A stretch of DNA of 64,000 bases. Origin: Nitrososphaerota archaeon (GTDB lineage: Archaea > Thermoproteota > Nitrososphaeria > Nitrososphaerales > Nitrosopumilaceae). Position 1 is the first letter of the stretch, and every line of letters starts with the position of its first letter. A program made the position numbers and the translations under genes. The DNA is taken from the NCBI GenBank assembly GCA_028867755.1, contig JAGWFT010000001.1, forward strand, positions 324,727 to 388,726, read 5' to 3'. The notes beneath the pieces are model-generated. The model saw only the letters and a program-made list of their open reading frames with translations, was not told the origin of the DNA and did no database searches. Shown in pieces: positions 1 through 64,000 of this stretch.

Positions 1-101
1 GAACCAAGAATGTTCTAATGAAGATAGGCACCAAGGAAAGACTATCCAAAATCCTGTAATTATAAATAATGGTCATTAATTTTAGGGAATAGAGAATTTA
101 T

Positions 102-1250
102 TTGGAATATCTAGTAATGTTGCCCGGACCAACAAATGTCCCGGAAAGAGTAACACGTGCGATGTTTACTCACATGATAAATCACAGGAGTAAGGATTTT
201 GTAAAATTATACGCTGATGTAGTTGAAAAGACCCAGAAAGTTTTTGATACAACAGGCGATGTTGTTGCACTGAGTGCTTCTGGTACCGGTGCAGTCGAGG
301 CTTCTGTTGTAAACATGATCAAAAAAGGCGATAAGGTAATCATTCCAGTTAACGGCGAGTTTAGTTCAAGGCTTGCAACCATGCTAGAATGGGCAGGTGC
401 AACTGTTGTACGCCTTACCACGCCATTTGGACAGAACGCAAGCTTTGATCAAGTAAAAGAGGCATTTGACAACAACAAGGATGTCAAGGCATTCTATGTG
501 GTATGGAACGAGACCTCAACTGGAACAATGGTAAAATATCTAGACAAAGTTTCAAGTCTTACTGCAAGAAATGACTCGTTCTTTGTAGTTGACGGTGTAT
601 CAATAGTTGGTGGCGAGGAACTACACATGGACAAGTGGGGAATAGATGTATGTGTTACAGGAGCACAAAAGGCTCTGGCAGCTCCACCAGGAATTTCACC
701 AATTGCAGTAAGTCCAAAGGCAAAAAAACACATGATTGCAAACCAACCACCTACATTCTACTTTAACATGGCACGATACTTCAAGTATTACGACGAAAAC
801 AAGGAGACTCCATTTACTCCTGCAATACCTCTGCTCTATGCATACAAAGAGGCACTAGACATGATCTTGGAGGAGGGAATGGACAAGAGAGTACATAGGC
901 ACAGAGTTTGCTCTGATGCATTTTACAGCGGCCTTAGTGCACTTGGTCTTACGCCATTTGCAAAAGAAGATGCACGATCTACAGTTGTCATTGCACTAAA
1001 CTATCTGCAAGGACTGGATGACAAAACTTTCAGAGGAACATTATCTGAAAAATTCCGAGTTCTAGTTGCAGGTGGATTTGGTGAATTGAAAGGAAAGGTG
1101 TTCAGAGTTGGTTGCATGGGAGAAGTCAGCAAGTATCATGTCATGAGAACTATTTCTGCAATTCACTCAACTCTTGATATGATGGGCTACAAGACAAATC
1201 CAGAAGCACTCAAAGTAGCTGAAGAGAAACTAAAAGCATTTGCTGTATAG
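102..1250 (+). CDS. Class V PLP aminotransferase (alanine-glyoxylate/serine-pyruvate family)
   Basis: N-terminal MLPGPTNVP, HRSxxF, SGTGAVEA, DGVS and the PLP lysine in TGAQKALAAPPG; TTG start. Confidence 0.9.
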   Translation: MEYLVMLPGPTNVPERVTRAMFTHMINHRSKDFVKLYADVVEKTQKVFDTTGDVVALSASGTGAVEASVVNMIKKGDKVIIPVNGEFSSRLATMLEWAGATVVRLTTPFGQNASFDQVKEAFDNNKDVKAFYVVWNETSTGTMVKYLDKVSSLTARNDSFFVVDGVSIVGGEELHMDKWGIDVCVTGAQKALAAPPGISPIAVSPKAKKHMIANQPPTFYFNMARYFKYYDENKETPFTPAIPLLYAYKEALDMILEEGMDKRVHRHRVCSDAFYSGLSALGLTPFAKEDARSTVVIALNYLQGLDDKTFRGTLSEKFRVLVAGGFGELKGKVFRVGCMGEVSKYHVMRTISAIHSTLDMMGYKTNPEALKVAEEKLKAFAV

Positions 1251-1419
1251 AACGAAAAATAAATTACCCAAACCACTCCTTACCACCATTAATTCGTAAT
1301 CTACAAAACGTTTTTTCATTTAGAATAAGGCAAAAATAAGATAAATTTTTTCTTGTCTGATATAAAATCAGTAAATTACATATTTTATAATCTGATATAT
1401 ATTCAAGAATATTGCATCC

Positions 1420-2013
1420 ATGTGGGTGCCACAAACAAAGCCAATAGTGGAGATTGTAAACGTAGTTGCTTCTGCATCAGTTGATCAAAAAATTGATCTC
1501 AATGAAATTACAAGAAAATTTCCAGAAGCTGAATATCATCCAGAACAATTTCCCGGTCTTGTCTTCCGATTGAAATCTCCAAAAACTGCCACTCTCATAT
1601 TTAGTTCAGGTAAGTTTGTCTGTACGGGTTCAAAATCAGAAAAAAGCGCGATTAATGCAATAAAAACTGTAGTAAAATTGCTTCGAGAAGCCAAAATAAA
1701 GATAAAAAACGATCCAACTATAACCATTCAAAATATTGTTGCATCAGTAGATCTTGGTGGCGGGGTCCATCTGCCTCTTGCTGCAAGAAGCCTCCCAAGA
1801 AGTATGTATGAGCCAGAACAATTTCCAGGTATCATACACAGGATGCTTGACCCCAAAACCGTAACTCTAATCTTTGTTTCTGGAAAACTTGTATGTGCTG
1901 GAGCGCGAAATGAAACAGATGTACACAGGTCAGTTCATTATCTGCATACATATCTTGAGGAAAAGAAGCTGATGAGATATCAGGATCAACCTGCTCAAAT
2001 TCTAAAAACCTAG
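1420..2013 (+). CDS. tbp: TATA-box binding protein (possibly a secondary paralog)
   Basis: Two TBP repeats: NVVASA...YHPEQFPGLVFR...LIFSSGK and NIVASV...YEPEQFPGIIHR...LIFVSGKLV; GTG at 1426 is an alternative start. Confidence 0.95.
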   Translation: MWVPQTKPIVEIVNVVASASVDQKIDLNEITRKFPEAEYHPEQFPGLVFRLKSPKTATLIFSSGKFVCTGSKSEKSAINAIKTVVKLLREAKIKIKNDPTITIQNIVASVDLGGGVHLPLAARSLPRSMYEPEQFPGIIHRMLDPKTVTLIFVSGKLVCAGARNETDVHRSVHYLHTYLEEKKLMRYQDQPAQILKT

Positions 2014-2043
2014 ATCAAGCAAGAAAAACATCTGCAAATATAT

Positions 2044-2223
2044 CTAAACCCTCTTTTGGTGCATAGTTGACAACTGGGAATCTCTGATAACTATACTGTG
2101 TCCATAAAATTCATGCAAGCCACAATACTGATTTGCAATTTTTGCAAGTGATTTTTCATTATAATATTTTTCATTGTATAGGCCAAATGACTTGTTGCAA
2201 TTGAGACAGAATATCTCCTTCAA
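2044..2223 (-). CDS. Small 59-aa Cys/His (putative Zn-binding) protein, not in ORF track
   Basis: Hand translation from TTG at 2223: MKEIFCLNCNKSFGLYNEKYYNEKSLAKIANQYCGLHEFYGHSIVIRDSQLSTMHQKRV; CxxC plus C..H....H; co-oriented downstream of 2274..2696. Confidence 0.65.
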   Translation of the reverse strand: MKEIFCLNCNKSFGLYNEKYYNEKSLAKIANQYCGLHEFYGHSIVIRDSQLSTMHQKRV

Positions 2224-2273
2224 ATCAGAATCAGCTCATTTCTTTTTTGTCATCAGGCCCAAAAGAAATCTTT

Positions 2274-2696
2274 CTATGAACTCTTTTCACAATTGGTTAC
2301 TCCAATTGCTCCATGAACTCCCATGATGTAATTTACAATAGGAATAGGTTTGATAAATTGAATTGTCTTTTTTGGAAAATTATCTACTGCGATATCAAAT
2401 TTAATATCTCTCAAGGTCTCAGGTACTCCAATTAAAACATCATTCTGTGTTAAAACCTTTGATGAGTTATTTGTTATGTTAGAATCTGATCTTCTTGATC
2501 TAATCTCGCTTACAAGATAAGCGCAATAAGCCAGTAAAGCCTCATGAACATTTAGTCTGAGATTTCTAGATAGCTTATTCTTTATCATTTCTATTACATT
2601 TAAAAAAATTGGTTCATCTTGATCTGAGAATTCAAAAAACTTGGTAAAAGGAGTAACGTCTGGCTCTCCTTTTACCAATACTTGGATACTGATCAA
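2274..2696 (-). CDS. Divergent urease gamma-subunit (UreA)-like protein with N-terminal extension
   Basis: RNLRLNVHEAL...KVLTQNDVLIGVPETL...KPIP aligns by eye with this window's UreA ([11 protein letters not shown]...[16 protein letters not shown]...HDPIV); overlaps the ureohydrolase stop codon by 4 nt. Confidence 0.7.
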   Translation of the reverse strand: MISIQVLVKGEPDVTPFTKFFEFSDQDEPIFLNVIEMIKNKLSRNLRLNVHEALLAYCAYLVSEIRSRRSDSNITNNSSKVLTQNDVLIGVPETLRDIKFDIAVDNFPKKTIQFIKPIPIVNYIMGVHGAIGVTNCEKSS

Positions 2697-3811
2697 TTTC
2701 TTTTTGGAATCTTTGCTTTTGGACCGTTGCCAAAGTCATAGGTGTGGTTTTTGCCACGATATTGCCTTGGTCTTACTGGGCTGCCATTTTGTACACCCTT
2801 CTTTGTAAGAGATAGTCCAGCCAATAGTTCTACTATTAGTCGGTTTGCAAGGCCAGAAGTGATTCCACCGTTATAGGAATTACCGTCACTTACGTCGTAG
2901 TTGGGAGCTACTTCCACTAGATCAAATGCAAACTTGTCGGGGTCAAATGAGGTGGAAAGTAATCTCATCAATCTCATTCCTTCCCTAGATGTCAAGCCGT
3001 TGGGTTCTGGTTCTCCAGTTCCTGGAGCATATGCGGGATCAAATGTGTCTATATCCCAGCTAATGTAAACTGCGTCGACATTATCATTTGCTCTGTCTGC
3101 AGCTTCTTTTGCAATTTGGTCTATACCAAGTTCTTCTACATCAAGCATGGTAAACCATTGAAAGTCTTGGTCTGCCATCCATTTGTAGAGATCTGGGCCT
3201 GGCCAGTATCCACGAGGTCCTATCAAGGTGTAATTCTTACCCTTCAAACAACCTAGTTCCATAATTCGTCGTATGTGTGCCCCGTGATCATACTTGAAAC
3301 CACATAGGCCTTGTGGGGCACAATCAGCGTGAGTATCAATGTGAATCATTCCGATATTCTTGTATTTCTTTGCAAAGGCTCTTACATTTGCAAAGGTAAT
3401 GGAATGATCACCGCCAAGCATGACTGGGATGCCGTCTATGTCTAAAACTTCTTTGACCTTATCAGTCATCCTTCTATGGGATTCGACCACATCGCCTGGC
3501 GAAATGTTAACGTCACCATAATCAATTGTTCTAAATACTCCAAAAGGATCAACTCCTGTTTCAATGTTAAAATGCTCGTATGGTGGAGATGGCACTGTAG
3601 AAGCTGCTCTTATAGCTCTGGGTCCATATCTTGCACCTGGTCTAATAGTCGTTCCAAAATCAAAGGGCTCTCCTATTATTGCTACATCTGGTCGTATCTT
3701 TTCTAACTCTGCCTTGCTTCTTAGCCAGGGCAATTTCAAGAACGTAGGAATACCTACAAAAATTGGTTCGTCATTGCCTCTGTATGAATCTCCATAAAAT
3801 TCCATTCCCAT
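2693..3811 (-). CDS. Ureohydrolase (agmatinase/guanidino-hydrolase family), substrate uncertain
   Basis: GEPFDFGTTIRPGARYGP, GGDHSIT, DTHAD and DIDTFDPAYAPGTGEPEP: complete binuclear metal ligand set of the arginase fold. Confidence 0.9.
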   Translation of the reverse strand: MGMEFYGDSYRGNDEPIFVGIPTFLKLPWLRSKAELEKIRPDVAIIGEPFDFGTTIRPGARYGPRAIRAASTVPSPPYEHFNIETGVDPFGVFRTIDYGDVNISPGDVVESHRRMTDKVKEVLDIDGIPVMLGGDHSITFANVRAFAKKYKNIGMIHIDTHADCAPQGLCGFKYDHGAHIRRIMELGCLKGKNYTLIGPRGYWPGPDLYKWMADQDFQWFTMLDVEELGIDQIAKEAADRANDNVDAVYISWDIDTFDPAYAPGTGEPEPNGLTSREGMRLMRLLSTSFDPDKFAFDLVEVAPNYDVSDGNSYNGGITSGLANRLIVELLAGLSLTKKGVQNGSPVRPRQYRGKNHTYDFGNGPKAKIPKRN

Positions 3812-3855
3812 GTTTATCGCATTAGTAATACGTTAGTACATACTTAAATTTGTCT

Positions 3856-3868
3856 AAGTAATCTACGT
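3856..3868. promoter_or_regulatory. ACGTA-N3-TACGT palindrome (1 mismatch), next to the putative TATA box of the ureohydrolase operon
   Basis: Sequence AAGTA-ATC-TACGT; putative minus-strand TATA TTTAAGTA at 3848-3841. Confidence 0.55.
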
Positions 3869-3877
3869 TTTTAATTT

Positions 3878-3894
3878 AGTTCTACCGTCGAACT
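3878..3894. promoter_or_regulatory. TTCGA-N3-TCGAA palindrome (1 mismatch) upstream of the ureohydrolase operon
   Basis: AGTTCTA-CCG-TCGAACT. Confidence 0.55.
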
Positions 3895-3929
3895 TTTTCC
3901 TGTTTGACTCTTGGATTACAACCATAGCT

Positions 3930-3942
3930 ACGTAATCTACGT
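3930..3942. promoter_or_regulatory. Perfect ACGTA-N3-TACGT palindrome
   Basis: ACGTA-ATC-TACGT in the divergent intergenic region 3812-4036. Confidence 0.6.
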
Positions 3943-4036
3943 GCAATAAACAAGAAACACCACAAGAATCATTTTAACATAATGAAAATTTATATCAAAA
4001 TAAAATTTTAAATATATTAGAATTAATAATAGTTGG

Positions 4037-4177
4037 ATGGCAACTGATTTAACTGAAGTTTATGCAATATTTGCAGCAATTCTTGCTGCCTCGGGATTCT
4101 TCTTGTTCTTGGGAACAATTGGAATAAAAGGAGACAAAAAAGAAGACCAATTGCACAAATCAGAAGAAAATACCTAA
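4037..4177 (+). CDS. 46-aa single-pass membrane protein, not in ORF track
   Basis: Hand translation MATDLTEVYAIFAAILAASGFFLFLGTIGIKGDKKEDQLHKSEENT; one hydrophobic helix and a charged tail; AT-rich TATA-like DNA upstream. Confidence 0.6.
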   Translation: MATDLTEVYAIFAAILAASGFFLFLGTIGIKGDKKEDQLHKSEENT

Positions 4178-4228
4178 AATTTTCTTATACATATACTATT
4201 TTAAACTACATCTGCAAATGATAATGAT

Positions 4229-4750
4229 ATGATATTTCACTGGTTCAAAAAAAATCAACCAGAACTTCCGCCTACTATAGAATACAAGAAAGCTTCTTCT
4301 AAAAAAGAAGCCTCTGAAGATCTAGTAAAAATGGGTGAAGATGCAGCAAACAAAGCCAATTACGAACACGCTTTGAGGTATTTTGAGAAAGCCATAGAGA
4401 TGAACTCAAAAAATGATTTTGCCTGGGGAGACCGTGGGCTCATGCTAGATAAGCTAGGCAAAAGAGATGAGGCAATTGAATCATTTTCCAAGGCATTAGC
4501 GATAGATTCATCCAATGCCATAACTTGGCATAACAAAGGATTGATGCTCATAAAATCAAATAAGCTTGAGGAGGCCATAGAATGTTTTGATAAATCCATT
4601 GAATTAAATGGAAAATATGCAAAAGCGTATTATAACAGAGGCCGTGCCCTGGCCCTCTTAGGAAATGAAAAGGAGGGTCAAAAGAGCTTTGATACTGCAA
4701 AAAGGCTAGATCCTCTGCTATATACCAAACTTAAGAAAATGAAATCGTAA
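4229..4750 (+). CDS. Tetratricopeptide-repeat protein
   Basis: Repeated AW/AY-x-(N/D/H)-(R/K)G...L...A...F.KA TPR units. Confidence 0.9.
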   Translation: MIFHWFKKNQPELPPTIEYKKASSKKEASEDLVKMGEDAANKANYEHALRYFEKAIEMNSKNDFAWGDRGLMLDKLGKRDEAIESFSKALAIDSSNAITWHNKGLMLIKSNKLEEAIECFDKSIELNGKYAKAYYNRGRALALLGNEKEGQKSFDTAKRLDPLLYTKLKKMKS

Positions 4751-4826
4751 ATTTTTTTGGCAATAATAAGCATGCTCTTCAAACATCAAGAAATTTTTAA
4801 ATAAAAACAAATCTAAAAACGCACAA

Positions 4827-5009
4827 TTGTTTGGAAAAAGCTATGGATGTGGTGCATGTGGTATGCGATTCAAATATCGTGATGAGTTGGTCAAGCATGC
4901 ACAAGACATCCATGACAAAAAGACCACATATTTGTGCATCACATGTGATGAATCTTATGAAAACGAGTCATCTTTTATGTTACACATGGCACGCGAACAT
5001 AGAGTTTGA
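4827..5009 (+). CDS. Small C2H2-type zinc-finger protein (2 fingers)
   Basis: CGACGMRF...LVKHAQDIH and CITCDESY...MLHMAREH. Confidence 0.85.
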   Translation: MFGKSYGCGACGMRFKYRDELVKHAQDIHDKKTTYLCITCDESYENESSFMLHMAREHRV

Positions 5010-5103
5010 GCATTTTTTTGTTTTTGAAAGATTGGATTATTTTTGATATCAACACAAAAAATGATTTCACATTAAAAAATTAACCCGTGTTAGAAGCTTC
5101 TCT

Positions 5104-5118
5104 GTTCGACTGTCGAAA
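5104..5118. promoter_or_regulatory. TTCGA-N3-TCGAA palindrome upstream of the SSS transporter
   Basis: GTTCGA-CTG-TCGAAA; putative TATA TTTAATAA at 5139. Confidence 0.6.
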
Positions 5119-5169
5119 TTTAGTGCAATTCCGACATATTTAATAATATATATTTACTAATCATGGGGG

Positions 5170-6759
5170 ATGGGAGACATTCCAATCGCGTATCCTATAG
5201 TGGTGCTCGCATTTGTAGCAGCAACTGCTGCTATTGGAGTTCTCGCAGTAAAATTCGTTAAAAGAAGTAGCAAGCGCTACATTGTGGCAGGCAAAAGCTT
5301 GCCACTATTTTTTATCGGTACAATGCTAGTGTCTGAAGCTGTTGATGGAAATGCTTCGCTTGGAAACGTTTCAGCTACTTTTGGAGGCGGATTCTGGGCA
5401 GGAGCGACCATACCGCTTGGTTTGGCTATTTGTCTTGTCTTAACTGGGGCCTTTTTTGGAAAAAGATTCAATAGAATGTCCATGATCACACTTGCAGATT
5501 TCTACTATAGGCGATATGGAAACACGACCGAAGTAATGTCAGGAACACTCATGGCAGTAAGTTTCATTGTTCTTGTTGCAGGAAACCTGGGTGCAAGTGG
5601 CTACATTTTGTCTGTGTTACTTGGAATACCTTTGATTTATGCAATGTTGATTTCCACTGCTGTAGTATTACTGTATACTTATTTTGGAGGTTTGTTCTCC
5701 TGTGCTTATACCGACATATTTCACATTTATCTTGCAATAATAGGATTTTGGGCCGGCTTTCTCTACTTTATCGGCCCATGGTCGCCAATTCCTGGAGGAC
5801 TAGAGACCATAGTTGCAAATGCACCTGGTAACTTCATGGACATGTCTGGTCTATACGATCTCGGTAATGGCGCGTTACCAAATTGGGCAACTCTAATATC
5901 GCTAGGGGTTGGGGACCTTGTCGCATTAGATTTCATGGAAAGAGTATTTGCAGCAGATGGTGGAAGGACTGCTCAAAAGAGTTGCTATTTTGGAGCAGGC
6001 TTGACGTTGTTATTCATAATCCCTACTACAATGGTAGGAATAATTGGAATGACTTTGGAGCCAAGCCTTACTGATTCCTACACACTCTTTCCAATTGTAG
6101 CAATAAAACATGCACCTATGGTTATAGGCATCTTGATGCTTGTAAGTACAATAAGTTGCGGCATGTCAACTGCAAACGGAGGTACATTAGCTATTGCTAG
6201 TGTACTATCAAGAAACTTTTTGCAACGCAATATCTTAAGGCTAATGAAGAAACAAAAATACAATGATAGGCAGTTGTTACTTGCCACAAGGCTTCTTGTA
6301 ATTCCTATGTTCTTTACCGCTTTTGCCCTAGGCGATCTGATTCCAAGACCTGGCTATTACCTCATACTTGCATTTGATATTGTGTTAGCAGGATGTCTAG
6401 TACCACTAGTTTTTGGAACGTATTGGAAGAAATCTACAGCTTCTGGTGCAGTAGCATGTATCGCAATAGGCACTGGACTGAGAATATTCCTATTCTTCCT
6501 CATCACAATCGCACCAGCTGGTAGCCCCTATCTAGCCTATTCGGGACTTGACACCATTATTCCACCATTGATATCGTTACCAATATTCATACTCGTAAGT
6601 CTGGCAACACAAAAGAAGACACCGCCACGACACGATGTAGTGTATCTCATTCCAAGCGACATGGATGTAGTTACTGGTAGTGATGTGAAAGACTGGGTCA
6701 ATCCAATAGACATGAGAATAGTTGACAGCAAGGGCGGCGCTAAGAGAGATCCGGTATAG
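5170..6759 (+). CDS. Sodium:solute symporter (SSS/SLC5) family transporter
   Basis: About 13 hydrophobic helices; YIVAGKSLP, TLADFYYRRYG, ERVFAA and STANG motifs. Confidence 0.85.
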   Translation: MGDIPIAYPIVVLAFVAATAAIGVLAVKFVKRSSKRYIVAGKSLPLFFIGTMLVSEAVDGNASLGNVSATFGGGFWAGATIPLGLAICLVLTGAFFGKRFNRMSMITLADFYYRRYGNTTEVMSGTLMAVSFIVLVAGNLGASGYILSVLLGIPLIYAMLISTAVVLLYTYFGGLFSCAYTDIFHIYLAIIGFWAGFLYFIGPWSPIPGGLETIVANAPGNFMDMSGLYDLGNGALPNWATLISLGVGDLVALDFMERVFAADGGRTAQKSCYFGAGLTLLFIIPTTMVGIIGMTLEPSLTDSYTLFPIVAIKHAPMVIGILMLVSTISCGMSTANGGTLAIASVLSRNFLQRNILRLMKKQKYNDRQLLLATRLLVIPMFFTAFALGDLIPRPGYYLILAFDIVLAGCLVPLVFGTYWKKSTASGAVACIAIGTGLRIFLFFLITIAPAGSPYLAYSGLDTIIPPLISLPIFILVSLATQKKTPPRHDVVYLIPSDMDVVTGSDVKDWVNPIDMRIVDSKGGAKRDPV

Positions 6760-6802
6760 GGTGTTTGGAAAAATGAAACAAAGGAGGCTAGTAAAGTAAA
6801 AC

Positions 6803-7270
6803 ATGTCAGAAAAAAACAATGTTAAAGTAAACAAAATACTTTTGGCAGTTGACAAATCAGGCTACAAAGACAAGGCAACAGGATATGCTATTACATTGGC
6901 AAAATCTTTGGGCGCTGAAGTTATAGCAATTCATGTAATTGGCAGTTCATCATTGGGTGCAACCAGAGATGTCTTGGGCTATTACAGAGGCGGCAAACTG
7001 AAGGGGTATCAAGATGCGTTAAAGAAAGATGCTGAAAAATTTCTTGATAAAGTAGTGGACGTAGGAGAAAAAGAAGGTGTGACGATAAAGTCAGATGTCA
7101 TAGTAGGATCTCCTGTCAAAAAGGCGATAATAGACTATGCCAAAAAACAAAAAGTAGATCTGATCGTGATTGGATCAAGAGGTATGACCGGCATGGAAAA
7201 ATTTGTTCTGGGAGGAGTAGCTCATGCTGTTGTATCATATGCACATTGCCCTGTACTGGCTGTAAGATAA
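6803..7270 (+). CDS. Universal stress protein (USP)
   Basis: KILLAVD, DLIVIGSRG...LGGVAHAVVSYAHCPVLAVR. Confidence 0.92.
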   Translation: MSEKNNVKVNKILLAVDKSGYKDKATGYAITLAKSLGAEVIAIHVIGSSSLGATRDVLGYYRGGKLKGYQDALKKDAEKFLDKVVDVGEKEGVTIKSDVIVGSPVKKAIIDYAKKQKVDLIVIGSRGMTGMEKFVLGGVAHAVVSYAHCPVLAVR

Positions 7271-7285
7271 CCTGTTGAATGATAA

Positions 7286-7302
7286 AGTTCGATTGTCGAA
7301 CT
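7286..7302. promoter_or_regulatory. Perfect AGTTCGA-TTG-TCGAACT palindrome between convergent genes
   Basis: 7-bp arms with a 3-nt spacer; overlaps the TAG stop of the ParB-like gene. Confidence 0.6.
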
Positions 7303-8050
7303 AATTGAGATGCTTTATCAGGAGATTTTTGACAAAGTCTGTAACTTCTAATCCATTCTGAGATGCTTTTACGTTTAATTGATCCCACATTTTTTTGTCG
7401 AATTTCTTCTTTGGGTTGAAAACAAGACGTACAGTCAAGAGGCCTTTGGGCGCTCCGCGTTTAACCCCAGTTTTTATCATTACTTCTTGGAGTTTTCCAT
7501 CAGATACTGCATTTACTAGCTTTTCTTGAATTGCTTTTGGTTTTCTTGCTATCTGTATTGCCTCATATAGCGTAATTTCCTCACTCTCTATTGCTTGCTG
7601 CAAAGGCTCTGCCAGTGTCAAGATACTCAGCCATTCGCTAACCGTACTCTTTGAGAGTCCATATCTCCTTGATACACCTGTAATACCTGATTCAGTAGAG
7701 TCAACTAACTTTCTTACCATTCTTGCTTTTTCAAGCGGGGGAAGATCCTTCCTTATCAGGTTCTCAAATAATGATGCAGCTTCTGCTTCTGCACCTTCAA
7801 GCTCGGTTACTACTGCAGGTATCTCCCTAGTTCCCTTTGCACTCAGTGAAAGAAATCGTCTACGACCAATCAGTAGTTTGTATCTCTTACTTGCACTATC
7901 AAATCTGACAACTACTGGTTGTAGCAGCTCAAATTTTGACAAATGATCTTTGATAAGTCTGTCTCTGGTATCTTCACCAAAGGGATGATCTTTTCTGACA
8001 TTTTCATCTGCAATATCTATGAGTTTAAGCGGTATGTTCTTGATCTTCAC
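7301..8050 (-). CDS. ParB/Spo0J-family protein (ParB CTPase domain + HTH + RHH-like C-terminus)
   Basis: LLQPVVV, LIGRRRF (GxRR-type Arg patch), ENLIRKDL (ENxxRxxL), HTH GITGVSRRYGLSKSTVSEWL, and a C-terminal strand-helix-helix; no parA in the window. Confidence 0.85.
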   Translation of the reverse strand: MKIKNIPLKLIDIADENVRKDHPFGEDTRDRLIKDHLSKFELLQPVVVRFDSASKRYKLLIGRRRFLSLSAKGTREIPAVVTELEGAEAEAASLFENLIRKDLPPLEKARMVRKLVDSTESGITGVSRRYGLSKSTVSEWLSILTLAEPLQQAIESEEITLYEAIQIARKPKAIQEKLVNAVSDGKLQEVMIKTGVKRGAPKGLLTVRLVFNPKKKFDKKMWDQLNVKASQNGLEVTDFVKNLLIKHLN

Positions 8051-8154
8051 AAATATTTCTTAATTAGTAAATGTATTTATGAATTTCTTTTCTTTTGTTC
8101 TAAATATTTTTTTGTTCAGGCACGATGCAATATTTACAACAAGTTTCAAGTAAA

Positions 8155-8167
8155 ATGTAGATTACGT
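8155..8167. promoter_or_regulatory. ACGTA-N3-TACGT palindrome (1 mismatch) in the parB-like/8227 divergent promoter
   Basis: ATGTA-GAT-TACGT; weaker copy CAGTA-GTT-TACAT at 8188-8200. Confidence 0.55.
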
Positions 8168-8226
8168 ATCATTTTTCGGCTGTGAATCAGTAGTTTACAT
8201 TTTTTACCCCAATCTTTAAATCATTT

Positions 8227-8541
8227 TTGAAGGATCTATCTAAAACTATGGAGAGAGCGAGTATCAGGTTTGACACGAAAACTGAAGAATTTCTGAGCAA
8301 AGCGTCTGTCCTTAGTTATTACATCGCAACATACAATGCCGTAAACGGCGAATTAGGACTTGATAATGAGCCTGTCACAGTAGATGAAATATTTGATTTC
8401 ATAAATGATCTAAAACATGAGGGAGGCGCAACAAACATCCAAAATGTAACAAAAGCAGATATCTCATTAACTTTCAGAATACTGCTAAAAGCAGGGCTAG
8501 GAAGGCAAAATCCTCTCGACCTTGCTTCTCTATCAAATTAG
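8227..8541 (+). CDS. Hypothetical helical protein (possibly winged-helix-like)
   Basis: 104-aa ORF with amphipathic helices VTVDEIFDFINDL and TKADISLTFRILLKAGL; ATG at 8248 is an alternative start. Confidence 0.6.
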   Translation: MKDLSKTMERASIRFDTKTEEFLSKASVLSYYIATYNAVNGELGLDNEPVTVDEIFDFINDLKHEGGATNIQNVTKADISLTFRILLKAGLGRQNPLDLASLSN

Positions 8542-8585
8542 ATAACTGACCTTACATGTTCCAGTTATGGAAAAACCGATAATCG

Positions 8586-9107
8586 CTATAATGTAAGCAT
8601 TTTTTTTGCAGAGTTGATTCTTTCGAGCAAATCTTTAAGGAAGACATCAGCAAAGTGCTCGAATGTTTTTACACCGTGCTTTGTTTCATATTCTTTTTTT
8701 CTTTGGTCATATTCTGACTTGAGCCAGGTAAAGTCTGCTTCTTTTAGATTAATAATATTGTCTCTGGAGACTGCTTTTGATTCAAACATGTTAAGCATGA
8801 AAATACTTGCAAACTTGGTGAAATTGTTTGCTCTGTATTTCTTTTCATATTTTTCCTTCAATATTTTGTAGTTCTCTTCAAACCATTCTTTAACATCGGA
8901 TCTAACTGTTAAGGAAGTGTATCTTCCAGAGAAATCGATTTTAATGTTATGCATTCCTACCGCATAATATTCTCGCTTTATTTCATTCATCATAATTATC
9001 AAAGCGCTAGGAAGAAACATTCCTGGATAATACTCGTCAGTTGCATTTTGCAGTTTAGATATGATGGCAGGCTTTAGCCCTATGGTTGCATACCCTTGAC
9101 TAGGCAT
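8586..9107 (-). CDS. Hypothetical protein with three ribbon-helix-helix-like repeats
   Basis: Three strand-helix units beginning YATIGLKPAIISKL, YTSLTVRSDVKEWF and IINLKEADFTWL. Confidence 0.6.
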   Translation of the reverse strand: MPSQGYATIGLKPAIISKLQNATDEYYPGMFLPSALIIMMNEIKREYYAVGMHNIKIDFSGRYTSLTVRSDVKEWFEENYKILKEKYEKKYRANNFTKFASIFMLNMFESKAVSRDNIINLKEADFTWLKSEYDQRKKEYETKHGVKTFEHFADVFLKDLLERINSAKKMLTL

Positions 9108-9117
9108 GAAAACCGAT

Positions 9118-9130
9118 CGGTAGGTTACGT
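9118..9130. promoter_or_regulatory. ACGTA-N3-TACGT-like site just upstream of the triple-RHH gene
   Basis: CGGTA-GGT-TACGT, about 11 bp from the ATG at 9107. Confidence 0.45.
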
Positions 9131-9234
9131 TAAAAATCTTTAATTAGTATTTAAATAAAATCTGCCTTTTTGGTTTTTGTATATAGAAAATTAAATGACT
9201 AAAAAATAATTAAAAATATTATTTTACAATGGGT

Positions 9235-9489
9235 CTACAAAGGAACCATTGTATCAATCAGTCTTGAATTGGTTATGTTACCGTCTTTCATTTGAATAAC
9301 CAAATCGACTGTATGTTTCAACTTGTTCAACAGAAAAGTCACTTGTACATCCCAAGAGTCTTGAGGACCTTTTTCTGGTAATGGAAAGAGCTCTCTTATC
9401 TTGAAATCCTGGATTTCAGTGCCATAGAGTGCCTCTGTTGCTTTCTTTGAAGCTTTTTCAACGTCGTCACGTGTCTTTACTGGTGACAT
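9235..9489 (-). CDS. Hypothetical 84-aa protein (PepSY-like alpha/beta pattern)
   Basis: Helix followed by beta strands (SWDVQVTF...HTVDLVIQMKDGNI); fold guess only. Confidence 0.6.
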   Translation of the reverse strand: MSPVKTRDDVEKASKKATEALYGTEIQDFKIRELFPLPEKGPQDSWDVQVTFLLNKLKHTVDLVIQMKDGNITNSRLIDTMVPL

Positions 9490-9529
9490 ATTTTATTTTA
9501 TACTTAGTAAATATAAAAATATATTGATT

Positions 9530-9545
9530 TTCGATTGTCGAACTA
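9530..9545. promoter_or_regulatory. TTCGA-TTG-TCGAA palindrome; 16-bp identical to 7288-7303
   Basis: TTCGATTGTCGAACTA overlaps the ureC TAG and lies upstream of 9235..9489. Confidence 0.6.
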
Positions 9546-11255
9546 GAACAGGTGGTATAGTCTGGTCATCGATAGTTTTTTTGACGGTTCAGTTGTAGCC
9601 AACTTTCCATCCACCAAAACTTTGTAGGTTTCAGGGTCGATCTCTATCTTAGGCAACAAATTGTTGTAAAACATATTCTTCTTGCTTATCTTTCGGCAAT
9701 TTTTGACCGGAAGTAATTTCTTTTTTAAACCTAATTTTCTTGATAAGCCATTTTGTATTGCTAGTTTTGAAGTAAAAGTTACCGAGGTAGAATATACTGC
9801 CTTTCCAAATGCGCCAAACATGGGACGATAATATACTGGCTCTGGGGTTGGAATTGATGCATTTGGGTCTCCCATAAGAGAATAGGCAACAAATCCTCCT
9901 TTAATTATGAGTCTGGGCTTTACACCAAAGAATTCAGGTGACCACATCACAATGTCAGCTAATTTACCTACTTCTAAGGAACCAACGTAGCTAGAAATTC
10001 CATGAGTTATTGCTGGGTTGATGGTAAGTTTTGCAAGATATCTTTTGACTCGAATATTGTCATTATCTCCTGTTTCTTCCCCTAGACGACCAGACATCTT
10101 TTTCATTTTGTCAGCAGTTTGCCATGCTCTGATGCCTACCTCTCCAACTCTTCCCATTGCCTGACTATCAGAAGAATACATGCTTAAAGCTCCAATATCA
10201 TGCAGAACATCTTCAGCAGCAATTGTTTCGCCTCTGATCCTAGACTCTGCAAATGCTATGTCCTCTCTTACAGACGGATTTAGGTGATGGCAAACCATCA
10301 TCATGTCAAGATGTTCCTCTAACGTGTTAACCGTAAATGGTCTTGTTGGATTTGTAGAAGAGGGAAGAATATTTTTCTCACCAGCTATTTTCATAATGTC
10401 TGGTGCATGTCCACCGCCGGCTCCTTCTGTGTGATATGTGTGAATTGTTCTTCCGCCTATTGCTCTGATTGTATCGTCAACAAAACCACATTCATTTAAT
10501 GTGTCTGTGTGGATAGCCACTTGAGTATCTGTTTTGTCTGCAACACGCAGAGCAGCATCAATAGTTGCAGGAGTAGAACCCCAATCTTCATGTAATTTCA
10601 AACCGCAAGCTCCCGCAGCAATCTGCTCCATTAGTGCAGGTTCTCTTGAGTCATTTCCTTTTCCAAGTAGCCCAAAATTTAGAGGAAACTCGTCAAGAGA
10701 CTCAAGCATTCTATGGATATTCCATGGGCCAGGTGTACATGTTGTTGCTTTAGTGCCATCAGCAGGCCCCGTACCGCCGCCAATCATAGTTGTGGTGCCA
10801 CTACAGATTGCATCTATTGCCTGTTGAGGTGCAATGAAATGAATGTGTGTATCAATTATTCCAGGAGTGCATATTGTATGCTCTCCTGCAATTACTTCTG
10901 TGTTTGCAGATATTACCATGTCTACATTGTCCATGATATTTGGATTGCCTGCTTTTCCGATACCAGCTATTTTGCCATCTTTGATGCCAATGTCCGCCTT
11001 GATGATACCAAGGACAGGATCCATGATAACGGCATTTGTTATTACTAGGTCAAGTGAATTTCTGCTAATGACACCACTTGCCTGACCCATCCCATCCCTT
11101 GCACTCTTACCTCCGCCAAAAACTATCTCATCCCCATAGGTCTGAAAGTCCTTCTCGATCTCAATTATGAGATCCGTATCGGCAAGTCTAATTTTGTCGC
11201 CCTTGGTAGGACCGTAAAGGTCAACGTATTGCTTTCTGGGAATTATTAGTGTCAT
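9543..11255 (-). CDS. ureC: Urease alpha subunit
   Basis: [13 protein letters not shown] (carbamylated Lys), [33 protein letters not shown]. Confidence 0.98.
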
Positions 11256-11623
11256 TTTTGATCACTGTCCTTGAATCCTAGTTTTTGTGCTTTCTTGATT
11301 GCAATTTGCTTTCTGGTGGCAAGATCTCCATTGACAAGACCACTGAATCCGTATACTCTTTTCAGTCCACTGTACTCTGTAATTTCTACTTCCTTTGTGT
11401 CACCGGGCTCAAACCTCACTGATGTCCCAGCTGGGATATTTAGATGAAAACCATAAGATCTCTTTCTAGAAAATACTAGAGCCTTGTTGGTTTCAAAGAA
11501 ATGCGTGTGAGAACCTACCTGTATTGGCCTGTCTCCAGAATTGCTAACTTTGATCTTTATTGTGTTTCTGCCTTTATTTGCAATAATGGGAACATCATTT
11601 ATGAAATATTCTCCAGGGATCAT
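11252..11623 (-). CDS. ureB: Urease beta subunit
   Basis: [34 protein letters not shown]. Confidence 0.98.
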
Positions 11624-11625
11624 AT

Positions 11626-11943
11626 CTATACGATAGGATCATGAACAGTGACAAGTTTAGTTCCGTCTTCAAATGTTGCCTCAGTCTGCACTGTCTTAAT
11701 CAACTCAGGCACTCCAGGCAAAACATCATCTCTTGCTAAAACTCTCCTTCCTGAACTCATTAGTTCTGATACTGACTTGCCGTCTCTTGCACCCTCAACT
11801 ATGTGGTCTGCAATTAGTGCCAAAGCTTCTACGTAATTAAGCTTCAAACCTCTTGCTTTTCTTCTTCGTGCAACTTCTGCTGTCATAAAAATATAGAGCT
11901 TGTCTATCTCTCTTGGAGTAAGCATCATATCTGTATCTATCAT
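11626..11943 (-). CDS. ureA: Urease gamma subunit
   Basis: MLTPRE...[10 protein letters not shown]...[17 protein letters not shown]; true start probably 11928 or 11925. Confidence 0.98.
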
Positions 11944-12024
11944 GACTTCTTGTATTTATTATTTATAACAAATTACTAAGACCTTGATCAAAAAATATAA
12001 TTTCATAGTTTAAGCTAGGTCATC

Positions 12025-12525
12025 ATGCTTACTATCACGTCAATAATAGGAAACATTTTTCACGACAAAGAATTGATGGACAAGTTCAAACAAATGGAAT
12101 CTCAAAAAAGATGTGAAAGGATAAAGATCTCGCGCCTTGAGTTGGAAAGAGGCAGAATTAGGAAAACAACAGACCTTGGAACCGATGTTGGTCTTGTTCT
12201 TGATTCCAGGCTTTATCATGGAGATGTCATACTGTCAGATCGGGAAAAATTCATTTTAGTTGAACAATTGCCTGAAAAAGTGATCTCCATAAAAATAAAA
12301 AGTCTAAACGATAATCCTGTTGGTCTACTTACTCTTGGCCATATTGTGGGAAACAGACACAAGCCAATCGTGATAAATAACGATGTTCTCTCATTTCCAA
12401 TCCAGGCAGATTCAGAGGCTGATGTGTTCAAGAAGCTGTTGTCTGGAATTGTGGCTAATCTTGAGTTTGATGTAGAGGAGCAGATTTTTCAACCACAACA
12501 TGGGATGTATATGCATGAGCACTAG
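12025..12525 (+). CDS. ureE: Urease accessory Ni chaperone UreE
   Basis: RKTTDLGTDVGL, LGHIVGNRH, C-terminal HGMYMHEH; lies in ure cluster. Confidence 0.9.
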   Translation: MLTITSIIGNIFHDKELMDKFKQMESQKRCERIKISRLELERGRIRKTTDLGTDVGLVLDSRLYHGDVILSDREKFILVEQLPEKVISIKIKSLNDNPVGLLTLGHIVGNRHKPIVINNDVLSFPIQADSEADVFKKLLSGIVANLEFDVEEQIFQPQHGMYMHEH

Positions 12526-13216
12526 CCATGAATTTTTTTTAATGCAACTATCAGATTCTTTCTTTCCGTCCGGTATGTTTGGATTGTCTAATGGTTTAGA
12601 GTCGCTTGCAAAGCACAAGAAAATAAAAACTGATAACGATGTTCTAAATTTCATTGAACAGCAAATAGAATTTCAGCTAATACCATGTGATTGCATGATT
12701 TTTCTAATAGCAATGGATGCAGCAAAGAATGAAAATATCGAAGAACTCGTTGAAGCAGATAAAAAATTCTACTCGATGAGGCTGATAAGAGAGGCAAGAA
12801 ACACTTCTGCCAGGTCTGGTTCACAAATATTAAACTGCATAATCCAAATGGCATCTGACAAGGAAGAAAACAGAATTGCAAAGCAATTTCAAAAGAAAAT
12901 ATCGTCAAACGAAACTCCTGGAACATATCCAGTTTGTTTGGGAATAACTGCAAGCCTATTTGGAATTCCGCCTGAGAGTGGAACAAGAATGATGCTTTAT
13001 TCATTTAGCCAAAGCATTATTGCTGCAGCAATAAGACTAGGAATAATTGAGCACGTTAGCGGTCAGAAAATTCTCACGTTGCTCTCAAGCAAGATAAACA
13101 ACATCTCAAAGAATCTCAAAAAAGAACCCCTGGACAATCTCTGGCAACTGACACCCATAACAGACATTTTCCAAATGATTCATGAGCATGATAGTTCCAA
13201 GATGTTCATAACATAG
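12515..13216 (+). CDS. ureF: Urease accessory protein UreF
   Basis: QLSDSFFPSGMF...GLESL and C-terminal HEHDSSKMFIT; ORF track starts at 12500. Confidence 0.93.
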   Translation: MSTSHEFFLMQLSDSFFPSGMFGLSNGLESLAKHKKIKTDNDVLNFIEQQIEFQLIPCDCMIFLIAMDAAKNENIEELVEADKKFYSMRLIREARNTSARSGSQILNCIIQMASDKEENRIAKQFQKKISSNETPGTYPVCLGITASLFGIPPESGTRMMLYSFSQSIIAAAIRLGIIEHVSGQKILTLLSSKINNISKNLKKEPLDNLWQLTPITDIFQMIHEHDSSKMFIT

Positions 13217-13224
13217 ATCTAAAG

Positions 13225-13899
13225 TTGTTTTTCATGTCAAAAAATAAAAAAATACCAAAAGTTGGAATCGGTGGACCGGTAGGATCAGGTAAAACTCGCC
13301 TAATAGAAAGAGTGGTGCCAGTCTTGATAGAAAAAGGCTACAGGTGCTGTATCATATCAAACGATGTCATATCAAAAGAAGATGCAGAAAGAATGCAGAG
13401 AGTGCTATCTACAGAGCTTAAAGTCATGCCTGAAAACATGATTATAGGAATAGCTACTGGAGGCTGTCCACACACTGCAATACGTGAAGACCCTACAATA
13501 AATCTGGCAGTTATTGATGAAATAGAAAAAAAAGATCCCAGCCTTGATTTGATTATCATTGAAAGTGGTGGTGATAACGTTATGACTACATTTAGCCCGG
13601 CTCTTGCAGACTATTTCATTTACATAATAGACGTGGCAGGAGGCGACAAGTATCCAAGAAAAGGTGGGTTAGGAATAGAAAGCAGTGACTTGCTTGTAAT
13701 CAACAAGATTGATTTGGCATCACATGTGGGTGCAGATCTTGCTATCATGGAAAGAGATGCAAAAAAAATTCGAGGAGAAAAGCCCTTTGTGTTTGTCAAC
13801 TGCCAGACTGGTGAGGGAATAGAACGTGTTGCTGAAAACATAATCAAGTCTATTCTGTTTGACAAAAAACCTATTGCAAAAAAGGATAGAATAAGATGA
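13225..13899 (+). CDS. ureG: Urease accessory GTPase UreG
   Basis: GGPVGSGKT, TGGCPHTAIRED, ESGGDN, NKID; ATG at 13234 is the likely start. Confidence 0.97.
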   Translation: MFFMSKNKKIPKVGIGGPVGSGKTRLIERVVPVLIEKGYRCCIISNDVISKEDAERMQRVLSTELKVMPENMIIGIATGGCPHTAIREDPTINLAVIDEIEKKDPSLDLIIIESGGDNVMTTFSPALADYFIYIIDVAGGDKYPRKGGLGIESSDLLVINKIDLASHVGADLAIMERDAKKIRGEKPFVFVNCQTGEGIERVAENIIKSILFDKKPIAKKDRIR

Positions 13900-14789
13900 G
13901 CTCTCACATCCCAGACATTTTCAAAAATTTTGTAAATAAGGAAATCAAAATGCCAGGACAAAATGGTACAATAAAGATAGAGATTCGATCAGACGAAAAT
14001 TCTAAAACGTACATCAAATCATTGATGTCAAAAGCTCCATTTCTGATTCAGAAAGCCATATACCCAGACTCGGGCTATCCGCAATTTGCGCATATCTACA
14101 TGATGTCATCTTCTGGAGGTATATTACAAGGTGATGAACAGAGAATTGACATCATAATGGATTCAAATTCTGCAGCAAGAATCACTAACCAATCCGCGAC
14201 TAAAATTTACAAGATGGAAGGCGGCTATGCCTCACAATACATCAACATACGCGTTAAAGAAGGAAGCTATATGGAATTTGTTCCACACCAGATAATTCCA
14301 TTCAAATCATCAAGATTCTATCAAGAGGTAAATCTTGAAGTTGACGAGAATGCAGTACTGGTATATTCTGAGATCATATCTGCAGGTCGCATAGCGTCGG
14401 GCGAAAAATATGATTTTGATCTCTGCTTTCTTCGCACTTCGGCCCATAGAAAAGATCAGGTACTCTTTACAGATGTCATGAGCCTGAACCATAAAGACAA
14501 ACCAAATCTTGAATCAGTATTTGGCGGGAAAAGCATCTTTTCTACTGTTTACATAATTGGTAGCTCTATTGCAACAGAAAAAATTGTAGATGAAATCAAT
14601 TTGGCAACAAAAAATACGTCTCTTCTAGCAAGCTGCTCATCCCTTCCATATGATTGTGGGATAATTGTGAGAATGCTTGCAGATTCTGCTTCTGAAATCA
14701 TTGTACTAACAGAATCTATAGCCAATATCTTGAGAGCTTATGTCAAGACAGAACACAAAATAGAACCTGCAATTAGCAACCATCAATAG
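13896..14789 (+). CDS. ureD: Urease accessory protein UreD/UreH
   Basis: SSSGGILQGD, ITNQSATKIYKM, EFVPHQIIPF. Confidence 0.93.
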   Translation: MSSHIPDIFKNFVNKEIKMPGQNGTIKIEIRSDENSKTYIKSLMSKAPFLIQKAIYPDSGYPQFAHIYMMSSSGGILQGDEQRIDIIMDSNSAARITNQSATKIYKMEGGYASQYINIRVKEGSYMEFVPHQIIPFKSSRFYQEVNLEVDENAVLVYSEIISAGRIASGEKYDFDLCFLRTSAHRKDQVLFTDVMSLNHKDKPNLESVFGGKSIFSTVYIIGSSIATEKIVDEINLATKNTSLLASCSSLPYDCGIIVRMLADSASEIIVLTESIANILRAYVKTEHKIEPAISNHQ

Positions 14790-14883
14790 ATACAGCATAA
14801 AAATATTTTCTAATTTTTCTTGTAAAAATTTCTGGAGATTTGATGATCAGAAGTTTTATAATTACTAAATATGTCATACCTGC

Positions 14884-16581
14884 GTGGATTCTGCAAGTAA
14901 TTTGCTTGGTGAAGGGACAGAATTTTCTGTAGGCGAAGAGACTCGTAGATATAATTTACTTGCAGGAAAATTAATTGCAGATCTCATCAAGACATCGTTT
15001 GGACCACGAGGATTTGAAAAAATGTACATTGATCTTCTGGGCGAGGTCACTTTGAGCAAGAATGGCTCTACCATATTGCGCAAGATCGATGTTGACCATC
15101 CAGCTGCTAAGGTAATGATAGATGCATCAAATTCCGTTGATAATGAGGTAGGCGACGGAACAATATCTGTAGTTGTTCTGACCGGTTCTCTTCTTGAAAA
15201 AGCAGAAAAAATGCTGGATTCAGGAATCTCCCCTTCAACCATTGAAGCAGGATACAAGGAGGCTGCCGAGATGGCACTAAACATTGTAAGATCAATTGCA
15301 AAATCACCAAGCTATAAGGATAAAGAAGTGATGGCCAAGCTAGCTGAAACATGTCTGAGCTCAAAAGCAATTTCCATTTTATGTGAAAGTAAATCTGTAT
15401 CAGAGCTAGTCACTGAAGCCTTTTGTACGATAGCAGATTTTGCAAACAGAAAAGTTGAAACAGATGATATCAAGATAGAAGAAAAACCAGGCAATACAGC
15501 AGACATTGAACTAGTTAGAGGAGTAGTCATTGACAAGACAATCGATAATTCTGCCATGCCTAGGATGATAGAGAATGCAAAGATCCTTCTAATTAATCAT
15601 GAACTTGACAATGAAAGAACAAAGACTGATGCAGAAATCACAATCAACTCCCCAGAAGAAATGCAGGCATACATTTCAAGAGAAAGCAAAGATGTAAAGG
15701 AAAAAACCCAGAAGATAATTGATTCAGGCGCAAATGTTGTAATTTCTCAGAAGGGAATTAGTCTGCTGGCTCAGCATTATCTATCGCGTGCAAACATAAT
15801 CTCTCTTCGCAGGGTAAAGGAAAATGATCTCCACTGGCTCAAGAAGGCAGTGGGCAGTGAGATAACAAATGATCTAGATAACATAACTGAACAACACCTG
15901 GGCTTTGCAGGCAAGGTCTATGAAAAATTTATCGGCGATGATAAAATGGTGTTTGTAGAAAAGTGTAAAAATCCAAAATCAGTCACTATATTATTACGAG
16001 CAAATTCCAAGAGGTTGCTAGATGAATATCATCGTACGGTGCTTGATGCTATCGCAGTTCTAAAAGACTTTTTTATCAATCCATCAATAGTGGCAGGCGG
16101 AGGTTCAACTGAAACAATTATTGCAGGTGAACTACGAAAAAGATCGCTTTCTATAGAAGGCAAGGAACAGACTGTGATTCAAAATTTTGCCGAGGCTCTT
16201 GAGGAAATTCCATTAACAATAGCCAGAAATTCTGGAATGAATGTAATTGACACGCTTGTTCAGCTAAGAAGCAAGAATGCTCAATACAATAATGGAACAA
16301 TTCACTCTTGGTACGGCGTAGATGCAATCGAGAGAAAAGTAAAAGAAATGTATTCTCAAGATATCATTGAGCCGCTTGTAGTCAAAGAACAAGTAATAAA
16401 GACAGCATCAGAGGTTGCATCACTACTTTTGCGCGTAGATGAAGTCGTTATGAAACAACCTGTAATGTATACACATACCCATGCAAATGGTACTAAACAC
16501 TCGCACAAAAAAGGAAACACACCACATGATCACTTTGACAATCTTGGAAAGATGCAGAGACCTTCGCATCATTATTACTGA
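14884..16581 (+). CDS. Group II chaperonin (thermosome-like) with His-rich C-terminus
   Basis: TSFGPRG, HPAAK, VGDGT, VAGGG, EPLVVK; tail HTHANGTKHSHKKGNTPHDH...SHHYY; GTG start. Confidence 0.92.
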   Translation: MDSASNLLGEGTEFSVGEETRRYNLLAGKLIADLIKTSFGPRGFEKMYIDLLGEVTLSKNGSTILRKIDVDHPAAKVMIDASNSVDNEVGDGTISVVVLTGSLLEKAEKMLDSGISPSTIEAGYKEAAEMALNIVRSIAKSPSYKDKEVMAKLAETCLSSKAISILCESKSVSELVTEAFCTIADFANRKVETDDIKIEEKPGNTADIELVRGVVIDKTIDNSAMPRMIENAKILLINHELDNERTKTDAEITINSPEEMQAYISRESKDVKEKTQKIIDSGANVVISQKGISLLAQHYLSRANIISLRRVKENDLHWLKKAVGSEITNDLDNITEQHLGFAGKVYEKFIGDDKMVFVEKCKNPKSVTILLRANSKRLLDEYHRTVLDAIAVLKDFFINPSIVAGGGSTETIIAGELRKRSLSIEGKEQTVIQNFAEALEEIPLTIARNSGMNVIDTLVQLRSKNAQYNNGTIHSWYGVDAIERKVKEMYSQDIIEPLVVKEQVIKTASEVASLLLRVDEVVMKQPVMYTHTHANGTKHSHKKGNTPHDHFDNLGKMQRPSHHYY

Positions 16582-16614
16582 TTGGATAATGTTTTACTGT
16601 TGTTAGAGTTTCAG

Positions 16615-17550
16615 CTATTTTACTCTGGCAAGAAGGGCAGAATAAAGAAATGGTAGAATCGTGGTTATCTCTGCATGTATTGTAGTTTGTTTTGCATTCT
16701 GAGTTACCTTTCCCCATGAGATTGCTTCTTTTACAAGTGCACCGCTCAAACTACCGTCAAACTCTTGTGCTGTAGTGATGTAGACGGCATAATCTAGACC
16801 ATCTCTATATTGGTTCCACCAAAGAGTGTGATGCTTTGATATGCCTCCACCTAGCATGAGAGCTCCTGATTTTTTTGCCTTGAATATTAGTCCAGACAAC
16901 AAGTCCCCATCAGCTGCAACATTTAGTTTGAAATCCTTATGTTTTTGTGTAAACATCCAGATCTGGCTTCCTACAGCACCATCCACTATTCCAGGTACAA
17001 TCACTGGAATGTTATTTTTGTATGCCCAGTACAGGAAAGAACCTTCACCTAGGTGTTCGCCAATCATTCTTGTAATGTCTGCAGTGGACATCTCTCTTGT
17101 ACCAGCTTTGTAAGCTTCCTCTAGGAATTGTTGCATTTTTTCTTCAATTATGGGTCCATAGCTATCCATTGGAACAAGCACGTTGCCTAATCTGTGAATG
17201 TTTTTCTCCAAAAGCTCTGAATCATCAAGGGTAAAGGATCCTTCTAAATAATTTGAAAAATATCTTGCAATGTCATGATCAAGAGCACCACATGTAGTAA
17301 TGGCAACATCGAACATTTTCTTTTTTAACATATCTACAATTATTCCACGAAGACCAGTTGACGTAATTGCCGCTACAAATGAAAGAAATTTTACACACTG
17401 CTTGTCGTTTATCATTGTTGAGAGAATCTCAAGACCGTCAGCAAGATTTCTTGATTCAAAACCGCCAGACTCTGACATCTGTTTGAAGATAGTCTGTAGA
17501 TCGGTGTCACTTTTTATAGAAATGTCTCGTACTGGTCTGCCCTCGCTCAT
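16615..17550 (-). CDS. dhs: Deoxyhypusine synthase (aIF5A modifying)
   Basis: TCGALDHDIAR, GGGISKHH, EFDGSLSGA, EAISWGKV (catalytic Lys). Confidence 0.92.
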   Translation of the reverse strand: MSEGRPVRDISIKSDTDLQTIFKQMSESGGFESRNLADGLEILSTMINDKQCVKFLSFVAAITSTGLRGIIVDMLKKKMFDVAITTCGALDHDIARYFSNYLEGSFTLDDSELLEKNIHRLGNVLVPMDSYGPIIEEKMQQFLEEAYKAGTREMSTADITRMIGEHLGEGSFLYWAYKNNIPVIVPGIVDGAVGSQIWMFTQKHKDFKLNVAADGDLLSGLIFKAKKSGALMLGGGISKHHTLWWNQYRDGLDYAVYITTAQEFDGSLSGALVKEAISWGKVTQNAKQTTIHAEITTILPFLYSALLARVK

Positions 17551-17607
17551 TCTTTTATGGCTTGATCAGCGGTATAAATTTCTTGTATTGCTTTTAAAAA
17601 ATAGAAA

Positions 17608-17620
17608 ACGTAATATACGA
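17608..17620. promoter_or_regulatory. ACGTA-N3-TACGT palindrome (1 mismatch) in the dhs/pdaD divergent promoter
   Basis: ACGTA-ATA-TACGA. Confidence 0.5.
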
Positions 17621-17671
17621 ATCAAAGACCAATTTTTAAATAATAACCGCTTAAGAGAGACATGAGATAAT

Positions 17672-18223
17672 ATGCTTGATTTAGTTCCAAAAAAATTATT
17701 CCTCACTAAAGGCAAGGGTGTACATGCAGATCAGCTTACAAGTTTTGAATATGCACTAAGAGATGCAGGTATTCCAAACACGAATCTAGTGTTAATCTCA
17801 AGTATATTTCCTCCAGGTGCAAAAATAATCTCGCGTCAGGAAGGATTGAAGTTGATACGTCCTGGCAGTGTCCAGTTCGTAATATACGCAAGACAGCAAT
17901 CTAATGAACCACATAGATTAATGGCAGCATCTGTAGGATTGGCAGAACCATCTGACAGGAAAAGATGGGGATATCTGTCCGAGTATCACTCTTTTGGAGA
18001 AACAGAAAAGGAAGCTGGTGATTATGCTGAAGACATTGCAGCACAGATGCTAGCATCATCAATTGGAATACCATTTGATGTAGACAAAAACTGGGACGAG
18101 AAAAGACAACAATGGAAAGTATCTGGACAGATATACAAGACTAGAAACATAACCCAGAGCGCAGTTGGAGATTCCAAGGGAAGATGGACAACTGTTTTTG
18201 CAGCAGCAGTTTTAATTCTTTAA
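17672..18223 (+). CDS. pdaD: Pyruvoyl-dependent arginine decarboxylase
   Basis: SFEYALRDAGI...NLVLISSIFPP (Ser-Ser autocleavage site), GYLSEYH. Confidence 0.93.
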   Translation: MLDLVPKKLFLTKGKGVHADQLTSFEYALRDAGIPNTNLVLISSIFPPGAKIISRQEGLKLIRPGSVQFVIYARQQSNEPHRLMAASVGLAEPSDRKRWGYLSEYHSFGETEKEAGDYAEDIAAQMLASSIGIPFDVDKNWDEKRQQWKVSGQIYKTRNITQSAVGDSKGRWTTVFAAAVLIL

Positions 18224-18258
18224 AAATATATTTTCTTGTAACAGCAAAACACACTGTT

Positions 18259-19335
18259 TTATCGTCTAGTTGGCTTCTTTTTGCCAGAATAAATATCAGA
18301 TATGTCTTTATAATACTGACCTAATTTTTTGTAGATGCGTTTTGGTTTTCTTGGGGCTTCATTGCTCAATGCATACAAGCATAAAACTGGAAATGCTATT
18401 GTGGCATCAGCATATACAACTATCACATCCTCGTGAGAATCTTTTACCTTTCCCCAGCTCTTGCCTTCCTGGAGTGTGGCACCAGACAGTCCCCCTGTGT
18501 CTGGTCTTGCGTCAGTGATCTGAATAATGTAATTTTGTCCTCCATGACCCATGCCTAAAATCTGATCCAGTAGAGGGCCTGTCTGCTGGGCAGTATTCTT
18601 AGGCACTCCACCACCTATCTCTACAATTCCTGCCTTTTTGGAATTGTATAGAATTGCTGCTTGTTCAATTATTTCACGCACAAAATCCAATGAAAATTGC
18701 TTATTTGCAAGCCTAAGAGGAGCTAGATCCAGTGCTAGCGACGAATCTTTTAGTGTAGAGATGTAAAGTGGCACATCATAATCATAGGCAGAGACTACAA
18801 AGCTTTTTTCAGGATACTTGGAATGTTCTTTAGAATATTTGCCCATCCAATTTGCAAATTCAGCTGTCGTAAATGGTTTGTTAATTGGATTATTTTCAAA
18901 CATTTTCTGTACTATCTTGTCTTGTTTTTTCAATGTCTCCTCGCCTTTGATATAGACATCTCTAATTCTGACAATGTCCTTTTGATAGAGAATCATGTCA
19001 TCTACCTCATAATGCCCTTGCTTTACTGGTAGGTTCCAGGCAAAATGATCCTCATGGTACAAGTTAGAACCAGTAGATATTATCCAGTCTACAAATCCAT
19101 TTTCAATAAGAGACTTGAACAGTCCCCCAAACCCAACAGGTGTCATTGCACCAGCAATTGTAAGGCAAATTGTGGCGTCATCTTCAATCATCTTACGGAA
19201 TAGCTTTGCAGCCTCTCCAAGCTGTCTTGCATTATACCCTGATCTTGAGTAGATTTCTACAAGATCGTTAATCTTCATATCAGGTCCGACCTCGATATGA
19301 GGGATATTTTTTCCATGAAAATGATGGTAATCCAT
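18259..19335 (-). CDS. Deoxyhypusine synthase-like protein (probable homospermidine synthase)
   Basis: AGAMTPVGFG, STGSNLYHEDH, GGGVPKN, DTGGLSGATLQEGKSWGKV. Confidence 0.85.
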   Translation of the reverse strand: MDYHHFHGKNIPHIEVGPDMKINDLVEIYSRSGYNARQLGEAAKLFRKMIEDDATICLTIAGAMTPVGFGGLFKSLIENGFVDWIISTGSNLYHEDHFAWNLPVKQGHYEVDDMILYQKDIVRIRDVYIKGEETLKKQDKIVQKMFENNPINKPFTTAEFANWMGKYSKEHSKYPEKSFVVSAYDYDVPLYISTLKDSSLALDLAPLRLANKQFSLDFVREIIEQAAILYNSKKAGIVEIGGGVPKNTAQQTGPLLDQILGMGHGGQNYIIQITDARPDTGGLSGATLQEGKSWGKVKDSHEDVIVVYADATIAFPVLCLYALSNEAPRKPKRIYKKLGQYYKDISDIYSGKKKPTRR

Positions 19336-19400
19336 TGTTCTCTAGTCATTTACTGCCACTAGATAATTTTTTCTAAACGGCATCAAAAAATACAAAAGTT

Positions 19401-19413
19401 TTGTAGTTTACGT
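19401..19413. promoter_or_regulatory. ACGTA-N3-TACGT-like site in the DHS-like/NiCoT divergent promoter
   Basis: TTGTA-GTT-TACGT. Confidence 0.4.
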
Positions 19414-19463
19414 TTTTTTAAGGCATATTTTTATACAAAGATTTGACAAAACGCTTGTGCAAA

Positions 19464-19495
19464 TAGTATTACTCTTACCAACTTTTGTAATACTA
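19464..19495. promoter_or_regulatory. NikR-type operator candidate TAGTATTAC-N14-GTAATACTA
   Basis: Perfect 9-bp inverted repeat between a putative TATA (about 19428) and the NiCoT start. Confidence 0.6.
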
Positions 19496-19524
19496 GAAAA
19501 AATGCCTTACGGGGGCTATTTTAG

Positions 19525-20340
19525 ATGATGGATACATCTTGGGCCTTTATCTTGTTATCAATACCCACCATGATAGTTCTAGGAATGCGTCATGGTCTTG
19601 ACGTTGACCATATTACTGCAATTGATAATCTGGTCAGGTTACACAATGCTACAAAAAAATCCCGATTGGTAGGAGCAGGATTCAGTTCTGGCCACATGAT
19701 ATCAGTCCTGGCCGAGATGATTCTCATAATTTACGTGGTAGGCAGTCTTACCAATACAGGAAATCTTCAATTTTGGGGTGGTGTAGTGGGAGCAGTTGCA
19801 CTGGGAGCAATTGGTGCTATCAACATCTATGCCCTAAAGAAATGGGGCAAGAGCGGCTCTGCAATACTTGCAACAAAGATTTTGCAGAGAACAGGAATGT
19901 TGGGGCCTATTGGTTCATCTTTTGTTACTGGTCTAGTTTTTGGTCTGGGCTTTGATACGGCCACGCAGATTTCTGCAATCACACTATCTGCTGTTGCATC
20001 GGCAACAACTGGAATTCAGACAGCATTGATTCTCTCAGGGTTCTTTGCACTTGGGATGATTCCTATAGATACACTAGACAGTATCTTGCTCCGTTCTGCA
20101 TTTTCCAGAATATTTAACACCAAAGGCTTTAGGTACATGGCTTATGCCCTAAGCGGTGCTGCAGTGTCAGTGGCATCTCTTGAGTCATATGGAACAGTTA
20201 CCCACACAGACATTTTGCCACAATGGGCAGGGCCGGTTCTTGCCGTAAGTATTGTCTCTATATCATTTGCATATGCCTTTATGACAAGAAAGAAAAGTGT
20301 ACCTAGTCATAATGTGGAAAAAGAGACAGAAGAAAAATAG
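19525..20340 (+). CDS. High-affinity nickel/cobalt transporter (NiCoT: HoxN/NixA family)
   Basis: GMRHGLDVDHITAIDN, GFSSGH and FGLGFDTATQ signature motifs. Confidence 0.92.
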   Translation: MMDTSWAFILLSIPTMIVLGMRHGLDVDHITAIDNLVRLHNATKKSRLVGAGFSSGHMISVLAEMILIIYVVGSLTNTGNLQFWGGVVGAVALGAIGAINIYALKKWGKSGSAILATKILQRTGMLGPIGSSFVTGLVFGLGFDTATQISAITLSAVASATTGIQTALILSGFFALGMIPIDTLDSILLRSAFSRIFNTKGFRYMAYALSGAAVSVASLESYGTVTHTDILPQWAGPVLAVSIVSISFAYAFMTRKKSVPSHNVEKETEEK

Positions 20341-20343
20341 AAT

Positions 20344-20466
20344 CTAATCAAATTTTACTTCTTCTTGTTGTGCTGACGCATTGCAGTGTGCACATCTCTC
20401 TGATGGAGTTTTAAAGTACACCATGTGGCAGTTTTTACAAGCCCTAAGATCACTTAGTTTAACCAT
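20344..20466 (-). CDS. 40-aa CxxC...CxxC zinc-ribbon small protein, not in ORF track
   Basis: Hand translation MVKLSDLRACKNCHMVYFKTPSERCAHCNASAQQEEVKFD. Confidence 0.65.
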   Translation of the reverse strand: MVKLSDLRACKNCHMVYFKTPSERCAHCNASAQQEEVKFD

Positions 20467-20571
20467 GTGATCCTAACCTGTAACCATATAGAAAAATCTT
20501 ATTTTGTTGTCTTTTTGCATGACGTATCACATAGTGACTTGATTTATGTGCAACATGTTAGAAGAAAAATC

Positions 20572-21024
20572 ATGAAAAAACACTATAAGGAATATCTCAA
20601 GTTAAACAAGAACATTCTATTTGGTTTCTTTACGTCAGTTACAGTTTCTGCTATAGTATCACAGATTCTGTCTGTTCAGGCAAAATATCTCAATAGTTCG
20701 GCAACCCTTGCAGTTGATTTATCAGTATATTACGCAGCTTTTTCAGGTTTTTTTTATATCGATAACAGGAAAAAATACCTCCTAGAATCAGGCAAGCTGG
20801 ACAAATCTAGACTGAAAACAGATCTCATAAAAATAATCACATCATTAGGAACAAGCGAGATAATTTACAGCATTTGTAGATGGCTAGTACAGTACTACCT
20901 GTTAGCTAGCAATTATGAAGCGTATGTCTCATCTATCTTGGCCCAATCTATATCGTTTATAGTATATCTGATTAGTGTAAACCTAATCGCAAGATCTGTG
21001 AGATTATACAAAGACAAAGAATAG
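20572..21024 (+). CDS. Small multi-pass membrane protein (GtrA-like)
   Basis: Four hydrophobic segments; ATG at 20572 preferred over the ORF-track start at 20467. Confidence 0.65.
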   Translation: MKKHYKEYLKLNKNILFGFFTSVTVSAIVSQILSVQAKYLNSSATLAVDLSVYYAAFSGFFYIDNRKKYLLESGKLDKSRLKTDLIKIITSLGTSEIIYSICRWLVQYYLLASNYEAYVSSILAQSISFIVYLISVNLIARSVRLYKDKE

Positions 21025-21067
21025 TCAAACCTATCTCTAAACTTAATATAAGGAACAAAAAGGATCG

Positions 21068-21820
21068 TTGACGTTGGCTTTCCAAAAAGGTACCTTAGTT
21101 CTGGCAGACTATACTGCCAAGGTAAAAGACACAAACGAAGTCTTTGAAACTACTAGAGAAGCTGACGCAAAGTCTAGCAACATCTTTGATGCAAACATCA
21201 AGTATCAGCCAAGACTTGTCTCAGTGGGAGAGTCCTGGGTGCTCAAGGGGTTCGATGATGCACTCTTGGCAGCAAATGCAGGTGACAAGCTCACAATAGA
21301 GGTTCCACCAGAGAAGGGATTTGGTACAAGAGATCCAAGCAAGGTAAGAATGATTCCTTTGCGAAAACTAGGAGATGATGCAGAGAAAGTTTCTGTCGGA
21401 GATGCAATTGAACTTGATGACAGGACTGGAATCATTAGATTCATTGGCTCAGGACGAGTCCAAGTTGATTTCAATCACAGGTTTGCAGGTAAAACTATTT
21501 TGTATGATGTTAATGTAATAAAATCACTTGATACTGATCAGGACAAAGTCATGGGGCTCCTCAAAAGGAGATTCCCAATAGATGACTCGAAATTAAAATT
21601 TGAGATAAAAGGAACACAGCTTGATGTCAGCATACCAGATGAAGCATTAATGATGGAGGGTCTTCAGGTAGTAAAGCGAGCAATTGCAAATGAGGTCTTC
21701 AAGTTTGTGTCAAGTCTTGACAAAATTAACTTTGTAGAGACCTACACCAAGGCAAAACCGCAGGAAAAGCCAGCAGAACAAAAGGCTGAGGCTGCACCGG
21801 CACAGCCAAAAGCTGCCTAG
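21068..21820 (+). CDS. FKBP-type peptidyl-prolyl isomerase (archaeal long type, SlyD-like)
   Basis: DYTAKV...VFETT, VPPEKGFG, VQVDFNHRFAGKTILYDV. Confidence 0.93.
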   Translation: MTLAFQKGTLVLADYTAKVKDTNEVFETTREADAKSSNIFDANIKYQPRLVSVGESWVLKGFDDALLAANAGDKLTIEVPPEKGFGTRDPSKVRMIPLRKLGDDAEKVSVGDAIELDDRTGIIRFIGSGRVQVDFNHRFAGKTILYDVNVIKSLDTDQDKVMGLLKRRFPIDDSKLKFEIKGTQLDVSIPDEALMMEGLQVVKRAIANEVFKFVSSLDKINFVETYTKAKPQEKPAEQKAEAAPAQPKAA

Positions 21821-22857
21821 AGAACGCCAGTACTTTTTGCAAGAGAGACAGCTTTTTCTTCAGTCATCTTTACCTCACTGAGTATTGTGTATCTCTCTGG
21901 TCTTAACGACTGTGCAATGGAAAGAGCCTCTGCTAGAATCTGGGCTGAAAGCCCAATCTCTTTTGCAGTAGTCGGTGCACCGACATTTTTTAGCATCTGA
22001 ATTATTTTCTTCCAGTCTTGGCCCTGAAGCTTTGCAATCAATATTGCCCCAATTCCGCACTTTTCTCCATGCAATCCAATTCCTGGCTGGATATAGTCAA
22101 CTGCGTGGGAAAACAAGTGTTCTGCACCAGAGCAAGGCCTGCTAGAGCCAGCTATGCAGGCAGCAACACCTGAGCTTATCAGAGCTTCAACAATCATTCT
22201 AACATCAGGTTTTTTCTTGAAGTTTTTTGAGTTGTCAATCACTATTTTGGCGCTCATAGATGCCAGATTTGCGGCATATGTGCCAAAGTATTCCCCAACC
22301 TTATCTCTTGCAAGCTCCCAGTCTCGTACTGCTGTAACCTTTGCCATGAGATCACCGCAACCGCTTGCAATAAGCCTGTGCGGCGCCTTCTTTAGTATCT
22401 CAGTGTCCACAAAGACCCCAAGCGGTGCAGTAGCAATTATGGAATATGGCTTGTCACCGCGCAGAGAAACAAACGGGCTTGCAATTCCATCATGTGATGC
22501 AGAGGTTGGGACACTAACAAATGGTTTTTTGATCTTAAATGCAATCATCTTTGCAATATCAACAGACCTGCCCCCGCCGATTCCAACTATAAGATCACAC
22601 TTGTCTTTTTTTATCTCAAGCAGAATCTTTTTTGCAGAATCTATGTCATTACTTGTGCTGCGATGCCAGACATTTTTTATCTTTGATTTAGAAAGTGATC
22701 TGGATACTTTATCATAAGTTATCTTTCTTACCTGATCGCCTGAAACAAGAGAAACTTTTCTTGGATTGGCAAGGCCCTGCAAGAAACGTCCAATATCGCC
22801 AATGTTTTTCTCACCGACAACTATCTGCCTTGGCAGTTCCATGACGTGGTAAGGCAT
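21817..22857 (-). CDS. egsA: sn-glycerol-1-phosphate dehydrogenase
   Basis: GIGGGRSVDIAK, PTSASHDGIASP, SRPCSGAEHLFSHA, LHGEKCG. Confidence 0.95.
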   Translation of the reverse strand: MPYHVMELPRQIVVGEKNIGDIGRFLQGLANPRKVSLVSGDQVRKITYDKVSRSLSKSKIKNVWHRSTSNDIDSAKKILLEIKKDKCDLIVGIGGGRSVDIAKMIAFKIKKPFVSVPTSASHDGIASPFVSLRGDKPYSIIATAPLGVFVDTEILKKAPHRLIASGCGDLMAKVTAVRDWELARDKVGEYFGTYAANLASMSAKIVIDNSKNFKKKPDVRMIVEALISSGVAACIAGSSRPCSGAEHLFSHAVDYIQPGIGLHGEKCGIGAILIAKLQGQDWKKIIQMLKNVGAPTTAKEIGLSAQILAEALSIAQSLRPERYTILSEVKMTEEKAVSLAKSTGVL

Positions 22858-22963
22858 GAACTTTTCTTCAAATCTCGTTATTTATCAATTCCCAAGAGCA
22901 GTCCAAAGTTTATTAAACGGTGAAATCCTATTCAGGATATCTCTAGTTAGGGAGAATAATTAT

Positions 22964-23596
22964 TTGTCAGACTACATTGAACAACACACATTTCATGGAA
23001 CAACTACAGTAGGAATAGCCTGTACTGACGGTGTAGTCTTGTGCGCTGATATGAGAGCAAGCGCTGGCTATTTCATAGCAAACAACAACACCATGAAGAT
23101 TCAAAAAATAGACAACCATGCAGGCATGACAATAGCCGGTGGAGTTGCAGATGCTCAAAATGTCACTGACATGTTGAGATATCATTGCAATCTTCACAGA
23201 GTGGACAAGGGAGAATATCTTCCAGTCAAATCAGTTGCAAGGCTTGCTTCGCTAATATTCTTCCAAAATAGATACTATCCATTTATCGCCGACATTCTTG
23301 TGGGCGGATATGACAAACTAGGACCAGCGTTATACAATATCGACATGTTTGGTTCTCTTGACCAGAAAAAATATGTTACAACAGGAAGCGGTTCGCCGGT
23401 CGCATATGGCTTGTTAGAAAGTGAATATCGAGATGGACTCACAGTAGAAGAGGGCAAGACAATTGCTCTCCGAGCTGTCAAGGGTGCGATAACAAGAAAC
23501 ATTGGAACAGGTGACGGAATAAATGTCGCAATCATTGACAAGCAAGGATACCAACTTTTAACAAAAGAACAGAAGAAAGCCATCATTACGCTCTAA
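22964..23596 (+). CDS. psmB: Proteasome beta subunit
   Basis: HG|TTTVGI processing site, DMRAS, TGSGSPVAYG; TTG at 22964 preferred over 22856. Confidence 0.95.
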   Translation: MSDYIEQHTFHGTTTVGIACTDGVVLCADMRASAGYFIANNNTMKIQKIDNHAGMTIAGGVADAQNVTDMLRYHCNLHRVDKGEYLPVKSVARLASLIFFQNRYYPFIADILVGGYDKLGPALYNIDMFGSLDQKKYVTTGSGSPVAYGLLESEYRDGLTVEEGKTIALRAVKGAITRNIGTGDGINVAIIDKQGYQLLTKEQKKAIITL

Positions 23597-23604
23597 GTGA
23601 TTTA

Positions 23605-25536
23605 ATGCAAAGAAAACAGCAACAACGAGAAGTGTCGCCATTACCCAACATCATGGGCACCATACTACAAAGTATACCAAAAGAAGCTGAAGTTACCAAG
23701 ATAGAGTACGAGGGCCCAAGAATTGCAATCTATACAAGAAATCCCCGTTACCTGATGGAACACAACGAAGTAATCTCCAACATGGTCAATGTGATAAAAA
23801 AAAGAATTGTTGTAAGAACAGAAGATTCTATTAGAAAAACCGAGGAGGAGGCAAGACAGATTCTTGTCCAGATGCTCCCAAAGGACACTGATCTGCGCGG
23901 CACGTTTTTTGATACTGCAATAGGGGAGCTTACAGTAGAAGTAAAGCATCCTTGGCTACTAAACAACAGCGAGTCTTTTAACATGGCAGACCTTGTCTCA
24001 AAAACAGGCTGGCGTGTAAGAATCAGAAAGGCAACTACCATCCAGTCCCAGACTATTCAGACAATAAACTATAACCTCAAGATATCATCAACTGAAAGAA
24101 GCAAGCACCTGCGACAGATAGGAGAGCAAATATTTCGTCCAAAATTATCCGAAGATGCCGAAGTTTCATTGACCACACTTGGGGGATTCAGCCAGGTAGG
24201 CAGGTCATGCATGTTACTTACCACACATGAAAGTAAGATACTCATTGACTGCGGTGTAAATCCAGGTGCCCGAAGCCCGCTGGAGGCATTTCCGCGACTT
24301 GACTGGGCAAATATTACACTTGACGAGCTTGATGCCATTGTTATCAGCCATGCCCACCTTGACCATACCGGATTTTTGCCTGTTCTTTTCAAATATGGCT
24401 ACAAGGGGCCAATCTACTGTACAGAGCCTACCCTGCCAATGATGAACTTGATCCAGCTTGATGCCATCAAGGTGGCTGCCGCACAAGGCAAGGTTCCAAT
24501 GTACTCTGAAAGGGACGTCAAGCAGGTTATGAAGCAGACAATATCGCTTGCCTATGGCACTGTTACTGATATATCGCCTGACATCAAACTGGTCTTTTCA
24601 AATGCAGGACACATACTTGGCTCTGCATCGTGTCATTTTCACATTGGAAATGGAAACCACAACTTTGTCTACACTGGAGACCTAAAGTATGGTAAGTCAA
24701 TGCTCTTTGAGAGTGCGTCATGGAACTTCCCAAGAGTTGAAACATTATTGATAGAGAGTACATATGGTGCAAAAGAAGACATCCAGGCAACAAGAGAAGA
24801 AGTCGAAGGCGCATTTATCAAATCAGTAAACGAGACACTGCGAAACGGCGGCAAGGTCTTGATTCCAATTCCGGCAGTTGGACGTGCACAGGAACTTATG
24901 ATGGTAATCGATCAATACATGAAGGCAGGGCATCTGATGGAGGCACCTGTATTTACAGAAGGAATGATCGCAGAGGCAACTGCAATACATGAGGCATATC
25001 CGGAATATCTGGCCAGAGACTTGCGCGAAAAGATCTTGAGCACAGAAGAAAATCCATTTGATTCTGAATATTTCACAAACATCGAGCACTCTGATGCAAG
25101 AGAAGAGCCGCTCCGAGATGGACCTTGTATAATAATGGCAACATCAGGTATGCTAGAGGGTGGACCAGTGCTTGAATATTTCAAAAACATTGCACCAGTA
25201 CAGAAAAACAAGATCTTGTTTGTATCATACCAGGTAAATGGTACCATGGGAAGAAGGGTGCTTGATGGCTCAAGACAGGTCTCAGTTGTTGGAAAGGACG
25301 GAAAGATTGAAGTTATCAACATAAATTGCTCAACTGAAAAACTTGATGGGTTTTCAGGACACAGTGACTATAACCAATTAATGTCGTATGTGCACAAGCT
25401 AAGACCAAAGCTTAGGCGAGTAATTGTAAACCATGGTGAGAGAAGAAAGTGTGAGAACCTTGCAAGCTCGATTCACAGGATGTTTAGAATTGCAACAACG
25501 TGTCCACAAGTGCAAGAAGGCATAAGACTACTTTAA
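23605..25536 (+). CDS. fttA: aCPSF1 beta-CASP ribonuclease / transcription termination factor
   Basis: KH domains, GGFSQVGRSC, SHAHLDH, AGHILGSA, FSGHSD; follows psmB. Confidence 0.95.
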   Translation: MQRKQQQREVSPLPNIMGTILQSIPKEAEVTKIEYEGPRIAIYTRNPRYLMEHNEVISNMVNVIKKRIVVRTEDSIRKTEEEARQILVQMLPKDTDLRGTFFDTAIGELTVEVKHPWLLNNSESFNMADLVSKTGWRVRIRKATTIQSQTIQTINYNLKISSTERSKHLRQIGEQIFRPKLSEDAEVSLTTLGGFSQVGRSCMLLTTHESKILIDCGVNPGARSPLEAFPRLDWANITLDELDAIVISHAHLDHTGFLPVLFKYGYKGPIYCTEPTLPMMNLIQLDAIKVAAAQGKVPMYSERDVKQVMKQTISLAYGTVTDISPDIKLVFSNAGHILGSASCHFHIGNGNHNFVYTGDLKYGKSMLFESASWNFPRVETLLIESTYGAKEDIQATREEVEGAFIKSVNETLRNGGKVLIPIPAVGRAQELMMVIDQYMKAGHLMEAPVFTEGMIAEATAIHEAYPEYLARDLREKILSTEENPFDSEYFTNIEHSDAREEPLRDGPCIIMATSGMLEGGPVLEYFKNIAPVQKNKILFVSYQVNGTMGRRVLDGSRQVSVVGKDGKIEVININCSTEKLDGFSGHSDYNQLMSYVHKLRPKLRRVIVNHGERRKCENLASSIHRMFRIATTCPQVQEGIRLL

Positions 25537-25543
25537 GAAAAAA

Positions 25544-25837
25544 TTATTTCAGATCGTATTCTGCTCTCCAGATCTTAACACCTGAAGGAGTAACAATGAT
25601 TCTTTCTTCTCCAAGCCTTGCAATATCTGCATCCTGTGTCTTTGCAATGCTGTAAATCTCTTCTACCACCTTTCTTAGCTCGTCGACATTTTTTTGCGCA
25701 AGGGGAGTCACTCGCAGAACCAAAATCATGCCCTTTTTGATATCCTCCTTTACAGTATGTATATCACTATGGTCTCGAAGCGTAATCGCCTTGAGGTAGG
25801 TCGGGGTCTTTTGTGTCTGCATGTCATTGGTATGCAA
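25544..25837 (-). CDS. sepF: SepF-like (DUF552) protein
   Basis: IKKGMILVLRVTPL...DIARLGEERIIVTPSGVKI. Confidence 0.7.
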   Translation of the reverse strand: MHTNDMQTQKTPTYLKAITLRDHSDIHTVKEDIKKGMILVLRVTPLAQKNVDELRKVVEEIYSIAKTQDADIARLGEERIIVTPSGVKIWRAEYDLK

Positions 25838-25895
25838 TTATCTCCCTCAAAAAGTCTTTGCAGTCAATTGCAATTCACAGACTGGGTTGATTTGA

Positions 25896-26993
25896 CTAGA
25901 GTCTGTATTTTAGGTAGTCTGGCTCAGAAATGGTACCAGCAGCAATCTCGGAACTGGCATTGTCCTTCTGTACTAGTATGACACCTGGCAAATCTTTTGG
26001 TGCATCAGAGTATCGAAATGTAATGTCTGAAGATAATTTTAGATTGTTCTGGGAATCGTCTCCGCGCAAAAGTGATATTGGTCCCATGTGATCTTTTGTC
26101 TCAAACAATGTATCTCCTGGAAGGGCAAGGGCCTTTAGCATCTCGTTTTCGTCCTTGTTTCTTCCAACAATTAATTTTGTTTTTGCGTCAAACCTGAAAT
26201 GTCTTCCAATCTTTAGCAGATCAATATCATTTGTTGTTGGGGTTTCAGTATGCTTGAAAAGATCTTTTGCTCTGATTGCAAATCTTGGATCTGTAAGCAG
26301 GCAACCGCCACCTGCATTTGGAGGATCGACAAACCCAAACTCTTCTGCCATCTTTAGCTGTTCTTTTCTTGATCGCCCGCGAATCATTCCAAGATTTTCC
26401 CGCTTGATGATGCCGTTCTCTTCAGGCTCTGTCTTTGGCAGTAGTGCACCAGAAAGTGGCCTTACAATTTTTCCCTCAAGACCTGATTCTTTTTCAATTG
26501 TTCTTAATGCCGGGCCATGCTGTGACATTGGTCGCTGCCCCAGGACCTCGCCTGAGATGATAAACTCTGCACCAATGTCTTCCATGACTTGTTTTCCGGC
26601 CTTGAACATCATTGCACGACAATCGATGCACGGGTTCATGCCAGAACCAAATCCGTGCTTTGGATTTTTTAGCATCTGGATGTAATCGTCTCCAAGATAA
26701 ACTGTTTTGAGGTCAACGCCCAGCATATCTGCAGTACCTCTAATCTCAAAACCACAACCTCTCCCACAATCAAAATCACAAAACGGAGTCTTTATTGCAA
26801 CCGCAGTAACATCAAAGCCCTGCTTTTGCATCATCTTGACAGCTAGTCTACTGTCTAGTCCTCCTGATAGCAATGCTACAACTTTTTTCTTTTCTTCCAC
26901 GATACCAAAATTCTGTTTTCCATTATCTAAAGGTACTGTCATTGTTCCAGCAAACATAAATTGAGATGTGCCAATATTTGAGACTGGATGCAA
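25896..26993 (-). CDS. PP-loop tRNA thiolation-type enzyme (ThiI/MnmA-like with DUF814-like C-terminus)
   Basis: SGGLDS PP-loop, NPCIDCR, GEVLGQRPMSQ, AGGGCLLTDP, GRHFR; real start probably downstream of 26993. Confidence 0.8.
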   Translation of the reverse strand: MHPVSNIGTSQFMFAGTMTVPLDNGKQNFGIVEEKKKVVALLSGGLDSRLAVKMMQKQGFDVTAVAIKTPFCDFDCGRGCGFEIRGTADMLGVDLKTVYLGDDYIQMLKNPKHGFGSGMNPCIDCRAMMFKAGKQVMEDIGAEFIISGEVLGQRPMSQHGPALRTIEKESGLEGKIVRPLSGALLPKTEPEENGIIKRENLGMIRGRSRKEQLKMAEEFGFVDPPNAGGGCLLTDPRFAIRAKDLFKHTETPTTNDIDLLKIGRHFRFDAKTKLIVGRNKDENEMLKALALPGDTLFETKDHMGPISLLRGDDSQNNLKLSSDITFRYSDAPKDLPGVILVQKDNASSEIAAGTISEPDYLKYRL

Positions 26994-28049
26994 AATCGCA
27001 GAAAAAATCTCTTGAAATTTTGCAATAAACTAGAATGCGATACGCTTGTTGCCTTTGAGCCTGAGAACCTCTTTTACATGACTGGATTTTGGGGAGAAGC
27101 TATAGGGATACTTGACAAGAGTGGTGCTACGATAATTGCGCCAGAGCTTGAGGTGGGACGCGCAAAGGAAGAGTCGGTAAACTGTAGGGTGGTAAAATCC
27201 GAGCGCGGCAAGGGGTCTATTTCCACTCTTATTGATGTTATCAAAGGCAGAAAGATCTGCACTGACACAAACAACTATGACATGGTATTATCTCTCAAGA
27301 AGAGCCTGTCGCGGGTAAGGTCAACAACTGAGCCATTCTACCAGGCACGACAGGTAAAGGACCAGGATGAAATTGGTATACTCAAAAAGTGTTCGTCGAT
27401 ACTAGACGAGATGTATGAGCTCTGTGTGGATGAAATCAGGATAGGCATGTCAGAGATGGAGCTCCAGACCATATTGATGTCGTATGCGATGGAACGCGGT
27501 GCATTTGCAACAGGATACAAGTCCACACTCCAGCCGTTGATTATAGCTGGAGGACCAAACAGTGCACTTCCACATGCACAGGTAACAGAGCGTAGGTTTC
27601 AGGATGGTGATATGATTGTGGCAGATCTTACACTACGACACAAGGGGTATGTCTCTGATGCGACAAGAACATTTGGATTGGGCAATGTATCAGCAGAGGC
27701 AAAAAAAGTATATGATATTGTAAAAAAATCACAGGAGGCAGGTCTGCGAGCAGTAAGACCTGGTGTTTCTTGCAAGTCAGTTGACGATGCATGCAGAAAG
27801 GTGATATCAAAAAAAGGATACGGAAAATATTTCATCCATTCGACAGGACATGGCATAGGTCTTGAGGTGCATGAGCTGCCAAACCTTGGGCCATCAAGTC
27901 AAGCTGTATTGTCAAAGAACATGGCAATAACAGTAGAGCCTGGAATCTATCTTCCAGGGAAATTTGGTGTGAGAATTGAGGATTCGTTGATTGTTGGAGC
28001 AAAACCTAACGTGATGCACAAGTTTACAAAAGAATTGATTGTTGTTTGA
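26988..28049 (+). CDS. Xaa-Pro aminopeptidase (M24 family)
   Basis: GYVSDATRT, HSTGHGIGLEVHE, TVEPGIY, GVRIED. Confidence 0.93.
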   Translation: MQNRRKNLLKFCNKLECDTLVAFEPENLFYMTGFWGEAIGILDKSGATIIAPELEVGRAKEESVNCRVVKSERGKGSISTLIDVIKGRKICTDTNNYDMVLSLKKSLSRVRSTTEPFYQARQVKDQDEIGILKKCSSILDEMYELCVDEIRIGMSEMELQTILMSYAMERGAFATGYKSTLQPLIIAGGPNSALPHAQVTERRFQDGDMIVADLTLRHKGYVSDATRTFGLGNVSAEAKKVYDIVKKSQEAGLRAVRPGVSCKSVDDACRKVISKKGYGKYFIHSTGHGIGLEVHELPNLGPSSQAVLSKNMAITVEPGIYLPGKFGVRIEDSLIVGAKPNVMHKFTKELIVV

Positions 28050-28095
28050 TGATCCTTTTCAGATTGCAGTAATGCTGGTCAAATAATCAGAATCA

Positions 28096-28392
28096 TTAAA
28101 AATTGTCACTAAATTTTTTCATGCTGGCATTAACGTTGTCCTGAGCAGATGGGCTTTTGGGCTTGTACTCATTTTTATGAATGCGCCTTGCCATCTTTTT
28201 CTGGTGTTCCTCCCTAGAATGTGCCAGCCTGTCTGTCTCATGTATGAATTCCTTCCCGCACTGGTCGCATTTTACAATGTCATGGTGGTGTACATGGCGT
28301 GCATGATGTATCAATTCATCATAGCTTGAGAATTTTTCCTTGCATTGCTCGCATTCATTTTTCTCTTTATGAAAAAGGTTCACTTGTTTCAT
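28096..28392 (-). CDS. C2H2-type zinc-finger protein
   Basis: CEQCKEKF...LIHHARHVH and CDQCGKEF...LAHSREEH. Confidence 0.85.
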   Translation of the reverse strand: MKQVNLFHKEKNECEQCKEKFSSYDELIHHARHVHHHDIVKCDQCGKEFIHETDRLAHSREEHQKKMARRIHKNEYKPKSPSAQDNVNASMKKFSDNF

Positions 28393-28481
28393 ATTCTAAC
28401 TGTGTCTATTAAATCGGTATGATGATTCTCTTCAAATGACAGGCAAGCAGAATTTTTTAGTTAGCTTGTGTATATGATAAC

Positions 28482-28604
28482 ATGAATTTTGGCCTTTGTC
28501 CCTTTTGCAACTTGCACAGGGAACTTGGCTCATACCACTCCAAAAAATATGGCAAGACAGTTGAGATATGCAGTGACTGCTACAAATCAAAACAGCTTGA
28601 TTAA
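28482..28604 (+). CDS. 40-aa CPxC...CxxC small zinc-finger protein, not in ORF track
   Basis: Hand translation MNFGLCPFCNLHRELGSYHSKKYGKTVEICSDCYKSKQLD. Confidence 0.55.
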   Translation: MNFGLCPFCNLHRELGSYHSKKYGKTVEICSDCYKSKQLD

Positions 28605-28673
28605 TCAAAAAAAATTGGAAATGAACTAATTTATACATTTGATTAGAGAAATATTGTTCATGCGTGATATTGC

Positions 28674-30290
28674 ATGAGTAGCACAAATTCTGCCTCAGAG
28701 AGTCCACTAAAAAACACCCTGTATAGATTTCTATGGGTTACAATGTTTGCATCAGACATAGGCGCTGCCATGCAAACTGTTGGTTCTGGCTGGCTGATGA
28801 CGTCACTTGTCCACTCTCCTCTCATTGTAACACTTTTACAAATGGTTACAAGCTTGTCAATATTTCTGCTTGCACTTCCGGCAGGAGCTCTTGCAGATAT
28901 TGTTGACAGACGTAAACTATTCCTTGCCACACAATATTTCTCACTTGCAGTAGCTGCAACCTTGAGCATCCTTACCTTTGGAGGTTTTACCACGTCTTCA
29001 ATTCTTGTTGTGTTTACCTTATTGCTTGGCATGGGTAATGCAATGAGCTTACCTGTAAATATCGTAATTCAAACTGAGATTGTGCCAAAGAAAAAAGCTC
29101 TTGCCGCATTGACTTTGTTTAGCGTGGCAATTTACATCGGACTTGCAGCAGGTCCACTCCTTGGTGGCCTGGTAGTTGCTGCAGCAGGACCATGGGCAGT
29201 CTTTACGTTAAATGCACTCTCCTTTGTTGGAATCATTGTTTTTCTTCACAGGTGGCGTAAACCGCCAGAGCGTAAACTTCTTCCACCTGAGCAAGTAATC
29301 GGAGCTATTCGTACAGGATTGCGGTACATGCGTCATTCATTGCATGTACGTGCACTATTTGTTCGCGACTTTTCATTGACAATTTGTGGCAGTGCATTGG
29401 TATCGCTCTTGCCTCTCTTGGCTCGTAATGAGGCAGGTTCAAACTCAATTCTTTTTGGAATTCTGATTGGTGCATTTGGCATAGGAGGAATGATCAGTGG
29501 CCTACTGATAGTACCACGCATAAAAAATACCTCAATAGAAAAACGCGTAACAAGTGCGACAATTTTGTATGCGGTTGCAATGGCAGTCTTGTCATTCCAG
29601 CATAACATCATCATTGTGTTTGTTGGAATATTTGCAGTTGGAATTGCACTGATTGTTATAACATCTAGTTTGAATTTTGTTGCGTACAATTCTGTAGCAT
29701 CATGGGTAAGAACACGTGTAGTCTCAGTTCACCAGATGATGTATTGGGGCGGGGTGGCTTTTGGTAGTATTGTATGGGGAATTGTTGCAGAAATTTGGGG
29801 AATTCCAACTGCATTGCTTGCCGCAGCAATTGGATTAGTAATAGGTCTTGCCATCTCAACTCGTTACAAACTAAAACCACACACTGACGTAGACATGACT
29901 CCATCAATGCATTGGTCTATGCCACGTGCGATGATTGACATTGATGACCACGAGGAGGGATTAGTATTAGTAGAGATGGAGTTTCAGATTGATCCAGCAC
30001 GTTCACACGAGTTCGAGTCTGCAATGAACGACGTACGTTCTCTAATATTGCGTGATGGTGCAATCAATTGGGAATTGTTTCATGATATTGAAAATCCAAG
30101 TCGCTATGTTATGATGTTTACCTCAGAATCCTGGACTGAACATTTGCGCCAGCATGAACGCATAACAAAGGCAGATTTAGCCATTGAGGAACACGCTAGA
30201 TCATTTCATATAGGAAAAGATCCTCCGCGTGTTTCCCACCTCATTAGTGAGAATACTTTCAAACCAAATCCTAGGCATGAAAAAGAATAG
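28674..30290 (+). CDS. MFS transporter (MFS_3/DUF894 type) with C-terminal soluble alpha/beta domain
   Basis: LPAGALADIVDRRKL motif A, 12 TM segments, C-terminal ...SWTEHLRQHERIT. Confidence 0.88.
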   Translation: MSSTNSASESPLKNTLYRFLWVTMFASDIGAAMQTVGSGWLMTSLVHSPLIVTLLQMVTSLSIFLLALPAGALADIVDRRKLFLATQYFSLAVAATLSILTFGGFTTSSILVVFTLLLGMGNAMSLPVNIVIQTEIVPKKKALAALTLFSVAIYIGLAAGPLLGGLVVAAAGPWAVFTLNALSFVGIIVFLHRWRKPPERKLLPPEQVIGAIRTGLRYMRHSLHVRALFVRDFSLTICGSALVSLLPLLARNEAGSNSILFGILIGAFGIGGMISGLLIVPRIKNTSIEKRVTSATILYAVAMAVLSFQHNIIIVFVGIFAVGIALIVITSSLNFVAYNSVASWVRTRVVSVHQMMYWGGVAFGSIVWGIVAEIWGIPTALLAAAIGLVIGLAISTRYKLKPHTDVDMTPSMHWSMPRAMIDIDDHEEGLVLVEMEFQIDPARSHEFESAMNDVRSLILRDGAINWELFHDIENPSRYVMMFTSESWTEHLRQHERITKADLAIEEHARSFHIGKDPPRVSHLISENTFKPNPRHEKE

Positions 30291-30327
30291 AAAAGCCCTG
30301 TCTATGTCGTACAAGTGAGAAATAAAA

Positions 30328-31794
30328 ATGAAAGAAAATCAAGATGGCACAGAGCCAAGCAAGAATAATTCTGTGGTTCCCGTCTCATCTTCTGCATGGC
30401 TTTCCCTTGCTATCATTTGTGGGCTTGCTCTTGTTACAATGTATGGCGAGACGATGGTCCTGCCGGCTATTCCTGACTTTATCCGAGATTTTGGCATCTC
30501 GTACAATACATCGTCTTGGATTCTTTCTTCATATCTGATAGCAGGCGCGGTAATGACGCCTATTGCAGGCAAACTTTCAGACATCTATGGCAAAAAGAAG
30601 ATACTCCTAATTGTGATGATGATATATTCTGCAGGAATTTTAGCAGGAGGATTTTCAAACTCATTGCCTTTTTTGTTATCCGCTAGGATTGCACAAGGTG
30701 TAGGAATATCGATGTTCCCAATCGCATTTGGTATAGTACGTGATATTTTTCCAATTCAAAAGCTTGGAATGGCCCAAGGAATATTTACTTCAACATTTTT
30801 TGGAGGCTCTGTAATAGGCCTCATAGCTGGTGCAAAAATAATTTCTGATTATGGCTGGCATGCAACTTTTTTTTCTGTATTTCCTATAGCAATAGTATTG
30901 GCTTTTATAATGAACAGGTTCATTAATGTAAAAAAAACAGAACAAGAAGATACAGAGGCAACGGGAATAGATGTCAAGGGCACGTTAGCGCTATCTTTTA
31001 CGGTAGTCTTGTTTTTGATGGGCCTGTCTTTTCTTCAAGACATAGGCTCTGGGAATCTGGATTCTCTGGGCTTTTTTGCAGGATCCGCTGTATCGCTGAT
31101 AATTTTTGCAAGTCTTGAAAAAAGAGTTGCCCATCCACTAATTGATCTAAAGGTGCTTTCAGACAAGGTACTTTTGCCATCCAATATTATCATGATTATA
31201 GTTGGAGTTTCCACATTCATGGTATACCAAACCATACCAATACTGATACGCAGCCCAAGCCCCCTTGGCTTTGGCGGTGACGTAATAACAGTAGCAGAAG
31301 TTCAGCTACCGTTCATGATTGTCTCCCTTGTAGTATCTGCAGCAGGAGGCTTTTTCCTCTCAAGGATAGGAAATTTCAACCTCACAGCACTTGGAACAAC
31401 AATCTGTGCAGTTGGATTTTTTAGCATACTGGCATTTCACTTTACCGAATCTACAATATCTGCTACATTGGCAATAATCTCGGTAGGACTGTCATTTGCA
31501 ATTGTAGGTGGTTTTAACATAATTCTAATGTCATCGCCTCAAAAGGTACAGGGAATATCTCTTGGCATGTCTGTATTGTTAATGCTTGTAGGAAACTCGC
31601 TTGGGCCTTCACTTGCAGGCATGTATCAGCAAATGTATCGGGATACAATACCAAATCTTTCTGGCAGCTTTCCGTCTGCGCAAGCATACGATCAGATATT
31701 TCTAACTGCCGCATTGTTATCCGTAGTTTCAGTTATTTTTGCAATCTCATTACGAAAAAAGATGGGAACAAAAACTAGCATGGTCTTAGGTTGA
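30328..31794 (+). CDS. MFS transporter (14-TM drug:H+ antiporter-like)
   Basis: GKLSDIYGKKK, ARIAQGVG, about 14 TM segments. Confidence 0.88.
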   Translation: MKENQDGTEPSKNNSVVPVSSSAWLSLAIICGLALVTMYGETMVLPAIPDFIRDFGISYNTSSWILSSYLIAGAVMTPIAGKLSDIYGKKKILLIVMMIYSAGILAGGFSNSLPFLLSARIAQGVGISMFPIAFGIVRDIFPIQKLGMAQGIFTSTFFGGSVIGLIAGAKIISDYGWHATFFSVFPIAIVLAFIMNRFINVKKTEQEDTEATGIDVKGTLALSFTVVLFLMGLSFLQDIGSGNLDSLGFFAGSAVSLIIFASLEKRVAHPLIDLKVLSDKVLLPSNIIMIIVGVSTFMVYQTIPILIRSPSPLGFGGDVITVAEVQLPFMIVSLVVSAAGGFFLSRIGNFNLTALGTTICAVGFFSILAFHFTESTISATLAIISVGLSFAIVGGFNIILMSSPQKVQGISLGMSVLLMLVGNSLGPSLAGMYQQMYRDTIPNLSGSFPSAQAYDQIFLTAALLSVVSVIFAISLRKKMGTKTSMVLG

Positions 31795-31865
31795 GACGCA
31801 AAGGTTGTATCAGCAAGTAAATTGTTAAAATATTAAAATAAGAACCGTTTGAATACTATCCAAAA

Positions 31866-32084
31866 TTATGTAATAGTACTACAAAATTCCAGGCAATCGA
31901 TAGTTCTCAAAGCATCGTATTGCCTATAAGTCAACCACTCTAGAAATTCTGTGCCTACATATTTGAACTTGAAGCGAACCAAAATTTTCCTTCTACTTGA
32001 TGATTTTGTCATGGTTTGAAGAAATGCATCTAGTTGTGCCTTGTCAGCAGATTTTTCATCGATCAAAACTTTATCCGTACTCAC
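31866..32084 (-). CDS. Hypothetical protein
   Basis: 72-aa ORF filling the intergenic gap; no recognised motif. Confidence 0.55.
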   Translation of the reverse strand: MSTDKVLIDEKSADKAQLDAFLQTMTKSSSRRKILVRFKFKYVGTEFLEWLTYRQYDALRTIDCLEFCSTIT

Positions 32085-32180
32085 ACCATCTGGTCTGTTT
32101 TTCGAATTATTTGTACACCAGTATGTCGCATTATACTATGACACAAAATCTGACAGAATTACTTATAATCTGATATTCTT

Positions 32181-33416
32181 CTAGGCAAATTTTCTAAATC
32201 GATGTTCTATTTCACGGCAAACAAATCTTGCAATCTTTTCCTTGTCCTTCCATCCTGATACTGACTCCTTTTTAGAGTCAACCACAACTACATTGTTTTT
32301 CTCTGGATTTTTTCTATATTTTTTTCCAATGTCATTTGCAATTATTACATCAGCACGTGATTCCTGAAGCTTTTTGCGCGATAAAGCAATCAACTTTTCC
32401 TTTGACACGTCAGTCTCTGCCTTGAATCCTACAAGAAAGACACTTTTCTGAATCTTTTTTATCTCATTTATGATCTTTGGCACTTTTCTTAGTTGTATAA
32501 TCATCTTGTCAGGATCGCTCTTGACCTTTGTCTTGCTTGGATTCTCTACAGTATAGTCAGAGACTGCAGCAGCCAGCACAACAATATCAAATCTCTGCCT
32601 CATCTCATGTCTTACTGCTTCTAGCATCTCCCTGCTAGTTTTCACCCTTACAACTTTTGCCCCCTTGGGAGCATGCTCTGTACCTGGGCCATAAACAAAG
32701 GTGACTTTGGTTCCAGATGAGACAAGCTCCCTTGCAAGCAAAACGCCAGTCCTGCCTGTACTCTGGTTGGTTATGACACGGACAGGGTCAATGTATTCAA
32801 TGGTAGGCCCTGCAGTAATCAGAACTTTTTTTCCTTGCAAGACAGATGATGCACCATATTTTTTCAATATAAAATCCAAGATTTTTTCAGGCTCGGCAGC
32901 CTTTGCTTTTCCCTCGACAAACTGTGGAGAAATAAACTGCACCTTGTCTTTTAGGAATTTGATGTTCTTTACAACGGCTGGATTCTCGTACATTGCCTGG
33001 TGCATGGCAAGTGAAACCATGATGGGAATCTTTGAGCCAAACCCAACACTAAGTACAGTAGAGATTGGAGTGTCATCAATACCGTTTGCAAGTTTTCCAA
33101 GTGTATTTGCAGTGCATGGATACACCACAATCAAGTCAGACTGCTTATAGTCTGCAACCTTGATGTGTTCAAGATCGCCTGTAAGTTTTGTAATCACTTC
33201 GTTTCCAGTTGCCCACTTGAAGTAACTTGGCTTTATCAAGTCAGTTGCGGCCTTGCTTGCAACACATGTAACATTTCCGCCATGTCGCATCAAGAGCCTT
33301 GCAAGCTCTATTGCTTTGTATGCAGCAACACTTCCTGTTATGCACAAGACAATTTTTTTCCCGACAAGCTCAGAGCCGTCAGAGCTTACAATATCAAGTG
33401 ACGGATGTTCACGCAA
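32181..33416 (-). CDS. coaBC: Bifunctional phosphopantothenoylcysteine decarboxylase/synthetase
   Basis: GSVAAYKA, PCTANTLGK, TAGPTIEYIDPVRVITNQSTG, GFKAET. Confidence 0.95.
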   Translation of the reverse strand: MREHPSLDIVSSDGSELVGKKIVLCITGSVAAYKAIELARLLMRHGGNVTCVASKAATDLIKPSYFKWATGNEVITKLTGDLEHIKVADYKQSDLIVVYPCTANTLGKLANGIDDTPISTVLSVGFGSKIPIMVSLAMHQAMYENPAVVKNIKFLKDKVQFISPQFVEGKAKAAEPEKILDFILKKYGASSVLQGKKVLITAGPTIEYIDPVRVITNQSTGRTGVLLARELVSSGTKVTFVYGPGTEHAPKGAKVVRVKTSREMLEAVRHEMRQRFDIVVLAAAVSDYTVENPSKTKVKSDPDKMIIQLRKVPKIINEIKKIQKSVFLVGFKAETDVSKEKLIALSRKKLQESRADVIIANDIGKKYRKNPEKNNVVVVDSKKESVSGWKDKEKIARFVCREIEHRFRKFA

Positions 33417-34257
33417 TCTCTTTTCTCAACCTTTCAAGTTCTGCTTTGTCAATAGAAAACGAATGTTCCTGTGATGGAAACTTGCCAGACACCACATCGT
33501 TCTTGTAAGATGTAACAGCCTTTACAATATCTCCAGCAAGCTCAAGGTATCGCTTGGCAAATTTTGGCTTTATCTTTTCATACAGGCCAAGTACGTCATG
33601 AACAACAAGCACCTGTCCGTCGCAGTCAGGCCCAGAACCAATTCCTATTGTCGGAATACTGATTGATTCTGTTATTATTTTTGATACCTCTCTTGTTACC
33701 ATTTCAAGTGCAATGCTAAAGGCGCCGGCCTCTTCGAGTGTCCGGGCATTCTGGATTAGATTGAGAGCGGCATCCTTTGTCTTTGCCTGCACCTTATAGC
33801 CCTCCTGCAGCGTGGTAGTCTGCGGCTGGAATCCAATATGTCCCATGACAGGTATGCCGATATCAACAATTGACCTGACAGTATCTTTTATCTCAATTCC
33901 GCCTTCCAGCTTTACTGCATCGGCCCCCGCCTTGACAAGCCTGCCAGCATTCTCAATTGCCTGCGACTTGCTTGCCTGGTATGACATAAACGGCATATCA
34001 GCTACAACCATTGCGTTCTGCCTACCCCTGCCCACTGCCTCTGTAAAAAAACACATCTGCTCCATCGTGACAGGTATGGTGTTATCATAGCCCAGCATCA
34101 CCATTCCCCCGCTGTCTCCCACAAGCAGGATCTCAATTCCAGCTTTATCGCAAAGCTGTGCAGTGGTGTAATCGTATGCAGTAATTACAGTAATCTTCTT
34201 GGAGCCCTTCATCGAGGTTATGTCTCTTACAGATTTAGGCATGTGCCATTCTCCCAA
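33409..34257 (-). CDS. panB: 3-methyl-2-oxobutanoate hydroxymethyltransferase
   Basis: TAYDY, LVGDS, ADMPFMSY, VKLEGG, GIGSG..CDGQVLV. Confidence 0.96.
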   Translation of the reverse strand: MGEWHMPKSVRDITSMKGSKKITVITAYDYTTAQLCDKAGIEILLVGDSGGMVMLGYDNTIPVTMEQMCFFTEAVGRGRQNAMVVADMPFMSYQASKSQAIENAGRLVKAGADAVKLEGGIEIKDTVRSIVDIGIPVMGHIGFQPQTTTLQEGYKVQAKTKDAALNLIQNARTLEEAGAFSIALEMVTREVSKIITESISIPTIGIGSGPDCDGQVLVVHDVLGLYEKIKPKFAKRYLELAGDIVKAVTSYKNDVVSGKFPSQEHSFSIDKAELERLRKEIA

Positions 34258-34981
34258 GATTGTTTTTTATTGCAAGTATGGACTGGCTTAGGTTCTTCTT
34301 GTTGTCAAACTTGGAATTTTTATCCAGCCTAGATTTTTTCATATTTTTACAAACTAGAATTAAAATCTGCATTCCTCTTGTTACATTATCAACGATGGTG
34401 ATATCAGCAGTCTGTGCAGTGCGTGACATTGGGTTGAGATCAAATGTTATCACTTTTTTTCCAAATTTTTTCAGAGCAGCAGTTCTGTCGCCATCTTCCA
34501 GTGGTACCAGTACGACATCTGCAATGAATATGCCACGCTCGTCAACAACTCTTCTTTTGCTGTCAAGGTTTGGAATCTTTTGTGAAAACTTGGCATCAAG
34601 TCCCAGAACCTCTTTTGCGCCATTTTTTTTGAGTTCTAGTGCTATTGCATTTTTTCTCTTTTTGCTTGCATAAAACAGGTTGACTTCGATCTTGGCTCCA
34701 GTCACTTTTGCAAGCAGGACAATCTCTTTTGGGCAAAGAGCTGCAAGGTTGCCATTTACTGATATGACAGGCCTTTTTGCCAAGAGCAGCATGCGTGAGG
34801 CAGCTTTTATTGCCTCATGAGAGGTTTTCAAGGTCTTCTCGCCTATGATATAGTCAAACATCTCACCTCTGCCATGGGCCAAGAGGCCTTCTTCTACAAC
34901 CAAGCCCTCTCTGTATCCGCGAACCAGCTTCTCTCTTATGTGCAGGGATGCAGCCCTGGGATGAGATCTTGGAATAAGCAC
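34235..34981 (-). CDS. 4-phosphopantoate-beta-alanine ligase (phosphopantothenate synthetase)
   Basis: IPRSHPR, AHGRGEMFDY, VPLEDGDR, DLNPMSRTA. Confidence 0.92.
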   Translation of the reverse strand: MLIPRSHPRAASLHIREKLVRGYREGLVVEEGLLAHGRGEMFDYIIGEKTLKTSHEAIKAASRMLLLAKRPVISVNGNLAALCPKEIVLLAKVTGAKIEVNLFYASKKRKNAIALELKKNGAKEVLGLDAKFSQKIPNLDSKRRVVDERGIFIADVVLVPLEDGDRTAALKKFGKKVITFDLNPMSRTAQTADITIVDNVTRGMQILILVCKNMKKSRLDKNSKFDNKKNLSQSILAIKNNLGRMAHA

Positions 34982-35868
34982 TAGGATGCTCTAGCTCCGC
35001 TCTTGTCAATCTCTGTCTTGATAATTATTCCATCATGATATTTTTCTAAAATTTGTAAAATCTGTAATTCTTTTGTCTTTGGTACTAGTGTAAACACGGT
35101 CTCTCCAAACATTGCAATGCCGCACTTGAACCCATGTTGTTGCAGGTCGTCAATTACCTGTTGCATCTTTGGGGTAATCACTCCAACATATTTGGCAAAC
35201 TCAAGCGACATGTCCAAAAACTCCATCTGGTCCCTTGACTTGAGAAGTTTTGTAACCATCTTTCCGCCAAGACCGTTTATCTTTGAAAGATGTGTGCCGA
35301 TGAATTTCTTTGTAGATATTGGGGAAAAACAAATTACAATTGCAGAATAATCAGTGTGAATCTTTTTCAGACTGCCAATTCCAGGTGCACCATGTTTTGT
35401 TCTTATCTCAAAGCCCCCATGATATGATGATAACACAGTGCCAAGCCCCGTCTTGCAATAAATCTCTGCATTGTGAGCTATCTGTCCGACCTGTGTTCGA
35501 GAAAGATTTGTTTCAAGTGCCTTGTTTAGTGCAAATGCCAAGCTTAGTGCAACAGCACCGCTAGAGCCCAACCCATAGCCCACCGGAATCTCGCTGTAAT
35601 GCTCTATGTCAAAAAAATAATTTTCTTTGACAAGTTTCAAAAATTCTTTTGCGACAAACTCTGACACCTGTGTGTTGTCAGACTTGTAACCAGTAACAGT
35701 TACTCTAAAACCAGGTTTGTCAGATGTTGTGACCTTTACTTTGGTTGTAACGCCTTCCTTTATGCAAAATCCTGCACCGATAGAGCCTTTCAGCTCCGGT
35801 CGTGTTGGCTCTACTTCTGCCTTGAAAAAGCCAGTTATGTGACCCGGTGCAAAGGCTGCTGCCTGCAT
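34981..35868 (-). CDS. Pantoate kinase (GHMP family)
   Basis: FAPGHITGFF, GSIGAG, PVGYGLGSSGA, AMFGETVF; in the CoA operon. Confidence 0.9.
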   Translation of the reverse strand: MQAAAFAPGHITGFFKAEVEPTRPELKGSIGAGFCIKEGVTTKVKVTTSDKPGFRVTVTGYKSDNTQVSEFVAKEFLKLVKENYFFDIEHYSEIPVGYGLGSSGAVALSLAFALNKALETNLSRTQVGQIAHNAEIYCKTGLGTVLSSYHGGFEIRTKHGAPGIGSLKKIHTDYSAIVICFSPISTKKFIGTHLSKINGLGGKMVTKLLKSRDQMEFLDMSLEFAKYVGVITPKMQQVIDDLQQHGFKCGIAMFGETVFTLVPKTKELQILQILEKYHDGIIIKTEIDKSGARAS

Positions 35869-35930
35869 GATGAGTTTAAATTTTGATAAAAATATAAAAA
35901 TGACGATTATATTATTTATACTAGTATAAA

Positions 35931-36908
35931 TTGACTAAATTCATTCGACGCCTGCAAAAGATAGGCAGCAGCATCCTGGTATCATTGCCAATAGAGTGGA
36001 TAGAATCAAACAAGCTTGAAAAAAGCGATGAGGTGGAAATTGAGACTGGAACCAATAGCATCTCAATTGCACCAATTGGAAATAGCAGATCTCTCAAGGA
36101 GGTCGTGATACAATATCCAGTATCAAGGGAAGAAAACATCAGTGCAGACATTACGGGTGCCTATCTTCTTGGATATGATATAATCAAGATAAAAGGAAAA
36201 TCCTCAATCTCAATTGGAGACAGGGAAAGAATCCGTGGCCTCATGCGCAGGCTGGTTGGCATGGAAATTGTTGATGAGGACGCCACAAATGTTAACGTAC
36301 AGTTTCTCTTGGATGCTACAACTCTCAGTCCTGACAAGATCTTAAAGAGGATGAGCTCAATTTCACTGGGCCTATTTCGAGATACAATAAATTCTCTTAC
36401 ATCTGACGACAAGACTGTACTGCAGACAATCTCAAGCAGAGACGACGAGATAGACAGACAGTATTTTCTGCTTGTCAGACTAATTCGCAGCGCAATGGTA
36501 GACAAAAAACTTGCAACAGCATTTAATCTTGGAAACATTGACATCTTGGACTATAGAATTGCAGCAAACTTGATGGAAAGTGCAGGCGATACGATTGTAG
36601 AACTAGCAAATTCCATACCTGAGCTTGGAGACTCCAAGATAGAGTCAAAAAAGCTCCATGCACTGGCAATGGAAATAGAAAACATTCATGAGAAATCCAT
36701 TACCTCGTTTATAGAAAACAACAGGTTGCTTGCAATCGAAGCCATCAAGTTGTTTAGAATATATCAAAAAAAGATCTCCGACATACGATCTTTGGTAGAA
36801 CCAAAAAAGCAAGTGTCTATACAGTTTCTGGACTTGGTGTATACGCTTGAAAAGCTTGCACGATGCTGGTCTGATACTGCAGATCTGGTAAAACCAGTCT
36901 ACACGTAA
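35931..36908 (+). CDS. AbrB-PhoU-type phosphate uptake regulator
   Basis: N-terminal RRLQKIGSSILVSLP (AbrB-like), DDEIDRQYFL, PhoU helical repeats. Confidence 0.85.
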   Translation: MTKFIRRLQKIGSSILVSLPIEWIESNKLEKSDEVEIETGTNSISIAPIGNSRSLKEVVIQYPVSREENISADITGAYLLGYDIIKIKGKSSISIGDRERIRGLMRRLVGMEIVDEDATNVNVQFLLDATTLSPDKILKRMSSISLGLFRDTINSLTSDDKTVLQTISSRDDEIDRQYFLLVRLIRSAMVDKKLATAFNLGNIDILDYRIAANLMESAGDTIVELANSIPELGDSKIESKKLHALAMEIENIHEKSITSFIENNRLLAIEAIKLFRIYQKKISDIRSLVEPKKQVSIQFLDLVYTLEKLARCWSDTADLVKPVYT

Positions 36909-37411
36909 ATTTTCTTTTTCATTGCATATGTAAGCACTGCACAGATAGTTTTTGAATCTGTAATTTTTCCTGATAAAATCATCTTTAACACTTTTTTAAA
37001 ATCAATCTTTACAACAGATAGTATCTCATCCTCGTCTAACTTTAGTCCTGATACCCTCTTGAGCCCAGATGCCACAAAGCAGTGGATTATCTCCATGTTA
37101 TACCCTATCGAAGGGTAATACTTGACAAGCGGGATCATCGTCTTTGCCTCATAGCCTGTCTCTTCTTTTAGCTCCCTGAACGCACATTTTCTTGGTTTTT
37201 CGCCTTTTTTCAGTGTACCAGCAGGAATCTCAAGAACAAACCCATGAGGAAACCTGTGCTGTTTTACAAGGAGCAACTTGCCGTTTTCTATAGCAAGCAT
37301 GGCTGCAGCACCTGGGTGCTCAATTACCTCTCTTGTTACCTTGCGTCCCTTGAGTGATATTTTGTGAACGCTTAGGGAAAGAACTCTGCCTTGAAAGATT
37401 TTCTTTCGCAT
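36899..37411 (-). CDS. NUDIX hydrolase (ADP-ribose pyrophosphatase-like)
   Basis: EHPGAAA, EIPAG...AFRELKEETGY Nudix box. Confidence 0.92.
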   Translation of the reverse strand: MRKKIFQGRVLSLSVHKISLKGRKVTREVIEHPGAAAMLAIENGKLLLVKQHRFPHGFVLEIPAGTLKKGEKPRKCAFRELKEETGYEAKTMIPLVKYYPSIGYNMEIIHCFVASGLKRVSGLKLDEDEILSVVKIDFKKVLKMILSGKITDSKTICAVLTYAMKKKIYV

Positions 37412-37435
37412 TGAATTAGTGATGGATATATTATG

Positions 37436-38341
37436 TTATGAATGTATCTCGGGTATCAGATGCAATTTTTTTGATTTCTTTGTATGTGCTATTGCATTTT
37501 TTATCCATTTTTGCAAAAAGTTGATTTGTTTTGGAATGAAGAGATCAACTGATTGTACTTCATCAAACTCATGAATTTTTTGACTAACCTCATCAATCTT
37601 GTAGATGTTGTCGCTATAAAGAAACATTACTATTTTATTTAGATGCACAAATGGATTTTGTAAAAATGAGCCTTCAAACTTTTTCTCTAGTTTAGCCAAA
37701 GTTTTTCTAATGTCTCCATCAACTGAGACAAGGATTGCAAATGGAATGTATTTTCCCATGTTTCTTGGATCATGAATCAAAGTAAACTGAATTGCCTCGT
37801 CATTTTGTAGTTTGTCAAGTGATCTTGCTATTGTTTTTGTAGAAAATCCAGAGATCTTGGAAATCTTTTCTATCTTCAGTCGCGGATCTTTTAACAAGAT
37901 ATCAATTATCTCAATGTCAGTTTTTGTCAAGTCAGATCTTATCTCAGGATTTTTTGCCTCAAATATGCTAAGCACTCTGACATCTCTTAGAATGTTTTTT
38001 GCAATTTCCATTGCATGTTCCGGATTTTCCTTCACAACAATGCTGCATACTGTGATTCCGCCAACACATGGAATAACAAAAAACGGTTCTCCAACAAGTC
38101 GTATCTTGTCTAAAATATCATCGAGCTCTTTTCCTATTACGACGAAATAAACAACACTGTAACCCAAAACTGGAGGCTCAATTTTTAATGTAAATTCTTT
38201 AATTATTTTCTGTTCTACCATCTTCTGAATTCTATATTTTACAGCCACCCCTGAGATCCCAATCTCCTTGCCTATCTGGCTGTCAGGTGTCCTACAGTTA
38301 TTTAGCAAATGGGATAGGATTTCTATATCTAATTTGTCCAT
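37436..38341 (-). CDS. Lrp/AsnC-family regulator with duplicated HTH-ligand modules
   Basis: MDKLDIEIL...IGKEIGISGVAVKYRI and a second LTKTDIEII...DPRLKI..ISKISGFS module. Confidence 0.85.
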   Translation of the reverse strand: MDKLDIEILSHLLNNCRTPDSQIGKEIGISGVAVKYRIQKMVEQKIIKEFTLKIEPPVLGYSVVYFVVIGKELDDILDKIRLVGEPFFVIPCVGGITVCSIVVKENPEHAMEIAKNILRDVRVLSIFEAKNPEIRSDLTKTDIEIIDILLKDPRLKIEKISKISGFSTKTIARSLDKLQNDEAIQFTLIHDPRNMGKYIPFAILVSVDGDIRKTLAKLEKKFEGSFLQNPFVHLNKIVMFLYSDNIYKIDEVSQKIHEFDEVQSVDLFIPKQINFLQKWIKNAIAHTKKSKKLHLIPEIHS

Positions 38342-38458
38342 TCTCTATATCTGCATCTCACTATTCTTTGAATTTAGAACATCTTGTATATATAATTGTC
38401 TTGTTCCTAAACAAAGACAAGGTAAAATATTAAATATACGACTATTTCTTGATCCTTC

Positions 38459-39652
38459 GTGGATTATAGAGCACAGATAGGCATCAGATTTATCACTAGA
38501 CGCAAGGGCAGTCTTATTGCTGCAAGCCTTGCTGTTGCAATTGCAATCTTGGTGGTTCAGGTAAATTCTGTCATTTTTCAGGGTCTTTACAATGCAATCG
38601 TAAGGGATCAGATCAATTATCGATATGGTCATGTTTACATTACAAGAAACGAGGACTATATCACAAAATCAGATTTCATGCTGATAAACTGGCTGGAAAG
38701 AATTCCCTGGGTTCAGGCAGCAGCTCCCCGGCTTGATTCTGTTGCACAAATCAACTCTACTGTGAATGGCCAGCTAATACATGACTATAATGTACAAGTG
38801 ACAGGAATAGACCCAAACTATGATGAGCGAGCATCAACACTGTATCAGACTGTTGGCTCTGGCCAGTATGTTTCATTTAGAAATTCTATAGTGTTAGGGG
38901 CCATGGTGGATAGAGATCTTGGTTATCCCCAAGTAGGAGACAGTGTGAAACTAAAATTCATAGATCAATTTGGCAATAATGTTCTAAGAAGATTTACAAT
39001 TGTTGGCATTACCCAGACTGCAGGTTCTCAAGGAGTAGATAGCGGTGTCATAATAGATATAGATACACTGCGTGAAATTCTTAACAGACCTCACGAAACT
39101 GGATCAATTCTTGTACGATTAAATGATCCAACAAAGGCCGATGATGTAAAGCAACTCTTTCTTAGTGCATTTCCATCAAACGATGACAAATTCAAAGCTC
39201 AGACCATAGAAGAATCTGCAGAAACAACACTTAGTGGGTTTAGATCAGGTATTGCACTGATTAATCTAGTCGGATATTTTGGAATGATGTCATCAGCTTT
39301 TGCTGTTGTTACAATTCAGATGATGCAGGTATCAAGCAAAACTCGTGATATCGGTGTAATGAGAGCAATTGGTGCAAAAAGAAAAGATGTGTTATTGGTA
39401 TTCATATTTCAGGGAATGGTGATAGGTGCAATTGGCGCAGGCCTTGGAACTGTAATGGGTGTGGGATATACAGAATATGCCAAAGAGACTCATATGACAT
39501 TCCAAGGAAGTCTTGCACTAGAGGTGCAGTACAACTGGATGGGAATCATTCAGACAGATATTATGGCATTTATTCTTGCAATAATTGCATCAATCTATCC
39601 TGCATTCAAGGCTACAAAGCTCGAACCCGTGGAGGCCATGCGATTTGCCTGA
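38459..39652 (+). CDS. ABC transporter permease (MacB/LolE/FtsX family)
   Basis: N-terminal TM, large extracellular domain, RDIGVMRAIGA...VFIFQG. Confidence 0.88.
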   Translation: MDYRAQIGIRFITRRKGSLIAASLAVAIAILVVQVNSVIFQGLYNAIVRDQINYRYGHVYITRNEDYITKSDFMLINWLERIPWVQAAAPRLDSVAQINSTVNGQLIHDYNVQVTGIDPNYDERASTLYQTVGSGQYVSFRNSIVLGAMVDRDLGYPQVGDSVKLKFIDQFGNNVLRRFTIVGITQTAGSQGVDSGVIIDIDTLREILNRPHETGSILVRLNDPTKADDVKQLFLSAFPSNDDKFKAQTIEESAETTLSGFRSGIALINLVGYFGMMSSAFAVVTIQMMQVSSKTRDIGVMRAIGAKRKDVLLVFIFQGMVIGAIGAGLGTVMGVGYTEYAKETHMTFQGSLALEVQYNWMGIIQTDIMAFILAIIASIYPAFKATKLEPVEAMRFA

Positions 39653-40343
39653 TAATGTTCTTGAAGTGCACAATGCCGAGAAGATATACGGTGAAGGAGA
39701 AACTGCCGTAACAGCATTACAAAATATAACCTTCACAGTCAAAAAGGGAGAATTCATACTAATAGTTGGAAGTTCAGGTTCTGGCAAATCAACTCTACTG
39801 AACATGATAGGCCTGCTTGATAGGCCAACGCAAGGAAGCATACTTGTTGACGGTGTTGACACTTCTACACTTGACGACAATCATCTTTCTTCTTTTAGAA
39901 ATTCAAAATTGGGTTTCATATTCCAATTTTCAAATCTATTGTCAGACCTTACAGTTTTAGAAAATGTCCTTCTTCCAAGAAAAATCCAAGGAACTGTGGA
40001 TGGTGCAGCACAAGAAGCAAGAACACTCCTTAAAACAGTAGGATTAGAGTCTCAGATGCACAAGTTTGCAAATAAAATTTCAGGTGGCCAGGCACAAAGA
40101 GTTGCAATCACAAGGGCTTTGATAAACAAGCCAGCTATCGTCCTAGCAGACGAGCCGACAGGAAATCTTGACTCGATATCAGCAGAGACTACAGTGCATC
40201 TCTTAAAATCACTGAACCGAAAACTCAACCAGACTTTCATAATTGTTACACACGACAGGCCACAGTTTGGTGAAGTCGATAAAATAGTAACAATAAAAGA
40301 TGGTAGGATTGTCGAAGGAGAATTGGAGACAAGTCTGAGATGA
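39645..40343 (+). CDS. ABC transporter ATP-binding protein (LolD/MacB-like)
   Basis: GSSGSGKST, ISGGQAQRV, LADEPTGNLD; TTG at 39645 preferred over 39585. Confidence 0.93.
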   Translation: MPDNVLEVHNAEKIYGEGETAVTALQNITFTVKKGEFILIVGSSGSGKSTLLNMIGLLDRPTQGSILVDGVDTSTLDDNHLSSFRNSKLGFIFQFSNLLSDLTVLENVLLPRKIQGTVDGAAQEARTLLKTVGLESQMHKFANKISGGQAQRVAITRALINKPAIVLADEPTGNLDSISAETTVHLLKSLNRKLNQTFIIVTHDRPQFGEVDKIVTIKDGRIVEGELETSLR

Positions 40344-41992
40344 TTTACAAAACTATTCTTCTAGCAACAGTAATTCTAATGGGCTACTTGGTGGTTCCAA
40401 GTTATGCACAGAGTGCACCAGAGCAGTCTCTACCTGGAGAATCGCCTTTTGCACATGACTTTACTAATATCAAACTTCTTGATTCATACTTTGGATATCC
40501 AAACCAAAAGATCGAAGTCCAGCCAGGAGACAAGAACGTGCCGTTTACAATGGTATTTTCAAACGTTGGCACAGAAGACATTTCTGGAATTGCAGGATTC
40601 CTGTCCCTACCTGCACAGTTTACACCGGCAACTTCGGCAGGGGGAGTAATCGAGGCTGATAACACCCAGGTTGCACCAGCTGGCAATTCATTTACACTCA
40701 CATTCTACCTAAACGTGGACAAGTCACTAGCTATACATGACTATACAGGAACAGCCAAACTAACCTATTCACTAGTCAGAGAAAATGGAATCCGCCAGGT
40801 CTTCTTTGACTTTGATTTCAAGCTTACAGGAAAGGGACTGCTCAACATGAAGGCTGACAATCCATTCTTACAACCAGCAACAAACAACCAAGTTACAGTA
40901 GAAGTATCTAATTCTGGCACTGCAGGCCTCAATAATGTAGACATTGTACTAAGCCAGTTATCAAATTCCACCAGTATGGCATCTAATCTACAAAATGTTG
41001 TAATAGATCAACATCACTGGAATGTAGGAACGGTTTCATCAGGGTCATCGAACTCATATTCATTTAACATATTTGTGCCGCAGGATCTTGCAGGACAAAC
41101 ACTGCATATACCGTTTACATTGAGCTACTTTGATGGCCAAGGAAACCAAATATCTGATACACGAACAGTTGATCTCATTGTAGGGCCGGCAAGTTCTACT
41201 TCCATAATAAAACTCTCAACGCCATCTTATCTGATGATGGGAGTCATGCAAAATCTTACTCTTGGGTTGCAGAACACATCTCCATCAAAAATTTCTAACA
41301 TCTCTGTTAGCATAACTCCAAACTCTCCAGACTTTAAGATTCTACAGGACAACAAGTGGTTTATTCAGGAAATAAATCCATTAACAAGTGGAGTTTTGCA
41401 AATACCAGTCTTTGCAGATCAAAACATCGAGGGCCAAGCAGTAAACTTTGACGTGAACATACAATACACAAAAGATGGTTCAACTGTAATTGAAAAACAA
41501 AGTTTTGCATCTTACATACGAGGAGTAATTGATGTATCAGTTTACGGAGTCCAAGTCTCCGAGATTGCAGGCAAGCAGATGATAATCGGAAATATTCTCA
41601 ACCAAGGAAACATCAAGGGCCAGTTTGGACAAGTTACATTGGATCCACTTGAGAGCTCAACCATAAAAGAAACAACACAGTACATAGGCGACCTTGATAT
41701 TGATGCCCCAGTTCCATTTAACGTGCCAGTAGATTCAACTAGTGTACAATTGTCAGGGGACCAAAAGGTCATGGTCACGTTAACATACAAAGACACACTT
41801 CTCCAAACTCATACAATTACTCAGGTAGATACTGTATCATTTGGAGCTCCAGCACCGCAATCTGATGGAAGTTTTTCACAGTTACAACTAGTGATTCTTG
41901 TTGCCATTGCAGCAGGAATTGGAGGAATTGTCTTTAAGATAAAGAAAAAACCAAAGATTCCTGTAGAAAAGACAGTCCAAGAAACAACCTAA
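40340..41992 (+). CDS. Secreted, C-terminally anchored COG1361-type (S-layer-domain/Ig-like) protein
   Basis: Signal peptide, repeated beta-rich modules, C-terminal TM + Lys-rich tail; follows the ABC genes. Confidence 0.75.
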   Translation: MIYKTILLATVILMGYLVVPSYAQSAPEQSLPGESPFAHDFTNIKLLDSYFGYPNQKIEVQPGDKNVPFTMVFSNVGTEDISGIAGFLSLPAQFTPATSAGGVIEADNTQVAPAGNSFTLTFYLNVDKSLAIHDYTGTAKLTYSLVRENGIRQVFFDFDFKLTGKGLLNMKADNPFLQPATNNQVTVEVSNSGTAGLNNVDIVLSQLSNSTSMASNLQNVVIDQHHWNVGTVSSGSSNSYSFNIFVPQDLAGQTLHIPFTLSYFDGQGNQISDTRTVDLIVGPASSTSIIKLSTPSYLMMGVMQNLTLGLQNTSPSKISNISVSITPNSPDFKILQDNKWFIQEINPLTSGVLQIPVFADQNIEGQAVNFDVNIQYTKDGSTVIEKQSFASYIRGVIDVSVYGVQVSEIAGKQMIIGNILNQGNIKGQFGQVTLDPLESSTIKETTQYIGDLDIDAPVPFNVPVDSTSVQLSGDQKVMVTLTYKDTLLQTHTITQVDTVSFGAPAPQSDGSFSQLQLVILVAIAAGIGGIVFKIKKKPKIPVEKTVQETT

Positions 41993-42018
41993 ACTTATTA
42001 TTTAGAGATAGCCGCTTT

Positions 42019-42417
42019 TTGAACATGGCTTCGGATGAGATCGAAGTCCCAAAAGAAGTTCGCCCTTTCATGCTAGATGATGCTGAGGAAACAAATTTGG
42101 GCCAAAAAAATGGAGCCACCAGACAATTTCGATATGGCAATCTACACATTAGAGAATATGAAGACAAGTATCTTGTCCATGTAGACAAGGTAGACCCCAG
42201 AATTGATCCGCTGGGACATCTGATACGTGATGCACCGGAATTTTTAATCGGCATGGCAAGCGCTTATTGGGGAGGAAAAAAAATTGCCTACGAAGTTTAC
42301 AAATTACAAAAGAACAAACCTTTTGCAGCACTTGGGGCAAGCGTCACAGGACTTGTGGCCTCAGTTGTAACTGGATACATGGGATATTCACTAGTAAAGA
42401 AACTAAAGGGCCTCTAG
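42019..42417 (+). CDS. Hypothetical membrane-associated protein
   Basis: Soluble N-terminus (LHIREY..HVDKVDP) and two hydrophobic segments. Confidence 0.65.
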   Translation: MNMASDEIEVPKEVRPFMLDDAEETNLGQKNGATRQFRYGNLHIREYEDKYLVHVDKVDPRIDPLGHLIRDAPEFLIGMASAYWGGKKIAYEVYKLQKNKPFAALGASVTGLVASVVTGYMGYSLVKKLKGL

Positions 42418-42468
42418 GAGGGACCTGTCATTTCAAAATCTCGCACACTTCGAACCTTCCTCAAACTT

Positions 42469-43980
42469 TTGCCCCTTGTCATAGCTTTGCGAAAGGACAG
42501 GAGAGAGTGGGTTAGAAGGGAAGGAAAAAATGTAAACGTGTCAAGATACCAAAAAAATGCTCGCAAGGCACTAGATACTTTTGTCTCTCTTGGCCCAGTC
42601 TACATCAAGCTTGGACAGTGGCTTTCATCAAGAGCCGACATACTTCCTCAGCCATACATGGAAGAGCTTGCAAAGCTTCAGGATGAAGTGCCAGCAGCTC
42701 CGTTTGATCAGGTAAAACCAATTATTGAAAATGACTTGGGTCCAATTGAAAGAAATTTTGATTATATTGACAAAAATGCAATCTCCGGTGCATCTCTTGG
42801 CCAAGTGTATCGCGCAAAAGTAAAAGGACAAGATGTTATTGTTAAGATAAAGCGTCCTGGCATAGAGCAAGTGGTAGAAAAGGACATCAAGGTTCTAAAA
42901 AAAATCATTCCCTTTGCAATGAGGTTTGTTGACCCAAACCTGAGATATTCTGCTGATGCCATGCTTTCACAATTCATAGAAACAATTCACGAGGAAATGG
43001 ATTATCAAATGGAATCACAAAACCTAAAGACAATTCGAAGAAACTTTCACAGCTATCCAAAGGTAATAATCCCTTCAGTCATGGACAACTATTCCAGCAA
43101 AAACATACTCACCATGGAGTATATCCCAGGAATAAAGATAACAAACGTAAAGGCACTCGATGAGGCTGGAATCAACAGGGAACAGCTCGTAGTACGTGCC
43201 CACAAGGTCTTTTTTACAATGCTCTTGCGCCATGAGATGTTTCATGCAGACCCACATCCTGGAAATATCTCAGTCACAAACGACGGCTCTCTGATATTGT
43301 ATGATTTTGGAATGGTGGGAAGACTTGACAGCAAAACCCGCCTAAAATTAATACGACTGTATCTTGCGCTTGTTGAAAAAGATTCTACAAGGACGGTAAG
43401 TGCCATGGATGACCTTGGAATGCTTATGCCTGGCTATGATAGGGGAATCATCGAACAGGGAATTGGCATGTCAATTCAAGCAATGTATGGAACCAAGGTT
43501 GATAGAATGGAAGTCAAGGCACTGATGGAGCTTGCAAATAAAACAATGAGCAGGTTTCCGTTCAAGCTTCCAAAACACCTTGCACTCTACATGAGGATGG
43601 CATCAATTCTTGAGGGAATCTATCTTACACACAAGGTGAACTTTAGGTTCATCAGTGTTCTGCAAAATATCTTAGAAGAAGAAAATATTGTAAAAGACGC
43701 ATATGTCGAAGAGATCAAACTTGCATTTGGCAGACTAGTAAAATCAGTTGATGCTGCAATAGCAGTTGTCCCTGAGATTAGAAAATTCCTAGAGGACACA
43801 AAAAGAATACGTGAAAACCCCCCAAAACCAAAAAATGTTTTGCTTGCAGGAAGCATCTTGTCAGCAGCAGTGTTTGTTGGCGCTACAATTCTTTATGCGA
43901 CAAATCATCTTGTTGGAGAGGTAGGTATGGTAGGTTCTGTAGCTATTATGGGAATTTCTATTGCAATGAAAGAACACTAG
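42469..43980 (+). CDS. ABC1/UbiB atypical kinase
   Basis: LGPVYIKLGQWLSSRAD, GASLGQVY, VKIKRP, FHADPHPGN, YDFGMVG. Confidence 0.93.
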   Translation: MPLVIALRKDRREWVRREGKNVNVSRYQKNARKALDTFVSLGPVYIKLGQWLSSRADILPQPYMEELAKLQDEVPAAPFDQVKPIIENDLGPIERNFDYIDKNAISGASLGQVYRAKVKGQDVIVKIKRPGIEQVVEKDIKVLKKIIPFAMRFVDPNLRYSADAMLSQFIETIHEEMDYQMESQNLKTIRRNFHSYPKVIIPSVMDNYSSKNILTMEYIPGIKITNVKALDEAGINREQLVVRAHKVFFTMLLRHEMFHADPHPGNISVTNDGSLILYDFGMVGRLDSKTRLKLIRLYLALVEKDSTRTVSAMDDLGMLMPGYDRGIIEQGIGMSIQAMYGTKVDRMEVKALMELANKTMSRFPFKLPKHLALYMRMASILEGIYLTHKVNFRFISVLQNILEEENIVKDAYVEEIKLAFGRLVKSVDAAIAVVPEIRKFLEDTKRIRENPPKPKNVLLAGSILSAAVFVGATILYATNHLVGEVGMVGSVAIMGISIAMKEH

Positions 43981-44364
43981 CTATTCTATTGTGATATTTT
44001 TTCCAGTCTTTATCGGAATTGTCAGCGTAAGTACGCCATCATGATATTTTGCAGATGCACCAAGGTCTTCCTCGTCTTTTACCCTCATCGGCAGCCTAAT
44101 TTTCTTGTCGATAACATTGGGTCTCTGGTGCCAGATTACTGTCCCCTCTTCAACTGTCTCTCTTTTTGCGTTAATAGATAGTATATGGCCATGAATTCTA
44201 AGCTTGATCTCCTTTTTGTCAAATCCAGGCATGTCTATTGACACAACAAGGCTGTCATTTTGCATGACAATATCTACTGGAGGAAGAATAAACTCGTAGA
44301 ATTCCCTTGACTTGTTTCCTATCTCTTTCATTACTTCTTTTACCATATAGTAACCCAAGCCCAT
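43981..44364 (-). CDS. Small heat-shock protein (Hsp20 family)
   Basis: PVDI...DMPGFDKKEIKL...AKYHDGVLTLTIP. Confidence 0.9.
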   Translation of the reverse strand: MGLGYYMVKEVMKEIGNKSREFYEFILPPVDIVMQNDSLVVSIDMPGFDKKEIKLRIHGHILSINAKRETVEEGTVIWHQRPNVIDKKIRLPMRVKDEEDLGASAKYHDGVLTLTIPIKTGKNITIE

Positions 44365-44444
44365 TTTGTTACTTTTAGCACTTTTTTGGTTATTAAACGT
44401 TAGTCAATTTATAATTTATCTACCGCCCCATTCAATAGGATTTC

Positions 44445-45026
44445 ATGATTATAGTTATAGAAGGTTTTGACCAGGCAGGAAAGAAAACGCAATCAAAACT
44501 TTTGGCAAACTTTTTGAAGACCAAAAACATGAAATCAAAAATATTTAGTTTTCCAGATTATTCTACACCAATTGGAAAAGAGATTAGGCGTTATCTTGGA
44601 GGGAAACGATCATTTCCGCCCCAAGTAATTCATTGCCTTCTTGCTGCAAACAGGTGGGAGAAGGCAAAGGAAATCAATGATGCACTATTAGAAAATTATA
44701 TTGTTATAATGAATAGATACTACCAATCAAATCTTGTCTACGGCACAGTAAACGGACTTGACATGAAATGGCTTGAAAATTTGGATGACGGACTACCAAA
44801 AGAAGACCTTGTAATTCTTCTTGACGTAAATCCCACAGACTCGTTTTCTAGAAAAAAAGAAAGACGTGACAAGTTCGAAGAGAACATAGAGTTTGCACAA
44901 AAAATAACGGGAACATACAGAAAGCTAGCAAAAAATCTTGGTTGGCATGTTGTAAGCGCATCACGCCACAAGCAAGCAGTCCATCAGGATGTCAGGCAGA
45001 TTGTTCTAAAACAGATGATAAAGTAA
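44445..45026 (+). CDS. tmk: Thymidylate kinase
   Basis: IEGFDQAGKKTQ, MNRYYQSNLVYG. Confidence 0.93.
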   Translation: MIIVIEGFDQAGKKTQSKLLANFLKTKNMKSKIFSFPDYSTPIGKEIRRYLGGKRSFPPQVIHCLLAANRWEKAKEINDALLENYIVIMNRYYQSNLVYGTVNGLDMKWLENLDDGLPKEDLVILLDVNPTDSFSRKKERRDKFEENIEFAQKITGTYRKLAKNLGWHVVSASRHKQAVHQDVRQIVLKQMIK

Positions 45027-45027
45027 T

Positions 45028-46272
45028 ATGGAAAAAAAATATCTCCAGATTGTAGATCCGATACATGGATTCATCAACGTATACAAACATGAGACTAATG
45101 TTATCGACAACCCAATCTTTCAGAGACTTAGAAGAATAAGGCAGCTTGCTGGTGCCCATCTTGTTTACCCGGGAGCGCAACATTCTAGATTTGAACACTC
45201 GCTTGGTACAATGCATATTGCAAGCCAAGCTGCATCGATACTGGAAGAAAAGGGTCACCTTGGATCTGATGACATAAAAAATATCAGACTTGCAGCACTC
45301 TTGCATGACATCGGACACGGCCCGTTTTCACACCTGTTTGAGGAGGTACTTCAGAAACAGAAAAAAATTTCTCATGAAAAAATAGGCAAGAACCTAATCC
45401 TAAAATCAGAAATTGGTGATCTCATATCAAAAAATGGCTTTGACAAGGACTTTATCAGCAAGCTATCATTTGGAAACTCAAAATACCAATTCATGAACGA
45501 GATCATCTCAGGCGGCCTGAGTTCTGACATGATGGACTATCTTCTTCGTGACAGCTATTTTACCGGAGCAGAGCATGCAAGAATTGACTTTAAGAGAATC
45601 ATAAACTCGTTTGATGTTCATGAAAAAAAGCTCTCCCTTGACAAGTCTGCCCTCCATTCATTTGAGTCAATGATGATTTCAAGATACCAGATGTTCAGGG
45701 CTGTCTATTTCCACAAGACTGTTAGATCAGCAGAGGTAATGCTGATCGAATCAATGCTTCTTGCAGACAAGGAGCTTGGGCTTGCTACCGATAACCTAGA
45801 AAAATACGTCCAGTTCACTGATGAGTTTATCATTTCAAAGCTAATCTCTCTGCCAAAGACAAGCCCAGAGCTTAGACGTGCAAGCAAGCTCGCACTAGAC
45901 TATCAAGAGCGCAGGCTGTTAAAATGTGTCTACGAAAAAATTTTCATGAAACCTAGGATGGGCAATGTCAATCGATCTGAACTACAGCGTGATATAGCAA
46001 GAAAAGCCAAAGTAGACGAGTCAGAGATATTTGTAGATATATCTAAAACTCCATCAATTCCACTTACACCGTCAAAAAAAGAATCCCAGTCAATAATTCT
46101 TACATCAACCAGAGGGCCAGGACCAAAGGAGGCATATGAATTGCCAATCTCAGAAATTCCACTAGTGTCTGCCATCTCGGGATTTATGGATATTTTACGA
46201 ATATACACAAGACAGCAATTTAGAAAAAAGGTTGAAATGTCAGCAGAAATTATTCTTGGTGAAAACAGATAA
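45028..46272 (+). CDS. HD-domain phosphohydrolase (dNTP triphosphohydrolase-like)
   Basis: [47 protein letters not shown]. Confidence 0.9.
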
Positions 46273-46949
46273 TGAGAAAAAGAATTGTCATAAAGCTATC
46301 AGGTAGTCTTTTTGGTCTTGAAGACACAAAGACATTGAAGCAGTTTGCAGAGTTTTTTGTCAGGTCAAGCAAGATTTGCCAGCCAATCATAATTGCAGGC
46401 GGAGGAAAGATAGCAAGGCATTACATCTCACATGCAAGGTTGTCGGGTGTAGACGAGTCCACGCTTGACGAGCTTGGCATCGAGGTATCTCGACTAAATG
46501 CAAGACTGTTGATCTTTGCGTTACAAGACAAGGCATATCCACATCCTCCAACCAACTTGAAGGAGACAGCAAATGCAGCAGACAGCGGTCTGATAGTGGT
46601 TACAGGAGGACTACATCCTGGGCAGAGCACAAATGCTACTGCAGCACTAATTGCAGAAAAGGTAAGAGCAAGCGCATTTCTTAATGCAACCGATGTTGAT
46701 GGTGTCTATGATTCTGATCCGCGCAAAAACAAACATGCAAAAAAATTCAAAAAAATTCCACTCAAGAATCTTCGAAGTATGCTTGTACACCAAGATTCTG
46801 TTGCAGGAGGCTATGATCTGATGGATATCGTGGCGCTAAAGGTAATTGAGCGCTCCAAGATCAAGACAAGAATTCTAAAGGCAGACATCAAGACACTGGA
46901 AAAAGCCATCAAGGGAAGTCCAGAAGGTACAGAAATTACACTAGTTTAA
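46272..46949 (+). CDS. pyrH: UMP kinase
   Basis: [36 protein letters not shown]. Confidence 0.95.
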
Positions 46950-47289
46950 CAGGATCAGTATACTCTAAAATTCCAGCAGCAATTACTTTTTGTAAGATCT
47001 CTCTTGCTTGTTCTTCGGACAGGGTCTTTGACTGTGCCTTGGCATATCCCTCCTCGTCCACTATGACAGTAACCCACCCATCCTGCTTTTGAGATATTGC
47101 TACAAATTCTTTTTCTCCAACTGGAACAAATATTCCTTGAGATTTTTTTACTGTTAGAGTAAGCATGGCAAAACCTGCATGTTCAAACAGAGTCATCTGA
47201 GATTTTCTTGATCTGTCTTGGCCAATTCTTACGGCTTGGTGATACTGCACAAGTTTAGATCTTGAAACTTTTACTATAAGGGTTTTCAA
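46936..47289 (-). CDS. Hypothetical protein
   Basis: 117-aa ORF; no recognised motif. Confidence 0.6.
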
Positions 47290-47325
47290 CTAACTCAAGG
47301 TTTAATTGAAGAATGAACTGATTGT

Positions 47326-47895
47326 ATGCTGTACTTGGATGCAAAAATCATACTTTATGGCGCGGTTGCAGTAATTATTGCAGTTATTATCGGGTTTGCA
47401 GTTCTGCCAGGTTCTGGTATGATAAAAAATTTCATACCTCAGGGTCCAAACGTGCCTACCTCAATGACAGCAGTTTCAACTCAGATCAAGCCCCTCTCTA
47501 TACAATATAACGGAACCTCGGTTGTTTCATCTGACCAAAGAAACGCGACACTACAAACTAATTTCTACGTTACAAACCCAAACAACACCACGATAATTCT
47601 TGAATCCATAAATTATGTCATCTATTATGGCCCAACAGTCATTGGACATGGAGAGATAGGACAAGGATACGAAGATAACTGGCAAAGTTCCTACTATTTT
47701 CCACTTGTAGCAGGTACTTCGTCAAATATCCAAGATAATGCAGTCATTGTAAATACTGGAAACTATCCAGACATCTGGTCTGCAATACAAAAAGGAACAT
47801 CAAAGATTACTGTTTCAGGAACAGCATACTATGCGGTAAAGACTGCCTTTAGTGGCAGTGACTATACAACAGATTTCAACTTTACAAAATCCTAG
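47326..47895 (+). CDS. Membrane-anchored exported protein (LEA_2/WHy-like)
   Basis: N-terminal TM followed by FYVTNPNNTTIILESINY beta-sandwich pattern. Confidence 0.6.
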   Translation: MLYLDAKIILYGAVAVIIAVIIGFAVLPGSGMIKNFIPQGPNVPTSMTAVSTQIKPLSIQYNGTSVVSSDQRNATLQTNFYVTNPNNTTIILESINYVIYYGPTVIGHGEIGQGYEDNWQSSYYFPLVAGTSSNIQDNAVIVNTGNYPDIWSAIQKGTSKITVSGTAYYAVKTAFSGSDYTTDFNFTKS

Positions 47896-47896
47896 T

Positions 47897-48478
47897 TTAT
47901 TGCAGTGCAGGATTGTATCTTGATCGCATGAATTTCACCAGATAGACAAAGCCAAGGATTATCCATGTTAGTATCATCGCTCCCCAAGCAAACACAATGA
48001 GTTGATCTAGGTTGAGGCCATACTGATCCATGATTGCAGTAACCTGTGTTGGTATTACCAGATTAAGCTGGTATAGAGGAAAAAGATACTGGTTGATATT
48101 TTGATTATTATCAAGTACATTGTATCCAAGCAACTGTACCACTGCATGCCACCCAAAGAAGAACGTAACAAAAAAGAAAACTGCCTTTCTTCCTATTGCC
48201 TTTTTGTATCCTCGCTTTTCATATCTTTCAAGCCTTTGTTTTACTCGTGCAAGCTCTGTCTTTAGTTCTTCAACAGTTTGATGCTGTCCACCTTTTCTTT
48301 TTTTAGACGGTTCAATATACGCAGAGATTAATGATTCAAGATATTTTCTGTCAGAAATGTACAATGGTCTTTCTTCTTGAAGCATGCTTAGGATGTAGGT
48401 TAATCTACCATTGTCTCCCTTCTTTGCATCAATCAAGTGCACTACATGTTCAATTAGCTCATCGTCCATCGTAATCAC
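47897..48478 (-). CDS. Hypothetical membrane protein
   Basis: Soluble N-terminus with coiled coil, two TM segments. Confidence 0.6.
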   Translation of the reverse strand: MITMDDELIEHVVHLIDAKKGDNGRLTYILSMLQEERPLYISDRKYLESLISAYIEPSKKRKGGQHQTVEELKTELARVKQRLERYEKRGYKKAIGRKAVFFFVTFFFGWHAVVQLLGYNVLDNNQNINQYLFPLYQLNLVIPTQVTAIMDQYGLNLDQLIVFAWGAMILTWIILGFVYLVKFMRSRYNPALQ

Positions 48479-48579
48479 CTATGCCTCAATACGATTGAAT
48501 TGCTAGGTTCAGTTTTAGATAACCTTATCAATATTATCAAGCTCCTTTGGAAAAGGATTTTGATTATTCATGAGAGAGG

Positions 48580-49260
48580 TTAACCTACTTTCTTTAGGAA
48601 ATTCATGATAGGCTCTCTGTCCGTATCTGATAATGATGAGAATCCCTCCAATAACTCGCGATGAATCATCAATGATTCATCAAACGCCTTCTTTATCCCA
48701 TCGCTATCAAATGGAATCAATTGTTCTATCTTCCCCTTGCTGTACGACTCGACATATTTTCTTAACAACGAGGAAACAAAATTGGGAGCAACATCAAGCA
48801 ATGTGAGAATTGAGCTTTTCAGATCCTTGTCTTTTGAATTAGAGTTTTTCTCAAAAAAATCATAAATGATTTTTGGTCGCTCATTTATCATCTCTGACAA
48901 AGAGGCGGCAACCAACAAACCTCCCTCAGTTAACTGGTAATATGGAACTCCTTGCTCCTGAAGAGCTTTTGGTCCTCGTTTTATTGGAAGTCTACCAGAT
49001 TCTTGAACAATGCCCAAAGGCAAAAGAATCTCATCCAGATCCCTGAAAATTCCAGAGTAAATGTTTTGCCAAGTAGTCCCATTTTTTTCTGCCAGTTTAT
49101 GTGCTATTGCAGTTCTAGTTTTTTTCGTTGGCAAAGTTTCTAGAGCAAGATGCATAATAATTCCGCGCTGACGCATCGCCTCTCCTGTAAACTCCCCGTC
49201 CTTTGTCTTGAAGGTCTGAAAAACAGATAACCTTGGAATAGCCTTCTGCGACTTGGTCAT
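48580..49260 (-). CDS. Hypothetical winged-helix-like protein
   Basis: RTAIAHKLA...WQNIYSGIFRDLDEIL.PLGIVQE...YYQLTEGG. Confidence 0.6.
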   Translation of the reverse strand: MTKSQKAIPRLSVFQTFKTKDGEFTGEAMRQRGIIMHLALETLPTKKTRTAIAHKLAEKNGTTWQNIYSGIFRDLDEILLPLGIVQESGRLPIKRGPKALQEQGVPYYQLTEGGLLVAASLSEMINERPKIIYDFFEKNSNSKDKDLKSSILTLLDVAPNFVSSLLRKYVESYSKGKIEQLIPFDSDGIKKAFDESLMIHRELLEGFSSLSDTDREPIMNFLKKVG

Positions 49261-49551
49261 TTTACTAATTGATCTCCGTAGATTTTAGAAGAGTTACAAT
49301 ATGGAAATTAATATCTTTATGATTTATTATCATTGTTTTGTGATAGTATCATACTTTGCATGGATATAAGAATTTACGATTTTGAAAGAATTGTAACAAA
49401 TTATGACTTTTTCAGCTACAATACATAATTTGGTTACACGGAAATTCCAAGAAATATGACAGATATCCCATATCAACATCGCATGCCTATCTCTAATCAA
49501 TTGATACAATATTATGAAATGAATTTACGTTGGATAGTGTAGAGAATCCCC

Positions 49552-50328
49552 ATGTTAAAGTCTCCAGAAGAACTTGTAAAAATGATAAAAAAACCAAACT
49601 TGGTTCTAGTTGATTGCAGATCTTACAAAGAATACTCAGAAGAGCATATCACAGGTGCAGTTAACGTTGATCTGTTCTATTATCACTGGCTTGATACAAC
49701 AAGTGCTGGTGTCAAGGCGTTTGAAGCACAGATGAAAAATCTCCTCTCATTTATGGGTGTGACAAAGCAAAAGACTGTGGTATTCTATGATGATGTTGCA
49801 GGAATGAGTGCAGCTAGAGGAGTATGGCTTTTGGCGTATTTTTCACATCCAAAAACATTCATGCTAAATGGTGGATTTAAGAAATGGAAGAGTCTTGGAT
49901 TGCCAATTGAGACCAAGACAAATGGTTTCAAACCAGCCAAATTCTCTGGCAAAACCAATAAAAAAATTCTGGTCAGCTTTGAATACATCAAGAAGAACCT
50001 CAATAAAGCAAAGATAATTGATGCAAGAACACCAGATGAATACAAAGGCAAAGTCATGCGTGCAGCAAGAAAGGGCCACATACCAAATGCTGTCAACACA
50101 GATTGGACATTGAATATCAAAGAAGATGGTACCATGAAACCATTAAAAGAACTTGGCAAGTTATACCGCTTTTCAAAAAATGATGAGATCATAACCTATT
50201 GCCAAGGAGGTTATAGAGCAGCAAACTCATTTGTGGCGCTAAAAATGCTCGGCTTCAAAAATGTAAAGGTCTATCTTGGTTCCTGGGGTGAGTGGGGAAA
50301 CATGTTAGATCTCCCAGTTGAAGATTAG
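49552..50328 (+). CDS. Two-domain rhodanese/sulfurtransferase
   Basis: VDCR..EY...HI.GA, DART..EY, GHIPNA, YCQGGYRAA, YLGSWGEW. Confidence 0.93.
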   Translation: MLKSPEELVKMIKKPNLVLVDCRSYKEYSEEHITGAVNVDLFYYHWLDTTSAGVKAFEAQMKNLLSFMGVTKQKTVVFYDDVAGMSAARGVWLLAYFSHPKTFMLNGGFKKWKSLGLPIETKTNGFKPAKFSGKTNKKILVSFEYIKKNLNKAKIIDARTPDEYKGKVMRAARKGHIPNAVNTDWTLNIKEDGTMKPLKELGKLYRFSKNDEIITYCQGGYRAANSFVALKMLGFKNVKVYLGSWGEWGNMLDLPVED

Positions 50329-50459
50329 GCAATTCTAGATATTGTAATACGGCAAAATGATGTACGATGATCGCACCATGAATTTTCATATTTTTTTGAA
50401 AAAATGAACCGAGGCTTTGTAAGAATTAGCTTAATATACCGTCGGCAAATGAGCCTTAA

Positions 50460-50807
50460 TTGATGGTGCTGAACAAGCGTTCCAAATTATCGCTTATCAT
50501 CATAACAGCGGGGTTGACGATCGGATTATCAACCTTCTTTACAACTCATTCTGCCTTTGCTGCAGACACTAGTGCTACAAGCAGCGGTTTGACTAAACCA
50601 TTACTTGCTATTGCTGCAGCTATTGCAATTGCAGGTGGTTTGATAGGTACTGGTAATGCACAGCAAGGTATTGGTGCTGCCGGTATGGGTATCATTGCAG
50701 AGAAGCCGGAGAAGTTTGGTCAGGTGCTATTCTTCTTCGTCATTCCCGAAACATTATGGATCATCGGATTCGTATTGGGAATCATCTTACTGCTAGGTAT
50801 CCTGTAG
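50460..50807 (+). CDS. atpK: V/A-type ATPase proteolipid subunit K (c) with N-terminal leader
   Basis: Single hairpin with ion-binding Glu in VIPETLW; GIGAAGMG glycine motif. Confidence 0.93.
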   Translation: MMVLNKRSKLSLIIITAGLTIGLSTFFTTHSAFAADTSATSSGLTKPLLAIAAAIAIAGGLIGTGNAQQGIGAAGMGIIAEKPEKFGQVLFFFVIPETLWIIGFVLGIILLLGIL

Positions 50808-50818
50808 TGGTTTCAGTA

Positions 50819-51373
50819 ATGAGCATAGAGACTTTCCTCCTTGAGATAGAGAATAGAAAGAAAAGAGAGATTGACACCCTTGACAAAGACCTAGCAGAAA
50901 AGAAATCAAAACTTCAAACAGAATTAAATTTCACTGTTAAGGACATCCAAGAAAAGTTTGCAAACGAGGCAAAGGTCAAGTCAGAAAGAGAATATGCAAG
51001 AATAATTGAAGCTGGAAAGCTTCAGGCAAAAAAGATCATGTTTGACGCTATCAACACAAACATGCAATCGGCATTTAACGTTATTACAAAAGAAATTGAA
51101 AATTATACCAATAGTCCTCAATACAAAAAAGCCCTTGAAACCATGGTAAACAGCTCAAAGAAAAAACTAGGACAAAACATTGTTGTCCACTGCCGTGATG
51201 CAGACAAATCATTATTGAAAGACATGGGAATAACAATAGGCAAGTCAATTAAAACTCTTGGTGGCATAGTTGCAGAAAACAAGGAAGGAACAAAAGAACT
51301 CGATCTTACTTTTGAAGAATTACTCCGAACCAATGAAGACCAAATCAAAAGTTTTCTCTCGGAGAGAATCTAG
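50819..51373 (+). CDS. atpE: V/A-type ATPase subunit E
   Basis: Coiled-coil N-terminus, GGIVAE...DLTFEELL; ATG at 50819 preferred over 50756. Confidence 0.88.
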   Translation: MSIETFLLEIENRKKREIDTLDKDLAEKKSKLQTELNFTVKDIQEKFANEAKVKSEREYARIIEAGKLQAKKIMFDAINTNMQSAFNVITKEIENYTNSPQYKKALETMVNSSKKKLGQNIVVHCRDADKSLLKDMGITIGKSIKTLGGIVAENKEGTKELDLTFEELLRTNEDQIKSFLSERI

Positions 51374-52441
51374 TTGCCAACATCGCAATATGCATCATCC
51401 TTTGGCAGACTACAAGCATTTTCCCTGAACCTCCTCTCAAAAGAAGCAATACAGAATCTGATGAAGGCAAAAGACGAAGGAGAGATGGTAAAGATTCTCG
51501 AGTCTACTTGGTATGGCCCGGAAATTGAAAAGGCTGCCACTCTATTCAAAGACACAGACCTTTTGGAGGTTGCACTAAACAGGCAGCTAGTTCTTGTAAA
51601 CAAGATTGCCCTAGAGGCCACACCGTTTAATGGCAAGTCTGCAGTACGTGCATATCTTTCAAAGTGGGATATTTACAACATAGAACTAATATTGTCATCA
51701 AAAAGCATGGGTAGAACAATCACTGAGGTAGAATCATTTCTGGTGTCAAGCAGAAATGTACCAGCAGGAATCTCTGCAGGAAATATTCCTCATGATGACA
51801 TGAAGGTTATACTTTCACAGAACAATGTGGAAGGAGTTGTAAATCAACTAGTCAAGTACAATTATGGCACTATTCTAATGCAGCATCTTGAGACATATCA
51901 AAAGACAGGAGATCAAGGACCAATGATGTCAGCCCTGCAGACTTACTATTATCAGAATCTATTAGAATCACTCAAGTTCTTCCAAGGAGATGAAGGAACA
52001 ATTAGAGATCTCTTTAGGACAGAAATTGACAAAAAGAATGTTCTAAGCACTCTAAAGGCAAAAGAATCCAATCTTGACAAAGACCTGCTAGGAAAACACA
52101 TTGTAGATGGAGGAAAGATCTCAAAAAACGAACTCTTGGAGATCTATAACGCAAAGGACGTGCCAGAAATCATAGGCAGAATAGAAAATCGCTTTATGTT
52201 AGTTAACGCATTGGCTCAATACAAGAAATCAAAAAGTCTGATTGATTTTGAAGTTGCTTTGGATAAATTCATAAATTCCGAATATGTGAACAAGTTGAAA
52301 AATATTGCATTATCAATTGGAACAATATTCTACTTTATTCTCAAGATGGAACAGGAGCGAGAAAATATCAAAAGAATCGCATATGGAAAACGCTATAACC
52401 TGTCTGCAGAACAGATCAATTCATTATTGCTAATAGAGTGA
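51374..52441 (+). CDS. atpC: V/A-type ATPase subunit C (d)
   Basis: Operon position; WDIYNI..IL, E..NIKRIAYGK. Confidence 0.88.
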   Translation: MPTSQYASSFGRLQAFSLNLLSKEAIQNLMKAKDEGEMVKILESTWYGPEIEKAATLFKDTDLLEVALNRQLVLVNKIALEATPFNGKSAVRAYLSKWDIYNIELILSSKSMGRTITEVESFLVSSRNVPAGISAGNIPHDDMKVILSQNNVEGVVNQLVKYNYGTILMQHLETYQKTGDQGPMMSALQTYYYQNLLESLKFFQGDEGTIRDLFRTEIDKKNVLSTLKAKESNLDKDLLGKHIVDGGKISKNELLEIYNAKDVPEIIGRIENRFMLVNALAQYKKSKSLIDFEVALDKFINSEYVNKLKNIALSIGTIFYFILKMEQERENIKRIAYGKRYNLSAEQINSLLLIE

Positions 52442-52445
52442 TACA

Positions 52446-52784
52446 ATGTCAACACAAAAAACCCAATCAAGTGGCAGAATCGCAGTAGCAGGAGAACGTG
52501 AGCTTGTGATAGGGTACAGACTGCTTGGGATCGAGGACACCTTTGTAGTAAGTGGCGAAGATGCTAGCAAAACTATCCAAGACCTGTATTCGTCAGGAAA
52601 GTTCAGTCTCATAATTGCAAGCGATTCTGTAAGAAGTACACTTCCAGCAATATTTAGAAAAAAGATCGAGGCATCAATAGAACCACTAGTTTTGTTCATG
52701 CCAGCTCTGGAAGGAAACATTCAAGAAGAGTCAATTGCGGCACTGGCAAAGAGAGTGTTAGGAATAAGTATCCCTACAAGTTGA
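52446..52784 (+). CDS. atpF: V/A-type ATPase subunit F
   Basis: IAVAGERELVIGYRLLGI. Confidence 0.9.
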   Translation: MSTQKTQSSGRIAVAGERELVIGYRLLGIEDTFVVSGEDASKTIQDLYSSGKFSLIIASDSVRSTLPAIFRKKIEASIEPLVLFMPALEGNIQEESIAALAKRVLGISIPTS

Positions 52785-52793
52785 TGATATTAA

Positions 52794-54557
52794 ATGAGTG
52801 ATGGAATAATTTCAAGAATTTCAGGTCCGGTAGTTATCGCTAGTGGACTTGAGGGCGCTCAAATGTTCGATGTCGTACGTATAGGTGACATGGGACTAGT
52901 CGGTGAAATAATCAGACTAGAGGGAAACAAGGCAACAGTACAAGTTTATGAGGATACCACAGGTTTACGCCCAGGCGAGAAAGTAACCAACACAAAAAGA
53001 CCACTTTCCATGCAGCTTGGCCCTGGCCTGCTTACTTCTATTTATGATGGAATTCAAAGACCACTTGATGTTCTAAGAGAACAAAGTGGTGACTTTATCA
53101 GCAGAGGAAAGGTGATCCCTGCTCTTGATCAAACCAAAAAATGGGACTTTGTTCCATTGAAGAAAAAGGGAGATACTGTTTCTCCAGGTGAGATAATTGG
53201 TGAGGTTCAGGAAACTCCGCTCATCATGCACAAGATAATGGTACCATACAATATTGAGGGCCAGTTATCAGAAATTTCTGAGGGCAAGTTTACAGTTAAC
53301 GATATTGTTGCAACTATACAAAACAGTGTCAAAACTGACATTGGTCTTTCAAGCTGGTGGACTGTAAGAACTCCAAGACCAGTTCTCAGAAAGCTAGCGC
53401 CTGAAGAACCACTGCTCACAGGCCAAAGAGTACTTGATACGTTCTTTCCTGTTGCAAAGGGTGGAACAGCTGCAATTCCAGGTCCATTTGGAAGTGGAAA
53501 GACAGTAACTCAACAGCAGCTTGCCAAGTGGGCAGACAGCAATGTTATCGTGTATGTAGGTTGTGGAGAGAGAGGAAACGAGATGACCGAAGTTCTTTCA
53601 ACTTTTCCAAAACTCGAAGACCCCAAATCAAAGAGACCTTTGATGGAACGTACAATTCTTGTAGCTAATACTTCTAACATGCCTGTAGCAGCAAGAGAAG
53701 CAAGCATCTACACTGGAATCACAATGGGTGAATACTATCGTGATATGGGTTATGGTGTTGCCTTGATGGCAGACAGTACTTCCAGATGGGCAGAGGCACT
53801 AAGAGAAATTTCAGGTAGATTAGAAGAGATGCCAGGTGAGGAAGGATATCCAGCTTATCTTGGAAGAAGACTTGCAGAATTTTATGAAAGAGGAGGAAAG
53901 GCAATTGTTATCTCTCCAGAAGAGCGTGTTGGTTCTCTTACTCTTGTCGGTGCAGTTTCACCTCCAGGCGGAGACTTTTCAGAACCAGTCTCTCAGAACA
54001 CACTTAGAGTAACTCGAGTTTTCTGGGCACTTGATGCAAGCTTGGCATCAAGAAGACACTTTCCATCAATTAACTGGCTTACAAGTTATTCATTATATGC
54101 AGATGGCATGGGCGATTGGTACAAGAAGAATGTTGCAGCAGAATGGGTTGCATTAAGAAAGGAGGCACTTGAAATATTGCAAAAAGAATCCGAGTTGCAA
54201 GAAATTGTTCAGCTAGTAGGTTATGATGCATTGCCAGAACCAGAAAAGGGTGTTCTTGATACGGCACGAGCAATCAGAGAAGACTATTTGCAACAAAGTG
54301 CATACGATGACGTGGATACATACACATCAATTAGAAAACAATTCCTAATGTTAGCTGCAATCATAGATTTTGGCAAAAAGGAAACAGAAGCAATCAAGAA
54401 AGGAATTACATCCACAAGGATAGGGTCATTAGAATCAAGAAAGATGATATCAAAAATAAAATGGACAAAAGAAGATCAAGTTGAACAACTAATCAAGGAC
54501 TTTAGAAATAAAATGGAGCAAGAATTTAACAGTCTCTTATTGGAGGTTACGCATTAG
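52794..54557 (+). CDS. atpA: V/A-type ATPase catalytic subunit A
   Basis: GPFGSGKTV Walker A, GCGERGNEMTE, DSTSRWAEALRE. Confidence 0.98.
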   Translation: MSDGIISRISGPVVIASGLEGAQMFDVVRIGDMGLVGEIIRLEGNKATVQVYEDTTGLRPGEKVTNTKRPLSMQLGPGLLTSIYDGIQRPLDVLREQSGDFISRGKVIPALDQTKKWDFVPLKKKGDTVSPGEIIGEVQETPLIMHKIMVPYNIEGQLSEISEGKFTVNDIVATIQNSVKTDIGLSSWWTVRTPRPVLRKLAPEEPLLTGQRVLDTFFPVAKGGTAAIPGPFGSGKTVTQQQLAKWADSNVIVYVGCGERGNEMTEVLSTFPKLEDPKSKRPLMERTILVANTSNMPVAAREASIYTGITMGEYYRDMGYGVALMADSTSRWAEALREISGRLEEMPGEEGYPAYLGRRLAEFYERGGKAIVISPEERVGSLTLVGAVSPPGGDFSEPVSQNTLRVTRVFWALDASLASRRHFPSINWLTSYSLYADGMGDWYKKNVAAEWVALRKEALEILQKESELQEIVQLVGYDALPEPEKGVLDTARAIREDYLQQSAYDDVDTYTSIRKQFLMLAAIIDFGKKETEAIKKGITSTRIGSLESRKMISKIKWTKEDQVEQLIKDFRNKMEQEFNSLLLEVTH

Positions 54558-55949
54558 ATGTCTACCATATCATACAAGACAGTAGACAAGATTGCAGGTC
54601 CACTGATGTTTGTACAAGGGGTAGATAATGCTGCTTATGGCGAAATGGTAGAAATAAAACTTGTAAATGGAGAAAGAAGACAAGGACAGGTTCTTGATAC
54701 AAGACAGGGACTTGCAGTAGTTCAGGTATTTGGCTCAACCATGGGATTGAATATTGGTGGAACTTCAGCCAAGTTCCTTGGAGAGACTGCACAGATGTCA
54801 GTATCTGATGATATGCTTGGCAGAGTCTTTGATGGTCTAGGAAATCCAAAAGACAATGGTCCGAAGATCGTCTCAAAACACAAAGTCGATTTGGTCGGCT
54901 CTGGTATCAATCCATATTCAAGAGAAGAACCATCCGAGTTCATTCAAACCGGCATGTCCAACATAGATGCAATGAATACCCTTGTAAGAGGTCAGAAGCT
55001 CCCAGTTTTCTCAGGTGCCGGTCTTCCTCACAACCTACTTGCATCACAAATTGCAAGACAAGCCAAAGTTCTTGGTGGTTCTGAGAACTTTTCAGTAGTC
55101 TTTGCAGCAATGGGAATTACAAGTGAAGAGGCAAACTTTTTCGTAAAACAATTTGAAGAAAGCGGTGCACTTGGTAGAACCTCACTTTTTCTGAACTTGT
55201 CATCTGATCCATCAATGGAACGTTTGCTTACTCCAAGACTTGCATTAACTACAGCAGAATATCTAGCATATGAAAGAGACATGCATGTGCTGGTAATCAT
55301 GACTGATATGACAAACTATTGTGAAGCATTAAGAGAAATTTCAGCTGCAAGAGAAGAAGTTCCTGGCAGAAGAGGATATCCAGGTTACATGTATACTGAC
55401 TTGTCATCTCTCTACGAAAGAGCAGGCAAGATTAAGGGCAGACATGGTTCTGTTACACAGATTCCAATTCTAACCATGCCTGCAGATGATATCACACATC
55501 CAATTCCAGATCTTACAGGTTACATTACTGAAGGACAAATTGTCATGAGCAGAGATCTTCACAGAGGAGACATCCATCCTCCGGTGGATGTCTTGACCAG
55601 CCTTTCGCGTTTGATGAATCAAGGTATAGGAAAGGGAAGGACAAGAGAAGATCATCGAAGTCTTGCAGACCAACTTTATTCCACCTATGCACAAGGCAAG
55701 GATGCAAGATCACTTGCAGCTATCGTAGGTGAAGAGGCATTAAGTGATCTTGACAGAAAATTCCTAAAGGTAGCTAACAACTTTGAAAGAAAGTTTGTCA
55801 ATCAAGGGATGGATGAAAATAGATCAATTGAACAGACTTTGGATATTGGCTGGGAACTGCTTGATGAACTTTCAGATTCTGAATTGAATCGTATCAAGCC
55901 TGAATTTATCGAGAAATACCGAAAGAGGACTAGCCCAGGTGGAAAGTAG
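54558..55949 (+). CDS. atpB: V/A-type ATPase subunit B
   Basis: [34 protein letters not shown]. Confidence 0.98.
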
Positions 55950-55951
55950 GA

Positions 55952-56620
55952 TTGCCATCAGCAATTAACATCAGACCCACTCGACTTGAATACATCCGCA
56001 CAAAAAAAAGAATAAAGATAGCACAAAAAGGTCTAAAGTTACTAAAACTAAAAAGACAAGCTCTGATTTTAGAATTTTTCAATACTAGCAAAACTGCTGC
56101 CTCTCTGAGAAGTGCCTTGCAAGTAGAACTGATCAAGGGTTATCAGAGTATAAGGATGGCAGAGATGCTGGCAGGCTCCATGAGACTGGAAAATGAGGCA
56201 ATGAAAATTCCACAGCTTAGCAAATTACAAATCACTTCAAAAAATGTAATGGGCGTTAGAATTCCAAAGATTGGCGGGGGCCAGAGTAATCAAGCTCTCA
56301 CAGAGCATTTGTTAGAATTACCACCATCAATTAACGAAGCAATAAAGGCTTACCAAAATGTCCACAATATGGTACTTGAGGTGGCAGAAAAAGAAACTGC
56401 ATTGCGCAAACTTTTGTTAGAGATAGAAAAGACAAAACGCAAATCAAATGCAATTGAAAACGTATTCATACCAAGATTACTTGCTGCTGTCAAGTTCATT
56501 ATTTTCAGATTAGATGAGATGGAACGCGATACTTTCATTATGCTAAAGACAGTCAAGCGAAAGATGGGAGAAAGAGAACAGGAAGCAAAGCTCAAAAAGG
56601 AGAAGGAGATAGTTGCCTAG
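55952..56620 (+). CDS. atpD: V/A-type ATPase subunit D
   Basis: PTRLE...GLKLLKLKRQAL, KTKRKSNAIENVFIP. Confidence 0.95.
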   Translation: MPSAINIRPTRLEYIRTKKRIKIAQKGLKLLKLKRQALILEFFNTSKTAASLRSALQVELIKGYQSIRMAEMLAGSMRLENEAMKIPQLSKLQITSKNVMGVRIPKIGGGQSNQALTEHLLELPPSINEAIKAYQNVHNMVLEVAEKETALRKLLLEIEKTKRKSNAIENVFIPRLLAAVKFIIFRLDEMERDTFIMLKTVKRKMGEREQEAKLKKEKEIVA

Positions 56621-56657
56621 CTTTAAAAACGCACAACAAAGAAAGTTTTACTTGATA

Positions 56658-56738
56658 ATGAGGTTCTTCAAGTTTGGAAATATTTTTGGAACTGTCGCTT
56701 TGGTATTGTACGCAGGCAGGCACTTTCTAGGAGTTTAA
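56658..56738 (+). CDS. Possible 26-aa hydrophobic peptide inside the ATPase operon
   Basis: Hand translation MRFFKFGNIFGTVALVLYAGRHFLGV; stop is 1 nt before the atpH ATG; TTTAAAAA at 56622. Confidence 0.35.
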   Translation: MRFFKFGNIFGTVALVLYAGRHFLGV

Positions 56739-56739
56739 A

Positions 56740-57063
56740 ATGTCAACTGCAGAAAAATACGTTCATTCTCTCAAGCAGATAAAAGAAGCAGAGGATAGAA
56801 CGCAAACACAAATTGAGGAACACAAGAAAAAAGCTTCAGAAGAATTTAGAAATTTTGAAAGTCAGATATCTAGAACAATCACTACTGCAAAGGTTGATGG
56901 CGAAAAATTGGTGGAATCAAATGTGGAACAATCACGAAAAAAATCCACAGCAGAGACAGAAAAGATAATTGATGATGCGACAAACAAATCAAAAACAATC
57001 TCTGCTAGAATTGACGCAAAAACCGTGCAAGAAATAATAGATATTTTGTTAAAAGAGGTATAG
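56740..57063 (+). CDS. atpH: V/A-type ATPase peripheral stalk subunit H (G)
   Basis: Charged coiled coil IKEAEDR...; lies before subunit I. Confidence 0.8.
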   Translation: MSTAEKYVHSLKQIKEAEDRTQTQIEEHKKKASEEFRNFESQISRTITTAKVDGEKLVESNVEQSRKKSTAETEKIIDDATNKSKTISARIDAKTVQEIIDILLKEV

Positions 57064-57066
57064 ATT

Positions 57067-59082
57067 TTGGTTCTAAAACCTGTACCAATGGCACGCATTG
57101 CGGTGCTTGGCCTAAGAAAAGACAGGCAAACCATAGTCTCAATTCTTCACGATCTAAATGCAGTTCAACTCGAACCACTGTCAAAAGACGTTGCATCTTT
57201 ACTCAGAAATGAGCGAGATGACGGCGTATACAGACAAGTCTCAGATCAACTTTTACGAATGAAGTCTTTGAGAACCATTCTACCACCAATCCAGGCTACA
57301 CAATGCCAAAGGTTTGGTTCTATAGACCAGCTTCTAAATGAAACAAAATCTATCGATATAGACAACAACGTTGCATCACTAGAGCGAGAAAAGGAAAGCC
57401 TTCTGACACATCTCAAGGAGACTGAAAACCATATCAATCTAGTTGAAGAGTTCTCGTTTTTCCCAGAAGACTTTAACGTATTACAACTCTCGTCAGCACA
57501 TTCCTATTTTGGCAGAATAGAACCAAAGAAGTTTCCTGGCTTTAAGCAGGCACTAGAAGTAAACAGCCAGGATGTGTTCCTTTATTCAAAAGAGGGAAAA
57601 TCTACAACACAAATTATTCTAGTTACTTTTCCAAACTTTCCTCCACATGCATTGTCTACTGTGGTTCAAGAGTACAATGTCAAACTTGAGGCAGTTCCAA
57701 AATTAAAAGGAAAGGTAGCTGAACTAAGCCAAAGTCTAAAGAACAGACAAAATGAGATCACTCAGAAAATAAATGAAATTAATAAAAAGCTAGGGGAAAT
57801 CTCAAAGAATCATTATGTAAACATTGTATGCCTCGAAGAACAACTCGAAATTGAGAACAAAAAACTTGAGATCGCAGATAATCTGGGAGTTACTTCAGAC
57901 TCTTTTGCTTTAGAAGGCTGGATTCCAAAGTCAAAGGTAAACCAACTAAAAGATGGTCTTGAACAGCATGCCAAAGGCACGCTACTTTTCGAGCTGGAAA
58001 CAGATGAGAATCCACCAACATTATTTGACAATCCAAAGAGATTCAAACTGTTTGAGGCCTTTATCAGGTTCTATTCATTGCCGTCAGGAAAGGAATTTGA
58101 TCCCACACTAATCTTCGGAACTCTCTTTCCAATATTTTATGGACTGATGATAGGAGATTTTGGTTATGGGCTTGTTATACTGCTTGTCTGCAGATGGGTA
58201 ATTCGAAGAGTAGAGGGCGGAAAGAGGAACTTTAACATCATGCCAACGCCATTGCGCAAGTTTGCATTAACAATACTAAAACCACGACAAATGGTAAAGC
58301 TGGCAAAGGCAATGACACCTGGCGCAATCATTGCAATGGGATTGGGATTTGTGTTTAACCTGTATTTTGGATTCCATCCTAACGTATACCTGTTCAGCTA
58401 TCTCAACACTACACTTGGAATGCACTTGCCTGCAAGCGGAGCATTCTTTGATCCTATTACTGGACTGCGAAAACTATTGCTTATAGCTGGATACATCGGA
58501 CTTGGCATGGTAACGTTTGGATTGATTCTTGGTATACTCAATACCATAAGAGAAGGTGCAAAAAAACATGCAATAGGAAAGATGGGCTGGCTGCTCTTTG
58601 GATGGGGAGTTGTCCTCACCGGACTGGCGCTATTGCATCACCAACATATCAATCCAGTTCATCACGTGGAGGGAATTGGCTATGTTGGCCTAATGCTTGC
58701 TGGAATTGGTCTCATGTTTTACGGTGAGGGTGTAAGGGCAATTATGGAACTGCCGTCCATAGTGAGCCACATTCTGTCATATACCAGACTTGTTGGAATC
58801 TTACTTGCGTCTGTCATCTTAGCTGATGTGATTGACTTTATTTTTATCAAGACTTTGCATCACTCGATACCTTTCATTATACTTGGAACAATCATAATTT
58901 TCATTGGACACATATTCAATATTATAATAGGTGTCTTTGAGCCTGGCATTCAGGGAGCAAGATTGGTCTACGTGGAATTTTTCTCCAAATTTTACCATGG
59001 TAACGGAAAATCATTCCGACCATTTGGAACAACAAGAAAATATACCTATGATCAGTACGAGCTAAAGGCCAAAGAAAAGTAA
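57067..59082 (+). CDS. atpI: V/A-type ATPase membrane subunit I (a)
   Basis: LEGWIP, PPTLFDNP, DFGYG, ILSYTRL (essential Arg), RLVYVEFFSKFY. Confidence 0.95.
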   Translation: MVLKPVPMARIAVLGLRKDRQTIVSILHDLNAVQLEPLSKDVASLLRNERDDGVYRQVSDQLLRMKSLRTILPPIQATQCQRFGSIDQLLNETKSIDIDNNVASLEREKESLLTHLKETENHINLVEEFSFFPEDFNVLQLSSAHSYFGRIEPKKFPGFKQALEVNSQDVFLYSKEGKSTTQIILVTFPNFPPHALSTVVQEYNVKLEAVPKLKGKVAELSQSLKNRQNEITQKINEINKKLGEISKNHYVNIVCLEEQLEIENKKLEIADNLGVTSDSFALEGWIPKSKVNQLKDGLEQHAKGTLLFELETDENPPTLFDNPKRFKLFEAFIRFYSLPSGKEFDPTLIFGTLFPIFYGLMIGDFGYGLVILLVCRWVIRRVEGGKRNFNIMPTPLRKFALTILKPRQMVKLAKAMTPGAIIAMGLGFVFNLYFGFHPNVYLFSYLNTTLGMHLPASGAFFDPITGLRKLLLIAGYIGLGMVTFGLILGILNTIREGAKKHAIGKMGWLLFGWGVVLTGLALLHHQHINPVHHVEGIGYVGLMLAGIGLMFYGEGVRAIMELPSIVSHILSYTRLVGILLASVILADVIDFIFIKTLHHSIPFIILGTIIIFIGHIFNIIIGVFEPGIQGARLVYVEFFSKFYHGNGKSFRPFGTTRKYTYDQYELKAKEK

Positions 59083-59090
59083 TTCTAAAA

Positions 59091-59552
59091 TTAATAGTAT
59101 TTTAATTCGTTAACATCAAGTATTCTGGTACAGAATCTGCACCTTAGAACAAGTCCACTCTTGTCCACAACATCCATCACAGGCTCGATGTCTTCATCAC
59201 TATTTGAAATACAGTCAGGATTTGAACACTTGAAAATTCGTTCTATCTCATTTGGTAATGTTACGCGTCTTTTTTCAACTAGCTTGTATTCCTTGATTAT
59301 GTTCACAGTTGCCTTTGGTGCAATGAGTGCAAGTTTGTTGGTGTCAGAGTCTTGAAGAAATCTATTCTCCACCTTTATGACGTCTTTTTTTGCAACCTTT
59401 GAGCTTGGAACGTTGAGTGCTATTGTAATTACATTGCCGTCCTTTCCGTCTATACCAAGTGCACTTAGTACCTTGAGGCCCTTCCCGGATTCAACATGAT
59501 CAATCACGGTGCCATTTTTGATTTTTCGAACGATCAGGTCTGATTCTGACAT
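59091..59552 (-). CDS. pyrI: Aspartate carbamoyltransferase regulatory subunit
   Basis: IKNGTVIDH, CSNPDCISN, CRFC; ATG at 59552 preferred over 59696. Confidence 0.95.
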   Translation of the reverse strand: MSESDLIVRKIKNGTVIDHVESGKGLKVLSALGIDGKDGNVITIALNVPSSKVAKKDVIKVENRFLQDSDTNKLALIAPKATVNIIKEYKLVEKRRVTLPNEIERIFKCSNPDCISNSDEDIEPVMDVVDKSGLVLRCRFCTRILDVNELKYY

Positions 59553-59595
59553 TGGAATAGTTTTTGTACTACTCATATATAACAGTGAACTAACA

Positions 59596-60528
59596 ATGAG
59601 CAATACTTTTTTCCAAAAAGATATTGTCTCGGTACGTGATTTTGATAAACAAAAGTTTGAAGAAATTTTCCAAGCTACAGATAAAATAATTAACATGAAT
59701 CCAAACGAAAGAAGAGAACTTGCGCGAGGAAAAACTCTTGGCTATCTCTTCTTTGAGCCAAGCACCAGAACAAGACTGAGCTTTGAGGCCGCAATGGCCT
59801 CTATTGGTGGTACCTCCCTTGGTATAGCTGATGCTTCCTCCTCTTCTGCAAAAAAAGGTGAAAGTCTTGCTGATACAGTGAGAATAATGTCGCTCTACTC
59901 TGACGTGGTTGTTTTACGACACCAGCTTGACGGTTCTAGCAGATTTGCAGCCGAAGTATCAGAAAAACCACTGATTAATGCTGGCAGTGGAACAGAAGAG
60001 CATCCAACGCAGGCAATACTTGACCTCTACACAATCAGAAAGGAAAAGAAACGAATCGATGGTCTTAAAATTGGAATCGTTGGTGACCTAAAATATGGAA
60101 GAACTGTTTACTCGCTTTTGTATGCACTGAGCAACTACAAGATAGATGTTAGATTGATATCTCCTGCTGCGTTGAAAATCCGCTCAGACTCGACATACGA
60201 GATAAGAAAAAGGCTCTCATACACAGAAACAACAGACCTAGAAGAGAGTCTAGATGACCTTGATGTGGTATATGTAACCAGAATTCAGAAGGAAAGATTC
60301 GCCGATATGGAAGAATACGCCAAAGTAAAGGGCAGCTACAAGATCGGACCAGAACTTCTAAAGAAGATGAAAGAAGATGTCATAATAATGCACCCGCTTC
60401 CTCGCTTGGACGAGATCTCTCACAAGCTTGATTCCACAAATAATGCAAAATACTTCAAACAGGCCCAATATGGTAAAGAAACGCGTGCAGCGCTGCTTGC
60501 ACTAATTCTCAACGAAAAAGGAATCTAA
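59596..60528 (+). CDS. pyrB: Aspartate carbamoyltransferase catalytic subunit
   Basis: FEPSTRTRLSF, HPTQ, GDLKYGRTV, MHPLPR; ATG at 59596 preferred over 59509. Confidence 0.97.
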   Translation: MSNTFFQKDIVSVRDFDKQKFEEIFQATDKIINMNPNERRELARGKTLGYLFFEPSTRTRLSFEAAMASIGGTSLGIADASSSSAKKGESLADTVRIMSLYSDVVVLRHQLDGSSRFAAEVSEKPLINAGSGTEEHPTQAILDLYTIRKEKKRIDGLKIGIVGDLKYGRTVYSLLYALSNYKIDVRLISPAALKIRSDSTYEIRKRLSYTETTDLEESLDDLDVVYVTRIQKERFADMEEYAKVKGSYKIGPELLKKMKEDVIIMHPLPRLDEISHKLDSTNNAKYFKQAQYGKETRAALLALILNEKGI

Positions 60529-60530
60529 GC

Positions 60531-61706
60531 CTACTTTACTATGCCAGATTGCTTTAGATATTTTATCTCGTTTACAATGTCATCTGCTGGAACATTGTTG
60601 TATATCATGTAACTGACAGTATTTTTCACCCATGGTGGAACATAGCTACCATGTATTCCAAGCACGTCTAACAGTTTTGAATCAGATATGGTAAATGTTG
60701 AAAAACCTGCCCAAGACACAAGCGCTGATTTTTCATCAAGATAAAAATACTCATCAGTGTTTGGGACATAACTTGGATCAAAACCTGCAATCATTACTTT
60801 GTGCTGACCATAGCCTATGTTGAATGCAACATGCCAGTTTTGTGTATCGTTGTCTTTGCTTATCAAGGGATTAATCTGGTTACCATCTACGAGCACCTGG
60901 AAGGCCCCATTACTTGATTCGCTAGGAAACATGAAATTAGCATAATATGGCATCTGCCAAGGATTTGATGCGTCAAAAGAAATTGAATTACTGTTTTCAT
61001 CAAAATTTTGGTTAGTAAAATAGACAATTGATAGGACGCTAAAATAAAATGTCTTGTCTTTCCATTGTGTTGACATTTCTATAGAGCTATCAGTTCCGGG
61101 AATAAAACAACTATAGTATGCAACTTGTTTTGCAATGGTTTGGTCTGGATACATCACAAATTCAGCCTTGTTTCCAGGGTCAATCTTTGGTATGGTCCAG
61201 GTGTTCTCTACCTCATCGAGATATTGATTATTTTTGCTATGTACTAGCGCATAGACGTCAATATTGCTTACAGTATAGTTTCCAGTATTTGTTATAAAAC
61301 CTGTCAAGTGACCATCAGGATATTTCATAAGGGTTTTGTCGTAGTTTACTTCTATGTTAAGCGGATTACTGTTGGTGGAAAAAAATGAAACCAAGGGTTT
61401 TTGCAGAACAGGATCTCCACTAGTTATTTGTGGAAATATGAATTTGAAAGGCATGTCCTTTGATGGATAAATTACAGGAAGTATACGAGACTCTGAAAAT
61501 GTAGAATCTCCATTATTTACTGTAACCTGAACCTTTGCAAGAACAGTCTGGTTATCAGTATTTTTCACTGAACCATACACAGCATACATTCCATCATGAT
61601 CAAAATATCCAGCATACTCACTGTCAGGTATGTAGACTTGGGCACCTGCAACATGAAACAAAACGCCAAGTAACACAAAGACAGGAATTATGTAAAAAAC
61701 TTTCAT
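60531..61706 (-). CDS. Secreted multi-domain protein with thaumarchaeal C-terminal P.WVKN module
   Basis: Signal peptide, G.V.N beta-sandwich repeats, C-terminal VPPWVKN...IKYLKQSGIV. Confidence 0.65.
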   Translation of the reverse strand: MKVFYIIPVFVLLGVLFHVAGAQVYIPDSEYAGYFDHDGMYAVYGSVKNTDNQTVLAKVQVTVNNGDSTFSESRILPVIYPSKDMPFKFIFPQITSGDPVLQKPLVSFFSTNSNPLNIEVNYDKTLMKYPDGHLTGFITNTGNYTVSNIDVYALVHSKNNQYLDEVENTWTIPKIDPGNKAEFVMYPDQTIAKQVAYYSCFIPGTDSSIEMSTQWKDKTFYFSVLSIVYFTNQNFDENSNSISFDASNPWQMPYYANFMFPSESSNGAFQVLVDGNQINPLISKDNDTQNWHVAFNIGYGQHKVMIAGFDPSYVPNTDEYFYLDEKSALVSWAGFSTFTISDSKLLDVLGIHGSYVPPWVKNTVSYMIYNNVPADDIVNEIKYLKQSGIVK

Positions 61707-61744
61707 TCTAATATTGCACTGTCTCCATCTAATTTGTACTTAGC

Positions 61745-62128
61745 TCACATTGCCACAAGCTTGACATTTTCCATTTTTCTATTTGTCTTAAAGTCTTTTG
61801 TCATGGTGCCGATCTTTTCAGCATCTCCGTGTAACAAGAACAGTTCCATGCATTTGTTGCCATCTACCTTGCTATGAAGATGAGTTCCAATGAGATCCTC
61901 GTGATTGTGCTTTATGCCAGTAACTACCTGTTCTGATTCTTCATCATGAACAACCATTAGAATAGCATGTATGCTGCCAGAAAGATTTGCAGTCTGTTTT
62001 TCTTCTGATACAAGATTTCTGATCCCAGCGCGAATAATTTCTGACCTGCCGGAAAATCCCATCGTCTTTTGCAATTTGTCTATTTCTGACAGGATCTCGT
62101 CATTTAGAGAGATTGAAACAATTGGCAT
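61745..62128 (-). CDS. NikR-family (RHH + metal-binding domain) regulator
   Basis: IVSISL...GFSGRSEIIRAGIR RHH; H...THLH.....C metal ligand set. Confidence 0.88.
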   Translation of the reverse strand: MPIVSISLNDEILSEIDKLQKTMGFSGRSEIIRAGIRNLVSEEKQTANLSGSIHAILMVVHDEESEQVVTGIKHNHEDLIGTHLHSKVDGNKCMELFLLHGDAEKIGTMTKDFKTNRKMENVKLVAM

Positions 62129-62179
62129 GGTGTGAATATTATTAACTATCTTATAAGTTTAGCAATAATTGTTATTAAT

Positions 62180-62212
62180 ATTTTATAAATTTATTAATAA
62201 CATTAGATTCAT
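62180..62212. promoter_or_regulatory. Inverted repeat TGTTATTAATA-N11-TATTAATAACA straddling the TATA box
   Basis: Perfect 11-bp arms around TTTTATAAAT in the divergent nikR-like/metal-ABC promoter. Confidence 0.55.
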
Positions 62213-62220
62213 GTTGGCTA

Positions 62221-63225
62221 TTGAGTTCTAGAAAAAAAATAGCAGCAACAGGTGGGGGAATTGCAGCTGCAATTATCATAGCTGTAGTTGCCCTGTCAGG
62301 TGCAAATGTCTTTGTTCACAATAATCCTACTCAAATTCAGAATATTACATCAAGTTCTGCGGCTCAGAGTAACACCGTATCAACTAGTCAAGTCTCAACA
62401 TCCAAGTTGCAAATAGTAGCTGCTGAAAATTTCTGGGGCAGTTTAATATCTCAACTTGGTGGAACACACGTCCAAGTGTTGAGTATCGTTACGGATCCAA
62501 ATGCAGATCCACATGAATATGAAAGCAACACTGCGGATGCTCAAGCTCTTACAAATGCAAACTATGTAATTGTTAATGGCGCCGGATATGATGACTGGGC
62601 CATAAAAATTATTGGAGCAAGTAATAACCCAAATCAAAAAGTTTTGAATGTAGCGAAACTTCTCGGTAAAAAAGAAGGTGATAATCCTCATTTCTGGTAC
62701 AGTCCAGTTTATGTGAATCAAACTGTGGCCCAAATGTATTCGGATCTTGTTTCTATCGATCCTAATAATGCCGCATATTACAAACAACAGTATGTTAACT
62801 TGAATGCTTCCCTCGGACAATATAACGCTAGAATAGACGAGATCAAGCAGCAATTTGCAGGCACACGCGTAGCAGCAACGGAAAGCATCTTTGTATATCT
62901 AGCAAATGCTACAGGTCTTGATCTCATCTCTCCTCCTGAATTTATTGACGCTGTTGCAGAAGGAAACGATCCTCCTGCACAAAGTGTTGTACAATTTCAA
63001 CAACAGCTTCAGGGTCAGGGAGGAAATGTGACTGTGTTGGTATACAATGAACAGACGGTGACACCACTTACACAAAACATCAAGGCACTAGCAGCCCAAA
63101 AAGGTATTCCTATTGTTGGGGTAACAGAAACCATACAACCATCTGATGTCTCATTCCAAGATTGGATGAATTCAGAATTGATCTCTTTACAAAATGCTCT
63201 CAATGCAAAGGCTTTAGGTCAATGA
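62221..63225 (+). CDS. Zn/Mn ABC transporter substrate-binding protein (ZnuA-like)
   Basis: VAAENFWGS, DPHEYE, NPHFWY, N-terminal TM anchor. Confidence 0.9.
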   Translation: MSSRKKIAATGGGIAAAIIIAVVALSGANVFVHNNPTQIQNITSSSAAQSNTVSTSQVSTSKLQIVAAENFWGSLISQLGGTHVQVLSIVTDPNADPHEYESNTADAQALTNANYVIVNGAGYDDWAIKIIGASNNPNQKVLNVAKLLGKKEGDNPHFWYSPVYVNQTVAQMYSDLVSIDPNNAAYYKQQYVNLNASLGQYNARIDEIKQQFAGTRVAATESIFVYLANATGLDLISPPEFIDAVAEGNDPPAQSVVQFQQQLQGQGGNVTVLVYNEQTVTPLTQNIKALAAQKGIPIVGVTETIQPSDVSFQDWMNSELISLQNALNAKALGQ

Positions 63226-63231
63226 GACAAG

Positions 63232-64000
63232 ATGAATAGCGTAGATACTAATATGATTACGGATGCAGTGCAGCAGGAAATTGTTAAGGCTGAAAATCTA
63301 GCGGCGGGTTACCCAGGCAAAACTGTTTGGCAAGGTGCAAATTTTAGTTTTGTTCGGGGTGAGTTTGTAGCAATTATCGGCCCTAATGGAGCTGGCAAGA
63401 CGTTACTGATGCGCTTACTTCTTGGACTGCAGCAACCTATCAGGGGAACAATCAAGACATTCAATTCATCACCCAAGCGCGGTAATCCAAAGATTGGCTA
63501 CGTGCCTCAACGTCATCTTATTGACAATGATACTAACATTGAGTGTATTGAATTGGTGCGATTGGCTTTTTCTGGGAACAAATGGGGCTTTAGCCTGTCC
63601 TCTAAAAACGAACGAAAAATTGCTTTTGATGCACTCGAGGCAGTTGGAGCTGCCGAGTTGGCTCATCAACCACTCAGTGCTTTGTCAGGTGGAGAACTGC
63701 AGCGTATATTTTTGGCAGAAGCATTGGTAAGTAATCCTGAAATTTTATTGCTTGATGAACCATTGTCAAACCTTGACATCAGACGCGCAAAGGAACTAGT
63801 GCAACTTGTCAATAAAGTGGTTCGGTCTCGAAACGTAACGGCATTGCTTGTTGCCCATGACATAAACCCTCTCTTACCATATCTTGACAAAGTGGTTTAC
63901 ATGGCAAACGGTAAGGCAGCAACAGGAAAACCAAAAGATGTCTTGACATCAGAATCTCTCACTGCATTGTATGGAGTTCACATCGAGGTTATTCAAGATT
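63232..64000 (+). CDS. Metal ABC transporter ATP-binding protein (runs off the window end)
   Basis: Hand translation: GPNGAGKT, LSGGELQR, LLLDEPLSNLD; no stop before 64000. Confidence 0.9.
   Translation, partial: MNSVDTNMITDAVQQEIVKAENLAAGYPGKTVWQGANFSFVRGEFVAIIGPNGAGKTLLMRLLLGLQQPIRGTIKTFNSSPKRGNPKIGYVPQRHLIDNDTNIECIELVRLAFSGNKWGFSLSSKNERKIAFDALEAVGAAELAHQPLSALSGGELQRIFLAEALVSNPEILLLDEPLSNLDIRRAKELVQLVNKVVRSRNVTALLVAHDINPLLPYLDKVVYMANGKAATGKPKDVLTSESLTALYGVHIEVIQD

What the first reader, a model, noticed from the sequence alone, without database searches (positions are those of the whole stretch)
3878..9545. Orphan ParB-type CTPase surrounded by four TTCGA-N3-TCGAA palindromes: candidate clamp-type regulator of a urea/guanidino locus
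Seen: the palindrome occurs at 3878-3894 (AGTTCTA-CCG-TCGAACT), 5104-5118, 7286-7302 (perfect 7-bp arms) and 9530-9544. I did not find it by eye elsewhere in the window. Three copies lie upstream of putative TATA boxes, for the ureohydrolase operon, the SSS transporter and 9235..9489. Their centre-to-TATA distances are about 38, 28 and 18-19 bp, stepping by one helical turn. The fourth lies between convergent genes, where a plain promoter operator makes little sense but a parS-like loading site would. Within this span is a ParB protein (7301..8050) with intact-looking CTPase motifs (GRRR, ENLIRKDL), an HTH and an RHH-like C-terminus, and no parA. Known: ParB clamps load at palindromes, and KorB/VirB-type members act as transcription regulators. 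Inference: an archaeal ParB clamp repurposed to regulate nitrogen-scavenging genes.
Basis: partly seen in the sequence, partly recalled or inferred. Interest (0 to 1): 0.85.

Follow-up and report, generated by a model that had tools for sequence, protein, structure and literature searches.

The report
Archaeal ParB regulator with own palindromes
A ParB-type DNA-binding protein with no partition partner sits in a urea/guanidino-nitrogen gene cluster of soil ammonia-oxidising archaea, together with a genome-unique 15-bp palindrome that follows this protein family wherever it goes, so it is most likely a dedicated local gene regulator and not a chromosome-segregation protein.

Summary
The element is a 15-bp palindrome, GTTCGAC-N-GTCGAAC. 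It has four copies within 5.7 kb here and no other copy in the 1.64-Mb genome, apart from a strain-variant contig of the same site.

All four copies are conserved in position in the syntenic Nitrosotalea loci examined. In Nitrososphaera and Nitrosocosmicus, orthologous loci keep the palindrome about 75 bp upstream of the ureohydrolase start and about 50-68 bp upstream of the SSS transporter start. In three other genomes scanned whole, including N. viennensis EN76, it occurs exactly once, beside the ParB gene.

The decisive evidence comes from relatives of this ParB at 29-56% identity. They lie in unrelated gene contexts, yet carry GTTC...GAAC 7-N-7 palindromes next to their own gene in 6 of 9 contigs (0.05 expected). 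A member with a changed recognition helix has a different palindrome.

The protein has a ParB N-domain, a ParB HTH and a ribbon-helix-helix-like C-terminus, with no adjacent parA. Box II and III motifs are conserved, but the two canonical catalytic residues (Gln, Glu) are Arg. The NTP-gated clamp mechanism was not tested. A second motif (ACGTA-N3-TACGT) and other candidate DNA binders share the locus.

The parts
3879..3893 (.). Site 1, GTTCTACCGTCGAAC (one arm mismatch). Centre is 75 bp upstream of the ureohydrolase ATG.
   Evidence: The same position (73-79 bp) is kept in Nitrosotalea, Nitrososphaera and Nitrosocosmicus loci. The G->T deviation recurs in most Nitrosotalea loci examined.
5104..5118 (.). 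Site 2, GTTCGACTGTCGAAA. Centre is 59 bp upstream of the SSS transporter ATG.
   Evidence: This is the most widely conserved position (47-68 bp upstream of SSS in most lineages). It is the only copy in the N. viennensis genome.
7287..7301 (.). Site 3, GTTCGATTGTCGAAC. It overlaps the TAG stop of ParB, between convergent ParB and USP genes.
   Evidence: A palindrome just past the ParB stop recurs in L055/L059/L060/L065 (23-24 bp), L152 (centre 34 bp past the stop) and L154 (starts 4 bp past the stop).
9529..9543 (.). Site 4, TTTCGATTGTCGAAC. It overlaps the TAG stop of ureC and is 47 bp upstream of the 84-aa gene.
   Evidence: It is conserved in this same degenerate form in most Nitrosotalea loci examined, and on variant contig C48.
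7301..8050 (-). Orphan ParB-family protein (249 aa): ParB N-domain, ParB HTH and an RHH-like C-terminal domain. Proposed binder of the palindrome.
   Evidence: Pfam PF02195 at 8.9e-12 and PF17762 at 7.4e-11. PDB phmmer to Noc/Spo0J/ParB at 2e-17. Foldseek top hits are ParB/Noc/KorB. The C-terminal profile hits the RHH proteins AvtR and Arc, and the fold hits are NikA/Arc/CopG.
2693..3811 (-). Arginase-family ureohydrolase, putative target operon (with 2274-2696).
   Evidence: PF00491 at 3.2e-79. Linked to this ParB in nearly all of the 67 related loci long enough to show it.
2274..2696 (-). Urease-gamma-like small protein, overlapping the ureohydrolase stop codon.
   Evidence: PF00547 at 1.7e-8. 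Syntenic in relatives.
5170..6759 (+). Sodium:solute symporter family transporter, putative target.
   Evidence: PF00474 at 1.2e-21. The site is conserved upstream.
6803..7270 (+). Universal stress protein, downstream of SSS and convergent with ParB.
   Evidence: PF00582 at 8.1e-30.
9235..9489 (-). 84-aa protein of unknown function, putative target of site 4.
   Evidence: Also present in f4 loci that lack the palindrome.
8227..8541 (+). 104-aa protein of unknown fold, divergent from ParB. Always next to the ParB orthologue.
   Evidence: Not detected in distant ParB loci.
8586..9107 (-). 173-aa protein with three RHH-like units. Rival or second DNA binder, and candidate for motif B.
   Evidence: leads to NikA/ParG/RHH_3 clusters only. 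Not found with this query in G050. Absent from the distant ParB loci.
3856..3868 (.). Motif B copy (AAGTAATCTACGT) abutting the ureohydrolase TATA-like box.
3930..3942 (.). Motif B copy (ACGTAATCTACGT).
8155..8167 (.). Motif B copy in the ParB/hyp104 divergent intergenic region.
9543..11255 (-). ureC (with ureB at 11252-11623 and ureA at 11626-11943). Flanks the module.

Best explanation
The 249-aa protein at 7301-8050(-) belongs to an undescribed archaeal branch of the ParB family: a ParB NTP-binding N-domain, a ParB helix-turn-helix and a ribbon-helix-helix-like C-terminal dimerisation domain. It has no ParA partner.

Its cognate site is the 15-bp palindrome GTTCGAC-N-GTCGAAC, read by a dimer through the two HTH motifs (inferred). 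The geometry resembles parS or the KorB operator.

In this Nitrosotalea genome the four copies lie:
- just upstream of the TATA-like boxes of the ureohydrolase operon, the SSS transporter and an 84-aa gene;
- at the 3' end of the ParB gene itself.

The protein therefore acts as a dedicated local transcription regulator of an organic-nitrogen (guanidino compound/urea) scavenging cluster, not in DNA segregation.

Shown: site specificity, site conservation and co-occurrence with the protein family.

Inferred: direct binding, the sign of regulation (repression of the SSS gene under ammonium growth is the better guess), and any nucleotide-gated clamp or sliding step.
For: 1. The palindrome is unique to this locus. 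There are 3 exact and 1 near copies in 5.7 kb and none elsewhere in 1.64 Mb.

2. Within the genus, the ParB orthologue was found in 6 genomes (G000 plus 5 of the other 34). Every one of these carries the palindrome at the syntenic positions. Of the remaining genomes only G001 carries the locus motif, at a contig end that cuts off the module; G010 has a single GTTCGA-N3-TCGAA match with a different spacer, which was not inspected.

3. In 67 loci from Nitrosotalea, Nitrososphaera and Nitrosocosmicus (ParB 65-92% identical) the site centre is kept:
- 73-79 bp upstream of the ureohydrolase ATG (one locus at 93 bp);
- 47-68 bp upstream of the SSS ATG in most lineages;
- 65-71 bp upstream of ParB, or 7-24 bp past its stop.
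A symmetric variant, GTTCGGC-N-GCCGAAC, preserves the dyad.

4. In the three other genomes with a match when scanned whole (N. viennensis EN76, Nitrososphaera FF02, G050), the 15-mer at <=1 mismatch occurs exactly once. It is always beside ParB.

5. G050 (ParB 56% identical) has the perfect site 65 bp upstream of ParB, among housekeeping genes. No hyp104 or hyp173 was found there with these queries.

6. Family members at 29-36% identity, on contigs where tblastn and profile searches detect none of the window's locus genes, carry these palindromes:
- GTTCAACTGTCGAAC, 76 bp upstream of ParB;
- GTTCGGTAATCGAAC, 81 bp upstream;
- GTTCGACTGTCGAAC, 131 bp upstream;
- GTTCCATAATGGAAC, centre 34 bp past the stop;
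- GTTCGTTCAACGAAC and GTTCGTCAGGCGAAC, 1.6-1.8 kb away.
Counting G050, that is 6 of 9 contigs against 0.05 expected from shuffles.

7. P0127, whose recognition helix differs (PLGTINDW instead of PKSTxSEW), has TTACGC...GCGTAA palindromes instead. One starts 4 bp past its stop.

8. f4 genomes carry an 80% ureohydrolase with SSS, TPR, ZnF and hyp84, but a different ParB-like paralogue. They have no such palindrome.

9. The HTH recognition helix (K134 S135 T136 S138 E139 W140 S142) and boxes II/III are invariant among the 23 aligned orthologues.

10. In N. viennensis grown on ammonium, ParB (NVIE_014900) reads 7.1/7.6 in the two expression columns, while the SSS gene behind the single site (NVIE_014880) reads 2.9/2.7, far below its neighbours in the locus (PMC7785015 supplement).
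Against: - No binding experiment or protein-DNA model exists. The assignment is by co-occurrence only.
- hyp104 and hyp173 co-occur with ParB and the site in all orthologous loci. Their exclusion rests on one 77%-complete genome and on short metagenomic contigs.
ParB or its RHH domain could therefore read motif B as well or instead.
- Three of nine distant contigs show no GTTC...GAAC palindrome.
- The canonical catalytic Gln and Glu are replaced by Arg, and part of the N-domain model has low confidence (residues 24-43). A canonical CTPase cycle is therefore doubtful.
- Site 3 lies between convergent genes, where an ordinary operator has no obvious target.
Confidence: 0.66

Rival explanations
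1. Another protein of the module binds the palindrome, either the 173-aa triple-RHH-like protein or the 104-aa protein. ParB would then read the second motif (ACGTA-N3-TACGT) or do something else.
For: - hyp173 and hyp104 co-occur with ParB and both motifs in all orthologous loci.
- In Nitrososphaeraceae hyp173 lies directly downstream of the SSS gene that carries the palindrome, a classic autoregulatory layout.
- The ParB/hyp104 intergenic region carries two motif B copies.
- Atlas leads place hyp173 near RHH families.
Against: - G050 and the distant family contigs keep the ParB-palindrome pair with no detectable hyp173 or hyp104.
- The palindrome changes where the ParB recognition helix changes.
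- hyp173 is expressed far above the SSS gene in N. viennensis, so it is not simply co-transcribed from the palindrome promoter.
Confidence: 0.15
2. The palindromes are RNA or DNA hairpins (terminators or mRNA 3'-end stabilisers) or recombination junctions of a mobile 2.2-kb ParB module, not protein operators.
For: - Sites 3 and 4 are the same 16-mer, TTCGATTGTCGAACTA.
- The terminator-like scan flags site 3.
- In G007:C136 a different ParB-like module follows ureC and site 4.
- The symmetric GTTCGGC/GCCGAAC variant also preserves base pairing.
Against: - Hairpin energies are only -2.5 to -6.5 kcal/mol, and two of the four are no better than shuffles.
- The conserved mismatches of sites 1 and 4 break the stem.
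- Sites 1 and 2 lie upstream of the TATA-like boxes at a fixed distance from start codons across genera.
- Nitrososphaeraceae loci have a single copy, so there is no bracketing.
Confidence: 0.07
3. ParB and its palindrome are a residual partition or chromosome-organisation (parS-like) system. It happens to sit in the nitrogen island and has no role in gene expression.
For: - The domain architecture and 16-bp-class palindrome resemble ParB-parS.
- A site close to or overlapping the parB gene is common in bacteria (established knowledge).
- Distant family members are not linked to nitrogen genes.
Against: - There is no parA nearby, and no LG(R/K)GL ParA-binding motif at the N-terminus.
- The survey in PMC12704722 finds archaeal HTH-ParBs rarely associated with ParA and unlikely to act in segregation.
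- The orthologue is present in only 6 of 35 genomes of the genus, so it is dispensable.
- Sites sit at fixed promoter-proximal distances from three or four different genes.
Confidence: 0.08

Closest known systems
KorB of IncP-1 plasmid RK2 (ParB-family CTP-dependent sliding clamp and transcriptional repressor)
   Same: - ParB N-domain plus HTH.
- Odd-length palindromic operator with a central base (OB TTTAGC-S-GCTAAA is 6+1+6; here 7+1+7).
- Several operators near or at a distance from promoters of one gene set.
- Detected as a weak sequence and structure relative.
   Different: - KorB is bacterial and plasmid-borne, has a ParA partner (IncC) and the KorA co-repressor, and an SH3-like C-terminal domain.
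- The present protein is archaeal and chromosomal, and sits in a metabolic gene cluster.
- It has an RHH-like C-terminus and Arg in place of the catalytic Gln and Glu.
VirB (Shigella) and BisD (Pseudomonas ICE): ParB-like CTP clamps that activate transcription
   Same: Orphan ParB-like proteins without a segregation role. They load at a specific palindrome-like site upstream of target promoters.
   Different: They are bacterial and encoded on virulence plasmids or ICEs. VirB acts by anti-silencing of H-NS. Here no comparable silencer is known, the promoters are archaeal TBP/TFB promoters, and the C-terminal domain differs.
Canonical chromosomal ParB/Spo0J and Noc
   Same: The best sequence and fold matches over residues 4-188, with box II GxRR, box III ENLxRxDL and the HTH. 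A palindromic site lies near the gene.
   Different: The present protein has no ParA, no ParA-binding motif and no membrane-targeting helix. Its distribution is patchy, it has one to four sites confined to a single locus, and it carries an RHH-like C-terminal domain.
Archaeal pNOB8 ParB/AspA/ParA and SegAB systems
   Same: Archaeal proteins with a ParB N-domain fold (weak Foldseek hits 5k5d and 5k5a).
   Different: Those systems use a separate site-specific adaptor (AspA or SegB) and an ATPase. The identity is 13%, and neither an ATPase nor an adaptor is detected here.
Ribbon-helix-helix regulators (Arc, CopG, AvtR, ParG)
   Same: The C-terminal 60 residues match RHH profiles and folds, with conserved T206 and R208 in the putative strand.
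   Different: Here the RHH-like unit is fused behind a ParB N-domain and HTH. Whether it contacts DNA or only dimerises is unknown.

Membership tests
ParB/Spo0J superfamily (ParB_N + HTH_ParB) | ParB N-terminal (CTPase-fold) domain | tested here: met
   PF02195 at E 8.9e-12, 45.3 bits against a cut-off of 26.3. Foldseek top hits are ParB/Noc at E 1e-11.
ParB/Spo0J superfamily (ParB_N + HTH_ParB) | ParB-type helix-turn-helix domain | tested here: met
   PF17762 at E 7.4e-11, residues 101-187. Aligned to the Noc and Spo0J HTH.
ParB/Spo0J superfamily (ParB_N + HTH_ParB) | Box II GxxR phosphate motif and box III ENLxRxDL | tested here: met
   GRRRF (62-66) and ENLIRKDL (96-103). G62, R64, R65, E96, N97, R100 and D102 are invariant in 23 orthologues.
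Canonical CTP-hydrolysing ParB clamp | Catalytic Gln (box I, NPxQPR) and Glu (GERR) | tested here: not met
   In the alignment to Noc the Gln position is R19 and the Glu position is R63. Both are conserved as Arg/Lys in orthologues.
Canonical CTP-hydrolysing ParB clamp | CTP binding, N-domain engagement and sliding from the loading site | not testable with these tools
   Nucleotide specificity of the fold cannot be predicted from sequence or AlphaFold3 (PMC12704722).
ParABS partition system | Adjacent parA and an N-terminal LG(R/K)GL ParA-binding motif | tested here: not met
   The neighbours are USP and a 104-aa protein. The only AAA_31 match in the genome is ~830 kb away. The N-terminus VKIKNIPLKLID... 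has no such motif.
ParB-type proteins with a cognate palindromic site (parS/OB/virS-like) | A specific palindrome close to the gene that follows the protein family | tested here: met
   Six of nine distant contigs carry such a palindrome, against 0.05 expected.
KorB/VirB/BisD-type transcription regulators | Sites positioned at or upstream of promoters of the regulated genes | tested here: met
   Site centres are 47-79 bp upstream of start codons, upstream of AT-rich TATA-like boxes, and conserved across genera.
KorB/VirB/BisD-type transcription regulators | Demonstrated effect on transcription | not testable with these tools
   Only a correlation is available. In N. viennensis ParB is expressed and the SSS gene reads far below its neighbours on ammonium.
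Ribbon-helix-helix fold (C-terminal domain) | Beta-alpha-alpha unit forming an intertwined dimer | tested here: inconclusive
   The monomer model gives an extended segment plus two helices, with pLDDT above 90 in the helices. The profile hits AvtR (6e-4), Arc (6e-3), HP0222 and ORF56. Foldseek hits are nearly all RHH, but with E > 0.7.

The most novel reading that the evidence does not exclude
This would be an archaeal, chromosomally encoded ParB-family nucleotide switch. It loads at a genome-unique parS-like palindrome and acts as a sliding or bridging clamp on TBP/TFB promoters, controlling uptake and hydrolysis of an unidentified guanidino compound and urea in ammonia-oxidising archaea. Its HTH would read the palindrome and its RHH domain the adjacent ACGTA-N3-TACGT motif. 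That would make it the first ParB-type transcription regulator outside bacteria and their mobile elements, with a non-canonical (Arg-for-Gln/Glu) nucleotide pocket.
Probability: 0.3. Interest if true: 0.85.

Novelty: new variant of a known kind. Interest (0 to 1): 0.72.

Why it matters
**ParB function in archaea.** ParB-type CTP switches that regulate genes are known only from bacterial plasmids, ICEs and Noc. A 2025 survey (PMC12704722) found HTH-ParBs scattered in archaea with no known function. This locus gives them a concrete, testable function and a defined DNA site. An orthologue and a single genomic site exist in the cultured model Nitrososphaera viennensis EN76 (NVIE_014900; site at 1264446-1264460 of CP007536). 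Binding, nucleotide dependence and regulon can therefore be tested directly.

**Nitrogen scavenging in AOA.** The finding also marks a conserved, apparently regulated gene set: an arginase-family ureohydrolase 88-97% identical across AOA lineages from two GTDB families, an SSS transporter and urease. This set may let soil ammonia oxidisers use a guanidino compound. A recent study found no guanidine-degradation genes in AOA (PMC11410670).

Tried and rejected
- **C-terminal dimer prediction.** Complex prediction on two copies of the C-terminal 60 residues gave no verdict (score 0.35, mark 0.42). It is not used as evidence either way.
- **Pfam on small proteins.** Pfam at E<=5 found nothing for the C-terminal domain, hyp104, hyp173 or hyp84.
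- **C2H2 zinc-finger protein (4827-5009) as the binder.** Rejected. It is present in f4 loci without the palindrome and was not detected in most Nitrososphaera and Nitrosocosmicus loci that have it.
- **hyp84, TPR and USP as binders.** Rejected on the same f4 argument.
- **G050's 104-aa ORF upstream of ParB and L154's 104-aa ORF as hyp104 homologues.** Neither tblastn nor a profile HMM supports this.
- **Isolated GTTCGA-N3-TCGAA hits.** Those in G040, G051 and others are at the frequency of the reversed-pattern control. I treated them as chance.
- **Strict 10-bp phasing of sites relative to TATA.** Not pursued beyond the window, because TATA assignment is by eye and the SSS distances vary.
- **Two align_proteins calls** failed on extrapolated coordinates. 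They were replaced by a scripted profile search.
- **Literature.** Searches found no description of this ParB or the palindrome.

Full report
**The observation**

The window lies on contig C24 (324727-388726) of a 1.64-Mb, 38% GC genome that is 99.95% complete. Public relatives name it Nitrosotalea.

TTCGA-N3-TCGAA has three exact copies at 5105, 7288 and 9530. Shuffles expect 0.02. One single-mismatch copy lies at 3880.

Genome-wide, the only further exact copy is on the 657-bp contig C48. That contig is an 80%-identical variant of window ~9006-9710, so it is the same site in a co-assembled strain.

Alignment of all copies and their orthologues shows that the real element is a 15-bp palindrome, GTTCGAC-N-GTCGAAC.

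**Genes in the span**

| Coordinates | Product |
|---|---|
| 2693-3811(-) | arginase-family ureohydrolase |
| 2274-2696(-) | urease-gamma-like protein, overlapping the ureohydrolase stop |
| 4229-4750 | TPR protein |
| 4827-5009 | two-finger C2H2 protein |
| 5170-6759 | SSS transporter |
| 6803-7270 | USP |
| 7301-8050(-) | ParB |
| 8227-8541 | 104-aa protein of unknown function (hyp104) |
| 8586-9107(-) | 173-aa protein with three RHH-like units (hyp173) |
| 9235-9489(-) | 84-aa protein of unknown function (hyp84) |
| from 9543(-) | ureCBA |

ParB is the only ParB_N match in the genome. The only ParA-like AAA_31 match lies ~830 kb away.

**Conservation within the genus**

The ParB orthologue (89-92% identical) was found in 5 of the other 34 genomes of the genus (G007, G012, G016, G017, G019), so 6 of 35 with G000.

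All of these carry the palindrome next to ParB. Of the remaining genomes only G001 has the locus motif. There the contig ends right after ureC, site 4 and the hyp84 start, so ParB is not assembled. G010 has one GTTCGA-N3-TCGAA match with a different spacer, which I did not inspect.

In the syntenic loci the four sites keep their positions. They mostly keep their individual deviations too: site 1 is nearly always TTCTAC.GTCGAA and site 4 nearly always TTTCGATTGTCGAAC. Exceptions exist. L052 has a perfect site 1, G012 has a one-mismatch site 3, and G007:C43 shows no site 4 at one mismatch or less.

G017 is flagged as unpublished. It is only one of these loci, and no conclusion depends on it.

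**Conservation beyond the genus**

The search for related loci returned 67 loci, at these identities:

- Nitrosotalea: 83-92%.
- Nitrososphaera, Nitrosocosmicus and other Nitrososphaeraceae: 65-73%.
- One Thaumarchaeota MAG, which is G050: 56%.

Wherever the contig is long enough to show it, ParB is linked to the ureohydrolase, the gamma-like protein, an SSS transporter, hyp104, hyp173, hyp84, USP and TPR. In Nitrosocosmicus hyp173 lies just downstream of SSS.

Positions of the palindrome centre:

- 73-79 bp upstream of the ureohydrolase ATG in all three genera, with one locus at 93 bp.
- 47-68 bp upstream of the SSS ATG in most lineages. Where SSS and the ureohydrolase share a divergent promoter region, the distance to SSS is larger.
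- 65-71 bp upstream of ParB in L055, L059, L065 and G050.
- 7 bp (Nitrosotalea) or 23-24 bp (L055, L059, L060, L065) past the ParB stop.

A Nitrososphaera subclade has GTTCGGC-N-GCCGAAC at the ureohydrolase position. This is a symmetric double change that keeps the dyad.

Five other genomes were scanned whole for the 15-mer at <=1 mismatch. N. viennensis EN76, Nitrososphaera FF02 and G050 each have exactly one copy, always beside ParB. G012 and a Nitrosocosmicus genome have none at that stringency, because their sites carry two or three mismatches.

**Which protein goes with the palindrome**

Inside the orthologous loci ParB, hyp104, hyp173 and both motifs always travel together, so those loci cannot discriminate between the candidates. 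Three lines of evidence can.

*First: the f4 genomes.* G037 and G054 carry an 80%-identical ureohydrolase with SSS, TPR, the zinc-finger protein, hyp84 and ureABC. Their ParB-like gene is a different paralogue (GNRR box II, ~325 aa). They have neither the palindrome nor motif B, and neither hyp104 nor hyp173. The palindrome therefore does not simply follow the enzymes, the transporter, hyp84, TPR or the zinc-finger protein.

*Second: G050.* This genome is 77% complete. It has the perfect palindrome 65 bp upstream of its ParB, with a TATA-like box about 29 bp downstream of the site centre. The neighbours are housekeeping genes (L21e, KsgA, DUF655). No hyp104 or hyp173 was found with these queries.

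*Third: distant family members.* An exhaustive profile search found more distant proteins with the same three-part architecture, 24-43% identical to the window protein. Their contigs contain none of the window's locus genes by tblastn or profile HMM. They carry palindromes as follows:

| Protein | Locus | Palindrome | Position relative to ParB |
|---|---|---|---|
| P0129 | L151 | GTTCAACTGTCGAAC | 76 bp upstream |
| P0136 | L158 | GTTCGGTAATCGAAC | 81 bp upstream |
| P0145 | L159 | GTTCGACTGTCGAAC | 131 bp upstream |
| P0130 | L152 | GTTCCATAATGGAAC | centre 34 bp past the stop |
| P0137 | L153 | GTTCGTTCAACGAAC and GTTCGTCAGGCGAAC | divergent intergenic region 1.6-1.8 kb away |

Counting G050, 6 of 9 contigs (35 kb in all) have a GTTC...GAAC 7-N-7 palindrome with at most one arm mismatch. 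Shuffles expect 0.05 contigs. The 1.24-Mb contig C24 has 7 such matches in all, two of them sites 1 and 3 of this locus.

P0127 has a different recognition helix (PLGTINDW against PKSTxSEW). It has TTACGC...GCGTAA palindromes instead, one starting 4 bp past its stop.

This pattern, in which the site follows the protein and changes with the helix, is the main basis for assigning the palindrome to ParB.

**The protein**

- Residues 4-188 align to Noc, Spo0J and ParB at E 2e-17.
- The AF2 model has pLDDT 76.6. Its top matches are ParB, Noc and KorB.
- Box II (GRRRF), box III (ENLIRKDL) and the recognition helix are invariant among the 23 aligned orthologues.
- The Gln and Glu that catalyse CTP hydrolysis in canonical ParB are both Arg here (R19, R63). 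The assignment of those two residues as catalytic is my recollection of the Caulobacter and Myxococcus work.
- Nucleotide specificity of this fold cannot be predicted (PMC12704722).
- The C-terminal 60 residues have the signature KRGAPKGLLTVRLVF followed by two helices. Their profile hits the RHH proteins AvtR, Arc, HP0222, 56B and ORF56. Folded alone (pLDDT 83), they match almost only RHH structures, although at poor E-values.

**How it probably works**

A ParB dimer, held together by the RHH-like domain, recognises the palindrome through its two HTH motifs.

In this genome three sites lie 18-38 bp upstream of TATA-like boxes. This is my reading of the sequence, and no TSS data exist. That places them upstream of BRE/TATA, where archaeal activators usually sit. 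It is also where a loading site for a sliding clamp could sit.

The sites at the 3' end of ParB, and the site 230-235 bp upstream of the ureohydrolase in L055, L059, L060 and L065, argue for some action at a distance, or for a role tied to the ParB gene itself.

In published N. viennensis transcriptomes from ammonium-grown cultures, the two expression columns read as follows (PMC7785015 supplement):

| Gene | Locus tag | Values |
|---|---|---|
| ParB | NVIE_014900 | 7.1 / 7.6 |
| SSS, behind the single site | NVIE_014880 | 2.9 / 2.7 |
| ureohydrolase | NVIE_014910 | 5.4 / 5.6 |
| hyp173 | NVIE_014870 | 7.4 / 7.0 |

This fits repression of the transporter by ParB in the absence of an inducer. 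It is only a correlation.

**Complications**

A second conserved element, ACGTA-N3-TACGT (motif B), directly abuts the TATA-like box of the ureohydrolase in most loci. It occurs twice in the ParB/hyp104 intergenic region. Its binder is unresolved. The candidates are hyp173, hyp104 and the RHH domain of ParB.

An RNA-hairpin reading of the palindrome is weak. The energies are -2.5 to -6.5 kcal/mol, and two of the four are no better than shuffles.

Sites 3 and 4 are the same 16-mer and bracket the ParB module, which keeps a recombination-scar reading alive at low probability.

**Comparison and novelty**

The closest mechanistic parallels are KorB, VirB and BisD. All three are bacterial ParB-like CTP clamps, on mobile elements, that regulate transcription (PMC12704722).

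Membership in the ParB superfamily is met. Membership in the canonical CTP-hydrolysing, ParA-coupled class is not.

I found no paper that describes this protein, its site or its link to the AOA ureohydrolase/SSS cluster. One paper notes only that SSS clusters with an 'agmatinase' in one Nitrososphaera clade (PMC11131427).

I rate it a new variant of a known kind, with high testability in N. viennensis.

Noticed in passing
window 2693-3811(-); L043-L109: The arginase-family ureohydrolase is 88-97% identical between Nitrosotalea and Nitrososphaera/Nitrosocosmicus loci. Its neighbours are far more diverged: ParB 65-73%, SSS about 50-78%, hyp173 about 61-72%. This means either extreme constraint or recent transfer of this one gene. 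Its substrate is unknown. Palatinszky et al. 2024 found no guanidine-degradation genes in AOA.
   Followed up: partly
window 3856-3868, 3930-3942, 8155-8167, 17608-17620; L150:10760, 10803: A second palindrome, ACGTA-N3-TACGT, is enriched in the island: 4 of the 18 genome-wide matches at <=1 mismatch. It abuts the ureohydrolase TATA-like box in most loci, and two copies lie in the ParB/hyp104 intergenic region. Its binder is unresolved.
   Followed up: partly
L150:3710-4573(-) and 3145-3684(+); L039:871-1740 and 1834-2373; L141:4566-5540: A second ParB-like family (GHRRF or GNRRL box II, 287-325 aa) also sits in AOA urea loci. In N. viennensis and G007:C136 it is paired with a 179-aa protein that shows a weak AsnC-type HTH match. 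It occurs in N. viennensis, in G007:C136 directly after ureC and site 4, and next to the ureohydrolase in f4 genomes. The f4 members carry an 18-bp palindrome, TTATGCGCCGGCGCATAA, inside their own coding sequence.
   Followed up: partly
window 7288-7303 and 9530-9545: Sites 3 and 4 are the identical 16-mer TTCGATTGTCGAACTA, in the same orientation. They bracket the 2.2-kb ParB-hyp104-hyp173-hyp84 module, and each supplies the TAG stop of a gene (ParB, ureC).
   Followed up: partly
G012:C1 (L031:11914-12160): One Nitrosotalea genome keeps site 4 and hyp84 but only an 83-residue C-terminal fragment of ureC within the fetched ~20-kb stretch. The urease genes therefore look deleted next to a retained palindrome.
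   Followed up: no
window 8586-9107(-): The 173-aa protein has three tandem strand-helix-helix units. Its nearest named Atlas clusters are RHH families (NikA-like, RHH_3, ParG) at scores that are leads only. In N. viennensis it is expressed well above the upstream SSS gene, so it has its own promoter.
   Followed up: partly
L153:1127-2374(-): In a distant ParB-RHH contig, the 415-aa ORF beside the two GTTCG...CGAAC palindromes gives a weak three-stretch match to the hyp173 profile (E 0.065).
   Followed up: no
G000 contigs C48 and C8: The assembly contains short contigs that are ~80-88% identical variants of the locus. This points to a second, related strain in the sample. 108 of the 112 contigs are under 2 kb.
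   Followed up: partly
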